This document shows positions 1 to 64,000 of a stretch of 64,000 bases of DNA, piece after piece; position 1 is the first letter of the stretch; each line of letters starts with the position of its first letter. A program made the position numbers and the translations under genes. The DNA lies in contig JAEOTR010000014.1 of the NCBI GenBank assembly GCA_016839705.1, forward strand, positions 32,001-96,000, read 5' to 3'. The notes under the pieces were generated by a model. It had not been told where the DNA came from, searched no databases, and saw only the letters and a list, made by a program, of their open reading frames with translations. Origin of the DNA: Promethearchaeota archaeon (GTDB taxonomy: Archaea > Asgardarchaeota > Lokiarchaeia > Sigyniarchaeales > SOKP01).

Positions 1-657
1 AAGTCCACCCGGGCGGGTAAGGGTGGTTGGAGAGTCCCCGGTAGTGCTTCGAGATGGAGGTATGACCCAAAAACTTGTGGAGGTGGTATGGATCGAGGAT
101 CTCCATGCGTATTTGATGACGGGTTTCATAAATTCTGGCTTGCCTTACACTTTATAGAAAATAAAATCGAAAAAGTCTATGCTTGGATAGATGGTGATTT
201 GATAGATATACCTGCTTATATTATGTGGAAATATAAGCAGCCTGAAAACACTGAATTTATTGTACCTAAATATGGAAATATGGAATTCAACCTTTCACCG
301 CAAATGTATCTACCAAGCCCATATTACGATATAGATGAATTTATTTTATTAACTGGATCAACAGGTGTAATGTGGATTAATCAAGTAACTGCAGGGGGGA
401 ACGTAATGTCGGATTCTGAGATCTTCCCTCCAGTTGTAGTTTTTCGAGATGGAAAAGTAGAATCGTTTACAGATATGGAACGAGACTGGAAATACGGATT
501 TATTAACTCAACAAAACATTTTATTGATGTAATAAAAAATGATGGTGCACCACTACTAACAGGAGAAGAAGGAAGGTATACGATTCAATTTTCTTTAGCT
601 GCCATAAAATCTTCATTGGAAGGAAGAGAGATCAACCCCGATGATATGATAGATTAG
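1..657 (+). CDS. Gfo/Idh/MocA family oxidoreductase, C-terminal part (5' end outside window)
   Basis: Frame is open from base 1 (KSTRAGKGGWRVPGSASRWRYDPKTCGGG...VFDDGFHK). WRxDPxxxGGG and DxGxH motifs; C-terminal HFIDVI...G.PLLTGEEG...AAIKS. Confidence 0.75.
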   Translation, partial: KSTRAGKGGWRVPGSASRWRYDPKTCGGGMDRGSPCVFDDGFHKFWLALHFIENKIEKVYAWIDGDLIDIPAYIMWKYKQPENTEFIVPKYGNMEFNLSPQMYLPSPYYDIDEFILLTGSTGVMWINQVTAGGNVMSDSEIFPPVVVFRDGKVESFTDMERDWKYGFINSTKHFIDVIKNDGAPLLTGEEGRYTIQFSLAAIKSSLEGREINPDDMID

Positions 658-661
658 AATC

Positions 662-1483
662 TTAGCTTTTTGAAAAACCTCCATGGTGAAATTCAATTTT
701 ATAGTTAAGCTTCATATTCTCACAATAACTCTTGATATCTTCTTCAAGAAAATCCCAATAGCTTCTATCTCTTTGAATCTCTTTATATTTTGAGAGAAAT
801 TCTGGATAATTCTCTCTTATAACATTCATTATTCGAGGAATATTATGCGGTCTGAAATTTAAATTTTCAAAACTAAAGTTATCTGTATAATCAAGTGTTT
901 CACCAATTATCCCTTTATAGTCTGTAATTTCAGGGAAAAAAGGGGATATAAATATATAAGTTTGAATACCATTTTCGTAGATTTCTTTTATAGCAGCAAA
1001 TCGATCTGAAGGTTTTGATGCACCTCGCTCAAGGATCCTGGCAAATTGCTCGTTTAAAGTGCTAATTGAAATCCCCACCTCAATATTTTTAAATTTCTTA
1101 AATAAATCGATATCTCTCACAACTAGCTTAGATTTAGTGAGGATAGTAATTTCGGCATTAGTTCCAACAAGTCTTTCTAATATTTTTCTAGTGTTTTGAT
1201 ATTTTTTTTCTAGGGGTAGATAGGGGTCTGTTACAGAACTTAGTAAAATTCTCTTGCCGTTATATTTTTGAGGTTTGATCTTTTCTAACTCAAATTGTTT
1301 AATATCGAGAAATTCTCCCCATTTGTCACCTTTATGATTCGTAAATCTAATCATGAATTCAGCGTAACAATAAATACAACCATGTTGACATCCCGTATAT
1401 GGATTAATAACAAAATCAATTTGAGGGATATTACTTTTTGTTATAATGCTCTTAGTTTCTCGAAAGTTTATTTTCATCTTCAA
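662..1483 (-). CDS. Radical SAM protein, SPL (spore photoproduct lyase)-like family
   Basis: NPYTGCQHGCIYCYA (CxxxCxxC), SSVTDPY, ILTKS motifs; start overlaps the upstream stop codon. Confidence 0.85.
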   Translation of the reverse strand: MKMKINFRETKSIITKSNIPQIDFVINPYTGCQHGCIYCYAEFMIRFTNHKGDKWGEFLDIKQFELEKIKPQKYNGKRILLSSVTDPYLPLEKKYQNTRKILERLVGTNAEITILTKSKLVVRDIDLFKKFKNIEVGISISTLNEQFARILERGASKPSDRFAAIKEIYENGIQTYIFISPFFPEITDYKGIIGETLDYTDNFSFENLNFRPHNIPRIMNVIRENYPEFLSKYKEIQRDRSYWDFLEEDIKSYCENMKLNYKIEFHHGGFSKS

Positions 1484-2250
1484 ATAGATGTTAGGGTATT
1501 TATTGCGATTTTAAATAATGTTTGGAGATGTTCATCAGTTAAATGAAAGTAGGGCTTCCAATCTCTTTCTCCTAAATAATCACTTATCGTAAAAATTGCT
1601 CCAGCATCAACTTTTAAAGCATATGCTACAGAGAATACCGCTGACGCCTCCATATCTACTGTTAGTACTCCTTCTTCTTTGTAATGTTCTATTTCTTTAA
1701 TAGTCTCCCGAAAAGGCGCATCAGTTGTCCACGATGTTCCAGAAGTATATTCTAATCCCATTTGTTCAATAGTTTCTATAATTTTATTGTTTAATCCTTG
1801 AGAAGGAAGTGAGTATTTTTCACCAGGGATATAGTGATATGAAGTTCCCTCATCTCGAATAGCTCGATCACATACGACAATATTTCCTAATGTTAAATCT
1901 TTCTGTAGAGCTCCAGCCGTTCCAACCGAAATAAACCATTTTACTCCAAAAGACGAAAGTTCCTCTAATAAGATTGCCGCACTTGGTGCACCTATTCCAA
2001 AATTTCCACAGATTCCAATGTTTCCTTGAGATTTTTCAAATAGATAGAATTCTCGAATAACATTTTCAATTTTTTTAACCCTATAGTTTTTTATTATATA
2101 ATCCATTAATTTCGGTTGAAAAGTAAAGATCACCCCTTTTGGAGGGTCAATCTCTGGGTATCTCCCCATTTTCTTTCTATATTCCCAGAAATTCTTTCCA
2201 TTAAGTAATGGGGTTTCACGATATTTATCAGAAAAATTTGGGAAAGGCAT
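1480..2250 (-). CDS. Nucleoside phosphorylase (PNP/UDP family)
   Basis: GIGAP, VGTAG, AIRDEGTSYHY, WTTDAPFRET, VDMEASA motifs. Confidence 0.9.
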   Translation of the reverse strand: MPFPNFSDKYRETPLLNGKNFWEYRKKMGRYPEIDPPKGVIFTFQPKLMDYIIKNYRVKKIENVIREFYLFEKSQGNIGICGNFGIGAPSAAILLEELSSFGVKWFISVGTAGALQKDLTLGNIVVCDRAIRDEGTSYHYIPGEKYSLPSQGLNNKIIETIEQMGLEYTSGTSWTTDAPFRETIKEIEHYKEEGVLTVDMEASAVFSVAYALKVDAGAIFTISDYLGERDWKPYFHLTDEHLQTLFKIAINTLTSI

Positions 2251-2374
2251 GTTAAATAATTCAACTTAATATTTTTAAAACTTTTAGAAATTGAATTAGG
2301 GAATAGAAAGAACCTTAACGGTTATAAATAATATCTTCGAGTTATGCCGTTTGATGCTATATTTACACTATATA

Positions 2375-3004
2375 TTAAATAGAATTGACATTTTTACCTA
2401 TTAATAACCACATTGTATGATATTCTGTATCTTTAGAATAGTTTTTGTGAAAATATTCAAATAGATCAACAATCTTCAAAAATTTGAAATCCTCCCGAAG
2501 CTCCTCTTCCGAACAGAAATGAAGGAAGAACTCACTTTGAAATGAATTTGGATCATTTTTTACTGATACGCCTTTCCCATAATATTGCCTATCATTTGAG
2601 GAAAGTGTACTCAAGAAAAAAAAACCGTGTGATTTTAAAATTTTCTTGATTTTGAAAATAAATGCATTTCTATCAGCCATATTAAAGAAATGGTATACCC
2701 CTGAAACGTAAATTATATCATATTGAGTATCATCTAAATCCTTCCGATTCATGCATTCAAATGTGACATTATCTTTGTTTGAATTTAGTTCAATTGCATT
2801 TTCTATAGCTTTTAATGAAATATCAATTCCTCGTATTGTGAGATTATCTAATTTCGAAGATATAAAGTCGATATCGCGCCCATTACCACATCCAATATCT
2901 AGAAATGTGAATTGATTGGATTTAGTCAATTTTTTTTGAAGAAAACTTAAAGCCATACTGGCATTTATACTAACCTTATCATCGCCACTTGGAATATGGT
3001 TCAT
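2375..3004 (-). CDS. Class I SAM-dependent methyltransferase
   Basis: LDIGCGNG motif I, GIDIS, YDII. Confidence 0.85.
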   Translation of the reverse strand: MNHIPSGDDKVSINASMALSFLQKKLTKSNQFTFLDIGCGNGRDIDFISSKLDNLTIRGIDISLKAIENAIELNSNKDNVTFECMNRKDLDDTQYDIIYVSGVYHFFNMADRNAFIFKIKKILKSHGFFFLSTLSSNDRQYYGKGVSVKNDPNSFQSEFFLHFCSEEELREDFKFLKIVDLFEYFHKNYSKDTEYHTMWLLIGKNVNSI

Positions 3005-3099
3005 ATATATTTTTAATCAAAAGAGAGTTAAAAAAATATCTTTAGCTTTAGAAAAAAAGAACCTTAAAGACAAATAAAAATAAAAAAAATATGGATTAC

Positions 3100-4068
3100 T
3101 TATTTTTTGGGTTTTCTTTTAGTAATAATTACGTAAATGACTAATCCGGCAATGCAAGCTATTATTATTATTAAAATTAGATAAAATATCCAATCTGAGT
3201 TAACATTGATAAGTTGGAAAATAATAGTATCACTGACATTTCTAACCGCAAAAGACACCATAGTTCCTTTTTCTCCATATGATATTTCAACAGTATAATT
3301 CGTTTCACCTGAACGTTTAAAAATAAGTGTATTCCCCGTTGAGGATGCATTTTCACATCCAAGTTCATTAATTAAGTCCGTTAAATACTGAGTTCGTGGT
3401 GTTGCAATAGCTAATCCATTAAGGATTAACTGCCATAAAAACTCATCTGCCATTAGGTTAGGAAACGTATAACCTGAAAGTTGAATAGCCAAATTTCCAT
3501 TAAGCTCAGCCGCGATAGCATTATAATCATCTAAAATTGTTTTAACATCAGCAGGATCCTTAAATATTAACAGTCCCTCATTATAGCTAGGTTGTTCTTC
3601 ATGAGTCCCATCTGTGAAGTTCCAAACAGCGCGTACACCATACCATAGATTATAGGTATTCGTATAATTTTCATTAATCAATGTTTCGTTGAATCCAGCA
3701 GAATTCATGATGGTAAGTAGTATCACTAAGTCTTCTATATTGAAATGTTCCGCCATGATTAAAGTTGTTAAAATATCATAGGCTTCCCATGTAATATCAT
3801 TCCAACCTAGTATAGTTGTTCTACTCTTCGCTCCAGTAATATTTGCATCTCCCTCGAACCAGAAGCTTGGATTTGTGGATGAATTAACTGTAGACTTCCA
3901 CGCCGCATCATTGTATTGATTTACTAATAAATCATCAGTCCCTTTCGCTAGAGTCAATTGATAGTTTATACTAGCTGACACTGATATAGCAAACATCCCA
4001 CAAATTATTATTCCAAACAATGTTAAACTCAAAAAACTTGTTTTGGTTTTATTCTTAATTAGCCTCAT
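3100..4068 (-). CDS. Secreted, C-terminally membrane-anchored hypothetical protein
   Basis: N-terminal signal peptide, many N-x-S/T sequons, C-terminal hydrophobic helix followed by KRKPKK; last gene of the padR-ABC operon. Confidence 0.7.
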   Translation of the reverse strand: MRLIKNKTKTSFLSLTLFGIIICGMFAISVSASINYQLTLAKGTDDLLVNQYNDAAWKSTVNSSTNPSFWFEGDANITGAKSRTTILGWNDITWEAYDILTTLIMAEHFNIEDLVILLTIMNSAGFNETLINENYTNTYNLWYGVRAVWNFTDGTHEEQPSYNEGLLIFKDPADVKTILDDYNAIAAELNGNLAIQLSGYTFPNLMADEFLWQLILNGLAIATPRTQYLTDLINELGCENASSTGNTLIFKRSGETNYTVEISYGEKGTMVSFAVRNVSDTIIFQLINVNSDWIFYLILIIIIACIAGLVIYVIITKRKPKK

Positions 4069-4069
4069 T

Positions 4070-4930
4070 TTATAATTGCCTCCGTTTGAATAATATTGCT
4101 GCTAATATCAAGAAAACAACTGTATTTACGAGTAACAAAGTAATTCCCATACCAACTGTAGGAGTCACCCATTGACCAATTGTAAAATCTCCTCCTGGAC
4201 CAAACGGGCCGCCACCACTACCACTAAATGAAAATTCGACAAACCTTGGATCTGGAAATGGATTATTAAGTATCCCTGTGATAAGAGACCCTAAGTATGC
4301 TAAAGAATATAAAGGTTCAAAACTATCAGCTAAAATAAATGAAACTATCTGATCGGCTATATTCAATCCTATTAATAGGATTACTAATGTAGATATGATT
4401 GTAAGATTTACACTTCTCATGAATGAACTAAAGAAAGTTACAAAGCTGCTTAAAGCTATAACATATAATATCGCAATACCATATGAATAAAATAGCCTAA
4501 TATTGATAGGTCCGCTATAGTAAAAAAATCCTAAAAGCCCAAGTATAAAGTAATAAATTGAAATAATCGCAATAACTAAAATTAGATTCCCAAAATATTT
4601 CCCTAATATCAACTTATATTTGTTGATTTTTGGAAACACAATAAACCCCGTTTTTTTATCATACTCAGAGCAAATAATTCCCGAGAAAAACAAACAAGCT
4701 GCAAATAAAGTTAAGAAGGAAATAAATTGTAATCCTGTATTAAAGAATTCTGTTTGTGTGTTAGATAATAAATAAGAAGGTATCGCAGGTAGTACATATC
4801 CCAGTAAAAAACTGATTAATATGGTAATTCCTAAAAAGAAATAAAACTTCTTTTTTTGCTTTTTCAATTCGAATATAATTGTATAAAGCACAGGCTTTAT
4901 CCCTATATGGGTGATCGTTCTCTCTGCCAT
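4070..4930 (-). CDS. ABC-2 type transporter permease
   Basis: About 6 TM helices and an EYDKKTG...FPKINK...GKYFG loop; directly follows the ATPase gene. Start placed at the ATG at 4930. Confidence 0.85.
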   Translation of the reverse strand: MAERTITHIGIKPVLYTIIFELKKQKKKFYFFLGITILISFLLGYVLPAIPSYLLSNTQTEFFNTGLQFISFLTLFAACLFFSGIICSEYDKKTGFIVFPKINKYKLILGKYFGNLILVIAIISIYYFILGLLGFFYYSGPINIRLFYSYGIAILYVIALSSFVTFFSSFMRSVNLTIISTLVILLIGLNIADQIVSFILADSFEPLYSLAYLGSLITGILNNPFPDPRFVEFSFSGSGGGPFGPGGDFTIGQWVTPTVGMGITLLLVNTVVFLILAAILFKRRQL

Positions 4931-4934
4931 TTTT

Positions 4935-5963
4935 TTATTCACCTTCCTCATTTATTTCATTATCTTTTACCATTTCTGCATACACTCTCTCCAACTGGGA
5001 TGTTTTAGGTTGAGTAAATGAGATCACCGTAAAATCTGATTCGAATTCTCTTATTAGAATTTTTAAGATTTCTCCCTTAGATTCGCTTTTTCCATCAAAA
5101 TATACTTTTAAACCTTGATGCTCAGGGAAATACTTTATGGGTATTTTTGAGATATTGGGATCTAAGTTCTTATCTAAATAGGGATTAAGATTTTCAGTCA
5201 ATCTTTTTAATAAGGGATCTAATTCACTTGCGTTAAGAGGATTTAACAGGACTGCATTTACTTCACTTGTTTTTAACGTGAGAGCTAAATTTTCTACTGA
5301 ATCGAAGCCTATTATCGAACCTAAGTTGATTAAAGCAATTTTATCACACACTTCAGATATTTCATATAGCATGTGAGATGCTACGAATATAGTTTTTCCT
5401 AGCGCTTGAAGCTCCCTAATGTATTTTCTTATTTCAACGCGAGCTAAAGGATCTAACCCTGTCTGAGGTTCATCTAATATTATAATCTCTGGATCATGAA
5501 TAATAGCTTGAATAATTCCTAACTTCTGTGTCATTCCTTTAGAAAAATTTTTAACTTTCTCATGTTTCCAATCAGAAAGTTTAAACAATTTTAGTAATTC
5601 ATTTATTCTCTGATTTATTTTATCTTTTGGATATTTTTGAAGATTCGCGAAATATCTAAGAAGTTGATTAGCAGTCATATTGTAAAAATTAGGGATATCT
5701 ATTAAAAATCCAATTTGGGTTACCGTACTAGAAACATGTTGTAAATCTTCTAATTCGCTATGATTTGTTCGCATTAAGATTCTTCCTGAATTTGGTCTTA
5801 ATATTTTGGCAATCATTTTGATTGTAGTTGTTTTTCCTGCACCATTAGGTCCTACCAATCCAATTGTTTCACCTCTACATACTTCTAAGTTAATTTGATT
5901 CACCGCTGTAAAGTTACCGAACTTTTTTGTTAAATTCTCTAATTTAAGCACAATTTCTGACAT
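4935..5963 (-). CDS. ABC transporter ATP-binding protein
   Basis: Walker A GPNGAGKTT, signature FSKGMTQK, Walker B IILDEP, H-loop SH. Confidence 0.95.
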   Translation of the reverse strand: MSEIVLKLENLTKKFGNFTAVNQINLEVCRGETIGLVGPNGAGKTTTIKMIAKILRPNSGRILMRTNHSELEDLQHVSSTVTQIGFLIDIPNFYNMTANQLLRYFANLQKYPKDKINQRINELLKLFKLSDWKHEKVKNFSKGMTQKLGIIQAIIHDPEIIILDEPQTGLDPLARVEIRKYIRELQALGKTIFVASHMLYEISEVCDKIALINLGSIIGFDSVENLALTLKTSEVNAVLLNPLNASELDPLLKRLTENLNPYLDKNLDPNISKIPIKYFPEHQGLKVYFDGKSESKGEILKILIREFESDFTVISFTQPKTSQLERVYAEMVKDNEINEEGE

Positions 5964-5999
5964 TGTTTTCAGTTTTTTATTAACATTTTTTATTTAAAT

Positions 6000-6620
6000 T
6001 TATGTATCAGACCTTAATTCTGAAATTTTTTTATCGATGTCTGTTAAACGTTGAGATAAATGTTCAATCTGTTTACTAATGAACAACTTCTGGATATCTA
6101 AAATTCCTAGTTGTTCTTTTTTAGATTTGTCTTCCAGTCTACCCATGAATTCACCTTTAAATGGCCCCAAAAAAGGTCCTTTCATTGAAAATCCTTGTAT
6201 TAAAGCTTTTTGAAAGGAAGGACCTTTAAGAATAAGATCTTGGAGGTCTTCCTTAAGAAAATCATCCCCAAGTTCAGATGTAGAGAAGATAATAGATCTC
6301 ATCGATTCTCTTATCTCCCTTTCTTTTTGTAGCATTAAATCTAATATTTCTTTACCTTTCCTTGTAAGTTCATATACTTTTTTCGAATCATCTGGATCAT
6401 GAGTTTTTTGTTGTTTTATTAACTCTTTATCTCGTAGATCCTTAAGGACAGTATACATAGTCGAGTCGGTAGGTGACCATACTCCTAGAGTACGTTGCTC
6501 TATCAGCTTTTTGATATGATACCCATGCGATGGTTCTTTATTCAAAACTAAAAGCACAAAGATGTTAACAAAACCTTTTTTCATGGTTCTCTCGAATTTG
6601 TCTGCGATATTTTCAACCAT
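6000..6620 (-). CDS. PadR family transcriptional regulator with C-terminal extension
   Basis: HGYHIKK...PTDSTMYTVLKDL...KKVYELTRKG winged helix; ATG at 6620 lies downstream of a TATA box at about 6693-6700. Confidence 0.88.
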   Translation of the reverse strand: MVENIADKFERTMKKGFVNIFVLLVLNKEPSHGYHIKKLIEQRTLGVWSPTDSTMYTVLKDLRDKELIKQQKTHDPDDSKKVYELTRKGKEILDLMLQKEREIRESMRSIIFSTSELGDDFLKEDLQDLILKGPSFQKALIQGFSMKGPFLGPFKGEFMGRLEDKSKKEQLGILDIQKLFISKQIEHLSQRLTDIDKKISELRSDT

Positions 6621-6649
6621 AATTTTCAACTTTTGAAATATTACTACGT

Positions 6650-6667
6650 TTATCGATACATCGACAA
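6650..6667. promoter_or_regulatory. Inverted repeat TT(A)TCGAT-AC-ATCGA(C)AA, candidate PadR operator
   Basis: Near-perfect palindrome between the minus-strand TTTATATA box (6693-6700) and the padR start. Confidence 0.5.
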
Positions 6668-6773
6668 CAATAGTAATATAACGGTAATCGAAGTATATAA
6701 ATTTTGAGATTATAAAAAAAAAGATCAAAGACTACACTAAATAAGTTTAGACTAAGAATTGATAATTATTACA

Positions 6774-7901
6774 TTAGATCTTTTTACCAACTTTTATGAA
6801 TTCTTTAAAGTTCTCCATATCTTTTTTCTCTATCTTCAACGCTATATAAGCACTTAAAATACTAATTCCTGCTTTCACAGAAGCACGTATTCCTAATTTA
6901 TCATGCATAGTTTTAAGTAGCCACCCTAGGATGATGTTGAATACCACTACCACTATCCAGATCGTATGGTAAGCACTTAACTGTCCCATGAAAAGTACAA
7001 GCAGAACATTATGTCCAAGAAAAATGGTGAATGAGTAGTAAGAATAGTAATAGAGAAGGTTATAGCTCTTTTTTGTTTTGATTACTTCTAATATTTCTAT
7101 CACGATGAGTATCGCTAGCGCAGCTATTATAAAACCTAATGCATAAAGATTAGATGAGATGGTGTTAAAGGTTATAAAATTAGGAAAAAAGAACAGAATA
7201 CCGAAGATACATACGGATATACCAATAACGATAGAATAAATTATTGATCTATGTGTAAACAAAAATTCTTTTTTCTTCTGTTCATCAGCATTTTTTAAGT
7301 CAAAAATGTAATCTCCCATAACAGAACCAAAAAGTACGATTCCGTAATAGTTTAAGATCCAATATGTATCAATGGGATTAAATAATATGTGATGAACGAT
7401 CCCTAAAAAACTAGGTTGTCCACTATACGGTGAAAGCATTGTTAATAAGATTTGGTTTAAGACAATTGCTATTATCGCAACGCCTACCCTTAATATTTTA
7501 GATCTTTTTAGTAAGGGCCATGCTAGTAATAGTGATACACCAATTGTTTGCAACGCGTTCCAACTCCATGTATCTGTTATATCACCACCACCAAATACCA
7601 TAGCAACGCCTAAGTTGAAAAAGAGTGCTATTATTAATATGAAAAGCGCTCTTAAGAGATAAATATTTCTCATAGTCTTCATCGACAATTTCTGTGTTTG
7701 TTGATTATTTTTATAAGCTAATGTTGAACTTACCCCTGAGATAAAGAGAAAACCTGTAGCCCCAATGGGAGCAAGAAATGCATACAACCAAAATTTAAGC
7801 CAAAAATCTTCTGGTCTTATCCAGAACTGAAGCATATGGCCATATACCATTATCCAAATAGAAAAACCCCGTAGTATATCAACACTCTTTATCCGCTGCA
7901 A
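6774..7901 (-). CDS. DUF1624 / heparan-alpha-glucosaminide N-acetyltransferase-like membrane protein
   Basis: RIKSVDILRG...M..GH, FLFISG and WNALQTIG motifs; about 10 TM helices. Confidence 0.8.
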   Translation of the reverse strand: MQRIKSVDILRGFSIWIMVYGHMLQFWIRPEDFWLKFWLYAFLAPIGATGFLFISGVSSTLAYKNNQQTQKLSMKTMRNIYLLRALFILIIALFFNLGVAMVFGGGDITDTWSWNALQTIGVSLLLAWPLLKRSKILRVGVAIIAIVLNQILLTMLSPYSGQPSFLGIVHHILFNPIDTYWILNYYGIVLFGSVMGDYIFDLKNADEQKKKEFLFTHRSIIYSIVIGISVCIFGILFFFPNFITFNTISSNLYALGFIIAALAILIVIEILEVIKTKKSYNLLYYYSYYSFTIFLGHNVLLVLFMGQLSAYHTIWIVVVVFNIILGWLLKTMHDKLGIRASVKAGISILSAYIALKIEKKDMENFKEFIKVGKKI

Positions 7902-8151
7902 TTTCCTAAAAAATGGTATTTGTTTTTTATATCTAAAATTGTGAAAGAAATATATAATATTTTATAAAAACAAAATTTTCTAGAAAATTAGAAATCGATA
8001 GTTAATGGATTATCAAATTTTAATTATGAAATATTAGTTTTTTATTAAACAAAAGTAATCAAAAGACTAAACATATTTATTTCAATATTTTAGGGATAAA
8101 TACTGGAATTTCTTCCACTTAAATATATACATAAGATCCTAAGATCATCTC

Positions 8152-8619
8152 TTATTTAGAATCTTCTAATTCCTTTTTGCGATCCTTAATAATTTTCTTC
8201 ATGGGTCTAAATATTAAATAATGTCCTTGTTGATATGGCCTATAACCATGAAATACTTTACCAAGTTTTGAGCCAAAATAATACCAGAATAAATATGATA
8301 TAAGTAAAAAGCAAGCGATTATTTCCATTCCAGGTTGTTGAGTAATTCTATAATCGAGTCCAAATACAATAAATGAGTTCCACAAAAAGTAACTTCCCTT
8401 ATCGATCAACGGAATATTTACCCATGGAAGAAAATTTAACCATCTCATATCAAGAATTTCAAAATATATTAAGATTTCAATAGTCCATAAGGCTGAGAGA
8501 AAAATAATTGCTAGAAAAACAATCCAGTCTTTATTTCTTCTACGTAAATATTTTCGATATAAATAAGAATTTAACCAACCAGCAACAAAACTTAGAATTA
8601 ATCCTTCTATAAATCCCAT
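8152..8619 (-). CDS. Hypothetical membrane protein
   Basis: Three hydrophobic segments; abuts the upstream epimerase gene. Confidence 0.65.
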   Translation of the reverse strand: MGFIEGLILSFVAGWLNSYLYRKYLRRRNKDWIVFLAIIFLSALWTIEILIYFEILDMRWLNFLPWVNIPLIDKGSYFLWNSFIVFGLDYRITQQPGMEIIACFLLISYLFWYYFGSKLGKVFHGYRPYQQGHYLIFRPMKKIIKDRKKELEDSK

Positions 8620-9750
8620 TTAGTATTCACTTTCCAACCATTTATTTTTTTGATACCATTCTGCGGTGTCCTTAGTAGCGCTTTTATAATCTGGGAATTT
8701 GAATTTAAACCCTAACTCTTTAATTTTATTATTAGAAAAAAGATATTGATGAGTTAAATAACCTGCCATTGATAAATCGACCGGAGGTCTTGAATTTAAT
8801 TTTCTAGCTTTTTTATCATTTCTTTTACTAAGCCAAAAAAGGAATTTTGAAAAAGCTTTATAAAACGGCCACCATACTGGAAAATTAAAATAATCGACAT
8901 TTAATAAATCTGCGAGATATTCAAGGAAATCTTCTTGAAAACATACATCTATAACTAGATTATAAACTTCGCCTATTGACCTAATATCTTCTACTAGATA
9001 TACAGCCGATCTAACTAAATCTTCAATATGAATTAACGGCATTACTAAACGCTTTTTTTTAGGATATATATGTACTCCTGGTCCAAATCCAGATTTATTT
9101 ACTATTTGTATTAAATGAAAAACACCATAGATTTGATATGGTCCCAGAATCGGCGCGGATCGTATAATGGTAGCCTTCAATTGATAATTAATAATATAAT
9201 CCTTCAAAATCATTTCCTGTTCCATTTTACTAATACTATAATTATTTGGAGGGTTATAAGGTGCAGTCTCATCAGTGGGGATAGGATAACCTCTTTTATC
9301 CTTTCTATATTTGGGTTCTCCATAAACACCGCATGTACTCCAATGTATAAATCTTAATCTCTCCAGATCTTGAGTTTTAATTATAATTTCAAGTAGATTT
9401 CTTGTGCCTTCTACATTTATCTTTCTTAGAAGATTAAAAGGAGCAAAATAATCATATAAACTGGCAGGGTGGAAAATAATATCATATTTTCTCTCTTGAA
9501 ACAGATTATTAAGGGTTTTTTTATCTGTTAGATCAGCAGGGATAAAAATTATTCTCTCATCCTCCAAAATTTCAGTCATATATTTAAACCGTGGACTGAA
9601 AATTGTTTCTTTTGTCATTAATTCATTTCTCTTTTCTTTGGGTAAATCTGTTGCTATGATTTTCCAATCTGGTTTTGTTTCTAATAACTCTTTTATAAGA
9701 AACGTGCCAGTATGACCTTTAGCTCCATCCACTAAAACTAATTTACTCAA
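8620..9750 (-). CDS. NAD-dependent epimerase/dehydratase (extended SDR)
   Basis: GAKGHTG Rossmann motif, NVEGT, STCGVYG, catalytic YSISK. Confidence 0.88.
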   Translation of the reverse strand: MSKLVLVDGAKGHTGTFLIKELLETKPDWKIIATDLPKEKRNELMTKETIFSPRFKYMTEILEDERIIFIPADLTDKKTLNNLFQERKYDIIFHPASLYDYFAPFNLLRKINVEGTRNLLEIIIKTQDLERLRFIHWSTCGVYGEPKYRKDKRGYPIPTDETAPYNPPNNYSISKMEQEMILKDYIINYQLKATIIRSAPILGPYQIYGVFHLIQIVNKSGFGPGVHIYPKKKRLVMPLIHIEDLVRSAVYLVEDIRSIGEVYNLVIDVCFQEDFLEYLADLLNVDYFNFPVWWPFYKAFSKFLFWLSKRNDKKARKLNSRPPVDLSMAGYLTHQYLFSNNKIKELGFKFKFPDYKSATKDTAEWYQKNKWLESEY

Positions 9751-9984
9751 TTTTAACCTAATTTATGTTATTTATTTACTGTGAATTTAATTTTTTTAAG
9801 TTAAAAGAGTATTAAAGGTTTCTTCAGCACTTAAGAATAAAGTTTACAAAGAAGACTCATTATTGAAATGAAGAAGTGGTTTCTAAGTAGCTTTTGATTA
9901 TTTAATACAATATTAATATACTCATATATTAAATTATCAAATTTTGCAAATTTTGTGAAGGGATCTCCGCATGAGGTTAAAATT

Positions 9985-10356
9985 TTGTTGGGTTCCAATG
10001 AAATTCAAGAAATTTTGAGTATTATAACTAGTATATCAGATTAAACAAATTTATTAGCATTAAATGCAAGCATCGAAGCAGGAAGAGCAGGTGAAAGTGG
10101 AAGAAGCTTTGCTGTGGTAGCAGATGAATTGAGAAAACTAGCTGAAGAATCTAAAAAAGCTGTTCGGAATTCAGGAGGAAAAATAAGCACCATTTTGGAT
10201 AAAATTAAATATTCTTTTACTTCAATGGAAGAAATCAGCGCATCTACAGAACAACAAACAGCATCCATGGAAGAAATTTCAGCAACATCTCAAAAATTAG
10301 GAATTCTTGCTAAAAGGCTAAAATCTTCATTAACTTCATATGGATCTACTGAATAA
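9985..10356 (+). pseudogene. Truncated MCP signalling-domain pseudogene
   Basis: Reads [47 protein letters not shown] at 10042-10044 replaces the conserved Q (CAA in the neighbouring paralogue). No TM region. Confidence 0.75.
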
Positions 10357-10507
10357 GTCACTTTTATTTTTATTTTAAATTTATTTTTAATTATTTTTTT
10401 TATATTCACCTCAATATTATCCTTGTATTATATAGAATAATATATCTAAGAAAGCTTCAAAACATTAACGAAACAAGTTTAAACAAAAAGGGGTTTAAGA
10501 TTAAAAA

Positions 10508-10666
10508 ATGAAACTAATAACGTGTCACATCCCAGAAGCCTATCTTTCAGGAATAGAAGAGTTAGTTAACATGAATTTATATCCTAATCGTTCAGAAGTA
10601 ATTCGTGTAGCAATACGGGATTTGCTGAAAACTGAACTTAGTGTAATCTTGAGGAAAAAGGACTAA
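10508..10666 (+). CDS. Ribbon-helix-helix (CopG/Arc/MetJ, CdrS-like) DNA-binding protein, 52 aa; not in ORF track
   Basis: MKLITCHIPEAYLSGIEELVNMNLYPNRSEVIRVAIRDLLKTELSVILRKKD: alternating beta strand plus YPNRSEVIR.AIRDLL signature. Confidence 0.85.
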   Translation: MKLITCHIPEAYLSGIEELVNMNLYPNRSEVIRVAIRDLLKTELSVILRKKD

Positions 10667-10950
10667 TTTAAAACACCTTTTCTTCTTTTCTTTTACAAAT
10701 CATTCATGTTAATAGGGAAGATCGATTCTCCTGATGAATATTGGGATCAAATTTTGCTCTCTTACTTAATTCATCAGCTTTGTTATGCTATTTATACCTA
10801 TACATTTCGTTAGTATTTTAAATACTGATTTGTATCTATTTTTCAAAATATATCATTTTGTGCAAAAGGTGCTTTTTTTGCTAAAAAACCTTAGTAAAAG
10901 TACAAAATCGCAATTAATCCAAAAAAGAAGAATAATATGAGGAAAATTAT

Positions 10951-11769
10951 ATGTTATTTCAAACATTTGATCGTCAAACGATAATTAGCCTTTCGGCAGT
11001 GGTATCATTAATCTCTCTTATGATATTTGGTTGTTACCTCATTTTACGAAGACGAGGAAAAGGAGTAAAATCAACAGAATTTAAAGTTTTATTCCTTTTC
11101 TTCACATCGATAATTGTAATGGTAAGTATGGTAATTATCATACAAAAAGTCTTTGATAGCCATATTTTGGCACAAGCTTTTGGTTATGTCTTTGGAATCA
11201 GTTATGTCCTATTTAGTGCATATTCCATTGCAAAATTCTTTATTAAGAAAAATAATCAATTAGACAATTTGTTGAATAATGTAATCAAGTCCAGCTCAGA
11301 TGTGGCAGTGAATGTAGCAAATATCGCGACAGAATTGGCTGCGAACGCAAGCGAGGTAAATGCTGCTGCAGAAGAGATAGCTTCATCTACTCAAGAAACT
11401 ACAAATATAACAGAAGGAATTATGAAGGCCTCTACTGAAATAGATAGTGTAAATTCACTTATTACAAGCATAGCAGATCAAACTAATTTATTGGCGCTAA
11501 ACGCTAGCATTGAAGCGGGTAGAGCGGGTGAGTGGGGAAGAGGTTTTGCTGTTGTTGCAGATGAAGTTAGAAAACTGGCAGAAGAATCAAGAAAAGCAGT
11601 TAAGGATACAGGCAGTAAAATAAGCGATACAAATAGTAAAATAAACGATTCATTTAATAACATGGAAGGTATAAATTCCGCCGCAGAACAACAAACTGCG
11701 TCTATGGAAGAGATTACCGCGACAGCAACCAAGTTAGGAATGATAGCTGAAGAACTTAAAAGTGGTTAA
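10951..11769 (+). CDS. Methyl-accepting chemotaxis-like protein (3 TM plus short signalling domain)
   Basis: [40 protein letters not shown] hairpin tip; three N-terminal TM helices. Confidence 0.9.
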
Positions 11770-11918
11770 TGATAAATGTGGACCCTGTTAAAAAAGAGAA
11801 AGAATTTAAACCAAAGTTAAAAAAATTAGGATTAAGGATCAAAAAGTAGGAGATTCAAGAAATTTAATATAACTAATCTGAAATCTTGAAATTCCCACTT
11901 TAACTTTTTATTTTAAAA

Positions 11919-12932
11919 TTACTTTTTTAGAATTTCAATAGTTTTATCTACGATCTTTTTAGTGTTTGGGAGTGTTTGTTCTTCTAATTCTCTTGAATAG
12001 GGGATGGTATTTTCTGTACAGACACGACCATATTTAAATGATAAGCCTTCTTCTAAAAGAATGGCACATACCTCACCTGAGAGTCCGAAATTTTTGTAAT
12101 CTTCATCGACAACTAGTACGGCTTCTGTTTTTCCCACTGAATTTTTTATACCTTCTATATCTAGTGGAGCTATACATCTTAAATCTAAAACTTCAGCGGA
12201 AATACCTTTCTCTTCCAAAACTCGAGCAGCTTCGAGTGATTGATGAACACCCACTCCAACACTAACTAATGTTATGTCGCTTCCTTCTTTCATCTTATTT
12301 AATTTCCCTAAAGGAATTGGTTCCCATTTATCAGGTACTTCTCCCTCTATTCCCTGTTCAGGTACATCAAAAGAAACAGTCGATCTCCCACCAATCCCCA
12401 TATTATCAAGCCAATAATCGGCTAGTAATTTATGCTCGAAATAAATTACGGGGTTATCTTCATAAATAGAGGAAAGCATTAATCTTCCAGCATCAGCAGG
12501 ATTAGATGGAACTACAATCGATAATCCTGGGATATGAGCCAACCACCCCCATAGACTTTGTTCATGCTGCCCAGCATCACCATAGCCCCCACCACAAGCA
12601 GTTCTGATAACCAGAGGAACATTCCACTTATTTCCTGAAAAGAATGATATTTTAGCGGCATGATTAAGGATAGCATCCATTGCAACACTAATAAAATCTA
12701 CTAACATAATCTCGACAACTGGTCGTAAACCTGCCATAGCAGCAGTAACCGCTGCGCCAACAAAAGCACCTTCACTTATAGGCGTGTGCATAACTCTTTT
12801 TTTACCAAATCGAGCGAAAAGATTTAACCTCAAAGTGTGCACGTCTTCTCCCATAATAATAATATTCTCATCCTCTGCCATAGCATAGGCGAGTGCACTT
12901 TCGATGGCTTGAGCAAATCCCATTTTAGCCAT
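11919..12932 (-). CDS. 2-oxoacid/acetoin dehydrogenase E1 beta subunit
   Basis: MGEDV, TPISE, GLRPVVEIM, AGQHEQS, PVIYFEHKLL, DLRCIAPLD motifs. Confidence 0.92.
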   Translation of the reverse strand: MAKMGFAQAIESALAYAMAEDENIIIMGEDVHTLRLNLFARFGKKRVMHTPISEGAFVGAAVTAAMAGLRPVVEIMLVDFISVAMDAILNHAAKISFFSGNKWNVPLVIRTACGGGYGDAGQHEQSLWGWLAHIPGLSIVVPSNPADAGRLMLSSIYEDNPVIYFEHKLLADYWLDNMGIGGRSTVSFDVPEQGIEGEVPDKWEPIPLGKLNKMKEGSDITLVSVGVGVHQSLEAARVLEEKGISAEVLDLRCIAPLDIEGIKNSVGKTEAVLVVDEDYKNFGLSGEVCAILLEEGLSFKYGRVCTENTIPYSRELEEQTLPNTKKIVDKTIEILKK

Positions 12933-13926
12933 TCTTAATCCCTCCTTCATAAATTTCTAATGCGTTCTTGATTATTTGTTCAATTTCTTTAGTTACTTCT
13001 TTTTCTATCTCTTTAAGACGATCTGCATCGATTTTCAGCTTTTTCTTAATAACAACAATAGGATCCATTCTTTTTTTAAATTGTCCTCCAATATTACGTA
13101 AGATCAAAAGAATTTCGTCTATATTTTCACTATACTTTTGAAGAGATTCTGAAACTTCAGCTAACATGGTAGGATTTCGATATGTTCTGACAAGTAGATC
13201 TCCAAGCATGTGCCCTTCTAAGTGCACACAACGTGCCTGAATAAACTGAGGGCCACCATCTTCACGCATTTTTGGGATTACTTCACTTACTACATTCCAA
13301 ACTGCTTCTACGTCAGTTCCATCGACTTCATATCCTTCAATACCGAAACCTTTAGCTCTTTGTATTAAATTCCCTCCCGTAGTATTATTTGTAATGGTTG
13401 AAATCGCCCAATCGTTATCTTTACAAATAAAAAGGACAGGTAAATTCCAAGCAGAGGCTAAATTCATTGATTCTAGCATCATTCCCTGATTTATTGCTCC
13501 TTCTCCAAAAAAAGCGACTGCTATGTTTTTTTTCTTTTGGTATTTCAATGCTAATGCAAAACCCGTGGCTGCGGGGCCTGATGAGCCAACAATACCTGAT
13601 GATGCAATTAAATCCTCTTTTGAAAAGAGATGCATATGACCACCTTGTCCGGAGCATAAACCCTGGGAATGACCTAAAAATTCTAGTAATAGTAAAATAG
13701 GATCGATTCCTCGCATAATTAACGGAGGGGTTCCACGATGATCAACGGCTATAGCATCACCTTCTTCTAATTGAGAAATTACGCCTGCAATTATTGCTTC
13801 TTCTCCCGTTCCAAGATGCATTTCACCGGAAATCTTTCCTTGTTCCCAAAGGTCTGTTATAGCATTCTCAAAAAGACGACTACGCAACATCATTCGATAG
13901 AGTTTCCATATATCTACTTCAGTCAT
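12925..13926 (-). CDS. 2-oxoacid/acetoin dehydrogenase E1 alpha subunit (TPP-dependent)
   Basis: HLGTGEEA, GQGGHMH, TPP motif FFGEGA...N, VDGTD, EGH. Confidence 0.92.
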   Translation of the reverse strand: MTEVDIWKLYRMMLRSRLFENAITDLWEQGKISGEMHLGTGEEAIIAGVISQLEEGDAIAVDHRGTPPLIMRGIDPILLLLEFLGHSQGLCSGQGGHMHLFSKEDLIASSGIVGSSGPAATGFALALKYQKKKNIAVAFFGEGAINQGMMLESMNLASAWNLPVLFICKDNDWAISTITNNTTGGNLIQRAKGFGIEGYEVDGTDVEAVWNVVSEVIPKMREDGGPQFIQARCVHLEGHMLGDLLVRTYRNPTMLAEVSESLQKYSENIDEILLILRNIGGQFKKRMDPIVVIKKKLKIDADRLKEIEKEVTKEIEQIIKNALEIYEGGIKNG

Positions 13927-14047
13927 TATTTTCACTTAATTTTATTAAAACAGATTTTATTCAAATATAATAGATTTTAGATGATTCATTATAAATACTT
14001 AATCATTAATTTAAAATTTTAAAAATCCTTTTTCCTTTTCTTATTTA

Positions 14048-14923
14048 ATGCCATTTACTCATGATGATTTTGATTACATTGACGCTCACAGTCATTTTTT
14101 CCCTCCTCAAATATTTAAGGCTATTTGGAGCTACTTTGAACAAACGGATGAAAAGGGCAATATAAAAGGATGGCCGATTAACTATAAACTTCCAACAGAA
14201 GAATTAGTAAGATTTTTAGAATCACAAAATGTGAAGGCTTATACAACATATAATTATGCTCATAAGGAGGGTGTAGCAGAATATATTAATGAATGGGTTA
14301 AAGATTTTTGTATGACACATAAAAATGCTATACCATTTGGATGTGTATGGCCAGATGATGAAAATCGGATTGAGTATGTAAAAAAGATATTAGAAGATCA
14401 TAATTTTTTCGGAATTAAAATCCAACCATTAGTTCAAGAATTTTATCCTGATGATAAAAGGATGTATGAAGTCTACAATTTAATATTAGATCAAGGAAAG
14501 TGGATATGTTTTCATGCGGGTACAGCCCCTTACCGCAATAAATACGTCGGATATAAAAATTTTGTAAAATTCCTGAATAAATACTCGGATATGAATTTAT
14601 TAATAGCTCATATGGGTGCATTCGAATATAAGAAATTTTTACACCTACTTGATAAACATGAAAATCTTTATTTAGACACTACGATGATATACATTCCAGA
14701 TAATATATTTCCTGAAAGAAAGTCGAAACGCCCAAAACCAGAAGAGTTGATTTCTTATCAAGATCGAATTTTATTTGGGAGTGATTTCCCTAATATTCCT
14801 TATGCGTATCAATTTTCCACAAAAGGTCTGTTAGAGCTTGAACTCCCAAAAAATGTATATCAAAATATTTTTTTTAATAACGCAAAGCGTTTATTTAATA
14901 TCACTGTAGAAGAGCTAGACTAA
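14048..14923 (+). CDS. Amidohydrolase_2 family metal-dependent hydrolase
   Basis: IDAHSH, FHAG, IAHMG, LFGSDFP. Confidence 0.88.
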   Translation: MPFTHDDFDYIDAHSHFFPPQIFKAIWSYFEQTDEKGNIKGWPINYKLPTEELVRFLESQNVKAYTTYNYAHKEGVAEYINEWVKDFCMTHKNAIPFGCVWPDDENRIEYVKKILEDHNFFGIKIQPLVQEFYPDDKRMYEVYNLILDQGKWICFHAGTAPYRNKYVGYKNFVKFLNKYSDMNLLIAHMGAFEYKKFLHLLDKHENLYLDTTMIYIPDNIFPERKSKRPKPEELISYQDRILFGSDFPNIPYAYQFSTKGLLELELPKNVYQNIFFNNAKRLFNITVEELD

Positions 14924-15764
14924 AAGCCATTACTAGCATCCCTGCAGCAATTCCTAATATAGATAGATGTTCTTTACCCAAAGAACGCGACATTGGGAGT
15001 AATTCGTCTAAGGAAATATAAACCATAAACCCACCCACTACAGAGAGCATTGCGCCTAATAAAACTTCGTTGATAAAGGGAAAAAGCACTAATCCAACTA
15101 AAAGGGCTCCTATTGGTTCACTTATTCCTGAGATAAAAGACCACAGGAAAGCTTTAAATTTGTTCTTATTATGTAAGGAAATTGTTGTTGCTATAGCAAG
15201 TCCTTCAGGAATATTATGTAATGCTATTGCAACAGTAATTAATAGTCCGAGTTTAAATTCTTTTAGAGTTCCTATAAAGGTTGCCATCCCTTCAGGAAAA
15301 TTATGAATAAAAACACCCAAAGTTACTAACAATGAAGTCTTTCTCAATTGACCTTGTTGAGATAGTTGCTTGTGATGGCGAAAGCGACGATGTTGATGAT
15401 TTTGACCACCATTTCTAGGTCCATTCTTATGTTGTCGGTTATTTCTACCAGAAAAATAAGGTATTTCTTCTAAACTTGAACTATCTTCAAATTCATAATA
15501 ATGTGTGACTGTAATATCAATTAGGAGCATTAGGCTCATTCCTAATAAGAAAAATAATATCCCAAATAGTATCCCGTTGGTTTGAATACCTTCTTGTAAT
15601 AATTCCACGAACGAAACTAGAATCATTACTCCTGCTGAAAAACCCATTATAAAAGAAATAACTTTATTGCTAGGTTTTTTCATAATAAGAGCAATAATAC
15701 TGCCTACAGAAGTTGATAAACCTGCAATTGTACTTAATAGTAAAGCAGTGAATAGAGGTTCCAT
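14901..15764 (-). CDS. zupT: ZIP family metal transporter (ZupT/GufA)
   Basis: FSAGVM, HNFPEG and HNIPEG motifs, SEPIGA, DELLP; His/Arg-rich loop. Confidence 0.92.
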   Translation of the reverse strand: MEPLFTALLLSTIAGLSTSVGSIIALIMKKPSNKVISFIMGFSAGVMILVSFVELLQEGIQTNGILFGILFFLLGMSLMLLIDITVTHYYEFEDSSSLEEIPYFSGRNNRQHKNGPRNGGQNHQHRRFRHHKQLSQQGQLRKTSLLVTLGVFIHNFPEGMATFIGTLKEFKLGLLITVAIALHNIPEGLAIATTISLHNKNKFKAFLWSFISGISEPIGALLVGLVLFPFINEVLLGAMLSVVGGFMVYISLDELLPMSRSLGKEHLSILGIAAGMLVMAFSLALLQ

Positions 15765-15830
15765 TTTTCAAGTGTAATTCTTATTGTAGGTTAAAATCTA
15801 AATCAAATTTTGGTTTAAAAGTGTAAAAAT

Positions 15831-15844
15831 TTAGACGAGTCTAA
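15831..15844. promoter_or_regulatory. TTAGAC-GA-GTCTAA palindrome, DtxR/MntR-type operator candidate
   Basis: Perfect inverted repeat of TTAG-N6-CTAA form about 67 bp upstream of zupT. Confidence 0.6.
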
Positions 15845-16065
15845 TTTATGTAATTAAAGGTACATATAAAAAGATTATGAAATCAAATACAATAAAGATT
15901 ACGATTATCATAACAAGATTTAATAAGAAATTCTATATTTAAGTAAAAATTAGTAATTAGATTGACGTAATATTTTTTGTTGTCAGAGTATTTAGAGTTT
16001 CTTAAAAATAATGATACTATTTATAATGTAAATTCCTTTTTTTATTTAATGTTTAAAGTACTAAT

Positions 16066-16569
16066 TTGGATAATATTATGAGAAAAGTCACCGATGCGGA
16101 TAAATTGCTTTATTACGAGAGAAATTTTGTCACATTAGATGGTTTATGGATGTTGGAAACTGAAAAAGTTCTGGGATGGGATAAAGCGTTAGAAATAGAT
16201 AATACAGTATGGATTAGGCTACTTAAAATAATAGTAAGAAGAATTAAAAATTATTTAAAAATCGAGACGAATACATTACTCGATCTTGTTGAGATCATTA
16301 CTTTTAGATGGTCAATTGAGGGTTGGAATTATAATGTAAACAAAATCTCAGAATCAGAAGTAATTATTGAAGTTATTGGGTGTCCCTATAAAGCATCAAT
16401 GGATAGAAATGAAGATCGTCATAATAAAATCCCTTTAATATGCAAAAATATGTGTAGTATCATTTATAATGCAATGACTGAAGAGTTCAGCCCAAAAATT
16501 AAACTGGAAAGAAAGACATTCATGGGATTGGGGGATAAAAGTTGTGAATTTCACTTTAAAGAATCGTAA
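16066..16569 (+). CDS. DUF6125 / V4R-like ligand-binding protein
   Basis: DGLW...E...G...A; CP...C...GD..CEF pattern. Confidence 0.65.
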   Translation: MDNIMRKVTDADKLLYYERNFVTLDGLWMLETEKVLGWDKALEIDNTVWIRLLKIIVRRIKNYLKIETNTLLDLVEIITFRWSIEGWNYNVNKISESEVIIEVIGCPYKASMDRNEDRHNKIPLICKNMCSIIYNAMTEEFSPKIKLERKTFMGLGDKSCEFHFKES

Positions 16570-16579
16570 TGATGAATGA

Positions 16580-16996
16580 ATGAGCCAACTAAAGCCCAAA
16601 TGGAGAAATATTGATTATTTAAAAGCAGTACCAGCTTTTATATTTGGAATTATTATTTTTTATTTTTCTTCTCTAAGTAACCCTTATCTAACACCACCTT
16701 CTGAACAGGTGTCTACATTTTTAAATCCTCTTTTGCATATATGTGAATATGCTTTCTTATCATTTCTAATCTTTTTTGGGTTCTTTTCTAAAGTAAAAGC
16801 AATCTATTTGCTAGCATTTTCATTTTTTTACGCATTCTTGGATGAAGTTCACCAGTTTTTCGTCCCTAATCGCTATTTTGATGTTTTTGATCTCATTATT
16901 GATTTTGGAGGAGTGGTCTTAGGATTTATATCTTATTTAATTGTAAAGAAATTGTATACCATCTTCAAGGAGAAACAAGAAAACAGTAAACTATAA
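16580..16996 (+). CDS. VanZ family membrane protein
   Basis: HICEYAFL...DEVHQFFVPNR...DLIID. Confidence 0.88.
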   Translation: MSQLKPKWRNIDYLKAVPAFIFGIIIFYFSSLSNPYLTPPSEQVSTFLNPLLHICEYAFLSFLIFFGFFSKVKAIYLLAFSFFYAFLDEVHQFFVPNRYFDVFDLIIDFGGVVLGFISYLIVKKLYTIFKEKQENSKL

Positions 16997-17031
16997 TTTA
17001 TATCCGATATTAAAGATTTTGAACCAAAAAT

Positions 17032-17475
17032 ATGACTATTAATAAAAAACAAGTTGTTGTTATCATTTTAGGGATTTTCTCAATCTTAATAGTTTTTTTT
17101 GCTCCATATGGGTATCATATAGATTTAGGTCCGGGACCTAACGTTCTAATGGCAGTATTCTGGGACTTTTCAGATTATATTGGGTTCCAAATATTAGCAT
17201 CACTAGAGTATTTTCCGTATTATCTCTTTCGAATTGTTGTTCTTTACGAACTATTAAGATTTTTCCAAGAAAAAGCATCGAAAAAAAAAGTCATCATCGC
17301 AGCAATTGTTAGCGAATTGATACCATTGATCATATCAATTCCTGGAGCACTTTTTCTCAATTCAGAGGGGGAAAATTATATTCCTATAATGATCTCGATT
17401 CCGATATTACTTTTGTTCGTTCTACCTTCTGTGATGTTATTCTCATTTAAAACTAAGAATAAGCAAATAGAGTAA
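17032..17475 (+). CDS. Hypothetical membrane protein
   Basis: Four hydrophobic segments; co-oriented with neighbours. Confidence 0.65.
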   Translation: MTINKKQVVVIILGIFSILIVFFAPYGYHIDLGPGPNVLMAVFWDFSDYIGFQILASLEYFPYYLFRIVVLYELLRFFQEKASKKKVIIAAIVSELIPLIISIPGALFLNSEGENYIPIMISIPILLLFVLPSVMLFSFKTKNKQIE

Positions 17476-17588
17476 TTAGGTTGAAAGTAACTAGGAAAGC
17501 ATATTGTAAAGTGGCTCCAATTAATTTTATAGCTAAGCAAATGCTAAAAAATTATAATCAAGATCCAATAAATTCCATTATTTATTTT

Positions 17589-19448
17589 TCATGCGTAAAC
17601 ATTCTCAAAATGCTTAATATGGCTTTTCATATCGGAGATTATTACTTGTTTCTCATCATCAGAAATTGAATATGATGTAAAAATTATATTATCAATTTCT
17701 TTTAATAAATGCTTAACTCCTTCATACGATTTACTATGGTTCTTTTGAAATAATTGAGTTATCTCATCTACATTATTAGCAAGTTTCACTTTGATTTGAT
17801 TATCCATGTTCACAATAGGAATATGGCGTATCATGTATTGATTTAAATTGATAGTAGTATTCTTTTGGTTATTAATAGCATATGTGCAATAAAATTGAAT
17901 TAAGATCGAATTAAAAATGGAACACAGGAACTTAAGTTCATTTGAATCATGATGAAGCAAAGAATAAATTGAGGACGTAAAGCACACATTTTCCTCAGTA
18001 TAGATAGCTTCTGGAATTATGTTATTATGCTTAATTAATAATTTTGGTGAGAGATAATATTCAAAATTATTGCCTTTTAAACTTGTAGCTTCAATCTCTT
18101 CAATATTGAAAGATTTATTTTTATCAATAAAAAAGTAACTGAAGTCATTTCGAGCACTAATAAAGAAACAAGTACCGTTATCTTGCTTTTTCAATTTCTT
18201 TCGAACGAGTCTTAAACCTTTATCTTCTTCTCCTCTTATCAGATTTGGAAAAGCAACAGGATTTAAATAATTTAAATCTCCTGTCTTTTCTATCTTATTG
18301 ATCAGTTTAAAAAACAGAGGTTTTGGTTTAACCCTAATACGCTTTAATTCTAAGGTCTCTAAACTACAATAAGGGCAAATTTTTTTGTAGGTATAGACAT
18401 ATAATTTCTTAGATTTCAAATTTAGGTGACAATTAGCATTTAAGCAAATCCTTAGTGAATCTACCTTTTGATTCTTGTAAGTAATAATTTTCCTTTCTGG
18501 AAAATCATAGATATTTAAATCTCTGTTATTGTTTTTATGCTTATTTTCATAGAGCAGTATCTGAACCTCGTTTGTAGCATTTTTAAATATCTTAGAACCC
18601 ATATCGATAATCTTTAGCAAATTAGCTTTTGCTAGGAATGCATTTCGAAATTCGATATACCCTTGTCTAAGAAGAAAACTTTTAGGAACTAAGAAGGCTA
18701 TTACTTCATTGCTCCAATTTAAAGCCTTATAGAGAAAAGCACAGTATATATCTTTATAGAAAGTATTTTCTTCCTTTAGATATTCTTTATCCGCTTTATT
18801 TAAAATGTTTCCGTAAGGCGGGTTTCCGATAATTATATTAAATTTACCCAAGTTTGAATCTATTAAGGTATTTCTTGGTTTAAGATTTTCTCTTAGTTGA
18901 GATAGAATTTCACTAAATCCCTTTCTCTCTTCATCACAATACCATTTAAATAATTTTAGAATTGATAAATCAATAGCCTGCTCATTGATATCGTATCCAT
19001 AAAGATTTTTCAACAGTTTCTTTTTGACTTCAAGAATACCTGAAGAGGGATCTATTTTTTTTATAATGTTATAAATAACCTCAATGGAACTTACTAAAAA
19101 AATGCCGGATCCGCAGGTAGGGTCACAAATCGTTGTATTTAGTAGAACCTTAATTATTTTTTGCTTAATTCCGGAATCTAGACTAAAAATATCATTGATT
19201 TTCTGAATTTGTATTGTATCACTGCCACCATTTCTAAACATTTTATTAATTAAAAAGATTAATGATTCACTTACGATTAGCTTCGAAGTTTCCTCGTCAG
19301 TATAAAACACTCCTTCCTTTTTTCGTCTATTATGATTTGTTAAAAAATTTTCTTCTAATTTGTTAATTAAAGTGAAAAGGTGCTCTAATTGCTGGAAATT
19401 TCCTGAATTTATCTTCTGAATAAGATTTTTGAGTTTAAGATTTTCCAT
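17589..19448 (-). CDS. N6-adenine DNA methyltransferase, gamma class (Eco57I/TaqI-like)
   Basis: GVFYT (motif X), DPTCGSG (motif I), IIGNPPY (motif IV), TaqI-C-like C-terminus (LCSIFNSILIQFY). Confidence 0.88.
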   Translation of the reverse strand: MENLKLKNLIQKINSGNFQQLEHLFTLINKLEENFLTNHNRRKKEGVFYTDEETSKLIVSESLIFLINKMFRNGGSDTIQIQKINDIFSLDSGIKQKIIKVLLNTTICDPTCGSGIFLVSSIEVIYNIIKKIDPSSGILEVKKKLLKNLYGYDINEQAIDLSILKLFKWYCDEERKGFSEILSQLRENLKPRNTLIDSNLGKFNIIIGNPPYGNILNKADKEYLKEENTFYKDIYCAFLYKALNWSNEVIAFLVPKSFLLRQGYIEFRNAFLAKANLLKIIDMGSKIFKNATNEVQILLYENKHKNNNRDLNIYDFPERKIITYKNQKVDSLRICLNANCHLNLKSKKLYVYTYKKICPYCSLETLELKRIRVKPKPLFFKLINKIEKTGDLNYLNPVAFPNLIRGEEDKGLRLVRKKLKKQDNGTCFFISARNDFSYFFIDKNKSFNIEEIEATSLKGNNFEYYLSPKLLIKHNNIIPEAIYTEENVCFTSSIYSLLHHDSNELKFLCSIFNSILIQFYCTYAINNQKNTTINLNQYMIRHIPIVNMDNQIKVKLANNVDEITQLFQKNHSKSYEGVKHLLKEIDNIIFTSYSISDDEKQVIISDMKSHIKHFENVYA

Positions 19449-19597
19449 ATTGTAATTTGAAGCTTACAGATATTTATTTGATAAACTTTGACGTACTGTT
19501 AATATTCACCTATATTTTTCAATCTAAAATATTTTGTTGTTTATCTTATATTTTCTTTAGATTTTTATAGTTATTTTTATTTTATATTATAGAGAGT

Positions 19598-20089
19598 ATG
19601 ACGGATAAAGAAGAAAAAAAAGATTATCATGGAGTTGCACCAATCAGATCTGTCGTAAAGAAGATGAAAAAAGAATATGACAGGGATAACAAGGATTGGA
19701 GAGTGATAGGGTCAAAAGATCGAGATGGGAACCTAGATACTATCATATCAAAAAAGCCTAATCACTTTTGGTTAAAATCGAAACAATTAAGCCCATTTTC
19801 AGCTTTATCCATGGGTTCGGTAGTTCGAAATCTTGATAGAGATATCGATGAAAAGATGGGGAAAAAGATGTCTCCAGATGAAATGCTACGGTTCTTTGGG
19901 ATGGTTGTTCCTATTAAAGAAAACAAAAATATTATTGCTACTGGAATAGAAAAATATTCTCAAGAACAAGGAGATTATCTAAAAAAAGTTATCAACGAAA
20001 GGGATTCGAATTTAGATTATCAACTTCGTCATAGAATTGATAAGGAATTTATAAAAAAACATCCGCAAAGAAAAAATTTATACATATAA
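19598..20089 (+). CDS. Hypothetical protein
   Basis: 163-aa ORF with normal composition; no motif recognised. Confidence 0.65.
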   Translation: MTDKEEKKDYHGVAPIRSVVKKMKKEYDRDNKDWRVIGSKDRDGNLDTIISKKPNHFWLKSKQLSPFSALSMGSVVRNLDRDIDEKMGKKMSPDEMLRFFGMVVPIKENKNIIATGIEKYSQEQGDYLKKVINERDSNLDYQLRHRIDKEFIKKHPQRKNLYI

Positions 20090-20105
20090 AGAAAATATAA
20101 TAATC

Positions 20106-20516
20106 CTAGACTTTTTCTTTTAATATGCCTAGTTGATCTTTACTTTTAATTATTGGAAGATTTCCTGAATACTTATCTGAATTATTTATTAATTCTGCTA
20201 TGATAGCATTCATTTTTTCAGACCCAGAACTTCCTTCAAGAGAGTTCGCAAACTCCTTTAATAATGGAACTTTTAAATCTTCCACGTAGAACGATACTCC
20301 CTTTTCAACTTCCTCAAGAAGAAATTGAAATGATAGGTCAGCGTTTCTTTCAGTTGTGAAAAATGGTTCGTCAGGATCCTCAAAAGTGTAGGATACCTCA
20401 ATCCAACGATCATTATCTGTGGGGACCATCCCAAAAATATAATCTTTTGTATGAAGCCAAAAAGGGGTCCCTTTATCAAATGATATATCTACAAGTGATT
20501 TAAATTCCTCGCTCAT
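20106..20516 (-). CDS. Hypothetical acidic protein
   Basis: 136-aa ORF with GAGGA SD-like sequence upstream. Confidence 0.65.
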   Translation of the reverse strand: MSEEFKSLVDISFDKGTPFWLHTKDYIFGMVPTDNDRWIEVSYTFEDPDEPFFTTERNADLSFQFLLEEVEKGVSFYVEDLKVPLLKEFANSLEGSSGSEKMNAIIAELINNSDKYSGNLPIIKSKDQLGILKEKV

Positions 20517-20662
20517 ACCATCTTATTCCTCTAATTTTTATTTAAACTTTTCCGATAATTGTGTAATTAAGAAGATTCTTTTAATTTTATAATTTAATAA
20601 TTTCTATTTTAATCTTAGCTTTTAAAATTATTATGTGAAAAGAATTTTAAATAAAAGAATAA

Positions 20663-21439
20663 TTGAAAAATAATATGCGGAAATTAGATTATGATCAAAT
20701 AATTTCTGAAATTCAGGAATGGATAAAGAATTATTGTAAGTCTTTTAATGTTGATGGAATTGTTGTTGGGATAAGTGGAGGCATTGATAGTGCTGTGACC
20801 TCAACTTTATGCGTAAATGCAATAGGAAAAGATTTCGTAATAGGTTTAGGTTTACCTTGTTTATCAAATCCAAAAGATTTGAGTGATGCTAAATTGTTAG
20901 GGACCCAGCTAGGGATAGAATTTATAGTTTTTGATCTGTCATCTGTTTATGAAGAATTTATAAAAATTACTACCAATGTTATTGAATCCAATAACCTCGC
21001 AGCAGCAAATTTGAAAGCTCGATTAAGGATGGTAGCATGGTATTTTGCGGCACAATCCAAAGGAAATTATTTAATTGGAGGTACAGGGAACAGAACTGAA
21101 TTAGCGATTGGGTATTTTACAAAATATGGAGATGGTGGTGTTGACATTGAACCTCTTGGAGGATTATATAAATGCGAAGTAAGAGAAATAGCAAGAAGGT
21201 TAAAAGTACCCGAGAATATCATTAAAAAACCACCTTCAGCAGGGTTATGGGAAGGTCAAACAGATGAAGGTGAAATCGGTATAAAATATGATGATATCGA
21301 TGAAATACTTTATAGAATTGATTATAATTTAGACTTAAGCGATTTAAATAAGAGTGAAGTACAAAAAGTTAAAAAAATGATGTCATTATCGCAACACAAA
21401 TTAAAAATGCCTCCGACATATGAAATTTATAAAAACTAA
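20663..21439 (+). CDS. nadE: NH3-dependent NAD+ synthetase
   Basis: SGGIDS PP-loop, NLKARLRM, GYFTKYGDG, KPPSAGLWEGQTDE. Confidence 0.95.
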   Translation: MKNNMRKLDYDQIISEIQEWIKNYCKSFNVDGIVVGISGGIDSAVTSTLCVNAIGKDFVIGLGLPCLSNPKDLSDAKLLGTQLGIEFIVFDLSSVYEEFIKITTNVIESNNLAAANLKARLRMVAWYFAAQSKGNYLIGGTGNRTELAIGYFTKYGDGGVDIEPLGGLYKCEVREIARRLKVPENIIKKPPSAGLWEGQTDEGEIGIKYDDIDEILYRIDYNLDLSDLNKSEVQKVKKMMSLSQHKLKMPPTYEIYKN

Positions 21440-21545
21440 TGTGAAAAAATAAAATCTTCCCAAAATGATAATTATGATTAAAACTTATTAGTCAATAAAT
21501 TTCTAAATTTATTAAGGGCTATGAGTAATAAGGATTAAGTAAGTT

Positions 21546-23090
21546 TTACAAACTTGCAATTAATCGTCTAATTCTGTTAATTCGAGAAGTTATTCCCTCT
21601 TGACTCTTCTTAAGATCTTCACTACGGTTTTTATATTCAAGATCGGAAATCGATCCTCCATTAAAACTTCTTTCTAGCTCTTTAAATGTTTTTTCTAATG
21701 AGTAGCGCCTCCCTTCAAGGGCAATCAATTCCTGATATAATGAATCTTTATCTTCAGGTAATTCATCAATATATTCTGATGTATATTCTTCAGCAGCATT
21801 AGTTTCTAGCTTGATAGAATCAAATCCAACAAATGCTGTAGTATCATCTTCCTTCTTTTTCTTTTTAACCTCTTTTTTCTTCGTTTCTTTTGAGGGTTCT
21901 AAACTAGGAAATTCCGGTTTAGGAATCAATTTCTCAGCTCGTCTGTCTCCAACTGCAGAGAATACATCAAATAATTCTGTTCCAATTGATTTTATAGGGT
22001 CATTCTCAATTTCTTCCACACTAACAGATGAAATTTTTGGTGTTTGAGCAAGAAATGGTTCTGGTTTTTCCTTTTCGATAGAATCTTGAATAAGAAAGGG
22101 CGCTGATTTTTTTTGCTCTACCGGTTCTTCTTCGATGAGTGAAACTTCAGTTGAAATAATCGGTTTCTTTGGTAAAAGAGTCCTTTCCTCTATAGCTTTT
22201 GGTTCCCCCTCTATATATTCCGCTTCTTGTTCATCTAAAATATCTAAAATTGATGTGGATTCTATTGGGGCATCCTCTTTAATTTTTGGCTTAGGTCTAA
22301 TTGGAATTGGTTTTAATTCTTCAAGATTATTTAAATCACTTTGAGAAGAAGGGGGTGGTGGAGGTGGGGTAAGGGGTGAAGTTTGAATGGGTTTTAATTT
22401 TTCAATTTCTTCTTTAATTTTGAATTGAACTGCTTCAATCGATTTAACTCCTATTTTTCCCTTAGGTTTTTCTGCGTCTGTTTCAATCTTCCCTAAAATA
22501 TGAGGTGGTTTTTCAGACTCCTTAATGACAGGGATTCTAATCTTAGGTGGTGGAAGAATTGCATTCTTCTTAGGAGTAATTTTGATTACTTTTTTCTGAG
22601 TAACCTTTTTAATTTTTTCATCTTTCTCATCAATTTCATGCTTTAAAAAATCAATCTTTTGCTTAAGGTTGTCTATTTCACCTTTAAATTTATCTGAGAC
22701 TTGTTCTACAATCTCTTCAATATCGATTTGGGCTGAACTTGATTCAAGTTCAGCTTCTCTTATTGATAATTCCTCGGCGTTCTCTTTGACCTCAACCTCA
22801 GCTAAATCATCGGTTAAGGTTATTATTTTTTTTATTAAATCTGGTATCTCTGATTCTGTAAACCATAAATCAAGGGTATCCCAATTTTCTAGACTAGTTA
22901 GAGCATCCTCAAATAAGCCTATATTAGAACTGACTTGATAAGAATCTACATTTTTTAAATTTTGAATTATTTCAATAAGACTTGCACGTGCTTCTATTTC
23001 ATCATCAGGAGTAGGTTCCCCCTGAATTAAGAACACATAAATATCTTTAATCTCTTGTATTATAGATTTAAACTTTTCTTCTTCGCTCAT
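21546..23090 (-). CDS. Coiled-coil protein with a long Pro/Glu/Lys-rich disordered linker
   Basis: Helical N-domain, coiled coil, PPPPPP run, C-terminal helical hairpin. Confidence 0.75.
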   Translation of the reverse strand: MSEEEKFKSIIQEIKDIYVFLIQGEPTPDDEIEARASLIEIIQNLKNVDSYQVSSNIGLFEDALTSLENWDTLDLWFTESEIPDLIKKIITLTDDLAEVEVKENAEELSIREAELESSSAQIDIEEIVEQVSDKFKGEIDNLKQKIDFLKHEIDEKDEKIKKVTQKKVIKITPKKNAILPPPKIRIPVIKESEKPPHILGKIETDAEKPKGKIGVKSIEAVQFKIKEEIEKLKPIQTSPLTPPPPPPSSQSDLNNLEELKPIPIRPKPKIKEDAPIESTSILDILDEQEAEYIEGEPKAIEERTLLPKKPIISTEVSLIEEEPVEQKKSAPFLIQDSIEKEKPEPFLAQTPKISSVSVEEIENDPIKSIGTELFDVFSAVGDRRAEKLIPKPEFPSLEPSKETKKKEVKKKKKEDDTTAFVGFDSIKLETNAAEEYTSEYIDELPEDKDSLYQELIALEGRRYSLEKTFKELERSFNGGSISDLEYKNRSEDLKKSQEGITSRINRIRRLIASL

Positions 23091-23283
23091 AAAGGATTAC
23101 TTGAATTTTTTTTATTAATTTTCAGCTAAATATTTCTTTTTAAATATTTAAAAACTTTTCGCCAATATATTTTTTTGTGAAGTTTAAATTGATTATTATT
23201 TATGAAAATGTTTGAATTTATCTCTAAAAATAAAATTAATTCCAAAAAGATCAAAAATCTGATCCTTTATCGGAGTCATGAGT

Positions 23284-23475
23284 TTAGGTTATAAATCGAT
23301 TCCGAAATTCATTGATCAATATAGAAAACTTTTCTGTATCGTATTGAAAAAAATTTAATACTAACTCTTTCGTCATGTGATTATGATATAATTTCAAACC
23401 AGTAGATTTTGCAAGTTTTTGACCCACTGTCATTTTTCCTACAGCAGGAGGACCAAAGATAATCTTACATTTCAA
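23284..23475 (-). pseudogene. Remnant of a P-loop (shikimate kinase-like/AAA) protein
   Basis: GPPAVGKMTVG...LYHNHMT N-terminus stops after 63 aa, too short for the fold. Confidence 0.65.
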
Positions 23476-24818
23476 ATTTTCTGTTCCACCTCAGTAAAAG
23501 CGGAATCGAGTATTTGTATTGCTCTTTCAGTTTGGTCTTGGGTAAGCTCGAGTGGTGGTTGAATTCTTATTACATTTCCGTCAATTCCTCCTTTACCTAT
23601 CAACAATCCATTTTGTTTGCAGATTTCCATAACTTGAAGCATTTCCCGAGTAGCAGGTTCCTTTGTAATTTGATCACGAACGAGTTCTATTCCTAACATC
23701 ATGCCCTGTCCGCGAATATCACCGACAAGTTTATGATCTGCTTTAAGAGTTATAAGTTGTTTCTTTATTATTGCACCAAGTTTTGCAGCTTTACTTAGAT
23801 ACTGTTCTTCTTGGATTATTTCGATAACCGCTACTGCTGCCGCACATGATAAGGGATTACCACCAAAGGTTGTAAAAGTATCTGTTGTAGTATATTCTGC
23901 CGCATATTCTGGGCGTGTCAAAAACCCTCCAATTGGAATACCGCTTCCAAAACCTTTAGCGATTGTAATGACATCTGGAATTACATCTGATTGTTGAATA
24001 CCCCACCAACGATCCCCAGTACGACCAAAACCTGTTTGAACCTCATCTGCAATGAAGAGACCGCCAAATTCTTTTACAATTTCATAGGTGATCCTGAAAA
24101 ATTCTGGAGGGGGTTGAACAATGCCACCAACTCCTTGAATCGGCTCAACTATAAATGCAGCAATGGCCTTATTAGTCTGAGTTCGGATAACTTCACGAAG
24201 ATACCGAGCACACTCATAATCACAATCGGGATATTCCTTTCCAAAAGAACACCGATAACAGTATCCATAGGGTGTAAAACGAACTCCAGGAGGGTGAGAT
24301 TCAGGTACCGTACGCCAACCTGCACTCGAGATCTCTCGGGCTAATTGAGTACGTCCATGATAGGCATGAGTACAAGCTACAATATAAGGATTATTTCGAT
24401 ATTTCCGTGCCATAAATAATGCTGATTCATTAGCTTCCGACCCACTATTTAGAATAAAAGCCTGTGATAAGTCAGAAGGCGCAATTTGAGCCAATTTCTG
24501 TGAAAGTACAGCATACGGAATAGTAGAATAGAGCGTACTTGAATAAATAAGATGCTCTGCTTGCCATTTAAGGGTAGCGAGAAATTTAGGATGGTTATAC
24601 CCTGTAATTTTGGTGCAGATACCTGAAAACAAATCAATATACTGCTTCCCTAAATCATCTTCAACCATTGCACCTTTGCCCCCAACAATAAGGATTGGAT
24701 CTTCAAAATAGTGAGTCACCGCGGGGATAATATGTTTTTGCTCGATAGCAAGGATCTCTTTACTAGTATATGATTTTCGAAGATCCTTGGGTACAATTGT
24801 ATCATCCATTAAATTCAC
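23472..24818 (-). CDS. Class III PLP aminotransferase (AGXT2/beta-alanine-type)
   Basis: NSGSEANE, YHGRT, EPIQGVGG, FIADEVQTGFGRTG, PDVITIAKG, TFGGNP. Confidence 0.92.
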   Translation of the reverse strand: MNLMDDTIVPKDLRKSYTSKEILAIEQKHIIPAVTHYFEDPILIVGGKGAMVEDDLGKQYIDLFSGICTKITGYNHPKFLATLKWQAEHLIYSSTLYSTIPYAVLSQKLAQIAPSDLSQAFILNSGSEANESALFMARKYRNNPYIVACTHAYHGRTQLAREISSAGWRTVPESHPPGVRFTPYGYCYRCSFGKEYPDCDYECARYLREVIRTQTNKAIAAFIVEPIQGVGGIVQPPPEFFRITYEIVKEFGGLFIADEVQTGFGRTGDRWWGIQQSDVIPDVITIAKGFGSGIPIGGFLTRPEYAAEYTTTDTFTTFGGNPLSCAAAVAVIEIIQEEQYLSKAAKLGAIIKKQLITLKADHKLVGDIRGQGMMLGIELVRDQITKEPATREMLQVMEICKQNGLLIGKGGIDGNVIRIQPPLELTQDQTERAIQILDSAFTEVEQKI

Positions 24819-24933
24819 TTTAGTATTGTTAATTGTTATTTAATTATCAAAACATGATTATTATTGAAAAAGAAGTGGAAAAAACTTATAAATATTTAAT
24901 TATTTTCCAATTTTATTTTTTACAATTACTGTT

Positions 24934-26442
24934 TTGACTAGAGAGAAATATTTTGATTTAAACATGAATGTTTTAAAAAATTATATTAATGGAAAATTTG
25001 TAGACTCAGAAAGTAATAGATTCATTGAATTTATGAATCCTGCTTTAGATGAGCCACTCGGTAAAGTCCCAATGTCTACAAAAGAAGAAGTGAATTCAGT
25101 AGTTAAAGCTGCTAAAGAAGCTTTTCATGATTGGAGAAGAGTACCTGGGATTCAAAGAATTCAACCATTTTTTAAATTATTAAGCTTAATTAAAGATAAT
25201 CTTGATGAGATCGCTGAATCTGTAGTATTAAACCATGGGAAAGAATGGAATGCCGCAGTAGGAGAAGTTATACGTGCTTATCAGATGATTGAAGCTTCAT
25301 TCGCTGTACCTGAATATCAAAAAGGGCAATACATGCCCAACATTGCAACGGGGATTGATGAATATTCGATACTTGAACCTTTAGGTGTTTTTATAATGAT
25401 TCCTCCCTTCAATTTTCCTGCGATGATTCCCTTCTGGTTTTGGCCATTCGCAGTTGCTGCTGGAAACACTTACATCATAAAATCAAATGAACAAACCCCT
25501 TTAGCGTTTCAAAATATATTCAAATACATTGATAAAGCTGGTTTTCCACCAGGAATTATTAATTTCATTCATGGTGATGTAGAAATTGCTATTCAACTAA
25601 TTGAGCATCCTGATGTCGTAGGGGTATCAAGCGTTGGTTCAACTCCTGTAGCTCAGGCAATTTATAAAAAAACGAGTAGCTTATGTAAACGAGCACAATG
25701 CCATGGAGGTGCCAATAACTTCTTAGTTATTACAGAAAAAGCGAATATTGAAAAAATTATGCCAAACATAATGAATTCAGTTTTTGGTAACTCTGGGCAA
25801 AGATGTTTATCAGGAGCAGTGTTAATGGCTGTGGGAAAGGAGTCGTTCTATGATAATTTTAAAGAGCAACTTCTTAAAGCAACCAATGAACTAAAAATTG
25901 GTTATGGCATGGATAAAGAAACATTCATGGGTCCCGTTGTCTCAAAAAAATCACTTGACAAACTCCATGAACAAATACAAAACGGAATTGATGAGGGCGC
26001 AGAATTAATTTTTGACGGTCGAGGAGTAAAAGTACCAGAATATGAAAAAGGGTATTTCTTAGGTCCCTGCTTCTTTGAAAAGGCTAAGCCTGGCATGAAA
26101 ATTTATGATGAAGAAGTATTTGGACCCGTCGCTTGTCTTGATCGTGTAGACACCTTAAAAGATGCAGTAAACATTATCAATCAAAATCCTAAAGGTAATG
26201 CTGTGACAATTTATACTGAAAGCGGAGAAGAAGCTCGTTTTTTCCGGGATGAGATTAATAATATTCAACTTGGTATAAATATTGGGGTGGTAGCGCCCCT
26301 TGCGTGGTTTCCATTTGCAGGAGCAAAAGATTCATTTTTTGGTACCCTTCACGCTCAAGGGTATGAATCTTTGAAATTTTTTACTCAAGAACGTGTAATA
26401 ATCGAAAGATTTCATGGAAGCACAAAGATTGAATGGGATTAA
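24934..26442 (+). CDS. mmsA: CoA-acylating (methyl)malonate-semialdehyde dehydrogenase
   Basis: PFNFPAMIP, VGSTPVA, GGANN, catalytic GQRC, EEVFGPV, GINIGVVAP...FFGTLHAQG. Confidence 0.85.
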   Translation: MTREKYFDLNMNVLKNYINGKFVDSESNRFIEFMNPALDEPLGKVPMSTKEEVNSVVKAAKEAFHDWRRVPGIQRIQPFFKLLSLIKDNLDEIAESVVLNHGKEWNAAVGEVIRAYQMIEASFAVPEYQKGQYMPNIATGIDEYSILEPLGVFIMIPPFNFPAMIPFWFWPFAVAAGNTYIIKSNEQTPLAFQNIFKYIDKAGFPPGIINFIHGDVEIAIQLIEHPDVVGVSSVGSTPVAQAIYKKTSSLCKRAQCHGGANNFLVITEKANIEKIMPNIMNSVFGNSGQRCLSGAVLMAVGKESFYDNFKEQLLKATNELKIGYGMDKETFMGPVVSKKSLDKLHEQIQNGIDEGAELIFDGRGVKVPEYEKGYFLGPCFFEKAKPGMKIYDEEVFGPVACLDRVDTLKDAVNIINQNPKGNAVTIYTESGEEARFFRDEINNIQLGINIGVVAPLAWFPFAGAKDSFFGTLHAQGYESLKFFTQERVIIERFHGSTKIEWD

Positions 26443-26471
26443 TTTTTATATTTAAAAATAACTATAATTAG

Positions 26472-27776
26472 TTGAGGAATATGGAAAAAAGGGAAGACAT
26501 TAAATATGAAACAGCCTTCACGATGGCCACTTCCAGTATCAAATTTGGCCCGGGTGTGACATGTGAAGTCGGGTATGATATGAAAAAACTTGGGGCAACT
26601 CGAGTAATGGTTGTCACAGATCCAAACTTGACTAATAGTGAACCTGTGTCGGTAACTCTTGAAGCCCTACAAAAGGAAAATATAGAAACGATTTTGTATG
26701 ATCGAGCGCGAGTTGAACCTACCGATAATTCCTTCAAAGATGCTATTAAATTTGCGACTAAGGGTAAATTCGATGGGTTCATCGGTGTGGGGGGAGGATC
26801 AAGTATGGATACTGCTAAGGTAGCAAACTTGTATTCGACTTATCCTAAAGATTTTTTAGCTTATGTTAATGCCCCGATTGGTCAAGGAATTCCTGTTCCA
26901 GGACCATTGAAACCGATGATAGCCATTCCAACAACAGCAGGCACGGGCAGTGAAACTACTGGGGTAGCAATTTTCGATTTAGTAAAAATGCATGCAAAAA
27001 CAGGTATTGCCCATCGTTCATTAAGACCTATTATGGGGATTATAGATCCAAACAATACTAGAACGGTACCTAAAATCGCTACTGCTTCTTGTGGTTTTGA
27101 CGTTCTTTGTCACGCATTGGAATCAATAACGGCCATCCCATATAATAAGCGCCCTACTCCTGAAAGTTTAGATTTACGGCCAGCTTACCAAGGAGCAAAC
27201 CCAATTAGCCATCTTTGGGCATCTAAGGCAATTGAAATGGTTTCAAAAAACATTGTGCGTGTAGTTCAAGATCCTTCTGATGATACGGCACGTGCAGAAA
27301 TGATCCTTGCTTCCACATTTGCAGGCATAGGTTTTGGTAATGCTGGGGTTCATTTAGTTCATGGAATGTCTTATCCCGTGTCAGGTATGGTCCGAGAATA
27401 CTTACCTGAAGGCATTAAATCAGAACATCCAATAATTCCACACGGTATGGCTGTAGTTCTTCCATCACCTGCAGTGTTTAGGTTTACTGCCCAAACAGAT
27501 CCGGAATTACATCTATACGCGGCACAATTAATGGGAGTTGATTTATCGAATGTTGATAAAAAGGATGCGGGAGAAATTCTTGCAACTGAAATAATAAAAC
27601 TAATGAAAGCCACCGGAATGCCCAACGGTCTTAAAGCGGTCGGTTTTACCGAGAGTGATATAGAAGAACTGGTTCAAGGAACCCTACCTCAGCACCGTGT
27701 AACAAAGTTATCTCCCCGACCCGCAAGTGCAGAGGATCTTAGGAAACTATTTTCTGAATCAATGACATTATGGTAA
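26472..27776 (+). CDS. Hydroxyacid-oxoacid transhydrogenase (ADHFE1/HOT-like Fe-ADH)
   Basis: GGGSSMDTAK, YVNAPIGQG, PTTAGTGSETTG, RPAYQGANP, GNAGVHLVHGMSYPVSG, PHG; HOT-specific motifs. Confidence 0.92.
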   Translation: MRNMEKREDIKYETAFTMATSSIKFGPGVTCEVGYDMKKLGATRVMVVTDPNLTNSEPVSVTLEALQKENIETILYDRARVEPTDNSFKDAIKFATKGKFDGFIGVGGGSSMDTAKVANLYSTYPKDFLAYVNAPIGQGIPVPGPLKPMIAIPTTAGTGSETTGVAIFDLVKMHAKTGIAHRSLRPIMGIIDPNNTRTVPKIATASCGFDVLCHALESITAIPYNKRPTPESLDLRPAYQGANPISHLWASKAIEMVSKNIVRVVQDPSDDTARAEMILASTFAGIGFGNAGVHLVHGMSYPVSGMVREYLPEGIKSEHPIIPHGMAVVLPSPAVFRFTAQTDPELHLYAAQLMGVDLSNVDKKDAGEILATEIIKLMKATGMPNGLKAVGFTESDIEELVQGTLPQHRVTKLSPRPASAEDLRKLFSESMTLW

Positions 27777-27819
27777 GATCACATATTTTGAAAAGATTTT
27801 TTTTTGTTTGTTTTTCTTT

Positions 27820-28473
27820 TTATTGTCTATTTGAAAATACAAGGCAATAACTATGATCATAACCAAAGGATTCTCTATCTCTAGGACCTTCCCACCCAAT
27901 AATTACTTCACCTTCGAAACGCATTATGTCCGAGATTGTTTTCCCTATATCCCAAGCTAACGTAGTTAATCCCTCTGTTTTGAGATTTGAAACCATAACT
28001 GTGATGTATGAATGTGGTTTTAAAAATGTTTTAAGATCTGTGAAAATTTTTTGCACGTCATTTAGGTATTTTGTGTAATTACCTTCCGTTTTATATCCAT
28101 TCAGCGGATTTCTAGTTTCATTTTTTGACATGAATATTGGAGAAGTAAAAACAAAATCTATAGGAGGGAGATTGTAATCGAGTAACTTTCGAGTATCCCC
28201 GTGAATCATGTTTTCTTTATTTTTAATTATAGAAGTGACATAGTTACAGCGATCCTCAAGATATTCAATACCATAAGGCACACGGTTTAATTTTTCTGCT
28301 AGGATTAAGGTAGTTCCCAATCCCGCAAATATATCCAGTACAGTATCGCCAGGTTTCGTAAATTCTTTGATAAAATATTCAACAACTTCTTCGGGTGAAC
28401 GGTTATCATACTCCTTGAATTTTTCAGGGATTTCTAATCGATGCTCTCTTTTACAAATAATAAATGTTCGCAA
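27820..28473 (-). CDS. Small N4/N6 methylase-like (TRM11-like) methyltransferase
   Basis: FTKPGDTVLDIFAGLGTT (motif I); motif IV degenerate (FTSPIF instead of SPPY/F). Confidence 0.75.
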   Translation of the reverse strand: MRTFIICKREHRLEIPEKFKEYDNRSPEEVVEYFIKEFTKPGDTVLDIFAGLGTTLILAEKLNRVPYGIEYLEDRCNYVTSIIKNKENMIHGDTRKLLDYNLPPIDFVFTSPIFMSKNETRNPLNGYKTEGNYTKYLNDVQKIFTDLKTFLKPHSYITVMVSNLKTEGLTTLAWDIGKTISDIMRFEGEVIIGWEGPRDRESFGYDHSYCLVFSNRQ

Positions 28474-28604
28474 TCAAATCATCACTCTTAATTTAATTAA
28501 ATATTCTTTTTGAGAAAATTTATTACTATTCTTTATCTTTTATTTTTAAAAAAGGCATTTGGTTATTAATGTTAAATTATTCTAAATAGGAATTAATGGT
28601 TTAG

Positions 28605-30005
28605 ATGAGTAAAGATCTTGCAATCCCTAGAAATCAAGTAGAAAGATTACTCAACATCTACAAATTAGATGAGGGGCAAAAGAACTTAATTTTTCAAGAA
28701 TTCACTAAATTTAAGCCCCAAACATCAATTAGACAATTCATTAAAGATCTCTCTAAAAGAATTGAGCTTCCAGAAGATTTACTTCAAAATTTTTTTTGGT
28801 TTTCATTTGATACTTATGAAGTTTTCTTAGAGAGTGGTGAACCTTTCAATAAATTCTTTAATAATCTAATAAAATCTCCGATTGAGAATGATCTTCCAGA
28901 TTTAGCAAAGGAAATTAATAATTTTACTGATTTAAGAAACTTCTTCTCAAGAATGATTAAAATAGTAGATTTTGAGTATTATAAGGTTTTCTCTTTAGAA
29001 GGCATCAATCAGATTAATATCGGTTTTTCTAACATTGTTAGCTTATATCTTTTCACCGTAAGAGATAATATTGTTCTTATTGATGCAGGTTATTCGACGA
29101 AATACTGGCAAAATGCTTTTCATAAAGCCTTAAACGATCTGCAGATCAACCTTAAAGAGATTGATTACTGTATTATTACGCATGAACATCCCGACCATAC
29201 AGGTCTAGTAACAGAACTAAAAAGAGCAAATCCAGATGTAAAAATCTGTATCCACAAAATTGCCCATGAGCTAGCTAAATTAAGAAAGGAATTGAGTGAA
29301 AATTCTAACTTGGAAGAAAAAATCAGGGAAAGAAGACAATTACTCATTAGTTACGGTCTCAAGAGGGAAGAAGTTGATTTAATGATGCAAAGATTTGGAA
29401 CAGGGGGGATGAGATTTGAATACAATGAACCAGATTTATTACTTAATAATAATGATAGAATCGTAGATGGTGAACTTCAAATTATACATTCTCCAGGTCA
29501 TTCCGTTGGGCATATATGTATATATTATCCTAAAAAAGGCATTTTATTCTCTGGAGACCATATATTAAGCAAGATTACTCCACACTTGGGCACTCTGGTA
29601 ATTCCGGGTGCTGAAGAGTTTAACAAAAAAAACAACTATGAAAACATCTTAGAACATTATCTAAGATCTCTGGATATAATCGATGAGCTGAATTCAAGAA
29701 TAATTTTACCCGGTCACGAGCAGATCATCTACGATCCCCATGAAAGAATAACCGCAATTAAAAATCATCACCAAAATCGACTTTATGAGATATCTAAAAT
29801 AATTGAAAATAATCCATTGACACCCCTACAGATTGCTCTTCATCACTTCGGTGAGGATTTAGACCAGATGAATAAGATGCTTGCAATTAGTGAAACTTTA
29901 GTTCATTTGGATTACTTAGAATTCCAAAATAAGGTACACAAAACAAAAAAAAACGGATTACTTCTCTATTGGTCTGAAAATCTTTGGGAAAAAATTGAAT
30001 TTTAG
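28605..30005 (+). CDS. MBL-fold metallo-hydrolase with N-terminal helical extension and C-terminal winged helix
   Basis: LIDAG, THEHPDH, PGHSVGH, FSGDH, PGH; C-terminal ETLVHLDYL. Confidence 0.88.
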   Translation: MSKDLAIPRNQVERLLNIYKLDEGQKNLIFQEFTKFKPQTSIRQFIKDLSKRIELPEDLLQNFFWFSFDTYEVFLESGEPFNKFFNNLIKSPIENDLPDLAKEINNFTDLRNFFSRMIKIVDFEYYKVFSLEGINQINIGFSNIVSLYLFTVRDNIVLIDAGYSTKYWQNAFHKALNDLQINLKEIDYCIITHEHPDHTGLVTELKRANPDVKICIHKIAHELAKLRKELSENSNLEEKIRERRQLLISYGLKREEVDLMMQRFGTGGMRFEYNEPDLLLNNNDRIVDGELQIIHSPGHSVGHICIYYPKKGILFSGDHILSKITPHLGTLVIPGAEEFNKKNNYENILEHYLRSLDIIDELNSRIILPGHEQIIYDPHERITAIKNHHQNRLYEISKIIENNPLTPLQIALHHFGEDLDQMNKMLAISETLVHLDYLEFQNKVHKTKKNGLLLYWSENLWEKIEF

Positions 30006-30136
30006 TTTAGATTTGTTCTTTTACAATTAAGAACCATTATAAGAAATTTAAAAGGTTAAAATCATTTAGTCTAGCTAACGGTTAACTTAGCATTTGAAGA
30101 GTAACTTTAAAAAAAAAAACAAATTAATGAGATATT

Positions 30137-30973
30137 ATGACAGTAAAAACAAATTTTATAGATGTAGAAGAACCAGGTGTAGCAGTAATTACTGGTGCGA
30201 GTTCAGGAATAGGACAATCATTCGCACGAATCTTAAGTTCTCAAGGTTTTGATTTAGTTATTACTGCTCGAAGAAAAAACAGGTTGGAAGCTCTAGCTTC
30301 AGAATTGAAGCAAAAAGATGGTATCACTGTTGAGATTATGACAGGTGATCTTTCCCAACCTGAGTTTATGGATCAAGTTGCTTCATATATCGAAACAATC
30401 GAAAATCTTGATGTATTGGTTAACAATGCGGGATTCGGAACCCTTGAAAATTATATTAGCAAAGAGTCCAACATCAGCGCTTTTATGACGATGCTCAATC
30501 TTCACTGTGGTGCCATAGTTCGCTTAATGCATGCTGGATTGAAAGTGATGCGAAAAAATGAAAGAGGAGTAATTTTCAACATCTCTTCCATAGCATCACT
30601 AACATTACACGGTTCGCGAGAACCAATGTATCATGCAACAAAAGCATTTGTTTCAGCTTTCACAGAGATGGTTCAACTCAAATTAAACTTCATTAAATCA
30701 AAAGTGAAGCTTAAAAGTATTTGTCCGGGGAATACTCATACGGAAATCTTTGGCCCCGCAGCTATCGCTACACCTGGAAGGTTTGGTGGCCCGATGTCCC
30801 CTGAAGAAGTAGTAAACATTGCGTTAAATTCGTATAAAAATAAAGATATCATTGTAATTACAGGAGACCATAATATAGATGAAGTAATGGAATGGCGTGA
30901 GGCAGCGTATAATAAACCAGGCAGATACTTTTCAAAAGAGTTCACAAAATCAGGACTGTATAAAAAACTATAA
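30137..30973 (+). CDS. Short-chain dehydrogenase/reductase
   Basis: TGASSGIG, VNNAG, YHATK, CPG.T.T. Confidence 0.92.
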   Translation: MTVKTNFIDVEEPGVAVITGASSGIGQSFARILSSQGFDLVITARRKNRLEALASELKQKDGITVEIMTGDLSQPEFMDQVASYIETIENLDVLVNNAGFGTLENYISKESNISAFMTMLNLHCGAIVRLMHAGLKVMRKNERGVIFNISSIASLTLHGSREPMYHATKAFVSAFTEMVQLKLNFIKSKVKLKSICPGNTHTEIFGPAAIATPGRFGGPMSPEEVVNIALNSYKNKDIIVITGDHNIDEVMEWREAAYNKPGRYFSKEFTKSGLYKKL

Positions 30974-31018
30974 TTCAACTATTTTACATTTTATAATTTT
31001 AAAATATTTTCCGAATGA

Positions 31019-31777
31019 TTGTTAATGCCTGTTGAACCTAAAATCGCTTCCACGGTAATTCTATTACGTGAACGAGAGCCAGACTTAGAATCTGAGGATG
31101 ATTGTGAATTTGAAGTATTCATGGCTAAAAGACATGAAAACGCGAGATTTATGAGTGAACATCACGTCTTCCCCGGTGGTGGAATCGACGAACAAGACTT
31201 AACCGAAGAATCAAGAGCAAGGTTAGTAGGAATTGATGAAAAAGTTATTAATAAGTTAAAAGAAATATGTGAAGATCCAGCTAATCTTTGGATAATTGCA
31301 ATCCGTGAGTTATTTGAAGAAACGGGGGTTTTAATCGCTATTAATAAAACAGGAAATCCACAAGGAATAATTGAAGAAACACCCAAGAAAGTAAAGAAAT
31401 ATCAGAAGAATCTTCAAAAAAAACGCAGAACTATGACAAGTGTTTTAAAAAGGGAAAATCTTTATTATGCGGGGAATAATTTAAGGTATTTTGGAAGACT
31501 GGTGACTCCAGAAATATCCCCTATTAGATTTGATACACAATTCTTTTTATGCAAATTTCCCAAAAATCAGAACATTAATTTATTTAATGATGAATTAACA
31601 GAGTGTTTATGGGGATCTCCAAAACATTTACTTGAGCTTTTTAAAAAAAAACAAATAAAATTAATATTCCCTCAATATTCCACACTCCAGCGATTGAAAG
31701 AGTTTAGAACTATTCAAGAGGTATTTGAAAATTCAAAAGAAGTGTCTAGTCATAATCGACTGAATGATTTCCAATAG
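31019..31777 (+). CDS. NUDIX hydrolase (NUDT19-like)
   Basis: VFPGG...AIRELFEETG split Nudix box, TP...RFDTQFF, FPQ. Confidence 0.85.
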   Translation: MLMPVEPKIASTVILLREREPDLESEDDCEFEVFMAKRHENARFMSEHHVFPGGGIDEQDLTEESRARLVGIDEKVINKLKEICEDPANLWIIAIRELFEETGVLIAINKTGNPQGIIEETPKKVKKYQKNLQKKRRTMTSVLKRENLYYAGNNLRYFGRLVTPEISPIRFDTQFFLCKFPKNQNINLFNDELTECLWGSPKHLLELFKKKQIKLIFPQYSTLQRLKEFRTIQEVFENSKEVSSHNRLNDFQ

Positions 31778-31842
31778 AGATTTTGGTAGGTTATAAGAAG
31801 GGTCTTCTTTTAGATTTTTTTAAGCAAAACAAAATTTAGGCT

Positions 31843-32202
31843 TTAGTACATTAAAATGCCAGTTTGTTGAGTTTCATTAAATATTTCGTTAGCTTTTATA
31901 AACAGATAAGTTTTTTCCCATAATTCGGAATTGACTCTTATAAGTTTTCCACTAACTTTTATAGCATCCCCAACACTTACATAACATAATTTTGAGCATT
32001 TAACCACGATAGTTGAATTTGCCTTTAATATTTCACCTTTCGCTTTTTTAAAGGTGAATTCAATATCTTCAGTAAGTACTATGGGAAAGATTAACCTATG
32101 ACGCACATAATCACCAGGAGACAAAACTGCATATATAGGTTTATCTTTTACTAAACCTCTAATAATTATCCCACTTTCTTTACTTGCTTCAGCAACAGAC
32201 AT
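31843..32202 (-). CDS. Hypothetical protein (OB-fold-like)
   Basis: Beta-rich, with a VGDAIKVSG motif. Confidence 0.6.
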   Translation of the reverse strand: MSVAEASKESGIIIRGLVKDKPIYAVLSPGDYVRHRLIFPIVLTEDIEFTFKKAKGEILKANSTIVVKCSKLCYVSVGDAIKVSGKLIRVNSELWEKTYLFIKANEIFNETQQTGILMY

Positions 32203-32372
32203 ACATCAATTTCACTACTATTTTAATATAATATTTATCGAGATTTTATTTATCAATTATCTTTTTTTCTAAAAAATCTTATAGATATTATCTTAAAGAA
32301 GACAATTGCCATAATTAAAAAAAGATAGTTTTATTTAGTAACTAATTCAATTAGAATAGAAGGTGAATTGTT

Positions 32373-33452
32373 TTGACTTTAAAAACGAATATTACCGAAA
32401 TGTTTGGAGTTAAGCATCCAATCGCAAATGCAGCTATGGGTCCTTTTAGAACAACCGAAATGGCAATAGCAGTCGCAGAGGCTGGCGGACTTGGCATGAT
32501 CTCTCATGCAAACCAATCCATGGATGGAAGAGAAATAGATGCGATTGTTGCTATGAAGAAAAATCTTGATTACGTCGTTGAACATACTGATGGGATTTTT
32601 GGATTCAATATAAGAACTTCGAGAAATACAATAAATTGTGATAATTTGATTTCGGAAACTGCAAAGCATATAATGGGAAATCCCAAATTGAAAGAACAAT
32701 GCCTGTATGCGCTCACCAGTGCGGGTTCAGCATCCAGAATGCCCCAAAATAAGGATTTTCAAAAATTAAGGGAAAATTCACAAGTTAAGCACTTCCATGT
32801 TGCCCCTGCACTTTGGTTGGCAGACAAGTGTGTGGCTGCGGGATGTGACGGACTTGTCGTAACAGGTTTTGAAGGGGGAGGACACCAATCATATGAAAAA
32901 GTTGGTGGGATAGTTTTATTGCAGCAGGTACAGCAGAAGCACCCAGATATCCCAAAAATCGCGTGTGGTGGATATGCTACAGGTGACGGTATGGCAGCTG
33001 CCTTATCCATAGGTGCAGGAGGCATTGCTATGGGATCGAGGTTCATCGCGTCGAAGGATGCCGAATTTCATGAAAACTACAAAAATGTAATTCCCCCAGC
33101 AAAAGCTCAAGATACTATTGTGAGAACGGGAGGTTTAGGAACTATTAGACTCTGGAAGAACAAATTTTCATTGGCAAAAGGATTAGTAAAAACTAAAGAA
33201 GAAAAAATGGCTGAGGAACAAGCATTACGAGACCACCGAACCGTCATATCACAAGAAGAACTCCGAGAAGAATTAAGAAGAGATGCAATTGCAGGTTTTG
33301 CCGCCTATGAAGGCGATGTAGAGAACGGTTATGTGTTATTAGGGCAGAGTATTGGTATTATAAACAAAATCGAAAGTATCTCGGACATCATCGAAAATGT
33401 TATAAAGGGTGCAGAAAAAGCGTTAAAAAAAGCCATTACATATGTGGGATAA
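32373..33452 (+). CDS. Nitronate monooxygenase / FabK-like flavoprotein
   Basis: HPIANAAMG, AEAGGLG, EGGGH, ACGG, MGSRF, GQSIG; GGTGA SD upstream. Confidence 0.9.
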   Translation: MTLKTNITEMFGVKHPIANAAMGPFRTTEMAIAVAEAGGLGMISHANQSMDGREIDAIVAMKKNLDYVVEHTDGIFGFNIRTSRNTINCDNLISETAKHIMGNPKLKEQCLYALTSAGSASRMPQNKDFQKLRENSQVKHFHVAPALWLADKCVAAGCDGLVVTGFEGGGHQSYEKVGGIVLLQQVQQKHPDIPKIACGGYATGDGMAAALSIGAGGIAMGSRFIASKDAEFHENYKNVIPPAKAQDTIVRTGGLGTIRLWKNKFSLAKGLVKTKEEKMAEEQALRDHRTVISQEELREELRRDAIAGFAAYEGDVENGYVLLGQSIGIINKIESISDIIENVIKGAEKALKKAITYVG

Positions 33453-33503
33453 CTCTCCTTTTTTTACTATTTAAATTATTTTTTTTTATTTATACTATCA
33501 TTC

Positions 33504-33833
33504 TCACTTCCCAGCTTGGGAGAGCTCCGTTGCGCTACCTTCAGTGCAATAATGTCCCCAGCGAAGACTCATTGTTTTAGTAATTGGACACTGTCCACAT
33601 AAACAAGCTTTCTTTTCAATTATTAGGGAACTCTTCCCCTCCATACAAAAAGCAAGCATTTCTTCTCCAGTTCCCTCATAACTCGGACATTTTCCGCAAT
33701 ACTCCCTACACATATATATTATTTGTTCACGACTATCCCTCTTTTCTTTCTCGGACATCTTGCTGTATAGCAATTTCATTTTTTCTTCAAAAGTAGTAGC
33801 TTTATAATACTCTTCCGACATTCGTATCATCAC
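33504..33833 (-). CDS. DUF2769-like Cys-rich protein
   Basis: CGKCPSY...FC..G.S...CLCGQCP...YC..G. Confidence 0.75.
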   Translation of the reverse strand: MMIRMSEEYYKATTFEEKMKLLYSKMSEKEKRDSREQIIYMCREYCGKCPSYEGTGEEMLAFCMEGKSSLIIEKKACLCGQCPITKTMSLRWGHYCTEGSATELSQAGK

Positions 33834-34234
33834 ACTTTTTTGTTTGTGAATTTGATGTAATTATGATTTAAGATGAAAATTTTTTAAGTTTTATTGAACT
33901 TCAAAAATCAAATTGGGTGTTGAACTGATGAAATTCCTTCAACTTTAGTTATTTTTTCTATGCAAAAAACGAGAAAATCCTAAATAAAAATAGTTTTTTT
34001 AACATTCTTCAATCCTGAAAAAATAGTTTTACTTTCAGATAATTAAGAACAAATGGTAAATAGGTTTAAATTCCTCATTTTTAAATAATTAACAGAATTT
34101 CAATATTGTACTTTTCACTAAATTTTCATTGAATTCAGACTCTGAATTTACTATCCCATTCTATATTATTATGTATTTCTCAATATTCATAGAAAAAATC
34201 ATAAATAATCTAATATTTTGAACGATATAAAGAA

Positions 34235-35887
34235 ATGAAGAGACAATTTGTCGTTATATTGTCTAAGAATTGGTATAAAAAAATGAGTAATTCCGTTATT
34301 AAAATTGTTGATTTATTTTATAATCCAAAATCAGTCGCAGTAATTGGTGCTTCAAAGGTTCCTATGAAAGGTGGAAACCGTATAGTTCATAATCTACACT
34401 CAAATGGCTACAAAGGTCAGATTTATCCTGTTAATCCCAACTATACTGAAGAAGATGATCTATGCGGTTTCAAATTCAATAAATCTGTTTTAGATATTGA
34501 AGGGGAGGTAGATCTTGCCATTTTTTATGTAAACAATCGAATTGTAACTGATGTTCTAAAAGATTGTGTCAAGAAAGGAATAAAAGCAGCCATAATACAA
34601 AGTGCTGGTTTTGAGGAAGTGGGGGAAGAAGGGTTAAAATTAAGGGATGAAATCGCAGCGATTACCGAAAATTTCTCCAAGTTACATATTGTTGGTCCTA
34701 ACTGTATGGGAATCAGTCGGTTCGATGGGGATTTCGGTGATAAAGAAGGAGGTTTCTTCACTGGACAATTTACTCTCACGAATTATAAAAAAGGTAATGT
34801 TGCGATCATCACCCAAAGTGGTTTCTTGAATGGCGGAATAGCACCACTAATTTTTCGTCAGTACCCAAATCTAGGTTTTCGGTACATTGTTTCAATTGGA
34901 AACAAGATGGATTTGGGAGAAAATGAGTTTTTAGAATACATTTTAGAAGATGATACTGTAAACGTCATTGCACTATATTTAGAGTCATTTAAAGACCCTA
35001 GAAAATTCATCTCTTTATGTAGAAAAGCAAAACAACTACCCAAGAAAACTATTATCCTTCTAAAAGGGGGAAAAACAAGCCAAGGGATGAAAGCAGCTTC
35101 TAGTCACACAGGTGCTTTAGCTGAAAATGAAAAATTAATTGATGCTATCATTAAACAAGCAGGAGTTATTCAAGCAGATAATTTTTTTGAAATGTTCCAA
35201 TTTCTAAGAACGTTTTCTATGATGTATAAATCCGATAAAAAATTCCCTAGAGAAGGAAATATCGCTCTTGTTGTCGGGAGTGGAGGTATGGGAACTGTAA
35301 TGGGAGATGTTGCAATGAAATACGGTTTGAAGTTCCCGGAATTTGGTGAGAAAAGTTATAACATTCTTAAAAGTGTATTCCCGGATTGGATGCCTCCAAA
35401 TCGATTTGCTCTCGTTGATGCTTGGCCTACGATGGAGAAAGCAATGATGGATGCTGCCAAAAAAGCCAAAAACACTGCTAAACAATCAACTGAAAAAACT
35501 AACGGAAATGAAAAAAATAGGAATCCATTTCGTATGATGGGTTCTTCTGGAAATGTTATGCAAGTAATTCAACAAGCAGTATTAGAAGAGCCTAAAATAG
35601 AAGGATTGTTTACATCAATGCCAGGTGGTCCAAGAAGTCATGGAGGAACAATGGATTTTATGAAACCGATGCTGGAACGCATAGCACAATACCCAAAACC
35701 TATCTTCTTTTATTCTGTGATGGAAAGTGAGGGATCTTTAGAAATGTTACGGTTATATGGTAAGTATAACATTCCCTTATTTACCAGAACTGAAGATGTT
35801 GCTAAGAATTTTGCGATTTTGGTTCAAGAAACAAAGAACAAAGAAAAATTTTCAAAAACACTTGAACCATTAATTTCGGATAAATAG
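34235..35887 (+). CDS. ADP-forming acyl-CoA synthetase alpha subunit (acetate--CoA ligase family)
   Basis: PKSVAVIGAS, GPNCMG, TQSG, SIGNKMD, LYLES, phospho-His motif SHTGALA. Confidence 0.9.
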   Translation: MKRQFVVILSKNWYKKMSNSVIKIVDLFYNPKSVAVIGASKVPMKGGNRIVHNLHSNGYKGQIYPVNPNYTEEDDLCGFKFNKSVLDIEGEVDLAIFYVNNRIVTDVLKDCVKKGIKAAIIQSAGFEEVGEEGLKLRDEIAAITENFSKLHIVGPNCMGISRFDGDFGDKEGGFFTGQFTLTNYKKGNVAIITQSGFLNGGIAPLIFRQYPNLGFRYIVSIGNKMDLGENEFLEYILEDDTVNVIALYLESFKDPRKFISLCRKAKQLPKKTIILLKGGKTSQGMKAASSHTGALAENEKLIDAIIKQAGVIQADNFFEMFQFLRTFSMMYKSDKKFPREGNIALVVGSGGMGTVMGDVAMKYGLKFPEFGEKSYNILKSVFPDWMPPNRFALVDAWPTMEKAMMDAAKKAKNTAKQSTEKTNGNEKNRNPFRMMGSSGNVMQVIQQAVLEEPKIEGLFTSMPGGPRSHGGTMDFMKPMLERIAQYPKPIFFYSVMESEGSLEMLRLYGKYNIPLFTRTEDVAKNFAILVQETKNKEKFSKTLEPLISDK

Positions 35888-36004
35888 AGATACATTTTAA
35901 ACTCATCCGAAATTTTTAGATAATATAACAGATACTTTTTTATAGATTTAAGTTTAATATTGGAATGTCATTAAATAAGAGTTATATGAAGTTCTATAAT
36001 CTGT

Positions 36005-36928
36005 TTGAAAAAAAAGGAGATGTGTATTATATTGGATGATATTGAAATAAAAGATGGAAAAATGTTTGGTGGCTGGCGAGCTCCTGAAAACCTGTATAGA
36101 GGTTTAAAAACCTCGATTCATGACGACAATGTTGCACAAAAAGTTGGAATGCGCGGTGGAACCATCCCTGGTACGATACATTTAAGTTTGTTTGCACCTT
36201 TAGGTCAGAAAATATTTGGCAATAGATGGTTCGAGAAAGGAACAGTGAGTATGTATTATACCTATGCAACTATCGATAAGGAGGAGGTTAGAGCAATTAT
36301 TGAATTACCTGAAGGTACTACAAAAGATTCCTTACCCCTTACAGCAGATGATGTTCAATGTAAAGCTTGGGGTGAGCTGAGAAGCGGACAACAAATTATG
36401 ATGGGAACCATATCTATAGATAATCCAAAAGAACCTTCATATCTACAATCACTTGAGTTAAAAAACAGCCCACCTGAGGAATTGCGTATTTTAGAGGGAT
36501 ATAAAGTAGGACAGGAATTTGGTCCTGAGGAAGTTTTAATTTCTCAAGATGCTGCTATTAAGGGATTGCCAGGTATAACTGATAGGCTGGAATATTACAA
36601 GGAAGGATCTCCATGGGGAAATTCTATTCTATCTCCAAGTGCGTCGTTTGGTGTAATGACGATGGGTTTAACAGCGTATAATAAGACATGGGATAAAGGT
36701 GTTCCTTTTTTCGGTGCTACTGAGGTAAAATATATAAATGGACCGATACTTGTTGATGTACCATATATTGCAAAAGGTAACATCGCTAGCGCAGGTGTTT
36801 CCCGCAAAACTGAGTATTATTGGCTTGATGCTACCTTAGAAGAAAAAGAAACAGGGAAATTAGTAGCGTCAATGCGTCATATGAACAGATATATGAAAGC
36901 TGGTTCACCAGTGTATAAAGATCAATAA
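36005..36928 (+). CDS. Double hot-dog (MaoC-like dehydratase) protein
   Basis: SIHDD..AQKVG.RGG...G..H hydratase-like motif; SPWG; second hot-dog half. Confidence 0.65.
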   Translation: MKKKEMCIILDDIEIKDGKMFGGWRAPENLYRGLKTSIHDDNVAQKVGMRGGTIPGTIHLSLFAPLGQKIFGNRWFEKGTVSMYYTYATIDKEEVRAIIELPEGTTKDSLPLTADDVQCKAWGELRSGQQIMMGTISIDNPKEPSYLQSLELKNSPPEELRILEGYKVGQEFGPEEVLISQDAAIKGLPGITDRLEYYKEGSPWGNSILSPSASFGVMTMGLTAYNKTWDKGVPFFGATEVKYINGPILVDVPYIAKGNIASAGVSRKTEYYWLDATLEEKETGKLVASMRHMNRYMKAGSPVYKDQ

Positions 36929-36952
36929 TTTTTTTTTTAATTTATATTAAAT

Positions 36953-37290
36953 TCACGGCTTTTCTTCTTTATATTTATATTCTACTCTTCTTGAGGATTT
37001 TTTCTTATAAATCAAAATTATCACAATAATTATTATTATAGAGACGGTAACAACTACAACCAGTGCTATCATTGTAGGGGAAATAGGATTAACAACGCTA
37101 GGAATCCCCTCTGTATTTTTGCTATTCCCGCTGAAAATGTTATTTGAAATGAAATAGTCTTCACTATGATATACATGAATGCCAACATTGTTATTGGTTA
37201 TCGTGTTTCCCGTGATTCTGTTATTACTACCATAACTTATCTGGATTCCATCGTAATTAGAATCCATAATATTCCTAATACTCACATCAA
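36953..37290 (-). pseudogene. C-terminal remnant of a NosD/parallel beta-helix surface protein
   Basis: GIQISYGSNNRITGNTITNNNVGIHVYHSEDYFISNNIFSGN repeats plus C-terminal TM anchor and basic tail; no signal peptide. The ORF's 5' part overlaps the divergent gene. Confidence 0.6.
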
Positions 37291-37332
37291 AATCTAAGTT
37301 AAAATGAATAATTAATAGAAGGTGAAAAAAAA

Positions 37333-37662
37333 ATGGTATTAATGGTGGTAACTTCATATTTCCCAATTGATAAAGCAAGTGAGGCAGCGAAAAGTTATAT
37401 TAAAAGTTTACAAAAATATCCCCCAGATGCATCATTAGCTAAGACACTTACCATAGGAGTAAGAGCAACCAAGGATGGTTATAAAGTTATAGGAATTGGC
37501 GATGTAGTAAAAGGAAAATATGAAGAAGCGTTACTCCGACAAATTCAGAGTGCGCAAGAGTTTAATGCAGGTATCGAGGGATATAGATACAAAATAGAAA
37601 CTTTCATGGATATAACAGAAGCCATGCCAATAGTAGGAATAGAAGCCCCTGAAGACAGGTAA
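37333..37662 (+). CDS. Hypothetical protein
   Basis: GGTGA SD followed by ATG; 109 aa. Confidence 0.7.
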   Translation: MVLMVVTSYFPIDKASEAAKSYIKSLQKYPPDASLAKTLTIGVRATKDGYKVIGIGDVVKGKYEEALLRQIQSAQEFNAGIEGYRYKIETFMDITEAMPIVGIEAPEDR

Positions 37663-37725
37663 CTAATCCAAAAAACCTCTCAAATTTTTTTTTTATATAT
37701 TTTTTTCCATACCTTTACCATTACT

Positions 37726-38172
37726 ATGAAAGTCGAAAGAAAAATTATTATTCGGAACAAACAGTTGAGAAGGATAAGATATAATCTTAGAGAGATTATT
37801 ATTAGAGCTGTTTATGATGAAATAGAAAGGTTGAGTTCAATCTCTGACCTATATGGACCGATACTTGATCTAACCCCAGCTGAAGAAAAAGAAGTGTACT
37901 TTCTAGAAGGAACAAAGCATAATCTTTCGAGTGCATTGAATAATTCGATTTGTGTTTGCCCTTTATGCACTAGAGCGGATAAAGATATGATATACATTCC
38001 TAAACATGAAACGTGGTATTGCATTGAATGTCAAGAAAAAGGGCTTATTTGGTATCCCTGTCACGGAAGTGAAGAGGATAGGTGGCAGAATGATTATATT
38101 AATATGTATTATGAATTAAAAGATAAATTCGAGAAAAAGTATTTAAACAAAGGAGATTTTAATTTAGGTTAA
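37726..38172 (+). CDS. Hypothetical zinc-finger protein
   Basis: CPLC...WYCIEC. Confidence 0.65.
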   Translation: MKVERKIIIRNKQLRRIRYNLREIIIRAVYDEIERLSSISDLYGPILDLTPAEEKEVYFLEGTKHNLSSALNNSICVCPLCTRADKDMIYIPKHETWYCIECQEKGLIWYPCHGSEEDRWQNDYINMYYELKDKFEKKYLNKGDFNLG

Positions 38173-38216
38173 TAGGTTAATGGGATCTTGGAATGAGATA
38201 ATTTCCTCAGAGATAA

Positions 38217-38618
38217 TTAAACTCTCCTCCCACGATGTCCACCCTTGCGCCTACAATGGTCATGTGATCTAGGTGTGACTTCTTCAATCCTTCCGACTTG
38301 TAAACCTGAACGTGCGAGTGCACGAATACAAGCTTGAGCTCCAGGTCCAGGAGTTTGACTTTTATTTCCACCAGGGGCTCGAACTTTAATATGAATGCCC
38401 AGAATTCCTTTATCTCGAAGGTCGTTAGCAACACGGAATCCACATTGCATCGCGGCATAGGGGGAAGATTCATCGCGGCTAGCTTTAACCACCATACCGG
38501 CGGTACATTTTGCGAATGTTTCAGCACCACTTAAATCGGTGGCAGTAACAAGGGTGTTGTTATAACTCGAAAAAATATGGACAATTGCCCATTTTCTATC
38601 ATCATTTCTTCTGCTCAT
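38217..38618 (-). CDS. rps11: 30S ribosomal protein uS11 (archaeal)
   Basis: [41 protein letters not shown]. Confidence 0.97.
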
Positions 38619-39136
38619 TATGCTTCACTTTTGGTGGTAGTTTCTTTAGGTTTTGAGAGGGGGCTATTAGGGGTAAAATCAATAAAGTCTTCTTCTTTCA
38701 GTTTAACGAGATATGAAGGGGCATTAATTTTTTTTCCTAGGATTTGAATGTGACCATGAACGATATATTGTCGTGCTTGGTGTGGAGTGCTTGCCAATCC
38801 TTTCTCAAATACAAGTGTTTGTAATCTTCTTTTAAGAACGTCTTCTACTGTCAAAAGAAGGACGTCTTCGAATTCTGCTTCCGCCCCGATGATGCCTAAT
38901 TTGTTTAATTTCCTAATTAAATCTTGTTGGACCTCGATAGCTTTCTCTCTAGTTAATCTTCTAGATTGTCTAGCAAGGTTTCGCCAATCGGCGAGTATCG
39001 TTCTAGCTTTCCAGTATTCTCGTTTATTTCTTAGACCATATTTACCCAAAAATTCAAGCTCTTCCAATATTCTTTCTTTTTGGAAGGGATGTTTTGGTTT
39101 CCTAAACTTCTTCTTTAAGCGCCTTGGATCTCCCAT
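38618..39136 (-). CDS. rps4: 30S ribosomal protein uS4 (archaeal)
   Basis: [28 protein letters not shown]; GGTGA SD before the ATG at 39136. Confidence 0.97.
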
Positions 39137-39149
39137 ATTTTCACCTTTT

Positions 39150-39641
39150 TCAACTTGGTGGTTGTCCTTTCTTTCTTCGCATAACTCCAACTACTAGGCC
39201 ATGACGACCAGTGCTTCTTGTTCTTTGACCACGTACTTTCAATCTTAGATGATGGCGAACACCTTTATAAGATTTAATTTTTTTCATTCTATCTATGTCT
39301 CTTTTAAGGGAAATATCAAGTCTATTTCCTATAATATGAAGATCCTCACCAGTACGCAAGTCCTTTTTTCTATTTACCATCCAATTTGGAATGCCATTTT
39401 TAACTGGATCTAAAATAATTTCTTCAATTCTATTTAAGTCTTTTTCTGGTATTGCACCAATCCTTATATTAGGATTTATCTTTGCGACATGTACGACTGC
39501 TTGGGCAAATCTCATTCCAACTCCTCTAATTTGGGTCAATCCATATTCTACTTTTGCATTTCCATCTACTTGCGCACGGAGTTGTCTGAAGAAAACTTTT
39601 TCACGAAAATTTTTTGGTCTAAGCGGAGATACAGAACTCAT
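39150..39641 (-). CDS. rps13: 30S ribosomal protein uS13 (archaeal)
   Basis: IRGVG, IPNWMVNRKKD, SYKGVRH..LKVRGQRTRSTGR. Confidence 0.97.
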   Translation of the reverse strand: MSSVSPLRPKNFREKVFFRQLRAQVDGNAKVEYGLTQIRGVGMRFAQAVVHVAKINPNIRIGAIPEKDLNRIEEIILDPVKNGIPNWMVNRKKDLRTGEDLHIIGNRLDISLKRDIDRMKKIKSYKGVRHHLRLKVRGQRTRSTGRHGLVVGVMRRKKGQPPS

Positions 39642-39839
39642 TTGAATTCAATCAATAATTAGTTTATTTAATATTTTGATTTAATGTTAGTAAATACAGA
39701 ATTTAATAATAAATTTTTGGTTTTCTCATAGAATCAGTAATATTCACTTCTTCTGTACATCTTATTATATTTACATTCAATTATTTTAAATTAGGTAGGA
39801 AATACAGGTAGAATAGGCAAATTCTAAAATATAACCAAC

Positions 39840-41339
39840 TCAATAATTAGGTACTCTCTTATTTTCTTCCAATCGTGTATTAATATGTTTTTTGCTATTA
39901 TTTTTCTTAGATCCCGCAATCCTTTGGAGTAGGGGTAACCCTGGTTTTACTTCTTCTAAAGGTTTTGATTCAATTAGATTGTTAGATATTAATTTTTCAT
40001 AAAGTTCTTTTCCCTTCATCGTTCTAATTAGTACAGTATTCCAGCCAGAAGGAGAGCCTATTGATCCGATTGAGATATCTGCAGATTCTGAAGTTAAGTC
40101 AAAACACATTTCACAATCTTCACGGCCTAGATGAGAAATTTCTTTGATGGGTATGTTTAATTCTTCACCACTATTCGTATACACGAAGAATTTACCTTTA
40201 TTAATATCCATTTTTTTAGCATTTTTAATATCTACCTTCAATTTCTCACAAATTTTTAAAAGAGATTCATATGAAAACGATTCCATACAAAATATTCCAA
40301 TCCGGTATTCAACATTATTCAAGGAAGGAAATCCTATATCATAGATTGTTGATTTTAAAAGAGCTTGAATCTGACAAGGAACACCCACCACAGCGATTTT
40401 TTTATTGTGGAGTTCACTTTGATTTAATATTTGCAGATTAGGATTATTAACATATTTAGTACCTGCCGTTGAAAAGATTTCTTCTTTACTTTTGAGTAAT
40501 ATTGGTTCAGGTCGCCATAAGGTATTACTCATTTTCGCTCCAATGGCAACATCTACTGCATTATTTTCTAAAAGGTAATGAAGGCAAGTGCTTGAAACAC
40601 CCCCATCTTGACAGATTTCTGATATTTCTTTTATTTTAGTACGAGCAGAATATGCTTCAAGAAAGAAGCCTACATTTTGATATTCTTTGATTTCAGAAGT
40701 GCTCTCTTGAGTCATATTCAAAACTCTCACGGGTAAGTATGTTCTAGGACATACAAAATAACACAGTCCACAGCGAATACACTTATCTTCATCAATTTTT
40801 CCGAAACCATTATAAATTTGAAGACAATTAACAGGGCATATTCCTGCACACAACCCGCAACCAGAACAGTTTTTTGTTTCAAAAATGATTTTAACTGGTT
40901 CATAAATAGGCTTTAATTGAGAAGTCTGCGTTTTATTTGGTTTTATTAAAAAATCCTTGAAGATGAGTTGTTCAGGATTATTCTCATATCCTTCAATCTT
41001 ATCATAAAGTTCTTCTGAGCTTACAAGATTTTCATTTTTTAGTAATTCTAAGAAGCTCAATGTTTTATTTAGTTCAATAGAATTCATTTCAGAAAATAGT
41101 TCGAGGGATTTTAAATTGCTCTCAGAATTTTGTTTTAAGAAGTTAAGAAGAGAATATTTTAATTTCTCTTCATCTAGCATTTTGATTAGTATAGTTTCAT
41201 ATTGGGATTCATCATAAATTCCCGCATCAAGTATATCTTGTTTTGCGTCAATTAATGCTCGAATTCTATATGAATCTAAGGCATCCGCTACATTTTTTAA
41301 ATAATCCCATGAAAAATTTTCTTCAATACTCATAATCAT
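39840..41339 (-). CDS. FrhB/FdhB-family F420-binding subunit with 2x[4Fe-4S] ferredoxin and an N-terminal extra domain
   Basis: CSGCGLCAGICP, CIRCGLCYFVCP, QDGG, AGTKY, GVPCQ, GIFCME, CEMC, ADISIGSIGSPSGW. Confidence 0.9.
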   Translation of the reverse strand: MIMSIEENFSWDYLKNVADALDSYRIRALIDAKQDILDAGIYDESQYETILIKMLDEEKLKYSLLNFLKQNSESNLKSLELFSEMNSIELNKTLSFLELLKNENLVSSEELYDKIEGYENNPEQLIFKDFLIKPNKTQTSQLKPIYEPVKIIFETKNCSGCGLCAGICPVNCLQIYNGFGKIDEDKCIRCGLCYFVCPRTYLPVRVLNMTQESTSEIKEYQNVGFFLEAYSARTKIKEISEICQDGGVSSTCLHYLLENNAVDVAIGAKMSNTLWRPEPILLKSKEEIFSTAGTKYVNNPNLQILNQSELHNKKIAVVGVPCQIQALLKSTIYDIGFPSLNNVEYRIGIFCMESFSYESLLKICEKLKVDIKNAKKMDINKGKFFVYTNSGEELNIPIKEISHLGREDCEMCFDLTSESADISIGSIGSPSGWNTVLIRTMKGKELYEKLISNNLIESKPLEEVKPGLPLLQRIAGSKKNNSKKHINTRLEENKRVPNY

Positions 41340-41367
41340 TCTTACAATATTTTTTAAAGTAAATTAT

Positions 41368-41438
41368 TCCGAAAACCCTTGCTATGGGTTAGTTCCTTCT
41401 CAACTATAATTTTTTTGAGAAGATCATTCTAATTCGGA
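41368..41438 (-). promoter_or_regulatory. Eukaryote-like SECIS element candidate (3' of mvhD)
   Basis: Minus strand: UUAG-AAUGA-U-CUUCUCAA-AAAAAUUAUAG-UUGAGAAG-GAA-CUAA. AUGA/GA core, 8-9 bp stem, A-rich apical loop; outer UCCGAA/UUCGGA pairing possible. Confidence 0.7.
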
Positions 41439-41860
41439 TTGTGTTTTGGTAGAGGAGGCAAGCGATAAATTTTATTGGTAATATCTGCTACAGAATTTAT
41501 AAATTTCTCAACTTCTGCTGCGGAACAAAAGTATTGTTGGACTCGATCTTCAGAAATACCTTCATGCTTTAACAATTTTTTCAGTGCAAGTATATGTTCG
41601 TAGGTATTCGTATTTCCATTTTCAAATTCACATTCACCTACTTTTCAAGATATAATCGCAACACCATCAGCACCGTTTAAGAAAGCTTCCATGATTAGAT
41701 GGATGCCAACACGTCCAGTGCATCTTACTCGGATGAGATGAAAATCTGTAGAGTATGATTTTCTTGTGACTCCTGTTAAATCTGCTACGGAATATCCTCA
41801 TTTATCGCAGCCAAAGGCAACAATTTTTCTTGATTCTTCATTTTTTACTTCAGACATCAT
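41429..41860 (-). CDS. mvhD: MvhD/VhuD hydrogenase Fe-S subunit, selenoprotein with 2 Sec (143 aa); not in ORF track
   Basis: KIVAFGCDKUGYSVADLTG...IRVRCTGRV...AFLNGADGVAIISUKVGECEFENGN...EDRVQQYFCSAAEVEKF. UGA at 41798-41800 and 41645-41647 occupy conserved MvhD Cys positions. Confidence 0.93.
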
Positions 41861-41878
41861 AAATACCCTTTAATTTGT

Positions 41879-43876
41879 TTATTCTTCTATACTCTCAGGT
41901 ATTTTTTCTACAGTTTCTATTTCACTACATCCAATGCCCTTAAGTTCCTGCGTGAATTGAATATCTCTATAATACTTTAGGTCTATTGCTCTTGCTGGGC
42001 AAGAAGATATACATACACCACAGCCTTTACATTTTAAATCATCAACCTTAGCAATCTCGTTCTCATTAACTTTAATTGCTTCATAAAAGCATAGTTTTTC
42101 ACACCGATGGCAACCCATGCATAAATCTTCATTCACTTCAGCAATAATTAATTCTTGTTTAATGGTATCATGTGATAATAGAGTAGATGCTTTACTTGCT
42201 GCTGCTAACGCAGAGGATACGGAATATGGAATATTTTTTGGTCCTGCGGCACATCCCGCAATATAAATTCCTATGTCTTTTGTCTCTTGAGGGCTTAAGC
42301 ATCCATGAACTTCAGAAAGAAACCCACTTGGACCTCTACTTAATCCCATAACATTTATCATCTCTTCAGTTCCTTTTGAAGGATTCATCCCCGTTGATAA
42401 CACGACAAGATCAGCATTAATTTTTACAATTTCACCTGTTAACGATGAATACGCTCTGACCTTCAACTTATTTGTTTCTTTATCCTCTATAATTTCACCT
42501 ACTTTTCCCCTAATCATTCGTACCCCAGTCTCTCTTATTTTTCTATAGTATTCTTCGTTTCCTTTATCTGTCGTTCGAATATCAATATAAAACATAAATA
42601 CTTCCATATCAGGATACTCTTGTTTTAAGAGTTGTGCATTTTTAAGAGCAACATTACAACAGACAAAGGAGCAATATGGGTTAGCATTTATGTCTCTCGA
42701 ACCAACACACTGGATCATTACTATCGTTTTTGGTGATTCTCCAGTGGAGATTCGATAAATATGTCCGCCAGTTGGCCCTATAGGGCTTAGCATCCTTTCT
42801 AATTCAATCTGTGTTATTACATCAGGATAATAACCGTAGTTATATTCATTTGATTCCCAAATTGGATACTCATCCCATCCTGTCGCGACAATAGCTGCTC
42901 CGACCGTAATATCGATGAATTCATCCTCTTGTTCAAATTCAATGGCCTCAGCAGGACAAATTCGTTCGCAGTTTTTACAATCAATGCATACATTTCTATC
43001 CATAACAGCTAGTTTTGGAACAGCTTGGGGAAATGGTATATAAATTGCATTTCTTTCACCAATACCTCGATCAAATTCACTCGGTACTTTAATTGGGCAC
43101 TTAGTTGTACACAACCCACATCCAGTGCATTTTTTCTCGTTCACATATCGAGCATTTTTTCTAATCTTGACTTTATAATCTCCAGGGATTCCACTAAACT
43201 CTACAACATCGCTATAAGTATACAGATTTATATTTGGATGTTTCGATGCGTTTACCATTATTGGGGCGAGAACTCATATCCCACAATCATCAGTAGGATA
43301 AATTCGATCTAATTGTGCCATTTTTCCTCCAATTGTAGCTTCTTTTTCAACCAAATAGACAGGTATTCCCTGATTTGCTAAGTCTAGAGCAGCATTCATT
43401 CCAGCAATCCCTGCTCCAACTACTAAAACTGCCCTTTCTGCAGGAATTTCTTTTCGAGGAACATTTTCTAATTCTCTAGCTCTATTAATTCCTGCTTTTA
43501 CTAATCGTATAGCTTTCTCTGTAGCTTTTTTCTTATCATCTCTATGAACAAAAGAGCAATGTTCTCTTAAATTAACCATTTGGAAATAATATGGGCTAAT
43601 TCCCGCCTCAACTAAAACAGCTCTGTAGGTGGGTTCATGAATTTTTGGTGTACATGCCGCAACGACAACTCTGTTCAAATCTTGTTCCAAAATATCATTT
43701 TTTATTATATTTTGGCCAGGATCAGAGCAAGTAAATGCATTAACTCTGGAGATAATTACATTAGGAAGATGTTCGATAGCATCTCTGACTGCATCACAAT
43801 CAACAGAAGCTTTAATATTTACGCCTCACTCGCATACATAGACTCCTATTCTAACAATGGTCTGATTCTCAGACAA
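41879..43876 (-). CDS. hdrA: Heterodisulfide reductase subunit A, selenoprotein with 2 Sec (about 665 aa)
   Basis: One frame through UGA 43826-43828 (RIGVYVCEUGVNI) and UGA 43274-43276 (IYPTDDCGIUVLAP). Also CSDPGQ, AACTP, NLREHCS, GAGIAG, QCVGSRD..YCSFVCC and four ferredoxin motifs. TTG start after AAGGTG; alternative ATG at 43906. Confidence 0.95.
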
Positions 43877-44144
43877 ATAATACACCTTTTTGTAAAACTT
43901 CACCATTAATTTTTTGTTAATCTGAAATATTACATAAAATCTTATTGGATGATGAAATTATTGAAAGAATTTATTTTTTCTGATTAAGCTTCATAATAAT
44001 GATAATGATAATAAATTGTAATTTTAATAAATGATTTCGAACATTTTTTTTTCAAGAAGAGCTTTATAGTCAGTTGTTCTTAATTTAGATTAATTATTTA
44101 GTGCAATTTTTTATAGTACAAACAAGTTTAAGAAGTAGTGAATT

Positions 44145-44906
44145 ATGAAAAAGAATAATGAGGAGTATTATTACATTAATGGGAAGCATTATGATAATAT
44201 GATAAAGAGCAGAAATGCGTATGAATCCATTCCATTTTATGTAAAGCAAGTAAAAAAATATGGTGGTCCTATTCTCGAGTTAGCCTGTGGAACTGGAAGA
44301 ATTACCATTCCCATTGCAAAAAAAGGAATATCAATTGTTGGGTTGGATTTCTCTGTAAAAATGTTAGAACAAGCCAAAAGAAACTCAATAGGTAATAATG
44401 TAGAAATTGAATGGATAGAAGCTGATATGACAAACTATAGCCTAAGTAGAAAATTTTCTGTAATACTAATGCCCGCTGCTGCAATGAATTGGGTGCTTGA
44501 GAATAAAGACATAGAAAAATGTTTAACCTGTATAAAGGACCATCTAAACCAAGATGGGATATTTATTTTTAATGTGTTTAATCCCAATTTGGATATTTTA
44601 AAGAGAGATCCTTCAAAAAAATATGATATATCTAAATACCCAAATCCAGATGGTAAAGGAATTGTAGTTGTAACCGAAAGCAATTATTATGACAAAGCTA
44701 CTCAAATTAATCACATAACCTCGTATTATAATATTAATAGTAAGGAAATAATCAAGAAATTGAAATTAAGAATGTTTTTTCCACAAGAATTAGACGCTTT
44801 ACTTAATTACAATGGTTTTAAAATTGACCATAAATATGGATCTTTTGTCGAAGAACCATTTAATTCCGATTCAAACTGGCAAATTGTAATCTGTCATAAG
44901 AAGTAA
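44145..44906 (+). CDS. Class I SAM-dependent methyltransferase
   Basis: ILELACGTGR, GLDFS, ADM. Confidence 0.88.
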   Translation: MKKNNEEYYYINGKHYDNMIKSRNAYESIPFYVKQVKKYGGPILELACGTGRITIPIAKKGISIVGLDFSVKMLEQAKRNSIGNNVEIEWIEADMTNYSLSRKFSVILMPAAAMNWVLENKDIEKCLTCIKDHLNQDGIFIFNVFNPNLDILKRDPSKKYDISKYPNPDGKGIVVVTESNYYDKATQINHITSYYNINSKEIIKKLKLRMFFPQELDALLNYNGFKIDHKYGSFVEEPFNSDSNWQIVICHKK

Positions 44907-44959
44907 ATAAAAATTTCTTTACTCGTGAAATTTTTTATGAAAAGTTCATTATTATTTTT

Positions 44960-45145
44960 ATGGTACAAGAAGAAGAATCAAAGAAGGAAGAGTTTGCGAA
45001 AGAATTTATGGCAGAAGAAGGCTTGAAAGGTAAGGCCAGAAGGATTAAAATAATGAGGATTATCGATACTGTGGGGTATGATAAGCGAAAGATTAAGACA
45101 GCATTAGCTCGATCTACATTAGCAGATAGGATTCATCATGAATAA
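44960..45145 (+). CDS. Small hypothetical protein
   Basis: 61-aa charged ORF filling the intergenic gap. Confidence 0.6.
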   Translation: MVQEEESKKEEFAKEFMAEEGLKGKARRIKIMRIIDTVGYDKRKIKTALARSTLADRIHHE

Positions 45146-45253
45146 ATTAGGATATCCAATTGTATTTCAGACGATGATCATAAATTAAATTAATTTTATT
45201 AAATATATTCGAATTATAGTATTTACTTACATCTAAAAAAAGGGTTTATTAGA

Positions 45254-46543
45254 GTGCTTGATATTGAATTATTTCGGAAAAATGTTGAGGAAATTGTTAA
45301 TTCAGAAAAGAAACGATTTAAAGATCCGATTAATGCAGAAAAAACCTTAGACTTTGACAGAAAGTGGAGAGAGATCTTACAAAAAATCCAGGATTTACGG
45401 AAAGATAGGAATGAGATCTCTTCTCAAATAGCCGACTTCAAAAAAAGGGGAGAAACTAAAAAAGCTGAAGATGCCATTAACACTTCCAAGGAGATAAAAG
45501 CTAAAATTGATGAATTAGAAAAAAAACAAATAGAATTTCTTGAGCAAAGAGAAGAACATCGTTATGCAGTCGGCAATATATTACATGATTCTGTTCCAAT
45601 TGGAGAAACTGAAGAATTTAATGAAATTATAAGGAGTAGTGGTGAAAAAAAACAGTTTAATTTTCAACCGCTCTCCCATGTTGATTTGATTTCTCAAATT
45701 GATGGAGCTGACACGAAAAAAGCATCAGAAGTGGTAGGAACAAGATTTTATTATTTAAAAAGGGATTTGGTACTTTTAAATCTAGCTTTATTAAAGTATG
45801 CCTTAGATAAGCTTGTAAGTAAAGGTTACATTCCAATGTGGACTCCTTTTTTTATTAAACATGAAGTGATGAAAGCAGCTGCGGAATTAGCAGAATTTGA
45901 AGACCAATTATATAAAATTGAAGGAGAAGACCTTTATATGATCGCTACTTCTGAACAAACCTTAGCAGCATTTCATTATAATGAAATTATTGATCCTAAA
46001 ATATTACCACTAAAATATGCAGGAATCTCTTCGTGTTTCAGAAGAGAAGCAGGTTCACATGGTAAAGATACACTTGGTATATTTAGAGTTCATCGATTTG
46101 AAAAGGTTGAACAGTTTATATTCTGTAAGCCTGAGGATTCTTGGAAATACCATGAAGAATTAATATCGAATTCTGAAGAAATTTTTAAAGAATTAGAACT
46201 TCCATATAGAATTGTCAATATAGCTTCTGGAGAGTTAAATGATAACGCTGCTAAAAAATATGATTTAGAAGCCTGGTTTCCTGCCTCAGAAACGTTCCGT
46301 GAACTAGTATCCTGCAGTAACTGTTTAGATTATCAAGCAAGAAAATTAAAAATTAGAATGGGTAAGGTTGGTGGGGCTCAAGAAAAAGAAATTCTACATA
46401 CTCTTAATTCAACCGCAATAGCAACTGAACGGACAATCTGTTGTATTTTGGAAAATTATCAGAATGAAGACCATTCAATTACTATTCCGAAAATACTTCA
46501 AAATTATATGAATGGGAAAAAAGTTATAAAAGCAGTTAAATAG
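45254..46543 (+). CDS. serS: Seryl-tRNA synthetase
   Basis: N-terminal coiled-coil arm, ATSEQ, FRREAG..GIFRVHRFEKVE, KYDLEAW, ELVSCSNC.DYQAR, HTLNSTA. Confidence 0.97.
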   Translation: MLDIELFRKNVEEIVNSEKKRFKDPINAEKTLDFDRKWREILQKIQDLRKDRNEISSQIADFKKRGETKKAEDAINTSKEIKAKIDELEKKQIEFLEQREEHRYAVGNILHDSVPIGETEEFNEIIRSSGEKKQFNFQPLSHVDLISQIDGADTKKASEVVGTRFYYLKRDLVLLNLALLKYALDKLVSKGYIPMWTPFFIKHEVMKAAAELAEFEDQLYKIEGEDLYMIATSEQTLAAFHYNEIIDPKILPLKYAGISSCFRREAGSHGKDTLGIFRVHRFEKVEQFIFCKPEDSWKYHEELISNSEEIFKELELPYRIVNIASGELNDNAAKKYDLEAWFPASETFRELVSCSNCLDYQARKLKIRMGKVGGAQEKEILHTLNSTAIATERTICCILENYQNEDHSITIPKILQNYMNGKKVIKAVK

Positions 46544-46561
46544 ATCTAAATAGAGTTTAAC

Positions 46562-47794
46562 ATGATCGAAAAAGATTTGGAGGAGTTTGAAGAATTTTAT
46601 AATGAAAAAATCAACGCTATTTTTTCAAAGGTAAAAAGAGCTTCGAAAAAGATAATATTAGAGATCCGAGATAATTTAATTGAAATTAAAGTATGTTTAG
46701 ATCATTTTATTGAAGCTGGGAAAGATAAAATTGATCAGAAGTCTCAGAAGTCTCTCAACTTTTTCTCTGATAGAATTAGAAAGGAAATAGATGAGATTGA
46801 GGTCCCCGACAATGAGATAAACTATGACAATATTATGGATTTGTTGAACTCAATAAAGAAACTATTCACAAACATTAATGAAATTGCTAGAAAATCCCTC
46901 CCTAAATTTCAGAAAGAGGTTCAACCTCAAATCAAAGAGTTAAATTATATAACTCGTAAACTGGGTAAAAAACAAGCTATTTTGGACGAATTTCTTAGAA
47001 AAAAATATACTGATCTTAAAAATGCAGAATATTTATTGAAAAAATTACCTAAAATTTTTACTCTAAAGGATAATATAGAGCACTCAAAAACAGATTTGGA
47101 GCAATTTGAAACGGAGTTAGAAGAAAGAAAAGAAACCGAAGAAGAGTTAAATGCAAAATTAGTAGAACTTGAAAAAAATAATTTATTCAAAGAATTGGAA
47201 ACGGAGAAAGATAAATTATTTCAATTACAAATGAGAATTAATGACGAAATTGGTTTTAAAAAGGCTTTAAAGAAATTTAAGTTTGAATTAGAAAAAAATA
47301 CAATACATGCTCCTAGTGTAAATATAAATTATTTAAAAGATTTTCTTAAAAACCCAATTGGTGTTCTCATCTCTGAGAGAAAGGATTTACCAAAGTTTAC
47401 TAGTTTGATGGTTCAATTAAGGCATGTTTTGGAGGAAAACAGGTTAAATCTCAAATCTGACACAAAACAAAAAACAGTTGAACAAATTAATGCAATTTTT
47501 GAAGAAAAGCTGCTGCAGGAAAACATTGAAAAATTTCTGCAATTTAGAGAAAAGATAACTCAAATTGAGGAAAAAATTGAAGCTGCAGGTTTAGCAAAGA
47601 AATTAGAAGAATTGAAAAACCAAATCTCTTCAAATGCTGTAAAACTCGAACATGTCGAAAATGACCATAATAGAAAAAACAAAGATTATTTACGATATCT
47701 TAACACTTTAAAATCTGAAAGAGAAGAGTTTCAATCTCTGGTAGAGGAAGTATTAAATGAGAGTATAAAAATAAATATCGTTTTTGCTTTTTAA
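46562..47794 (+). CDS. Long coiled-coil hypothetical protein
   Basis: E/K/L-rich heptads; no P-loop. Confidence 0.7.
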   Translation: MIEKDLEEFEEFYNEKINAIFSKVKRASKKIILEIRDNLIEIKVCLDHFIEAGKDKIDQKSQKSLNFFSDRIRKEIDEIEVPDNEINYDNIMDLLNSIKKLFTNINEIARKSLPKFQKEVQPQIKELNYITRKLGKKQAILDEFLRKKYTDLKNAEYLLKKLPKIFTLKDNIEHSKTDLEQFETELEERKETEEELNAKLVELEKNNLFKELETEKDKLFQLQMRINDEIGFKKALKKFKFELEKNTIHAPSVNINYLKDFLKNPIGVLISERKDLPKFTSLMVQLRHVLEENRLNLKSDTKQKTVEQINAIFEEKLLQENIEKFLQFREKITQIEEKIEAAGLAKKLEELKNQISSNAVKLEHVENDHNRKNKDYLRYLNTLKSEREEFQSLVEEVLNESIKINIVFAF

Positions 47795-47796
47795 GA

Positions 47797-48528
47797 TTAC
47801 TTTTTTTCTAATATTTCAAAATTACGATTATTATTCACATTTTTTTTCTTGAAGGAGAATGTTAAATTTTTTTTTAAGAATTTAAAAACCTCCGTGTCTC
47901 GTAAGTTAAAAATTTTCAAATATTCATATCCTAAAACTACATCTTGTTTCAGATCCATATCAAATCCAGCTCTAAAAGAATCGTAAATAAATATCTTGCT
48001 TATGTCATTCTTAGACGCATTATTAAGTAAGGCAACTAAAGAAGGTGTATTCGGATCTGAAAAATATGATGAGATAATATCAGGCGGATTCCTACTTAAT
48101 ATTGAAATCCCAGCGGAATGAATAGCAGGACAAATAACTAACTGATTCTTTTGTATTAGAGTATTAATTTCATAAAAATTTTTAGCAGTGATTAAAATTA
48201 AATCTAAAAAGGCAATGGTTGTTTGTTTTGCCTTGAATTTTTCAATAGCAATTTTATTGAATTTGCTTATTACATCATCGAAAGGTTTTGGAATGTCTGC
48301 TGAATCTTCCTTGATTCCAATTAAACCATTTTCTTCTGCAAGTTCTAGTATTTCTGAAGCATTACAATATACCAATATTTGTTTAAAACAATTTACATCA
48401 GACAATGTGTTAATTAAATCCTTAAACATTGCAATTGTAAAATCCTTAAGTTGATCAGCTGAAAAGCAGTCCCCGAGACGAGATTTTGTTGTTGAAAAAG
48501 GGGCTATAGGAATTAATAAAGAACTCAT
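47797..48528 (-). CDS. cofC: CofC-like 2-phospho-L-lactate/PEP guanylyltransferase (F420 biosynthesis), divergent
   Basis: LIP...KSRL...AMFKD, DL, DMD...D motifs. Confidence 0.7.
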   Translation of the reverse strand: MSSLLIPIAPFSTTKSRLGDCFSADQLKDFTIAMFKDLINTLSDVNCFKQILVYCNASEILELAEENGLIGIKEDSADIPKPFDDVISKFNKIAIEKFKAKQTTIAFLDLILITAKNFYEINTLIQKNQLVICPAIHSAGISILSRNPPDIISSYFSDPNTPSLVALLNNASKNDISKIFIYDSFRAGFDMDLKQDVVLGYEYLKIFNLRDTEVFKFLKKNLTFSFKKKNVNNNRNFEILEKK

Positions 48529-48614
48529 AATCTTCGAAGATAGAATCTCACTAAAAATATTAGTTTAAGTTGTTAAAGTCAAAAATAACCTTTTATATTT
48601 AAGATTATTTAGTC

Positions 48615-49172
48615 TTATCTTAAATCATTTAAAATTTGAATTGATAAACATTCAAAGGCTTTATCAATGTTCTTATTTGATTTTGCTGAAGTTTCCACAT
48701 ATTCCACTTTATAGGATTCTGATTTTTCCTTTGCTTCCTCGAATGAAACTACCCTTTCATCTATTTTATCAATTTTATTACCAATTATTATAAAAGGAAT
48801 CTCACCGCTTAATTCTTTTAACTTAGAAATCCAAAAGTCAATATTATCAAAAGACTCCCTATTAATTACATCATATACTATAAAGGCACCAACAGCTTGG
48901 ACAAAATAATACTCATTACTAAACAATTTATCATGCTGGCCACCTAAATCCCAAAAATAAAGTTTGAACTCTTGAACATCCTTTTTCGATTTGAAATTTT
49001 TTATATTTAACTTATTAATTACTTTACTTAATTCAATTTCCTTTATTAAAAAATTAGCACCTATTGTCTGATCATATTCCTCGCTAAACTGGTCATCTAC
49101 ATAACGGGCTAATATGCTGGTTTTACCCACTGAAGGGTCACCGCATAAAATAACTTTTCCACGATAAGACAT
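48615..49172 (-). CDS. Rab-like small GTPase (Ras superfamily)
   Basis: G1 GDPSVGKT, G2 TIG, G3 WDLGGQ, G4 NKID, G5 ETSAK. Confidence 0.95.
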   Translation of the reverse strand: MSYRGKVILCGDPSVGKTSILARYVDDQFSEEYDQTIGANFLIKEIELSKVINKLNIKNFKSKKDVQEFKLYFWDLGGQHDKLFSNEYYFVQAVGAFIVYDVINRESFDNIDFWISKLKELSGEIPFIIIGNKIDKIDERVVSFEEAKEKSESYKVEYVETSAKSNKNIDKAFECLSIQILNDLR

Positions 49173-49314
49173 AAAGTTTTATCCCTTGTACTTGTAATAC
49201 TATAATTGATTTTTATTTCCTAATTTTTGACATATTATATGCAATTTTGTTAGTTAGAATATATATTTTTTTGAATAATTCATATTATTCCGTTTTAAGT
49301 AGGAATATTAGAAT

Positions 49315-50151
49315 TTATTTTGTAAATGGTGTCTTTTTAGCTGTCAATTGTATTAATTTACATTGGCTTGTAATAAAGTATCGAAACAAATGCTCGTATC
49401 CTATAATCTGCTTTGGCATACCATCCTCTAACCATAATCCTGATGTGTACTCCGGGGCTTCCTTTACTTGATCCAAGGTAGTTAGAAGAAATTGATTATC
49501 AGAGATTAGCAATCCGAAAGGAATAACATTTTCACCTTCTATCGAATGAATTGTTACAGAGACTTTTAGAAGCTTTTTTATTTCCTCTTTTAAAATTTCA
49601 TTATATTTCAATGCGATAACAAGTTGGATATCAGAAGAAAATTTCTTATTCCATAGTTCTTTTAATACCCATTCATACCCCCCTAATTCATTCATAAGCA
49701 AATCAGGAGTAAGAATGAAAAAAATACGTTCCTTGGCAGAATTTATTAATTCCTTTATTTTCTTTCTAATTTTTGATCTTGAATTTATAGCCCAGACACG
49801 GGGTTCTGTTTCTTCTTTTGTTATCTCTAATTCGCCAATAATTTTTTCTAATACTAAGGTATCTTCAATCCGTTGTTTATATTGCTCACGTATTACCTTG
49901 AAAATTCTATCAATTGGAATAACTTGATAATTGGCGCCCCTCTTAATAGGTTCTTTTTGAATAAAGCCCTTATCTATTAATCTATTTAAAGAATCATAAA
50001 CTCTGGCCCTATCCACTCCAGAATGTTTAGCAATATCCGCAGGGCTTAATATTTTATACTGACAAAGAGTAAGTAAAACTTTAGAATCATTTTTCGTGAA
50101 TCCTAATGACTGGAGTGCTTCTTCAATCTCAGATGTTTCTAGCTCATTCAT
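49315..50151 (-). CDS. TrmB family transcriptional regulator
   Basis: LGFT...IAKHSGVDRARVYDSLNRLIDKGFI winged helix plus effector-binding domain (INSAKERI). Confidence 0.88.
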   Translation of the reverse strand: MNELETSEIEEALQSLGFTKNDSKVLLTLCQYKILSPADIAKHSGVDRARVYDSLNRLIDKGFIQKEPIKRGANYQVIPIDRIFKVIREQYKQRIEDTLVLEKIIGELEITKEETEPRVWAINSRSKIRKKIKELINSAKERIFFILTPDLLMNELGGYEWVLKELWNKKFSSDIQLVIALKYNEILKEEIKKLLKVSVTIHSIEGENVIPFGLLISDNQFLLTTLDQVKEAPEYTSGLWLEDGMPKQIIGYEHLFRYFITSQCKLIQLTAKKTPFTK

Positions 50152-50708
50152 GCTTAGTTTTTAAGAATTAAAGACAATAATTATGCCAATAATATTAAAA
50201 TTTTCTGTATATTGCAATAGTTAAAGAGCTTATATTTTAATTTATTTTTTTAGTAAAAATTTTGATCATTTTTCATTTTCCAATAAGTATTTCAAATATA
50301 TTTCGAAATGCACACTTAGAAGCTTTACAATAAATTTTGTGAAGATTTAAAAATGCCATTACATCATAATTTGTAATTCTATTAAAGGTTCTGCATTAAT
50401 TTCTAACTGAAAGCTAGACAATTGTGATGTTTTTTCAAAAAAAAATATCAAGATATTATTAAATAGAACTTGAAAACAATATAATTCTGCAATCAGTAAA
50501 AATTTAACAATGTTTAATAATGGCTTATTTTAGTTTCAAAAATTTTTATTGAAACGTTAATAAAAGGGAAAATTCAATAATTTAAGAGAACAAGCTTTTA
50601 TTTCCGACAAAATAAAAAAATAATTTTTATTAGAAATTAATATCATATTAATAAACCGATCTAATTTTCGAACTTAACGATTCGAATTAAAAGATCATCT
50701 AAAATTAT

Positions 50709-50733
50709 TGATTCGAATCATAATATTTATATA
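50709..50733 (+). promoter_or_regulatory. Histone promoter: TGATTCGAATCA palindrome next to a TTTATATA box
   Basis: 12-bp perfect palindrome at 50709-50720, TATA at 50726-50733, GGAGG SD before the ATG at 50805. Confidence 0.55.
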
Positions 50734-50804
50734 ATAGAAATGTGTAGTAATACTTAATTAACATCTAAATAACAATCCTATATTAAAAAGTTGGAGGAAT
50801 AAAA

Positions 50805-51038
50805 ATGGCAAAAAAGAAAGCTCCCGCGAAGAAATCTGAAGGTTATATTGCTAAAGCTCCTATCAGACGATTAATGAAGAAAGAAGGAGCCGATCTAGTA
50901 GCAGCAGAAGCTTTAGATAAACTTATTGGTTTCCTTGAAAGCAGTGCCGCAACGGCAACAAAGGATGCCATAAAAGTTTGCAAAGCAGATAAACGCAAAA
51001 GAGTTACTGCTGCAGATATTCGCGCCGCAACTCGCTAA
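50805..51038 (+). CDS. Archaeal histone (HMf fold) with a Lys-rich N-terminal tail
   Basis: Gap-free match to the HMf fold (APIRRLMKKEGAD.V...RKRVTAADI) preceded by MAKKKAPAKKSEG. Confidence 0.93.
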   Translation: MAKKKAPAKKSEGYIAKAPIRRLMKKEGADLVAAEALDKLIGFLESSAATATKDAIKVCKADKRKRVTAADIRAATR

Positions 51039-51097
51039 ATACCTTTAGATTTTAACATTTAATGTTATTTTTTTTTTTCTTTTTTTGATAATAATAG

Positions 51098-51616
51098 TCA
51101 GAAGTTTTCAAAAAATTCTTGATTCAAATAGTTATGTATATTTTCATCAAGTTTCTTCTTTACTGCATCTAAACCTTCAGGAAGTACACGAGTTTTTCCT
51201 ACGATATCAATGAAACCAAGCTCAGTTCCATACCTCGGAATTAAATGAAAATGTAAATGATCAATACTACCGCCTGCATCCCTACCCTGATTTAACCCAA
51301 TATTATATCCTTTAGGATTATATAAATCGTCTAAAAGCAACTGAATTCCTTGAATTGCTCGATTGATATGAATTATTTCTTCCTTTGTAAGTTCAAGAAA
51401 TTTAGTTAAGTGTCTTTGAGTTACAATCATTAAATGAGCAGGATTATAAGGATATAAATTCAAAATGATAAAACATGTATCGTCTTCATATACTTTCAGA
51501 ATTTCAACACGATCATCATTATCTCTTACAGCACATAATATACAATCCACATTTGGTCTTGCCTTCCCTTGTACATAATCTAATTTCCCTAAAGCTTGTA
51601 ACCAATCCTTAAAAAT
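51098..51616 (-). CDS. HIT family hydrolase (Ap4A phosphorylase-like); start uncertain
   Basis: CILC, LNLYPYNPAHLM, GYNIGLNQG..AGGSIDHLHFHLIPR. Frame is open upstream of the GTG to an ATT at 51616 that follows a GGTGA SD. Confidence 0.85.
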   Translation of the reverse strand: MFKDWLQALGKLDYVQGKARPNVDCILCAVRDNDDRVEILKVYEDDTCFIILNLYPYNPAHLMIVTQRHLTKFLELTKEEIIHINRAIQGIQLLLDDLYNPKGYNIGLNQGRDAGGSIDHLHFHLIPRYGTELGFIDIVGKTRVLPEGLDAVKKKLDENIHNYLNQEFFENF

Positions 51617-51645
51617 AAGTTTTCACCATATGTAGTGTATACAAC

Positions 51646-52194
51646 TCAAGAATATAATGAGAAATCAGAACCCCCAACAAAATCTTTAGCTTTCGTAAAA
51701 TCATCTGGTTTTATTTTACCTGAGCAATACTCACCTAATAATATATTACTATATGCCGCGCTGTCAAATACACGTCTAATTGACTTGAAAAATGAATTTT
51801 TAGAAACAGTTCCATCATTTTTAAGGAATATCTGGTCGCTTATTTCATAACGGTGATTATTAATATCAATTCTATAGAATAAATCTTTAATAAGAAAAAA
51901 TTTTCTCAGATCCCAGAAAAATTGCATTTTTCTATTTTCTTTTAATGAATTTAGAGTATCTACATGTGGTTTAGCCATTTGAGTTCCAAGTGAAAAAATT
52001 ATAAGAGATTTATTTTTGGGTTTAATAACCACCATTCTCCTGCCAATTGGTCGTCCCGCAGGATCATTTCCAGGAGGAAAAATAAATTGAAATCCAAAAT
52101 CTAGCTTAGAATCAGAAATTTTTTCTCTTAATAATCCCTCATCTAATAAATATTCTTGAACCAAATTCTTTATTTTACTTTCTTTATCAGACAT
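51646..52194 (-). CDS. DUF2299-like hypothetical protein
   Basis: IKNLVQEYLLDEG...; archaeal DUF2299-like pattern. Confidence 0.6.
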   Translation of the reverse strand: MSDKESKIKNLVQEYLLDEGLLREKISDSKLDFGFQFIFPPGNDPAGRPIGRRMVVIKPKNKSLIIFSLGTQMAKPHVDTLNSLKENRKMQFFWDLRKFFLIKDLFYRIDINNHRYEISDQIFLKNDGTVSKNSFFKSIRRVFDSAAYSNILLGEYCSGKIKPDDFTKAKDFVGGSDFSLYS

Positions 52195-52258
52195 ATTTGT
52201 TCGATGATCTTAAGAATGAAGTAAGTAATATAATTTTTTATGAGGAATTTTTAATAAC

Positions 52259-52612
52259 TTAATACTTCCCCTTAGGTCGGATTTGAGGTTCAATTCCTGC
52301 TTCTTTTAATTTTGTTATATTATTTTCTAACTCTTCTAAGGGGGTGCAAAAAATTACTTGAAGAGTATTATAGTCAAAATATATCTTCCCAACAATGCCT
52401 AAGCCCATCATTTGATTATTACCATCGATAAATGTATGGTCTATATCCATTTTAATTGCTTTTTTTTCTTCTTCAAGTTCAATTAAAGAAGGCTGACAAG
52501 CAGTAAACCCCGGTCCTCGATTTTGGATTAAATAGTTCATTATAGCGTAATCTAATTCATCATTAATTTCTCCGTTCTCTTGAAGGACTTTAACAATAGA
52601 TGGATCTTCCAT
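52259..52612 (-). CDS. Hypothetical protein
   Basis: 117-aa ORF in a co-oriented run. Confidence 0.65.
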   Translation of the reverse strand: MEDPSIVKVLQENGEINDELDYAIMNYLIQNRGPGFTACQPSLIELEEEKKAIKMDIDHTFIDGNNQMMGLGIVGKIYFDYNTLQVIFCTPLEELENNITKLKEAGIEPQIRPKGKY

Positions 52613-52775
52613 AATAAAAAAAAAATTTTCTTTAGATAAAAAAGAGAATAACTAATTTTTATTTTTTCGGGTGAATCATAATAATAAAAATTATTCGGCA
52701 TTCGAACTGCTTATTAACTCGAAACCTGAAATAAGGAAACTAAAAGAAAATAAAGTAATGATATTAATATTATGC

Positions 52776-53027
52776 CTATTCTTTCTCAAACAGCACTTCG
52801 TCAATACTGTGAACGGCACAGTTTAAAGATGATAATTTTTCGGTTATCACTTCTAATGACACATCATTTCCTATAATATTAATATGTAGGGAGGCTGTTT
52901 TTTGATCTAATTCGTCCAGCTTTACACTAACTTTAGAAATTCCTGTAATATCCATCAGAGCTCCCGCCACGTAATCAATTGAAGGAGAATGAGGTTTAAG
53001 GACATCCAAAAAGTATTCTATTCTCAT
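52776..53027 (-). CDS. DUF211 family protein
   Basis: LDVLKPH.PS...E.D...AVHSIDEV. Confidence 0.85.
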   Translation of the reverse strand: MRIEYFLDVLKPHSPSIDYVAGALMDITGISKVSVKLDELDQKTASLHINIIGNDVSLEVITEKLSSLNCAVHSIDEVLFEKE

Positions 53028-53101
53028 GGTTTTTATTTAACTTTTAAGATTAATTGAATAATAATAGTTTAAATGGTTATTTTATATTTTTTTTTATTTC
53101 T

Positions 53102-53794
53102 TTATAAAAGTTTCTTAATTTCTTCAATTAATTTTTGAGGAATTTCACTTTCCTTTACAATTACATCTGCTTTATTAAGGGTTTCAACAATAGCTAGCTT
53201 AGTATGAACCGCGATAGAATAGGCACTAACGTTAATTGCTGCCTCGATATCTCTGTAATTATCTCCAATAACTAAAATTTCATAAGGATTAACCCCAAGC
53301 TTATCACAAATAATTTGGAGATGGTCTGGATGTGGTTTTGGATTACTAACATTATCTCTACCGATTATAACATCAAAAAACTTTAGAAGTTTTACTTTTT
53401 CAAGAGATAACTTAGCATGTTCATATTTATTAAACGTAAATATTGCTTGTTTAAGATTATTGTATTGAGCAAAAATGAGGACATCTTCGATACCTTTTAT
53501 CATTGTGGCATTAAGAGCAGCTTTATACTCAATTTTACTTACTTCTATATCGACTTCTTGTAAAATTTTGTTTATTTGGTTTGGATCAGTGCCATTTTGT
53601 TGAAAAATTTCTTTAGAAATATTTATATTATCCAAGATGCTTTTTTGAATCGAAAGTTTTTTTTTATCTATGCCGTGTGCCACAAGAATATTAATCGCAG
53701 CCTTTCGAGCGTCAATTGAGTTAATTTTGAAGTGTATTAAAGTTCCATCTAAATCCCAAACAATTGCTTTGATAGGTTTTTTATTATTATTCAT
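53102..53794 (-). CDS. HAD family phosphatase
   Basis: WDLDGTL, KPHPD, IGDNYRDI. Confidence 0.9.
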   Translation of the reverse strand: MNNNKKPIKAIVWDLDGTLIHFKINSIDARKAAINILVAHGIDKKKLSIQKSILDNINISKEIFQQNGTDPNQINKILQEVDIEVSKIEYKAALNATMIKGIEDVLIFAQYNNLKQAIFTFNKYEHAKLSLEKVKLLKFFDVIIGRDNVSNPKPHPDHLQIICDKLGVNPYEILVIGDNYRDIEAAINVSAYSIAVHTKLAIVETLNKADVIVKESEIPQKLIEEIKKLL

Positions 53795-53813
53795 TAATCT
53801 AAGGGATATATCT

Positions 53814-54398
53814 TTAAAATTCTAAATCAGAATAAATCGGTCCTTTTGGAGTTAACTCTGATTTTTTAAGCTTTATCTGACTAATGTTAAATGGTCCAAA
53901 CTCCACGTTTTTATTCTCATTGACGAGTTTCTTAAAAATATCAAATGTTTTATAATTAATTTTTTCTTTTCTTAATCTCCCAATGGTCAGATGTGGTTTA
54001 AATTGTGTTCTTTTATCGCGATCTACATTTAATCTTATATTCAGTAAATCTTCCACAGAGTCTTTAATTGTTTGTAAAAAAGGAATATCTCCAATAAGTT
54101 TTAACCATATAACTGAAAATCTGTTGAACTGACCTACACCCTTCAAATAATATTTGAATTCTTTACCCTGAAAGTGTTTTTCATTTATTTCTGTCTTTAA
54201 TATTTCATATATCTGTGGAGCTAATAATTCAGAAATATTACCTAAGAATTTAACAGTCATATGTAAATTTTCCGGTTTAACTAACTTCAGATTTGGTTGG
54301 TTTTTCTTCAGTCGAGAAGTAAGGGTGGTAATATTCTCAATAGTACTATTTTCTTTTAATTCCAGTGCAATGAAGGATCTAATCATTTTTTGTCCCAA
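53814..54398 (-). CDS. thpR: RNA 2',3'-cyclic phosphodiesterase (2H family)
   Basis: RSFIAL, HMT and HLT 2H motifs, SELTPKGPIY. Confidence 0.92.
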   Translation of the reverse strand: MGQKMIRSFIALELKENSTIENITTLTSRLKKNQPNLKLVKPENLHMTVKFLGNISELLAPQIYEILKTEINEKHFQGKEFKYYLKGVGQFNRFSVIWLKLIGDIPFLQTIKDSVEDLLNIRLNVDRDKRTQFKPHLTIGRLRKEKINYKTFDIFKKLVNENKNVEFGPFNISQIKLKKSELTPKGPIYSDLEF

Positions 54399-55558
54399 TA
54401 GTTAAAAATTCTCCATTGTTTATCTTTTAATTGCTTCTTATGTTCCGGGATAATATGAACTTCATCTAAATCTTCTAAGGATGAAGATTTTATTATATTA
54501 ATCATGTCTTGTAAAAAGAGTATATTCATCTTACCTCTTGTATCTGCATCTGCAGAAGCATTATGAGGAATAAGTATCATACGAATTTCAGGTCGTTGTT
54601 GCTTGATTTTCTTAAACCTTTCGAGGATTTTACTATTGAGTGGTTCTATTGGAAAGACATCAAAGGCAATGTTTATAGAGATTTCATTTGTTTCAAGCAT
54701 ATCAAGTAGAGAATCCAAATCCAGAACCGGTCCTCTTGCAGTATTTACTAGTAGAGCATTTTTTTTCATTAATTTCAATAAATCCCGATTGACCATTTTT
54801 TCAGTATATTTATTTAAAGGAACATGGATACTAACGATATCTGAGTCTCTGAAGACATCCTCTATATTTTCTTTGAATTCAATGGAAGGGAAATCCTGTT
54901 CGAACTCATTCATCTGATTAATATCATAATACAGAATTTTAATCCCCCAAGGATATAACCTTCTAATTATTTCTTTTCCAATTTCACCCAATCCAACGAT
55001 ACCGAGTACTTTACCAGTGATTACAGAAGAAAGAGATTGATCTAAATCCCATTTATCTTCAGGTGTCCATTGATTATCCCAAATATAATTATGGAGATCA
55101 ACAAGATTCCTCAAGTTTGCCATAATTATTGCTATCGTATAATCTGCAACTGTTTCATGGAGAACTCCAGGAGTATGAGTTATAATAATATTATCTTTAT
55201 GAGTTCTCTGAATGTGATTATATCCGACTGTTGATGTAGAAATAGCAAAAACATTTGAATTTTCCAACGTTTCTGAATTTAAAAAATGACTTAAGTGGCA
55301 TCCAATGATATCAGGTTTAAATTCCTCAACTCTCTTGTTAATCTGATCTTCAGAGGGAAATCTCCCTTTGAATACTTTTAAATTTGAGATTTGATCTAGT
55401 TCTTGCCATAAATTTTTAATATCTTTGCGGATCACTTCAGAGATTGCTTCATTAGATCCAATTTCCATATCTGAGAAAACATTTGAGGTGAGAAATACCT
55501 TAGGTTTGTAGGTCATACTCATAACCAGTATTTTTGTACTTTTGAATTTTATGATCAT
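54383..55558 (-). CDS. D-2-hydroxyacid dehydrogenase (glyoxylate reductase-like)
   Basis: TPGVLHETVAD, GLGEIG, NTARG, DVF..EP, PHNAS. Confidence 0.9.
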   Translation of the reverse strand: MIIKFKSTKILVMSMTYKPKVFLTSNVFSDMEIGSNEAISEVIRKDIKNLWQELDQISNLKVFKGRFPSEDQINKRVEEFKPDIIGCHLSHFLNSETLENSNVFAISTSTVGYNHIQRTHKDNIIITHTPGVLHETVADYTIAIIMANLRNLVDLHNYIWDNQWTPEDKWDLDQSLSSVITGKVLGIVGLGEIGKEIIRRLYPWGIKILYYDINQMNEFEQDFPSIEFKENIEDVFRDSDIVSIHVPLNKYTEKMVNRDLLKLMKKNALLVNTARGPVLDLDSLLDMLETNEISINIAFDVFPIEPLNSKILERFKKIKQQRPEIRMILIPHNASADADTRGKMNILFLQDMINIIKSSSLEDLDEVHIIPEHKKQLKDKQWRIFNYWDKK

Positions 55559-55647
55559 TAATTTTAATATTCAATTTTATCTAATTATCAAGATTTATTA
55601 AAACAAACTCTATTTTATAATTAAAAATATTGAGCAAGTGGTATGAA

Positions 55648-55800
55648 ATGGCAAAAGTTAAATGTCAACAATGTAAAGAAGAAATAGTTGGAGGGGCTAA
55701 AATACAAGAATTTGACCCTATTGAACCTACAACGATGCATGTATTTTGTTCTAAGGAATGTAAGGACCAGTGGCTCGCTTTAATAAGTGAAAAACAATAG
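55648..55800 (+). CDS. TRASH/zf-FCS-type zinc-finger microprotein, 50 aa; not in ORF track
   Basis: MAKVKCQQCKEEI...HVFCSKECKDQW: CxxC...FCSxxC. Confidence 0.75.
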   Translation: MAKVKCQQCKEEIVGGAKIQEFDPIEPTTMHVFCSKECKDQWLALISEKQ

Positions 55801-55901
55801 ATTTTTTATTATTCCTATATTTTAGATATTCAATTTTTCTTCAAGATTGAAGATTCATTTTAAGATAAAAAATCCCCAAATTTTATGTGAAATTACTATT
55901 A

Positions 55902-56270
55902 TTAGGTGATATTTAATTTTTTTCTGTTTTCTTCTATATCCTTAAAAATCTGCCATTTTGAAAGGAGAGCATTTTCAATTGTCGCAGTCCATATACAATG
56001 ATCTTCTTCTTTAGAATCCTTAGACCATAGAGCATAACCAATTAAAATTACCAAATTCTCTCGAGATTCAACTCTGGTAAAAATATTTTTATAAGTAGGC
56101 CATTCATTGAAAAATCTTTTCCATCCATTGACCATATCTCTATCCCAATATCCTTTACGATCAATAAATATATGGTCTTCTGCCATTAAACCAATTAATC
56201 CCTCAATGTCTTGATTGTTGATATATTCATTAAATTGAAGAGCTGTTAATTTCGGATCTCGTTTATTCAT
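55902..56270 (-). CDS. SnoaL/NTF2-like protein
   Basis: FNEYINNQD...LMAED..F.D...W..FF pattern. Confidence 0.75.
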   Translation of the reverse strand: MNKRDPKLTALQFNEYINNQDIEGLIGLMAEDHIFIDRKGYWDRDMVNGWKRFFNEWPTYKNIFTRVESRENLVILIGYALWSKDSKEEDHCIWTATIENALLSKWQIFKDIEENRKKLNIT

Positions 56271-56303
56271 AATAACACTTCGAAAATTACTACTAAGTCG
56301 ATT

Positions 56304-57266
56304 TTATCTCTTAATTTTTTCAGGGAGATAAAAATCATAGGTTTTCTTAAGCAGTTTGGTTTTAATATACCTATCAATTCTCCTAGCATTTTGAAAGATT
56401 ACCCATATCAATTTATCACTCTTATAATATTTTTGTACTTCAATAAAAGTGATCGGGTCTAATTCAAATTCACTTGCTTCTTCTTTTAAGAATTTGTTAA
56501 CCCTTTTGATTAACCGAGGTATAATTTTCGGTAATTGTTCCTTAAAAAAGTTAGCAAGTAAGTCAATAATTACTAGCCTCAGGTCATAATAACGATCTAA
56601 TACATCTTGAATGAAAAATGCCTTTATTAGGAATCTTAAGAATGATGGTGTGCTATTTAAGAACAATTCTGCCTCCATTGCTTCCACACTATTTTTTCGA
56701 AGGAACGGGGTGCTGGTATCAAGATATAATAATCTAGAATTTTCATTTACAAAAGGGTTTTTTGCATCGTAATCTATTAAGACAAAATTAGAAATTTGAC
56801 CATCCAATCCTATTTCTATATCTTCTTTTTGCTTATTTAATGTCCATACTTTCTTAAATTCTCTTAAAACAAGTAAAACCAGTATTTCTACCTCATCATC
56901 GCTTACCTGGTGAATAATTTTGTTTCCAACAGATTCCGGATCAATTTTAGCTTGAACGCTATAAAACTGGATTTTTCCTTTATTATCTAAGAACCATATT
57001 ACTTGATGTTCTGGAAGAATCAAGCCAATCTGCTTCTCTAAAATCCTGCAATATTCATTGTACGCCCAAACATGCCTTCGAACTTGCTTTTCATTATCAA
57101 ATATTGGAATTCTTTTATAGGCTAGATGTTCTGGATCTCCAATAATTTCAAACACTAAACTCATTTCTCCAAATCCAAGTATTTTTATGGGGATTTTTCC
57201 TGTTTCTGGATGAATAGTGTCAATTGTTTTTTCAAATTCTTTTAACAATTCAATATTGATTTTCAT
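56304..57266 (-). CDS. DUF6206 / kinase-like fold protein
   Basis: LGFGEMS...AYKRIP, GLDGQISN, YLDTSTP. Confidence 0.65.
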   Translation of the reverse strand: MKINIELLKEFEKTIDTIHPETGKIPIKILGFGEMSLVFEIIGDPEHLAYKRIPIFDNEKQVRRHVWAYNEYCRILEKQIGLILPEHQVIWFLDNKGKIQFYSVQAKIDPESVGNKIIHQVSDDEVEILVLLVLREFKKVWTLNKQKEDIEIGLDGQISNFVLIDYDAKNPFVNENSRLLYLDTSTPFLRKNSVEAMEAELFLNSTPSFLRFLIKAFFIQDVLDRYYDLRLVIIDLLANFFKEQLPKIIPRLIKRVNKFLKEEASEFELDPITFIEVQKYYKSDKLIWVIFQNARRIDRYIKTKLLKKTYDFYLPEKIKR

Positions 57267-57395
57267 AAGCTATCAACTATTATTATGTAATCTCTCTCAA
57301 ACTTAGTTTATCATTATTTTTTTATGTTAATAAATGTTAATTAATTTCCCTCAATTTTACAAATAGGTTTATTTGAGACAGAACATTGCACTATT

Positions 57396-57482
57396 AGGAT
57401 ATTCGAATATGATGAGAATTGTGGCATGAGGAAAAAGATTTTTTCTATGATCATGGAGCAGAGATCTGAATTCGAATATCCT
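57396..57482 (+). ncRNA. Box C/D guide sRNA
   Basis: 13-bp perfect terminal stem AGGATATTCGAAT/ATTCGAATATCCT. Box C ATGATGA 57409-57415, D' ATGA 57426-57429, C' ATGATCA 57447-57453, D CTGA 57466-57469. Guides of 10 and 12 nt. Confidence 0.8.
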
Positions 57483-57492
57483 TATCTTCATT

Positions 57493-58989
57493 TTATTGAT
57501 TTTTTATTGAATAATTTTCTTCACGATCAAGAATTGTTTTAACCATACCATCTCTTTCTGATTCTTGTAGTCGTTGAATATATCTTTCCAGTTGATCCCT
57601 CGTATGGTATGGACCACCTTCTCTTAACACGGTTTTCATTGGGTCTTCATGATTTGGAAATTTCTCTAGCATTTCTTTATGCCATTTATCAAGAAACTTT
57701 AATCCATAACTTACAATTTGGGGTTTTTCATCTACCTTATTTTTTTTCATATGAAAATCATTTTCATAATCATATAGCATTAACTCGGGGAAATTCTTTA
57801 AACCGGTATGGTAAGTTTTGATTAGTGTCCAATTATCGAATCTTACAGTGCGTTGACAACTCCATGCATTCTGACTAATAACAAGGAAGTTCCTACCAAA
57901 CTTTTCATCAGCTTCAATATTTCTAAAGAAACTCTTTCCGTCCCAAAATTCAGGGACTTCCAATCCTAAACCTTCTATAATAGTAGCTGCTATATCAGAT
58001 TGATAAATTAGTGAATTGTATTCTGAATTCCATTTTTTTCTTGGCCACTTTATTATCATTGGGACTCTGTTGGTTATGGGACAAGCAGTTGCATGATCTC
58101 CATAAATGTTTAATTCTCCTTGATTTTCACCGTGATCAGAACTAACAATTATCATTGTATCTTCATAGGTACCTTTATCCTTAAACATTTCAATAATTTT
58201 TCCGATGTATTCATCTGCATATTTTATTCCCACATCATATCCATCAATCCATTGTTTGAAATCATTTAAATTTCTAATTTCATTAAGTCCCTTTAATCTA
58301 GGAAGCTCTGGGGGTGGTGTATAAGCAATAGTTCCAAATGGTTCACAAGCAGAATGAGGTCCGTAACTCCTTCTATGTTTATTTATGTCTTCTTGTTTTA
58401 GCCAGGAAGGTGCGGGTTCATTCTCAAAGGGATTTCCAAATCCCATTGGAGTTCGGTAGGGTGTGTGAGGGTCCCAGAAATTTACGTGTAAAAACCAATT
58501 ATCATTCTGCATATTTCCTTTTAACCATTTCTCTACATAAGGAAAAACTTGATCTGCTCTATCCATACCTCTAAATCCAGGATTATAGATTTCTTTCCAT
58601 CCAGAATAAAACCAAAAAGCAGAATGCCGTTCTGCGAAGGAAGATATAGAGACTGGATATAACTTTGCCCTTCTGAGCATACTGATCCAGTTATAACGTA
58701 AAAATTGATCTTGAAATCCTCGTGTATTACCAGTTAAACGTAAATCTGCAGCGGTCCCACCATGTCCGACAATACCAGAATGTATTCCAAATCGTCCCGT
58801 AAAAAGTGAGGCTCTTGATGGCAAACATGGGGCATCTGAAACATAACACTCTGTAAAAATTGTCCCTTCCATTGCAATTTTATCAATATTAGGTGATGTG
58901 TTGCGGTGGTACCCATAACACCCAAGATGATCAGGTCTTAAAGTATCAATATCAAGATAAAGAATTCTCATATTTCTAAGATAAAACAA
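57493..58989 (-). CDS. Formylglycine-dependent sulfatase (Cys-type)
   Basis: DTLRPDHLGCYG, CLPSRASLFTG, DPHTPY, SSDHGE, DH. Confidence 0.93.
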   Translation of the reverse strand: MFYLRNMRILYLDIDTLRPDHLGCYGYHRNTSPNIDKIAMEGTIFTECYVSDAPCLPSRASLFTGRFGIHSGIVGHGGTAADLRLTGNTRGFQDQFLRYNWISMLRRAKLYPVSISSFAERHSAFWFYSGWKEIYNPGFRGMDRADQVFPYVEKWLKGNMQNDNWFLHVNFWDPHTPYRTPMGFGNPFENEPAPSWLKQEDINKHRRSYGPHSACEPFGTIAYTPPPELPRLKGLNEIRNLNDFKQWIDGYDVGIKYADEYIGKIIEMFKDKGTYEDTMIIVSSDHGENQGELNIYGDHATACPITNRVPMIIKWPRKKWNSEYNSLIYQSDIAATIIEGLGLEVPEFWDGKSFFRNIEADEKFGRNFLVISQNAWSCQRTVRFDNWTLIKTYHTGLKNFPELMLYDYENDFHMKKNKVDEKPQIVSYGLKFLDKWHKEMLEKFPNHEDPMKTVLREGGPYHTRDQLERYIQRLQESERDGMVKTILDREENYSIKNQ

Positions 58990-59032
58990 ATTGTTTTTTA
59001 AGGTTTTTAGATTTTTTAATCCACATCTATAG

Positions 59033-62206
<3,174 letters not shown>

Positions 62207-62284
62207 TCTGTAGATAGAGAATTTATTATTTAAAATTTAACTTACAATTATAATTAGATTATTTTTCAAGAAACTGGTGTTTGA

Positions 62285-63100
62285 ATGGCGCGACCTTTAT
62301 GGTTTGTTAAACTATTAAAAAAAGCATTCCCAAATGTAAAACTCATAGCTAAATTAACAAATTTGCCGATTTTAGGAACTCTGATTGATCATCTTCTTTT
62401 TAAAGGTGATGACATCATTTATCTCCCTCAAGATAAAGTAATCAACATCAATAAACCACTGGAGGAATATGACGAATACGTTTTACCCTCTCAAGTATTA
62501 GAATATTTTATTAATAAATCAAAAAATCACTGGGTTATGAATTTCTGTATCTGTCGCTCTAGTATGGGTTGCAAAGATTTTCCTCAGGAGTTAGGTTGTT
62601 TGTTTCTTGGTGATGCCGTTCTTGATATAAACCCACAATTAGGAAGGTTGGTAAGTAAAGAAGAAGCTTTGGAACATTTAAATAAATGTAGAGATGCGGG
62701 ATTAGTTCAAATGATAGGTAGAAATAGATTAGACGCCCAATGGCTTGGTGTTAGGGAGGGGGAGAAATTATTAAGTATTTGTAATTGTGACCCATGCTGT
62801 TGTCTTTGGCGTGTATCCTCAATATTGGCCCCAAAAATCGGAGCGAAAATAAAAAAAATGCCTGGAGTAACAGTTCAAGTATCAGATAAGTGTATCGGAT
62901 GTGGATCTTGTACCGAGGGGATTTGTTTTGTTAATGCTATAAGTCTAATCAATGATAAAGCTATAATAAATGGGAATTGTAGGGGTTGTGGTCGCTGTGT
63001 TGATATCTGTCCTCAAAAAGCAATTGAATTAACGATTCAAGATAAACGTTATATTCAAAAATCTCTCAAAGAATTAGACAGGATAATAAATGTTGCATAA
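62285..63100 (+). CDS. 4Fe-4S dicluster protein
   Basis: CICR..C..CLF, CNCDPCCC, CIGCGSC, CRGCGRCVDICP. Confidence 0.85.
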   Translation: MARPLWFVKLLKKAFPNVKLIAKLTNLPILGTLIDHLLFKGDDIIYLPQDKVININKPLEEYDEYVLPSQVLEYFINKSKNHWVMNFCICRSSMGCKDFPQELGCLFLGDAVLDINPQLGRLVSKEEALEHLNKCRDAGLVQMIGRNRLDAQWLGVREGEKLLSICNCDPCCCLWRVSSILAPKIGAKIKKMPGVTVQVSDKCIGCGSCTEGICFVNAISLINDKAIINGNCRGCGRCVDICPQKAIELTIQDKRYIQKSLKELDRIINVA

Positions 63101-63119
63101 TTGAAAGTAAATTGATGAA

Positions 63120-64000
63120 TTATTCCCAGGAAAGATTTCCTTTTTTAAGATTATTAATTCTTGTTCTATGTTTTAATGCTGAAACTGCTTGTACAGTTTC
63201 TTTGATTGAATGAAACACAGGTATATTTGCGAGTTCTAAAGATTCTATGATTAATGAATATTTCGAAACATAAGGAATAAAGCATACTACTGGCTTATTT
63301 TTCGATGTTACAATATTTGCTATTCTTCTACCTATCTGAAATGATATATTAGGGGGATAAGGCAAGAGTAATACAATTATACATTCAATTCTTTCAACAT
63401 CCGATAAATATCGAATTACATCTTCGATGTCTGTGTCAAGAACAGAACCCGTGAGATCAATTGGGTTGTTAAAGGAAGCAATTTCTTTAGCTGTAGGATT
63501 CACTAGACTTTTTAAGTGTCTTTTTTCTTGAGGTGAGAATCGTACAGCATTCAATCCATATTTCTTTAACATATCAGAAGCCAATACAGCGTGTCCTCCT
63601 GATACAGATATTATCGCCACATTACCATAAGTCACTACATTATTTCCAAAAGGATTTCTTCGTTGTGATAATACATCATACACCTTTAAACTAGTCAATA
63701 ATTCGGTTTCAGAATGAGGTTGGATTATTAGATGTTGTCTTAGAGCATTGTAAATTATGTTATAATTTCCTGCTAAACTGGCTGTATGTGATTGCGTTGC
63801 AACTTTACCTTCTCTTGTTTTACCTCCATAATATACAATAACGGTATCTTCCGATTCTTTCGCTAATTGAAGAAAATCTCTTGACTTTCCCTCTTTAAAA
63901 CCCTCTAAATAAAATGCAATATTTGATGTTTCTTGATCTACTTGACTGAAGTATTCTAGTAACATTACCTCATCCACTACTGCTCGATTACCTATTGAAA
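63120..64000 (-). CDS. ADP-forming acyl-CoA synthetase-family protein, C-terminal part (5' end outside window)
   Basis: Frame is open to the window edge (SIGNRAVVDE); FYLEG, SHTASLAG, SGG, NPIDLTG. Confidence 0.85.
   Translation of the reverse strand, partial: SIGNRAVVDEVMLLEYFSQVDQETSNIAFYLEGFKEGKSRDFLQLAKESEDTVIVYYGGKTREGKVATQSHTASLAGNYNIIYNALRQHLIIQPHSETELLTSLKVYDVLSQRRNPFGNNVVTYGNVAIISVSGGHAVLASDMLKKYGLNAVRFSPQEKRHLKSLVNPTAKEIASFNNPIDLTGSVLDTDIEDVIRYLSDVERIECIIVLLLPYPPNISFQIGRRIANIVTSKNKPVVCFIPYVSKYSLIIESLELANIPVFHSIKETVQAVSALKHRTRINNLKKGNLSWE

Follow-up and report, generated by a model that had tools for sequence, protein, structure and literature searches.

A Lokiarchaeia-type SECIS element with a predicted three-way junction fold at the end of an hdrA-mvhD pair containing four in-frame UGA codons

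The hdrA-mvhD locus and the element at its end

The window, i.e. the whole 64-kb stretch of DNA that was analysed, is part of a 3.36-Mb Asgard MAG with a G+C content of 31%. Its minus strand encodes HdrA, which carries Fer4 and FAD/pyridine-nucleotide oxidoreductase domains of the HdrA type (Pfam), followed by MvhD and an FrhB-like protein (Table 1). Two in-frame UGA codons are present in hdrA and two further ones in mvhD, and mvhD ends at the UAG codon 41431-41429 once both of its UGAs are read through. The hdrA genes of hdrA-vhuD pairs are described in the main text of an earlier study as never being terminated by UGA (Mariotti 2016, PMC4989117). Alignments with the paralogues of the same genome show that all four UGAs correspond to Cys in five Cys-type hdrA-mvhD pairs and to TGA in both other Sec-type pairs. 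In addition, the genome encodes a tRNA-Sec and a selD gene, which has a SECIS element of its own. The frhB-like gene starts 28 nt past the element described below and probably belongs to the same operon as hdrA and mvhD. Its product is extended by ~150 aa at the N-terminus and has an additional 2x[4Fe-4S] domain. The three genes form an HdrA-MvhD-FrhB module, and hdrBC are absent from the window.

A first-pass annotation of this DNA had pointed to a eukaryote-like SECIS element at the mvhD stop, composed of AUGA, a stem and a loop with a run of adenines, to which a second hairpin and an outer helix might be added. All of these motifs are found in a 71-nt RNA (41438-41368, minus strand), whose parts are listed in 5' to 3' direction in Table 1; the second hairpin, P3, and the 3' strand of the outer helix, P1, are separated by UU. 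The unconstrained minimum-energy structure calculated by RNAfold (-18.7 kcal/mol, z = -2.88) contains P1, the main stem P2 and P3. The short C-stem below the core, which is too short for energy models, is missing from this fold. Instead, the fold contains the pairing AACCC/GGGUU, which competes with CUAA; its A-U pair shows no covariation, and the pairing UAG/CUA is therefore preferred. The fourth pair of the C-stem (U-A) is found in the host genome and a few others, and most orthologues possess UAG/CUA alone. Directly 3' of the element, an oligo-U tract is absent.

Table 1. Coordinates of the genes, UGA codons and structural parts of the element (parts of the element in 5' to 3' order)
Feature	Position	Strand	Remarks
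hdrA	41879..43906	-	675 aa with TGA read as Sec; stop UAA
hdrA in-frame UGA (Sec) codons	43828-43826 and 43276-43274	-	ORF read with TGA=U
mvhD/vhuD (FlpD family)	41429..41860	-	143 aa; Pfam PF02662, E = 8e-37
mvhD in-frame UGA codons	41800-41798 and 41647-41645	-	ORF read with TGA=U
P1, 5' strand UCCGAA	41433..41438	-	within the last mvhD codons (..N-P-N); pairs with 41368-41373 in the minimum-energy fold
C-stem, 5' strand UUAG	41429..41432	-	holds the mvhD stop UAG; partner CUAA at 41389-41392
Kink-turn bulge and 5' side of SECIS core, A + AUGA	41424..41428	-	AUGA itself 41427-41424
P2, 5' strand UCUUCUCAA	41415..41423	-	first position is the variable N.N, here U.G
Apical loop AAAAAUUAUAG	41404..41414	-	11 nt; starts AAAAA, ends UAG
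P2, 3' strand UUGAGAAGG	41395..41403	-	minimum-energy fold and covariation
3' side of SECIS core, AA	41393..41394	-	AUGA_AA variant
C-stem, 3' strand CUAA	41389..41392	-	orthologue and divergent alignments
P3 hairpin CCC-AUAGCAA-GGG	41376..41388	-	loop G-C-A at 41382-41380
P1, 3' strand UUCGGA	41368..41373	-	minimum-energy fold and covariation
frhB-like gene	39840..41339	-	499 aa; Pfam FrhB_FdhB_N/C and Fer4

The element carries the features of lokiSECIS elements

The lokiSECIS, as described in the main text of Mariotti 2016 (PMC4989117), consists of an AUGA motif, a stem of 9 positions, an 11-nt loop of the form AAAAA...AG and GA or AA on the 3' side, with one element per hdrA-vhuD pair. Each of the structural features is present here: AUGA lies immediately 5' of the main stem, which comprises 9 positions including the first U.G; the 11-nt loop is A-rich in its first five bases and ends with AG; and the stem is followed by AA. 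Furthermore, the adjacent gene contains in-frame UGAs at Cys positions, and the genome encodes Sec machinery, which bears out the proposed eukaryote-like SECIS at the mvhD stop, as one of the Loki type. According to the main texts on lokiSECIS and on the Asgard type I eSECIS-like class (Huang, Xiao & Zhang 2024, PMC11227280), elements of this kind share with the present one the core motif and the location directly behind vhuD/mvhD; they are likewise common to the hdrA-vhuD pair, partially overlap the coding sequence and have an AUGA_AA core in hdrA/frhD of Lokiarchaeia. Judging from its sequence, the element is a genuine and ordinary lokiSECIS, i.e. a member of the Asgard type I eSECIS-like class with the known AUGA_AA core variant.

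Eukaryotic SECIS elements (Rfam SECIS_1, RF00031) resemble it in the AUGA core with tandem non-Watson-Crick pairs, the unpaired adenines of the apical loop, the action at a distance and the service of more than one UGA. However, the upper stem is shorter here, a kink-turn layout with a 3-nt bulge takes the place of the large internal loop, and the element is located at a stop codon and not deep in the 3' UTR. The eukaryotic AUGA...GA quartet with A.G as its second pair is also lacking, the 3' side being AA instead of GA. Euryarchaeal SECIS elements of Methanococcales/Methanopyrus vhuD have in common with the present element the gene context, a short additional stem and, on either side of the main stem, AUGA and GAC/AAC, as far as the main text of Mariotti 2016 (PMC4989117) describes them. 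Their defining GAA_A bulge between the lower stem and the short G+C-rich upper stem is missing here, however, and the main stem is uninterrupted.

The core has the layout of a simple kink-turn

The core was compared among 45 orthologues and 95 divergent elements (alignments A1 and A2), all of which contain AUGA (ATGA) without exception. In the orthologues, the base that follows the 8 Watson-Crick pairs can be any of G, A, C and U, and the two adenines next to it are nearly invariant (A48) or invariant (A49). A variable base followed by a fixed AA means that the core reads AUGA_AA, i.e. G.A, A.A and N.N. The first-pass annotation had considered the core slightly non-canonical and left two readings open. 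Its G.A/A.A reading is upheld, as the published AUGA_AA variant and not as an anomaly; the alternative, GA next to a bulged U, is contradicted by the orthologues with their free base and fixed AA. The AUGA_AA variant is known for hdrA/frhD of Lokiarchaeia, and the main text of Huang 2024 (PMC11227280) relates it to kink-turns with an A.A pair.

On the bulged strand, the order of elements is stem-UAG, A-A-U and G-A, and on the other strand A-A is directly followed by CUA. Read in this way, the sequence has a simple kink-turn layout with a 3-nt bulge (A-A-U) followed by G.A, A.A and U.G, in which the A.A at the second position weakens the classical motif. Next to the kink, 93 of the 95 divergent elements have a G-C pair and the other 2 a compensatory A-U; the following C-stem pair is A-U in 52, U-A in 5 and G-C in 3 elements of this alignment. 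P3 branches off the non-bulged strand, 3-4 bp from the kink in the present element and 1 bp in the paralogues on contigs C15 and C5. Similar arrangements have been described for kink-turns with an A.A pair at 2b.2n and for the k-junction (Wang et al. 2014, PMC4005666); in common are a 3-nt bulge followed by G.A, A.A at the second position and a third helix that emanates from the side of the canonical helix. In contrast to the k-junction, the branch is 3-4 bp away from the kink in the fold predicted here, and the paralogues with 1 bp would resemble a k-junction more.

Overlap of the element with stop codons

The 95 divergent elements are located behind genes for MvhD, VhuU, SelD, PrxL and two families of small Sec proteins. 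Their alignment drew on 92 weaker matches of a covariance model of the whole junction, R1. All 25 genomes from the same family contained full-length matches to this model, 2-7 in each. The genes in front of the 95 elements use three different stop triplets, located between -1 and +59 nt when counted from AUGA. Translation of 35 of these genes ends with the UGA that is part of AUGA; other stops are found 3-59 nt upstream. In the small zinc-ribbon-like proteins, the stop is found 40-44 nt upstream and hence outside the element.

As had been noted from the sequence, the mvhD stop UAG is indeed part of the C-stem beneath the kink-turn. It had further been proposed that termination at mvhD transiently unfolds the element and thereby couples translation to Sec recoding. 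On this view, the stop would have been placed there by selection, and each termination event would reset or gate the SECIS. In favour of it, the element includes the stop in 75 of the 95 divergent elements and in almost all 46 orthologous loci, and given the footprint of a ribosome, termination at mvhD requires opening of P1 and the kink-turn. The positions of the stops are not fixed, however, either in distance or in triplet. Moreover, 44 of the 95 divergent elements contain the UAG triplet, but only 14 use it as an in-frame stop; the remaining 30 retain it as a non-stop, and the orthologues L039, L045 and L051 have kept UAG although their stop has moved. Retention of UAG where it does not terminate translation indicates that it is primarily one half of a structural stem, which is sometimes borrowed as a stop. 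Compact genes and the presence of UAG and UGA within the motif would suffice to explain the overlap, which was noted earlier: the main text of Mariotti 2016 (PMC4989117) already reports the overlap of lokiSECIS with coding sequence and argues for a minimal UGA-SECIS distance. Termination-coupled recoding would be interesting if true; it is improbable in our estimation, and the comparative sequence data do not support it. The melting of P1 and the kink-turn at the mvhD stop is better read as a side effect than as a regulatory device: the genes are tightly packed, and the UAG and UGA of the motif are themselves used as stops.

Comparative evidence for a three-way junction

In the main texts on lokiSECIS, the element is a hairpin whose basal part is given in general terms, as 'lower stem' and 'internal loop'. 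In the present element, this part appears to comprise a stem of 1-4 bp below the core, an outer helix that closes the structure and a side hairpin whose loop carries G-Y-R. Published models need the core only. It is thus conceivable that the published hairpin alone is functional and that P1 and P3 are local additions, for example an element for transcript stability or processing. The orthologous loci are not suited to decide this: all 71 nt are kept at the same position in 46 of them, but P1 is almost invariant, and the group is too uniform to be informative about the outer helix. More can be learned from the other two Sec-mvhD genes and selD of the host genome, which show the same architecture with different helices. 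Here, P1 reads CCGAAG/CUUCGG, UGUGUU/AACACA and CUCCAAA/UUUGGAG, and P3 reads CCAU/AUGG, AUGG/CCAU and UUCC/GGAA, respectively.

All 95 divergent elements fit the junction over its full length. In their alignment (A2), which like A3 was fitted to the model structure and favours the model, P1 is paired to 91.7%, each of the six P1 pairs shows 27-47 double changes, and at least 60 distinct P1 sequences keep the pairing; 94.5% of cells are paired in P2 and 95% in P3, with double changes at all 9 and all 4 pairs, respectively, and slid controls reach only 26-46%. The apical loop is 11 nt long in 86 of the 95 elements. The P3 loop is conserved as G-Y-R (G in 92, Y in 91 and R in 75 of 95) and is represented by G-C-A here.

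Because the pair counts rest on model-fitted alignments, alignment-free tests were added. All three helices appear in the unconstrained minimum-energy fold of 67 of the 95 elements. When the core was held open, P1 with at least 4 bp and P3 with at least 3 bp formed together in 80 of 95 elements, compared to 189 of 950 with shuffled flanks; in about 15% of the elements, P1 and P3 are absent from single-sequence folds. The duplex energy was -8.4 kcal/mol with the element's own flanks and -5.0 kcal/mol with swapped flanks, the own flanks being better in 82 of 95 cases. A second model, R2, detected the junction with other helix sequences in the families f13 (3/3), f16 (5/5) and f19 (2/6); in f16, which has a G+C content of about 50%, P1 reads CUGCUGC/GCGGCAG. 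No junction was found by R2 in the 23 other Asgard families sampled, which may not use Sec and were searched with strict filters. Taken together, about 160 SECIS elements retain the junction and show numerous compensatory changes in it; they represent four Asgard families and no fewer than six families of selenoproteins.

Selection on the outer helix is also visible within the coding sequence. The Pro codon located in P1 is CCG in 40 of 41 orthologues, compared to 2 of 54 Pro codons of the operon, and the sole exception, GCG, is accompanied by a matching change on the 3' strand of P1. The fixation of CCG at a synonymous site of P1 argues for selection on the RNA inside the coding sequence.

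The first-pass annotation had suggested a three-way junction as a possibility and had named folding and covariation across related loci as the way to examine it. This check has now been carried out: the structure is conserved in the 46 orthologous loci, P1 and P3 show compensatory changes beyond them, and related and distant elements alike retain P1, P2, P3 and the C-stem. The UCCGAA/UUCGGA helix and the second hairpin are hence regarded as real, given their conserved pairing, the double changes and the outcome of the alignment-free tests. A functional hairpin with merely local additions would fit the low information content of P1 among orthologues and the finding that a plain sequence alignment of 30 diverse elements (MAFFT and RNAalifold) recovered the main stem only. 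This failure can be explained by shifts of P1 and P3 by a few bases between elements, so that they cannot be aligned by sequence, which may also be why they are absent from earlier studies. Local additions would hardly recur with the core, as P1 and P3 do, downstream of selenoprotein genes from six or more unrelated families, across four Asgard families and in 60 or more versions of the P1 sequence. Nor would one expect a G-Y-R loop conserved as strongly as the core or a synonymous codon position fixed in a way that keeps P1; we therefore consider this reading very improbable. The main texts of Mariotti 2016, Huang 2024, Sun 2021 and a 2026 review do not mention a junction or second hairpin, which their figures or supplements may nevertheless draw, and a full-text literature search for SECIS together with 'three-way junction' in archaea retrieved nothing relevant. 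The junction refinement of the lokiSECIS class appears to be unpublished.

A single element for four UGA codons

Covariance models give the element scores of 101 and 84 bits, with E values of about 1e-23 and 1e-18, which is well above what chance would produce. A scan of the whole 3.36-Mb genome with a strict pattern returned only six loci including the present one, and the present element was the sole real SECIS among the matches of the strict regular expression; other SECIS elements escape the strict pattern because most of them carry a mismatch or a G at the start of the loop. A second SECIS was not found in the 64-kb window by the covariance model, with filters switched off around the operon, the next best match reaching 14.8 bits. 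As the only SECIS of the window, the element would therefore serve four UGAs in two cistrons, lying upstream of it at distances of about 2.4 and 1.85 kb for hdrA and 373 and 220 nt for mvhD. The single SECIS of the hdrA-mvhD operon would thus direct the decoding of all four UGA codons as Sec. An Rfam search at E values up to 10 did not return any SECIS family, only chance matches to snoRNA, CRISPR and miRNA families; Loki elements likewise have no Rfam SECIS match according to the main text of Mariotti 2016 (PMC4989117).

In the host genome, each of the three Sec-type hdrA-mvhD pairs is followed by a SECIS element, and no such element was found by covariance model after the five Cys-type pairs. 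L7Ae is known to bind kink-turn motifs of the kind seen in the core. One could imagine that the element is not a SECIS at all and acts as a terminator or attenuator between the genes, or offers a kink-turn through which the frhB-like gene downstream is controlled in the manner of L7Ae. This idea could draw on the kink-turn motif and on the position between two genes, but is extremely improbable, as the host genome shows the element only behind genes with in-frame UGAs, regardless of the downstream gene, none was found by covariance model after the Cys-containing paralogues and no oligo-U directly follows it. From the comparative data, the identity of the element as SECIS and its association with UGA-containing genes are considered demonstrated, as are its predicted fold and the conservation of this fold. 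As a whole, the locus is very probably best explained by a Lokiarchaeia-type SECIS of the AUGA_AA class, which serves four UGAs and folds into a compact three-way junction.

Possible recognition of the junction

To our knowledge, no archaeal SECIS-binding protein has been described. The kink-turn, the A-rich loop and the P3 loop might serve as docking sites for the Sec-specific elongation factor and/or an adaptor. An adaptor is proposed since no homologue of SBP2 was found in Asgard archaea, as stated in the main text of Mariotti 2016 (PMC4989117). It is tempting to speculate that all Loki-type SECIS elements are kink-turn three-way junctions, that the G-Y-R hairpin is the specificity determinant read by an archaeal SECIS-binding factor or by aSelB itself, and that the internal loop of eukaryotic SECIS elements is a remnant left after loss of this hairpin; this idea is tentative, and we would at present rather expect at least part of it to fail. 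A fold that is supported by covariation, with a kink-turn layout, a junction and a conserved G-Y-R loop, provides targets for mutagenesis, pull-downs and structural work, and it changes the picture of the intermediate form in the transition from archaeal to eukaryotic SECIS elements. It also yields a far more specific search model for the annotation of Asgard selenoproteins, which are split at UGA by standard gene callers.

Other SECIS junctions and small Sec proteins

Further SECIS junctions of the host genome are located at C15:10449-10527(-), C3 (L004:1356-1450:-), C5:4638-4716(-), C13:69898-69975(+), C73:87261-87339(+) and C70:36061-36145(-). The genes in front of these elements are the two other Sec-type hdrA-mvhD pairs, selD and genes for a small thioredoxin-like protein with a CWTU motif, a PrxL with a UU pair and VhuU, the stop of which is the UGA of AUGA. 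The paralogue element on C3 has a bulged main stem; it was missed by both covariance models and found by eye. A SECIS-like junction at C73:89116-89191(+) scores 35 bits. Its AUGA is without the AU, and a UGA-containing gene is not obvious in front of it; this could be a degenerated copy beside the PrxL gene.

Two families of small Sec proteins with junction SECIS elements were observed at loci of relatives, including L099, L122, L129, L145, L125, L134 and L160. The first comprises small hydrophobic or membrane proteins of about 60-100 aa, in which a GGGU or GGU motif precedes the junction SECIS. Members of the second are small zinc-ribbon-like proteins that end with ..RFK and carry the UGA near the start, their stop lying 40-44 nt before AUGA. 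Read-through of TGA in front of some mvhD SECIS elements (L138, L143 and L153) results in 8-11 'U' in about 205 aa; these reading frames probably walk into the preceding hdrA in another frame and do not encode multi-Sec proteins. Finally, the mvhD loci of L012, L013, L014 and L048, which are labelled as Thor-, Hermod-, Hod- and Odinarchaeota, are 81-87% identical to the present Lokiarchaeia-type locus, and the names under which these MAGs were deposited look inconsistent.

Follow-up and report, generated by a model that had tools for sequence, protein, structure and literature searches.

The window (the whole 64,000-nt stretch of DNA analyzed here) belongs to a 3.36-Mb MAG of a Promethearchaeota archaeon, which we call G000. 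Two genes on its minus strand, encoding a DUF6206 protein and a sulfatase, are separated by a gap of 226 nt, and an 87-nt element lies within this gap on the plus strand (positions 57396-57482). A preliminary description of the locus had placed here an intergenic box C/D RNA, antisense between two minus-strand genes, with perfect C and D boxes, a 13-bp stem, degenerate D′ and C′ boxes and an internal hairpin. We find this layout and this setting in full, with every part in place:

56304-57266, minus strand: DUF6206 open reading frame (ORF), flanking the sRNA on one side
57368-57374, plus strand: TATA-like box TTTATTT, a putative promoter whose center lies about 26 nt 5′ of the stem start
57396-57408, plus strand: 5′ strand of the terminal stem, AGGATATTCGAAT, the canonical stem of the C/D kink-turn
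57409-57415, plus strand: box C, ATGATGA, invariant in the 14 genomic copies
57416-57425, plus strand: D′ spacer, GAATTGTGGC, 10 nt, without a supported target
57426-57429, plus strand: box D′, ATGA, degenerate and drifting among homologues
57430-57446, plus strand: internal hairpin, GGAAAAA-GAT-TTTTTCT, 17 nt, connecting D′ to C′
57447-57453, plus strand: box C′, ATGATCA, degenerate and drifting among homologues
57454-57465, plus strand: D guide, TGGAGCAGAGAT, 12 nt, complementary to 16S rRNA, with C1383 as predicted target
57466-57469, plus strand: box D, CTGA, invariant in the 14 genomic copies
57470-57482, plus strand: 3′ strand of the terminal stem, ATTCGAATATCCT, partner of 57396-57408
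57491-57505, plus strand: T runs TTTT and TTTTTT, a possible archaeal oligo-T terminator overlapping the stop codon of the convergent sulfatase gene
57493-58989, minus strand: sulfatase ORF, flanking the sRNA on the other side

The strands AGGATATTCGAAT and ATTCGAATATCCT form a perfect 13-bp helix that directly encloses boxes C and D. The hairpin at 57430-57446 has seven pairs, one of them G-U, and a predicted energy of −1.7 kcal/mol. The sulfatase gene is convergent with the sRNA and its stop codon lies 10 nt past the 3′ stem strand (window 57483-57505). Its 3′ end probably runs antisense into the sRNA, with a T5 run on the minus strand within the hairpin. This convergent layout is restricted to three genomes (G000, G027 and G077), and the T runs downstream of the sRNA are kept in some homologues, not in all. 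The palindrome ATTCGAAT is present in both arms of the terminal stem (window 57401-57408 and 57470-57477), and in all 14 genomes the 5′ arm keeps its TTCGAA unchanged. This arm, ATATTCGAATAT, is self-complementary, which would permit pairing between two sRNA molecules.

The element folds at −27.9 kcal/mol (z = −3.9), and none of 200 shuffled sequences was as stable. Counting stems of 4 bp or more, a scan of the whole assembly for stem-flanked RTGATGA...CTGA arrangements gave 31 matches, and the reversed genome gave 3. The locus has the longest stem among them (13 bp, against 9 for the next) and is the sole match above 9 bp. No Rfam family matched the window at gathering thresholds; in a permissive scan, only eukaryotic C/D snoRNA models appeared, at sub-threshold scores of 15.8 to 18.6 bits against cut-offs of 35 to 38. 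A genome-wide census of C/D sRNAs by box pattern and rRNA complementarity (78 matches against 32 in the reversed genome) was dropped as too noisy, only a few of its loci being convincing. A look-alike on another contig of G000 (C32, 47703-47744) has no boxes and a coding-like sequence, and we regard it as a chance similarity.

Homologues of the sRNA occur in 14 of 53 Promethearchaeota genomes of the same genus, one copy in each. Three search methods agreed on this: BLAST, a covariance model trained on the first ten homologues, and exact matching of the D guide joined to box D. None of them detected the sRNA in the 98 genomes searched from the order's other genera. In 13 genomes, the pattern GGAGCAGAGAYCTGA has a single match each, while its reversed control gave no matches. 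Six further copies came from a metagenome scan; box C in these was fixed by the search pattern, so that the invariance of this box rests on the 14 genomes. One other metagenome match (L164) is GC-rich and unrelated, and was set aside as a chance hit. The homologues are 85, 86, 87, 91, 93 or 95 nt long. Their D guide is identical in 12 of the 14 genomes and differs by a single change in each of the other two, G003 and G076; the D′-C′ linker varies between 15 and 25 nt and drifts in sequence. Conservation of the boxes and the stem in relatives, a check named in the preliminary description, is what the alignment displays: boxes C and D are invariant and 12 stem pairs are kept in the 14 genomes. 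Conservation thus falls on the functional columns, those of the two boxes and the D guide, while the linker drifts, as predicted for a guide RNA. The flanking DUF6206 and sulfatase genes are common only to G000, G027 and G077; in three other clades, the sRNA is intergenic among different genes and in different orientations. Because gene neighbors differ between clades, the sRNA is conserved as a unit of its own.

The terminal stem also identifies the functional strand. Its 12 conserved pairs in 14 species include 4 with compensatory changes, and 91% of the cells in the stem alignment are paired, compared with 21 to 50% after displacement of the 3′ partner by 1 to 3 columns. Ten cells are G-U and would become A-C mismatches if the stem were read on the minus strand. 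Since these cells pair only on the plus strand, the plus strand is the functional one. The helix would juxtapose boxes C and D, and their sequences predict a kink-turn. Upstream, a T-rich TTTAT(T/C) box accompanies each of the 14 genomic homologues and the metagenome copies at about −31 to −21, despite differing flanks. The spacing, about 26 nt, is the one at which archaeal TATA boxes precede the transcription start. The RNA therefore probably starts at or near the first nucleotide of the stem. The great length of the stem may plausibly stabilize a helix rich in A+U, in a mesophile whose G+C content is about 30%. It may also mediate a stem-end contact between RNPs, of the kind proposed for the di-sRNPs of M. 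jannaschii (PMC5062973).

We searched the G000 MAG for rRNA and found none assembled, so the target of the D guide had to be read from congeners. We used their 16S and 23S rRNAs, including those of G077, which has both the sRNA and complete rRNAs. The D guide pairs with the 16S segment 5′-GUCUCUGCUCCU-3′ through 10 Watson-Crick pairs and one G-U pair next to box D. These 11 pairs are contiguous and the site is unique in 16S rRNA. The matching segment is identical in four congeners (G077, G063, G064 and G022) and in two genomes from another family of the order (G044 and G055). The duplex has an energy of −20.6 kcal/mol, which 2 of 654 shuffled guides equaled when searched against SSU plus LSU rRNA. 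The target stretch spans positions 1379-1390, of which 1379-1389 are complementary to the guide, and lies immediately 5′ of the decoding-center sequence UUGCACACACCGCCCGUC (E. coli numbering, taken from the gap-free E. coli row of the 16S alignment in the supplement of Dennis et al. 2015, PMC4644070). Counting upstream from box D, the fifth guide nucleotide forms a Watson-Crick G-C pair with C1383, in the canonical +5 geometry. This nucleotide sits in the small-subunit neck, at the point where the chain enters the 3′ strand of helix 28, near the decoding center. We predict that the D guide most likely directs 2′-O-methylation of 16S C1383. The suggestion in the preliminary description that this might be an orphan guide accordingly fails for the D guide, for which 16S GUCUCUGCUCCU and Cm1383 are predicted; the D′ spacer alone is left with no supported target.

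The guide is fitted to the rRNA of its own lineage. One of its A residues pairs with U1382, a position at which seven aligned archaea all have C (PMC4644070). Neighboring nucleotides are predicted sRNA targets in other archaea: judging from the sRNA sequences available in that source, Sac-sR118 and Iho-sR56 target U1380 and Neq-sR17 targets the equivalent of 1384, which makes the segment a known methylation hotspot. C1383 is not among the predicted sites read there for the seven archaea. The predicted modification is dispensable, as most genomes of the genus do without the sRNA despite having the same 16S site (for example, G064). One congener, G063, carries a relic (L077:1440-1530, on its contig C14) that retains the D guide, box D and the 3′ stem strand intact and has lost box C and the 5′ half. 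It represents a decayed copy, and a natural loss in a congener whose 16S rRNA retains the target sequence. A 16S gene on contig C18 of G028 (L049/L055) reads GUCCCUGC at the target and mismatches the D guide. On this short contig, the SSU and LSU genes are adjacent, while they are about 52 kb apart in G077. We set this gene aside as counter-evidence to the target, since the contig is probably mis-binned from another archaeon.

G000 encodes the proteins that a box C/D RNP needs. Fibrillarin (PF01269, 259.7 bits) and Nop5 (PF01798, 195.7 bits) are adjacent on contig C25, and two L7Ae-family genes are present (PF01248, two matches above the cut-off). Nop5 is the single Nop-domain gene, with no Nop56/Nop58 pair, so the machinery is of the archaeal type. 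The preliminary assignment to a box C/D guide on the plus strand is corroborated from several sides: conservation, covariation in the stem, strand-specific G-U pairs, the TATA-like box, and the genes for fibrillarin, Nop5 and L7Ae. We consider it likely that the element is a box C/D guide sRNA of a Loki-type Asgard archaeon, transcribed independently and directed at 16S C1383. Given the anatomy, conservation, strandedness, complementarity and protein genes described here, transcription, RNP assembly and methylation would proceed as follows. A TATA-type promoter belonging to the sRNA would start transcription at or near the first stem nucleotide. The terminal helix of 12 to 13 bp would then join boxes C and D as a kink-turn, to be bound by L7Ae and, subsequently, by Nop5 and fibrillarin. 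The 12-nt D guide would pair with 16S rRNA at the junction with the helix 28 3′ strand, 5′ of UUGCACACACCGCCCGUC, and fibrillarin would methylate the 2′-OH of C1383, opposite the fifth guide position upstream of box D. The hairpin-closed C′/D′ half would serve chiefly as a second protein platform, its 10-nt spacer being at best a weak second guide.

The spacer of the D′ half is 10 nt in all 20 copies and the D guide 12 nt, which departs from the symmetric spacers of about 12 nt expected of archaeal sRNAs. Tran and co-workers reportedly found in 2005 that archaeal sRNPs prefer a 12-nt spacing. Box D′ is ATGA, CTGA or TTGA in most homologues, and box C′ is ATGATCA, GTGATTT, TTGATGT or ATGATAA. 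Most copies thus fit NUGA for D′ and NUGAUNN for C′; the GA is lost from D′ in G076 (CTAA) and G072 (TTAA), and from C′ in G029 (ATAACTT). On the alignment, four basal pairs of the internal hairpin are predicted and show covariation (35/58, GC to AU; 36/57, UA to CG or GU). Across homologues, the hairpin is weak (−0.1 to −5 kcal/mol), with a loop that varies in length and sequence, and it is very weak and nearly absent in the G017-type clade.

The main competitor to a single functional guide is that the sRNA has a dual role as guide and chaperone. The D′ spacer, too, would bind 16S rRNA, so that the RNP would hold two distant segments while the small subunit folds and perhaps methylate a second C, a role proposed for sR17 of Nanoarchaeum on helix 28. 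The spacer is indeed partly constrained. Among the 14 genomes, it keeps a TGTGG core, a pyrimidine next to D′ and an A at position 8, with 4 of its 10 positions variable; the core reads TGTGA in two metagenome copies. When about 4,900 rRNA windows were ordered by mean duplex energy over all guide variants, two 16S sites took ranks 1 and 3. The first is the 530 loop, GCCGCGGUAA, with C528 as putative target; it forms 8 pairs with the spacer of G000 and 10 with that of G029, including three G-U pairs. Pairing there accounts for every conserved position of the D′ guide, but G-U pairs flank the target nucleotide. The other, GCACCACAAG (CCACAA), lies just 3′ of the 5′ strand of helix 28 and offers only 5 to 7 Watson-Crick pairs.

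The helix 28 site is attractive because of sR17 of Nanoarchaeum equitans, which is reported to bind both strands of this helix. The D guide of Neq-sR17, AAGGAGCAGGAA, pairs with the same 16S segment (1380-1391), GUCCCUGCUCCUU, and its D′ guide, UAUUGUGUGCUU, which resembles the D′ spacer described here (AUUGUG), is reported on the opposite helix 28 strand (PMC4644070; PMC7994747). The two sRNAs nevertheless differ. Their registers are one nucleotide apart (the equivalent of 1384 in N. equitans, 1383 here), Neq-sR17 is compact and has no long stem, and its D′ complementarity is extended, compared with the 5 to 7 pairs at that site here. Convergence on a hotspot is as possible an explanation of their likeness as homology.

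Against a second rRNA contact, the best D′ match was equaled or beaten by 17% of 296 column-shuffled guide sets, so neither candidate site is statistically supported. Mismatch scans of rRNA found no site that pairs consistently with all variants of the D′ spacer. A bulged pairing with GC(A)CACA at 1392-1398, noticed by eye, was rejected, as it comprises only 6 bp and is sterically doubtful. Nor did the spacer find a target among the 12 tRNAs of the G000 MAG (the reliable set; aragorn calls made in intron mode were spurious). The spacer is only 10 nt long, and the D′ half as a whole drifts, in its D′ box in two genomes, in the C′ box of G029 and in the TGTGA core of two metagenome copies. We therefore rate the dual role as distinctly unlikely. 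We conclude that the D′ half is mainly a second protein-binding platform and at best a weak guide.

Less probable still is a box C/D RNA that does not methylate and uses its complementarity for binding alone, either as a factor in pre-rRNA folding or processing or as an antisense regulator. Box C/D RNAs of this kind occur in eukaryotes (U3, U8 and U14) and provide a general precedent. The gene is lineage-restricted and has been lost in G063, and in G000, G027 and G077 it faces the sulfatase gene in convergent orientation, reaching into the likely 3′ end of that gene. However, that overlap is missing in other clades, so antisense regulation cannot explain the conservation of the sRNA, and the D guide has precisely the geometry that is canonical for methylation, a Watson-Crick G-C pair occupying +5. 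To the notion that the locus is no RNA gene at all, being instead a DNA palindrome bound by protein, a terminator hairpin, a miniature transposable element or a small ORF, we give next to no credence: inverted repeats flank the element, its stem arms contain the TTCGAA palindrome and a 40-codon minus-strand ORF overlaps it (window 57369-57491), but its single copy per genome argues against a mobile repeat, its ten stem G-U cells would turn into A-C mismatches if read from the other strand or in minus-strand DNA hairpins, its conserved blocks coincide with the strand-specific C/D boxes and guide, its conservation extends across differing gene contexts, and the ORF is ruled out as a gene because length differences among homologues break its reading frame.

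As a guide sRNA directed at C1383, the element shares much with the 489 archaeal box C/D sRNAs compiled by Dennis et al. 2015 (PMC4644070). It has a box C of the form RUGAUGA, a CUGA box D, a 12-nt D guide with its target 5 nt upstream of box D, a target within a conserved core region of 16S rRNA and internal C′/D′ boxes, together with a single Nop5, fibrillarin and L7Ae. It differs from them in its terminal stem of 12 to 13 bp, whereas the RNA-seq-defined sRNAs of seven archaea that we compared from that compilation carry only a few flanking nucleotides (PMC4644070). Its spacers are 10 and 12 nt instead of 12 and 12, its C′/D′ boxes are degenerate, its D′-C′ linker of 15 to 25 nt is hairpin-capable where a short K-loop is usual, and its length is 85 to 95 nt compared with about 50 to 70 nt. 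The long stem, the stem-closed C′/D′ motif and the asymmetric spacers are unusual for archaea.

Other C/D-like loci of G000 help to separate family traits from those of the genome. On contig C13 (85231-85294, plus strand), the order GTGATGA, 11-nt spacer, ATGA, 20-nt linker, TTGATGA, 11-nt spacer and CTGA is found, and its guides form 10 contiguous pairs each, with LSU rRNA (near position 3218 of G077) and SSU rRNA (near position 37). This is a convincing second box C/D sRNA, one with two guides. It differs from the sRNA studied here in having no terminal stem, 11/11-nt spacers and rRNA matches for both guides, and the two have a long linker in common. Because the C13 sRNA has no terminal stem, the long stem sets the present family apart and does not characterize the genome in general. 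The long D′-C′ linker may be a habit of this lineage. A further locus on contig C49 (53842-53904, plus strand) has ATGATGA and CTGA boxes, a 9-bp A/U-rich terminal stem and a C′-like box, ATGATTC. The scan found no rRNA match for it, and it may be another long-stem sRNA or a product of chance.

Several of the traits that set the element apart from archaeal sRNAs are those of eukaryotic C/D snoRNAs: a terminal stem adjoining boxes C and D, degenerate C′/D′ boxes joined by an internal stem, unequal spacers and effectively one functional guide. The differences lie in the proteins, as there is no Nop56/Nop58 pair from which an asymmetric RNP could be built, in the putative promoter of its own, where snoRNAs are intronic or polycistronic, and in the stem, which exceeds their usual 4 to 6 bp. 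We know of no eukaryotic methylation at the equivalent 18S position (about C1684 in human). The earlier impression of a snoRNA-like RNA consequently stands for its architecture (the long stem, the degenerate C′/D′ boxes, the 15- to 25-nt linker and the 10/12 spacers) and falls for its proteins, with a single Nop5 and an archaeal-type set.

The locus is a genuine, lineage-restricted box C/D sRNA gene, which founds a new family of a known kind. Taken alone, it is a routine gain in annotation that leaves existing knowledge of C/D RNAs unchanged. Its build departs from the compact archaeal norm toward that of snoRNAs. To our knowledge, only archaea and eukaryotes have box C/D guide RNAs, and no known group is closer to eukaryotes than the Asgard archaea; the literature that we searched yielded no description of Asgard C/D sRNAs. 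The locus makes a prediction that can be tested, namely that a defined subset of one genus has Cm at 16S position 1383; the related genomes that have no copy of the gene provide natural controls. It could also be that this Asgard C/D RNA has shifted toward a snoRNA design, with effectively a single guide, both kink-turns closed by helices, unequal spacers and a relaxed C′/D′ half on a symmetric archaeal Nop5 dimer, a reading that we hold to be rather unlikely. If it is true and other Asgard C/D RNAs are alike, the snoRNA architecture would predate the duplication that gave rise to Nop56 and Nop58.
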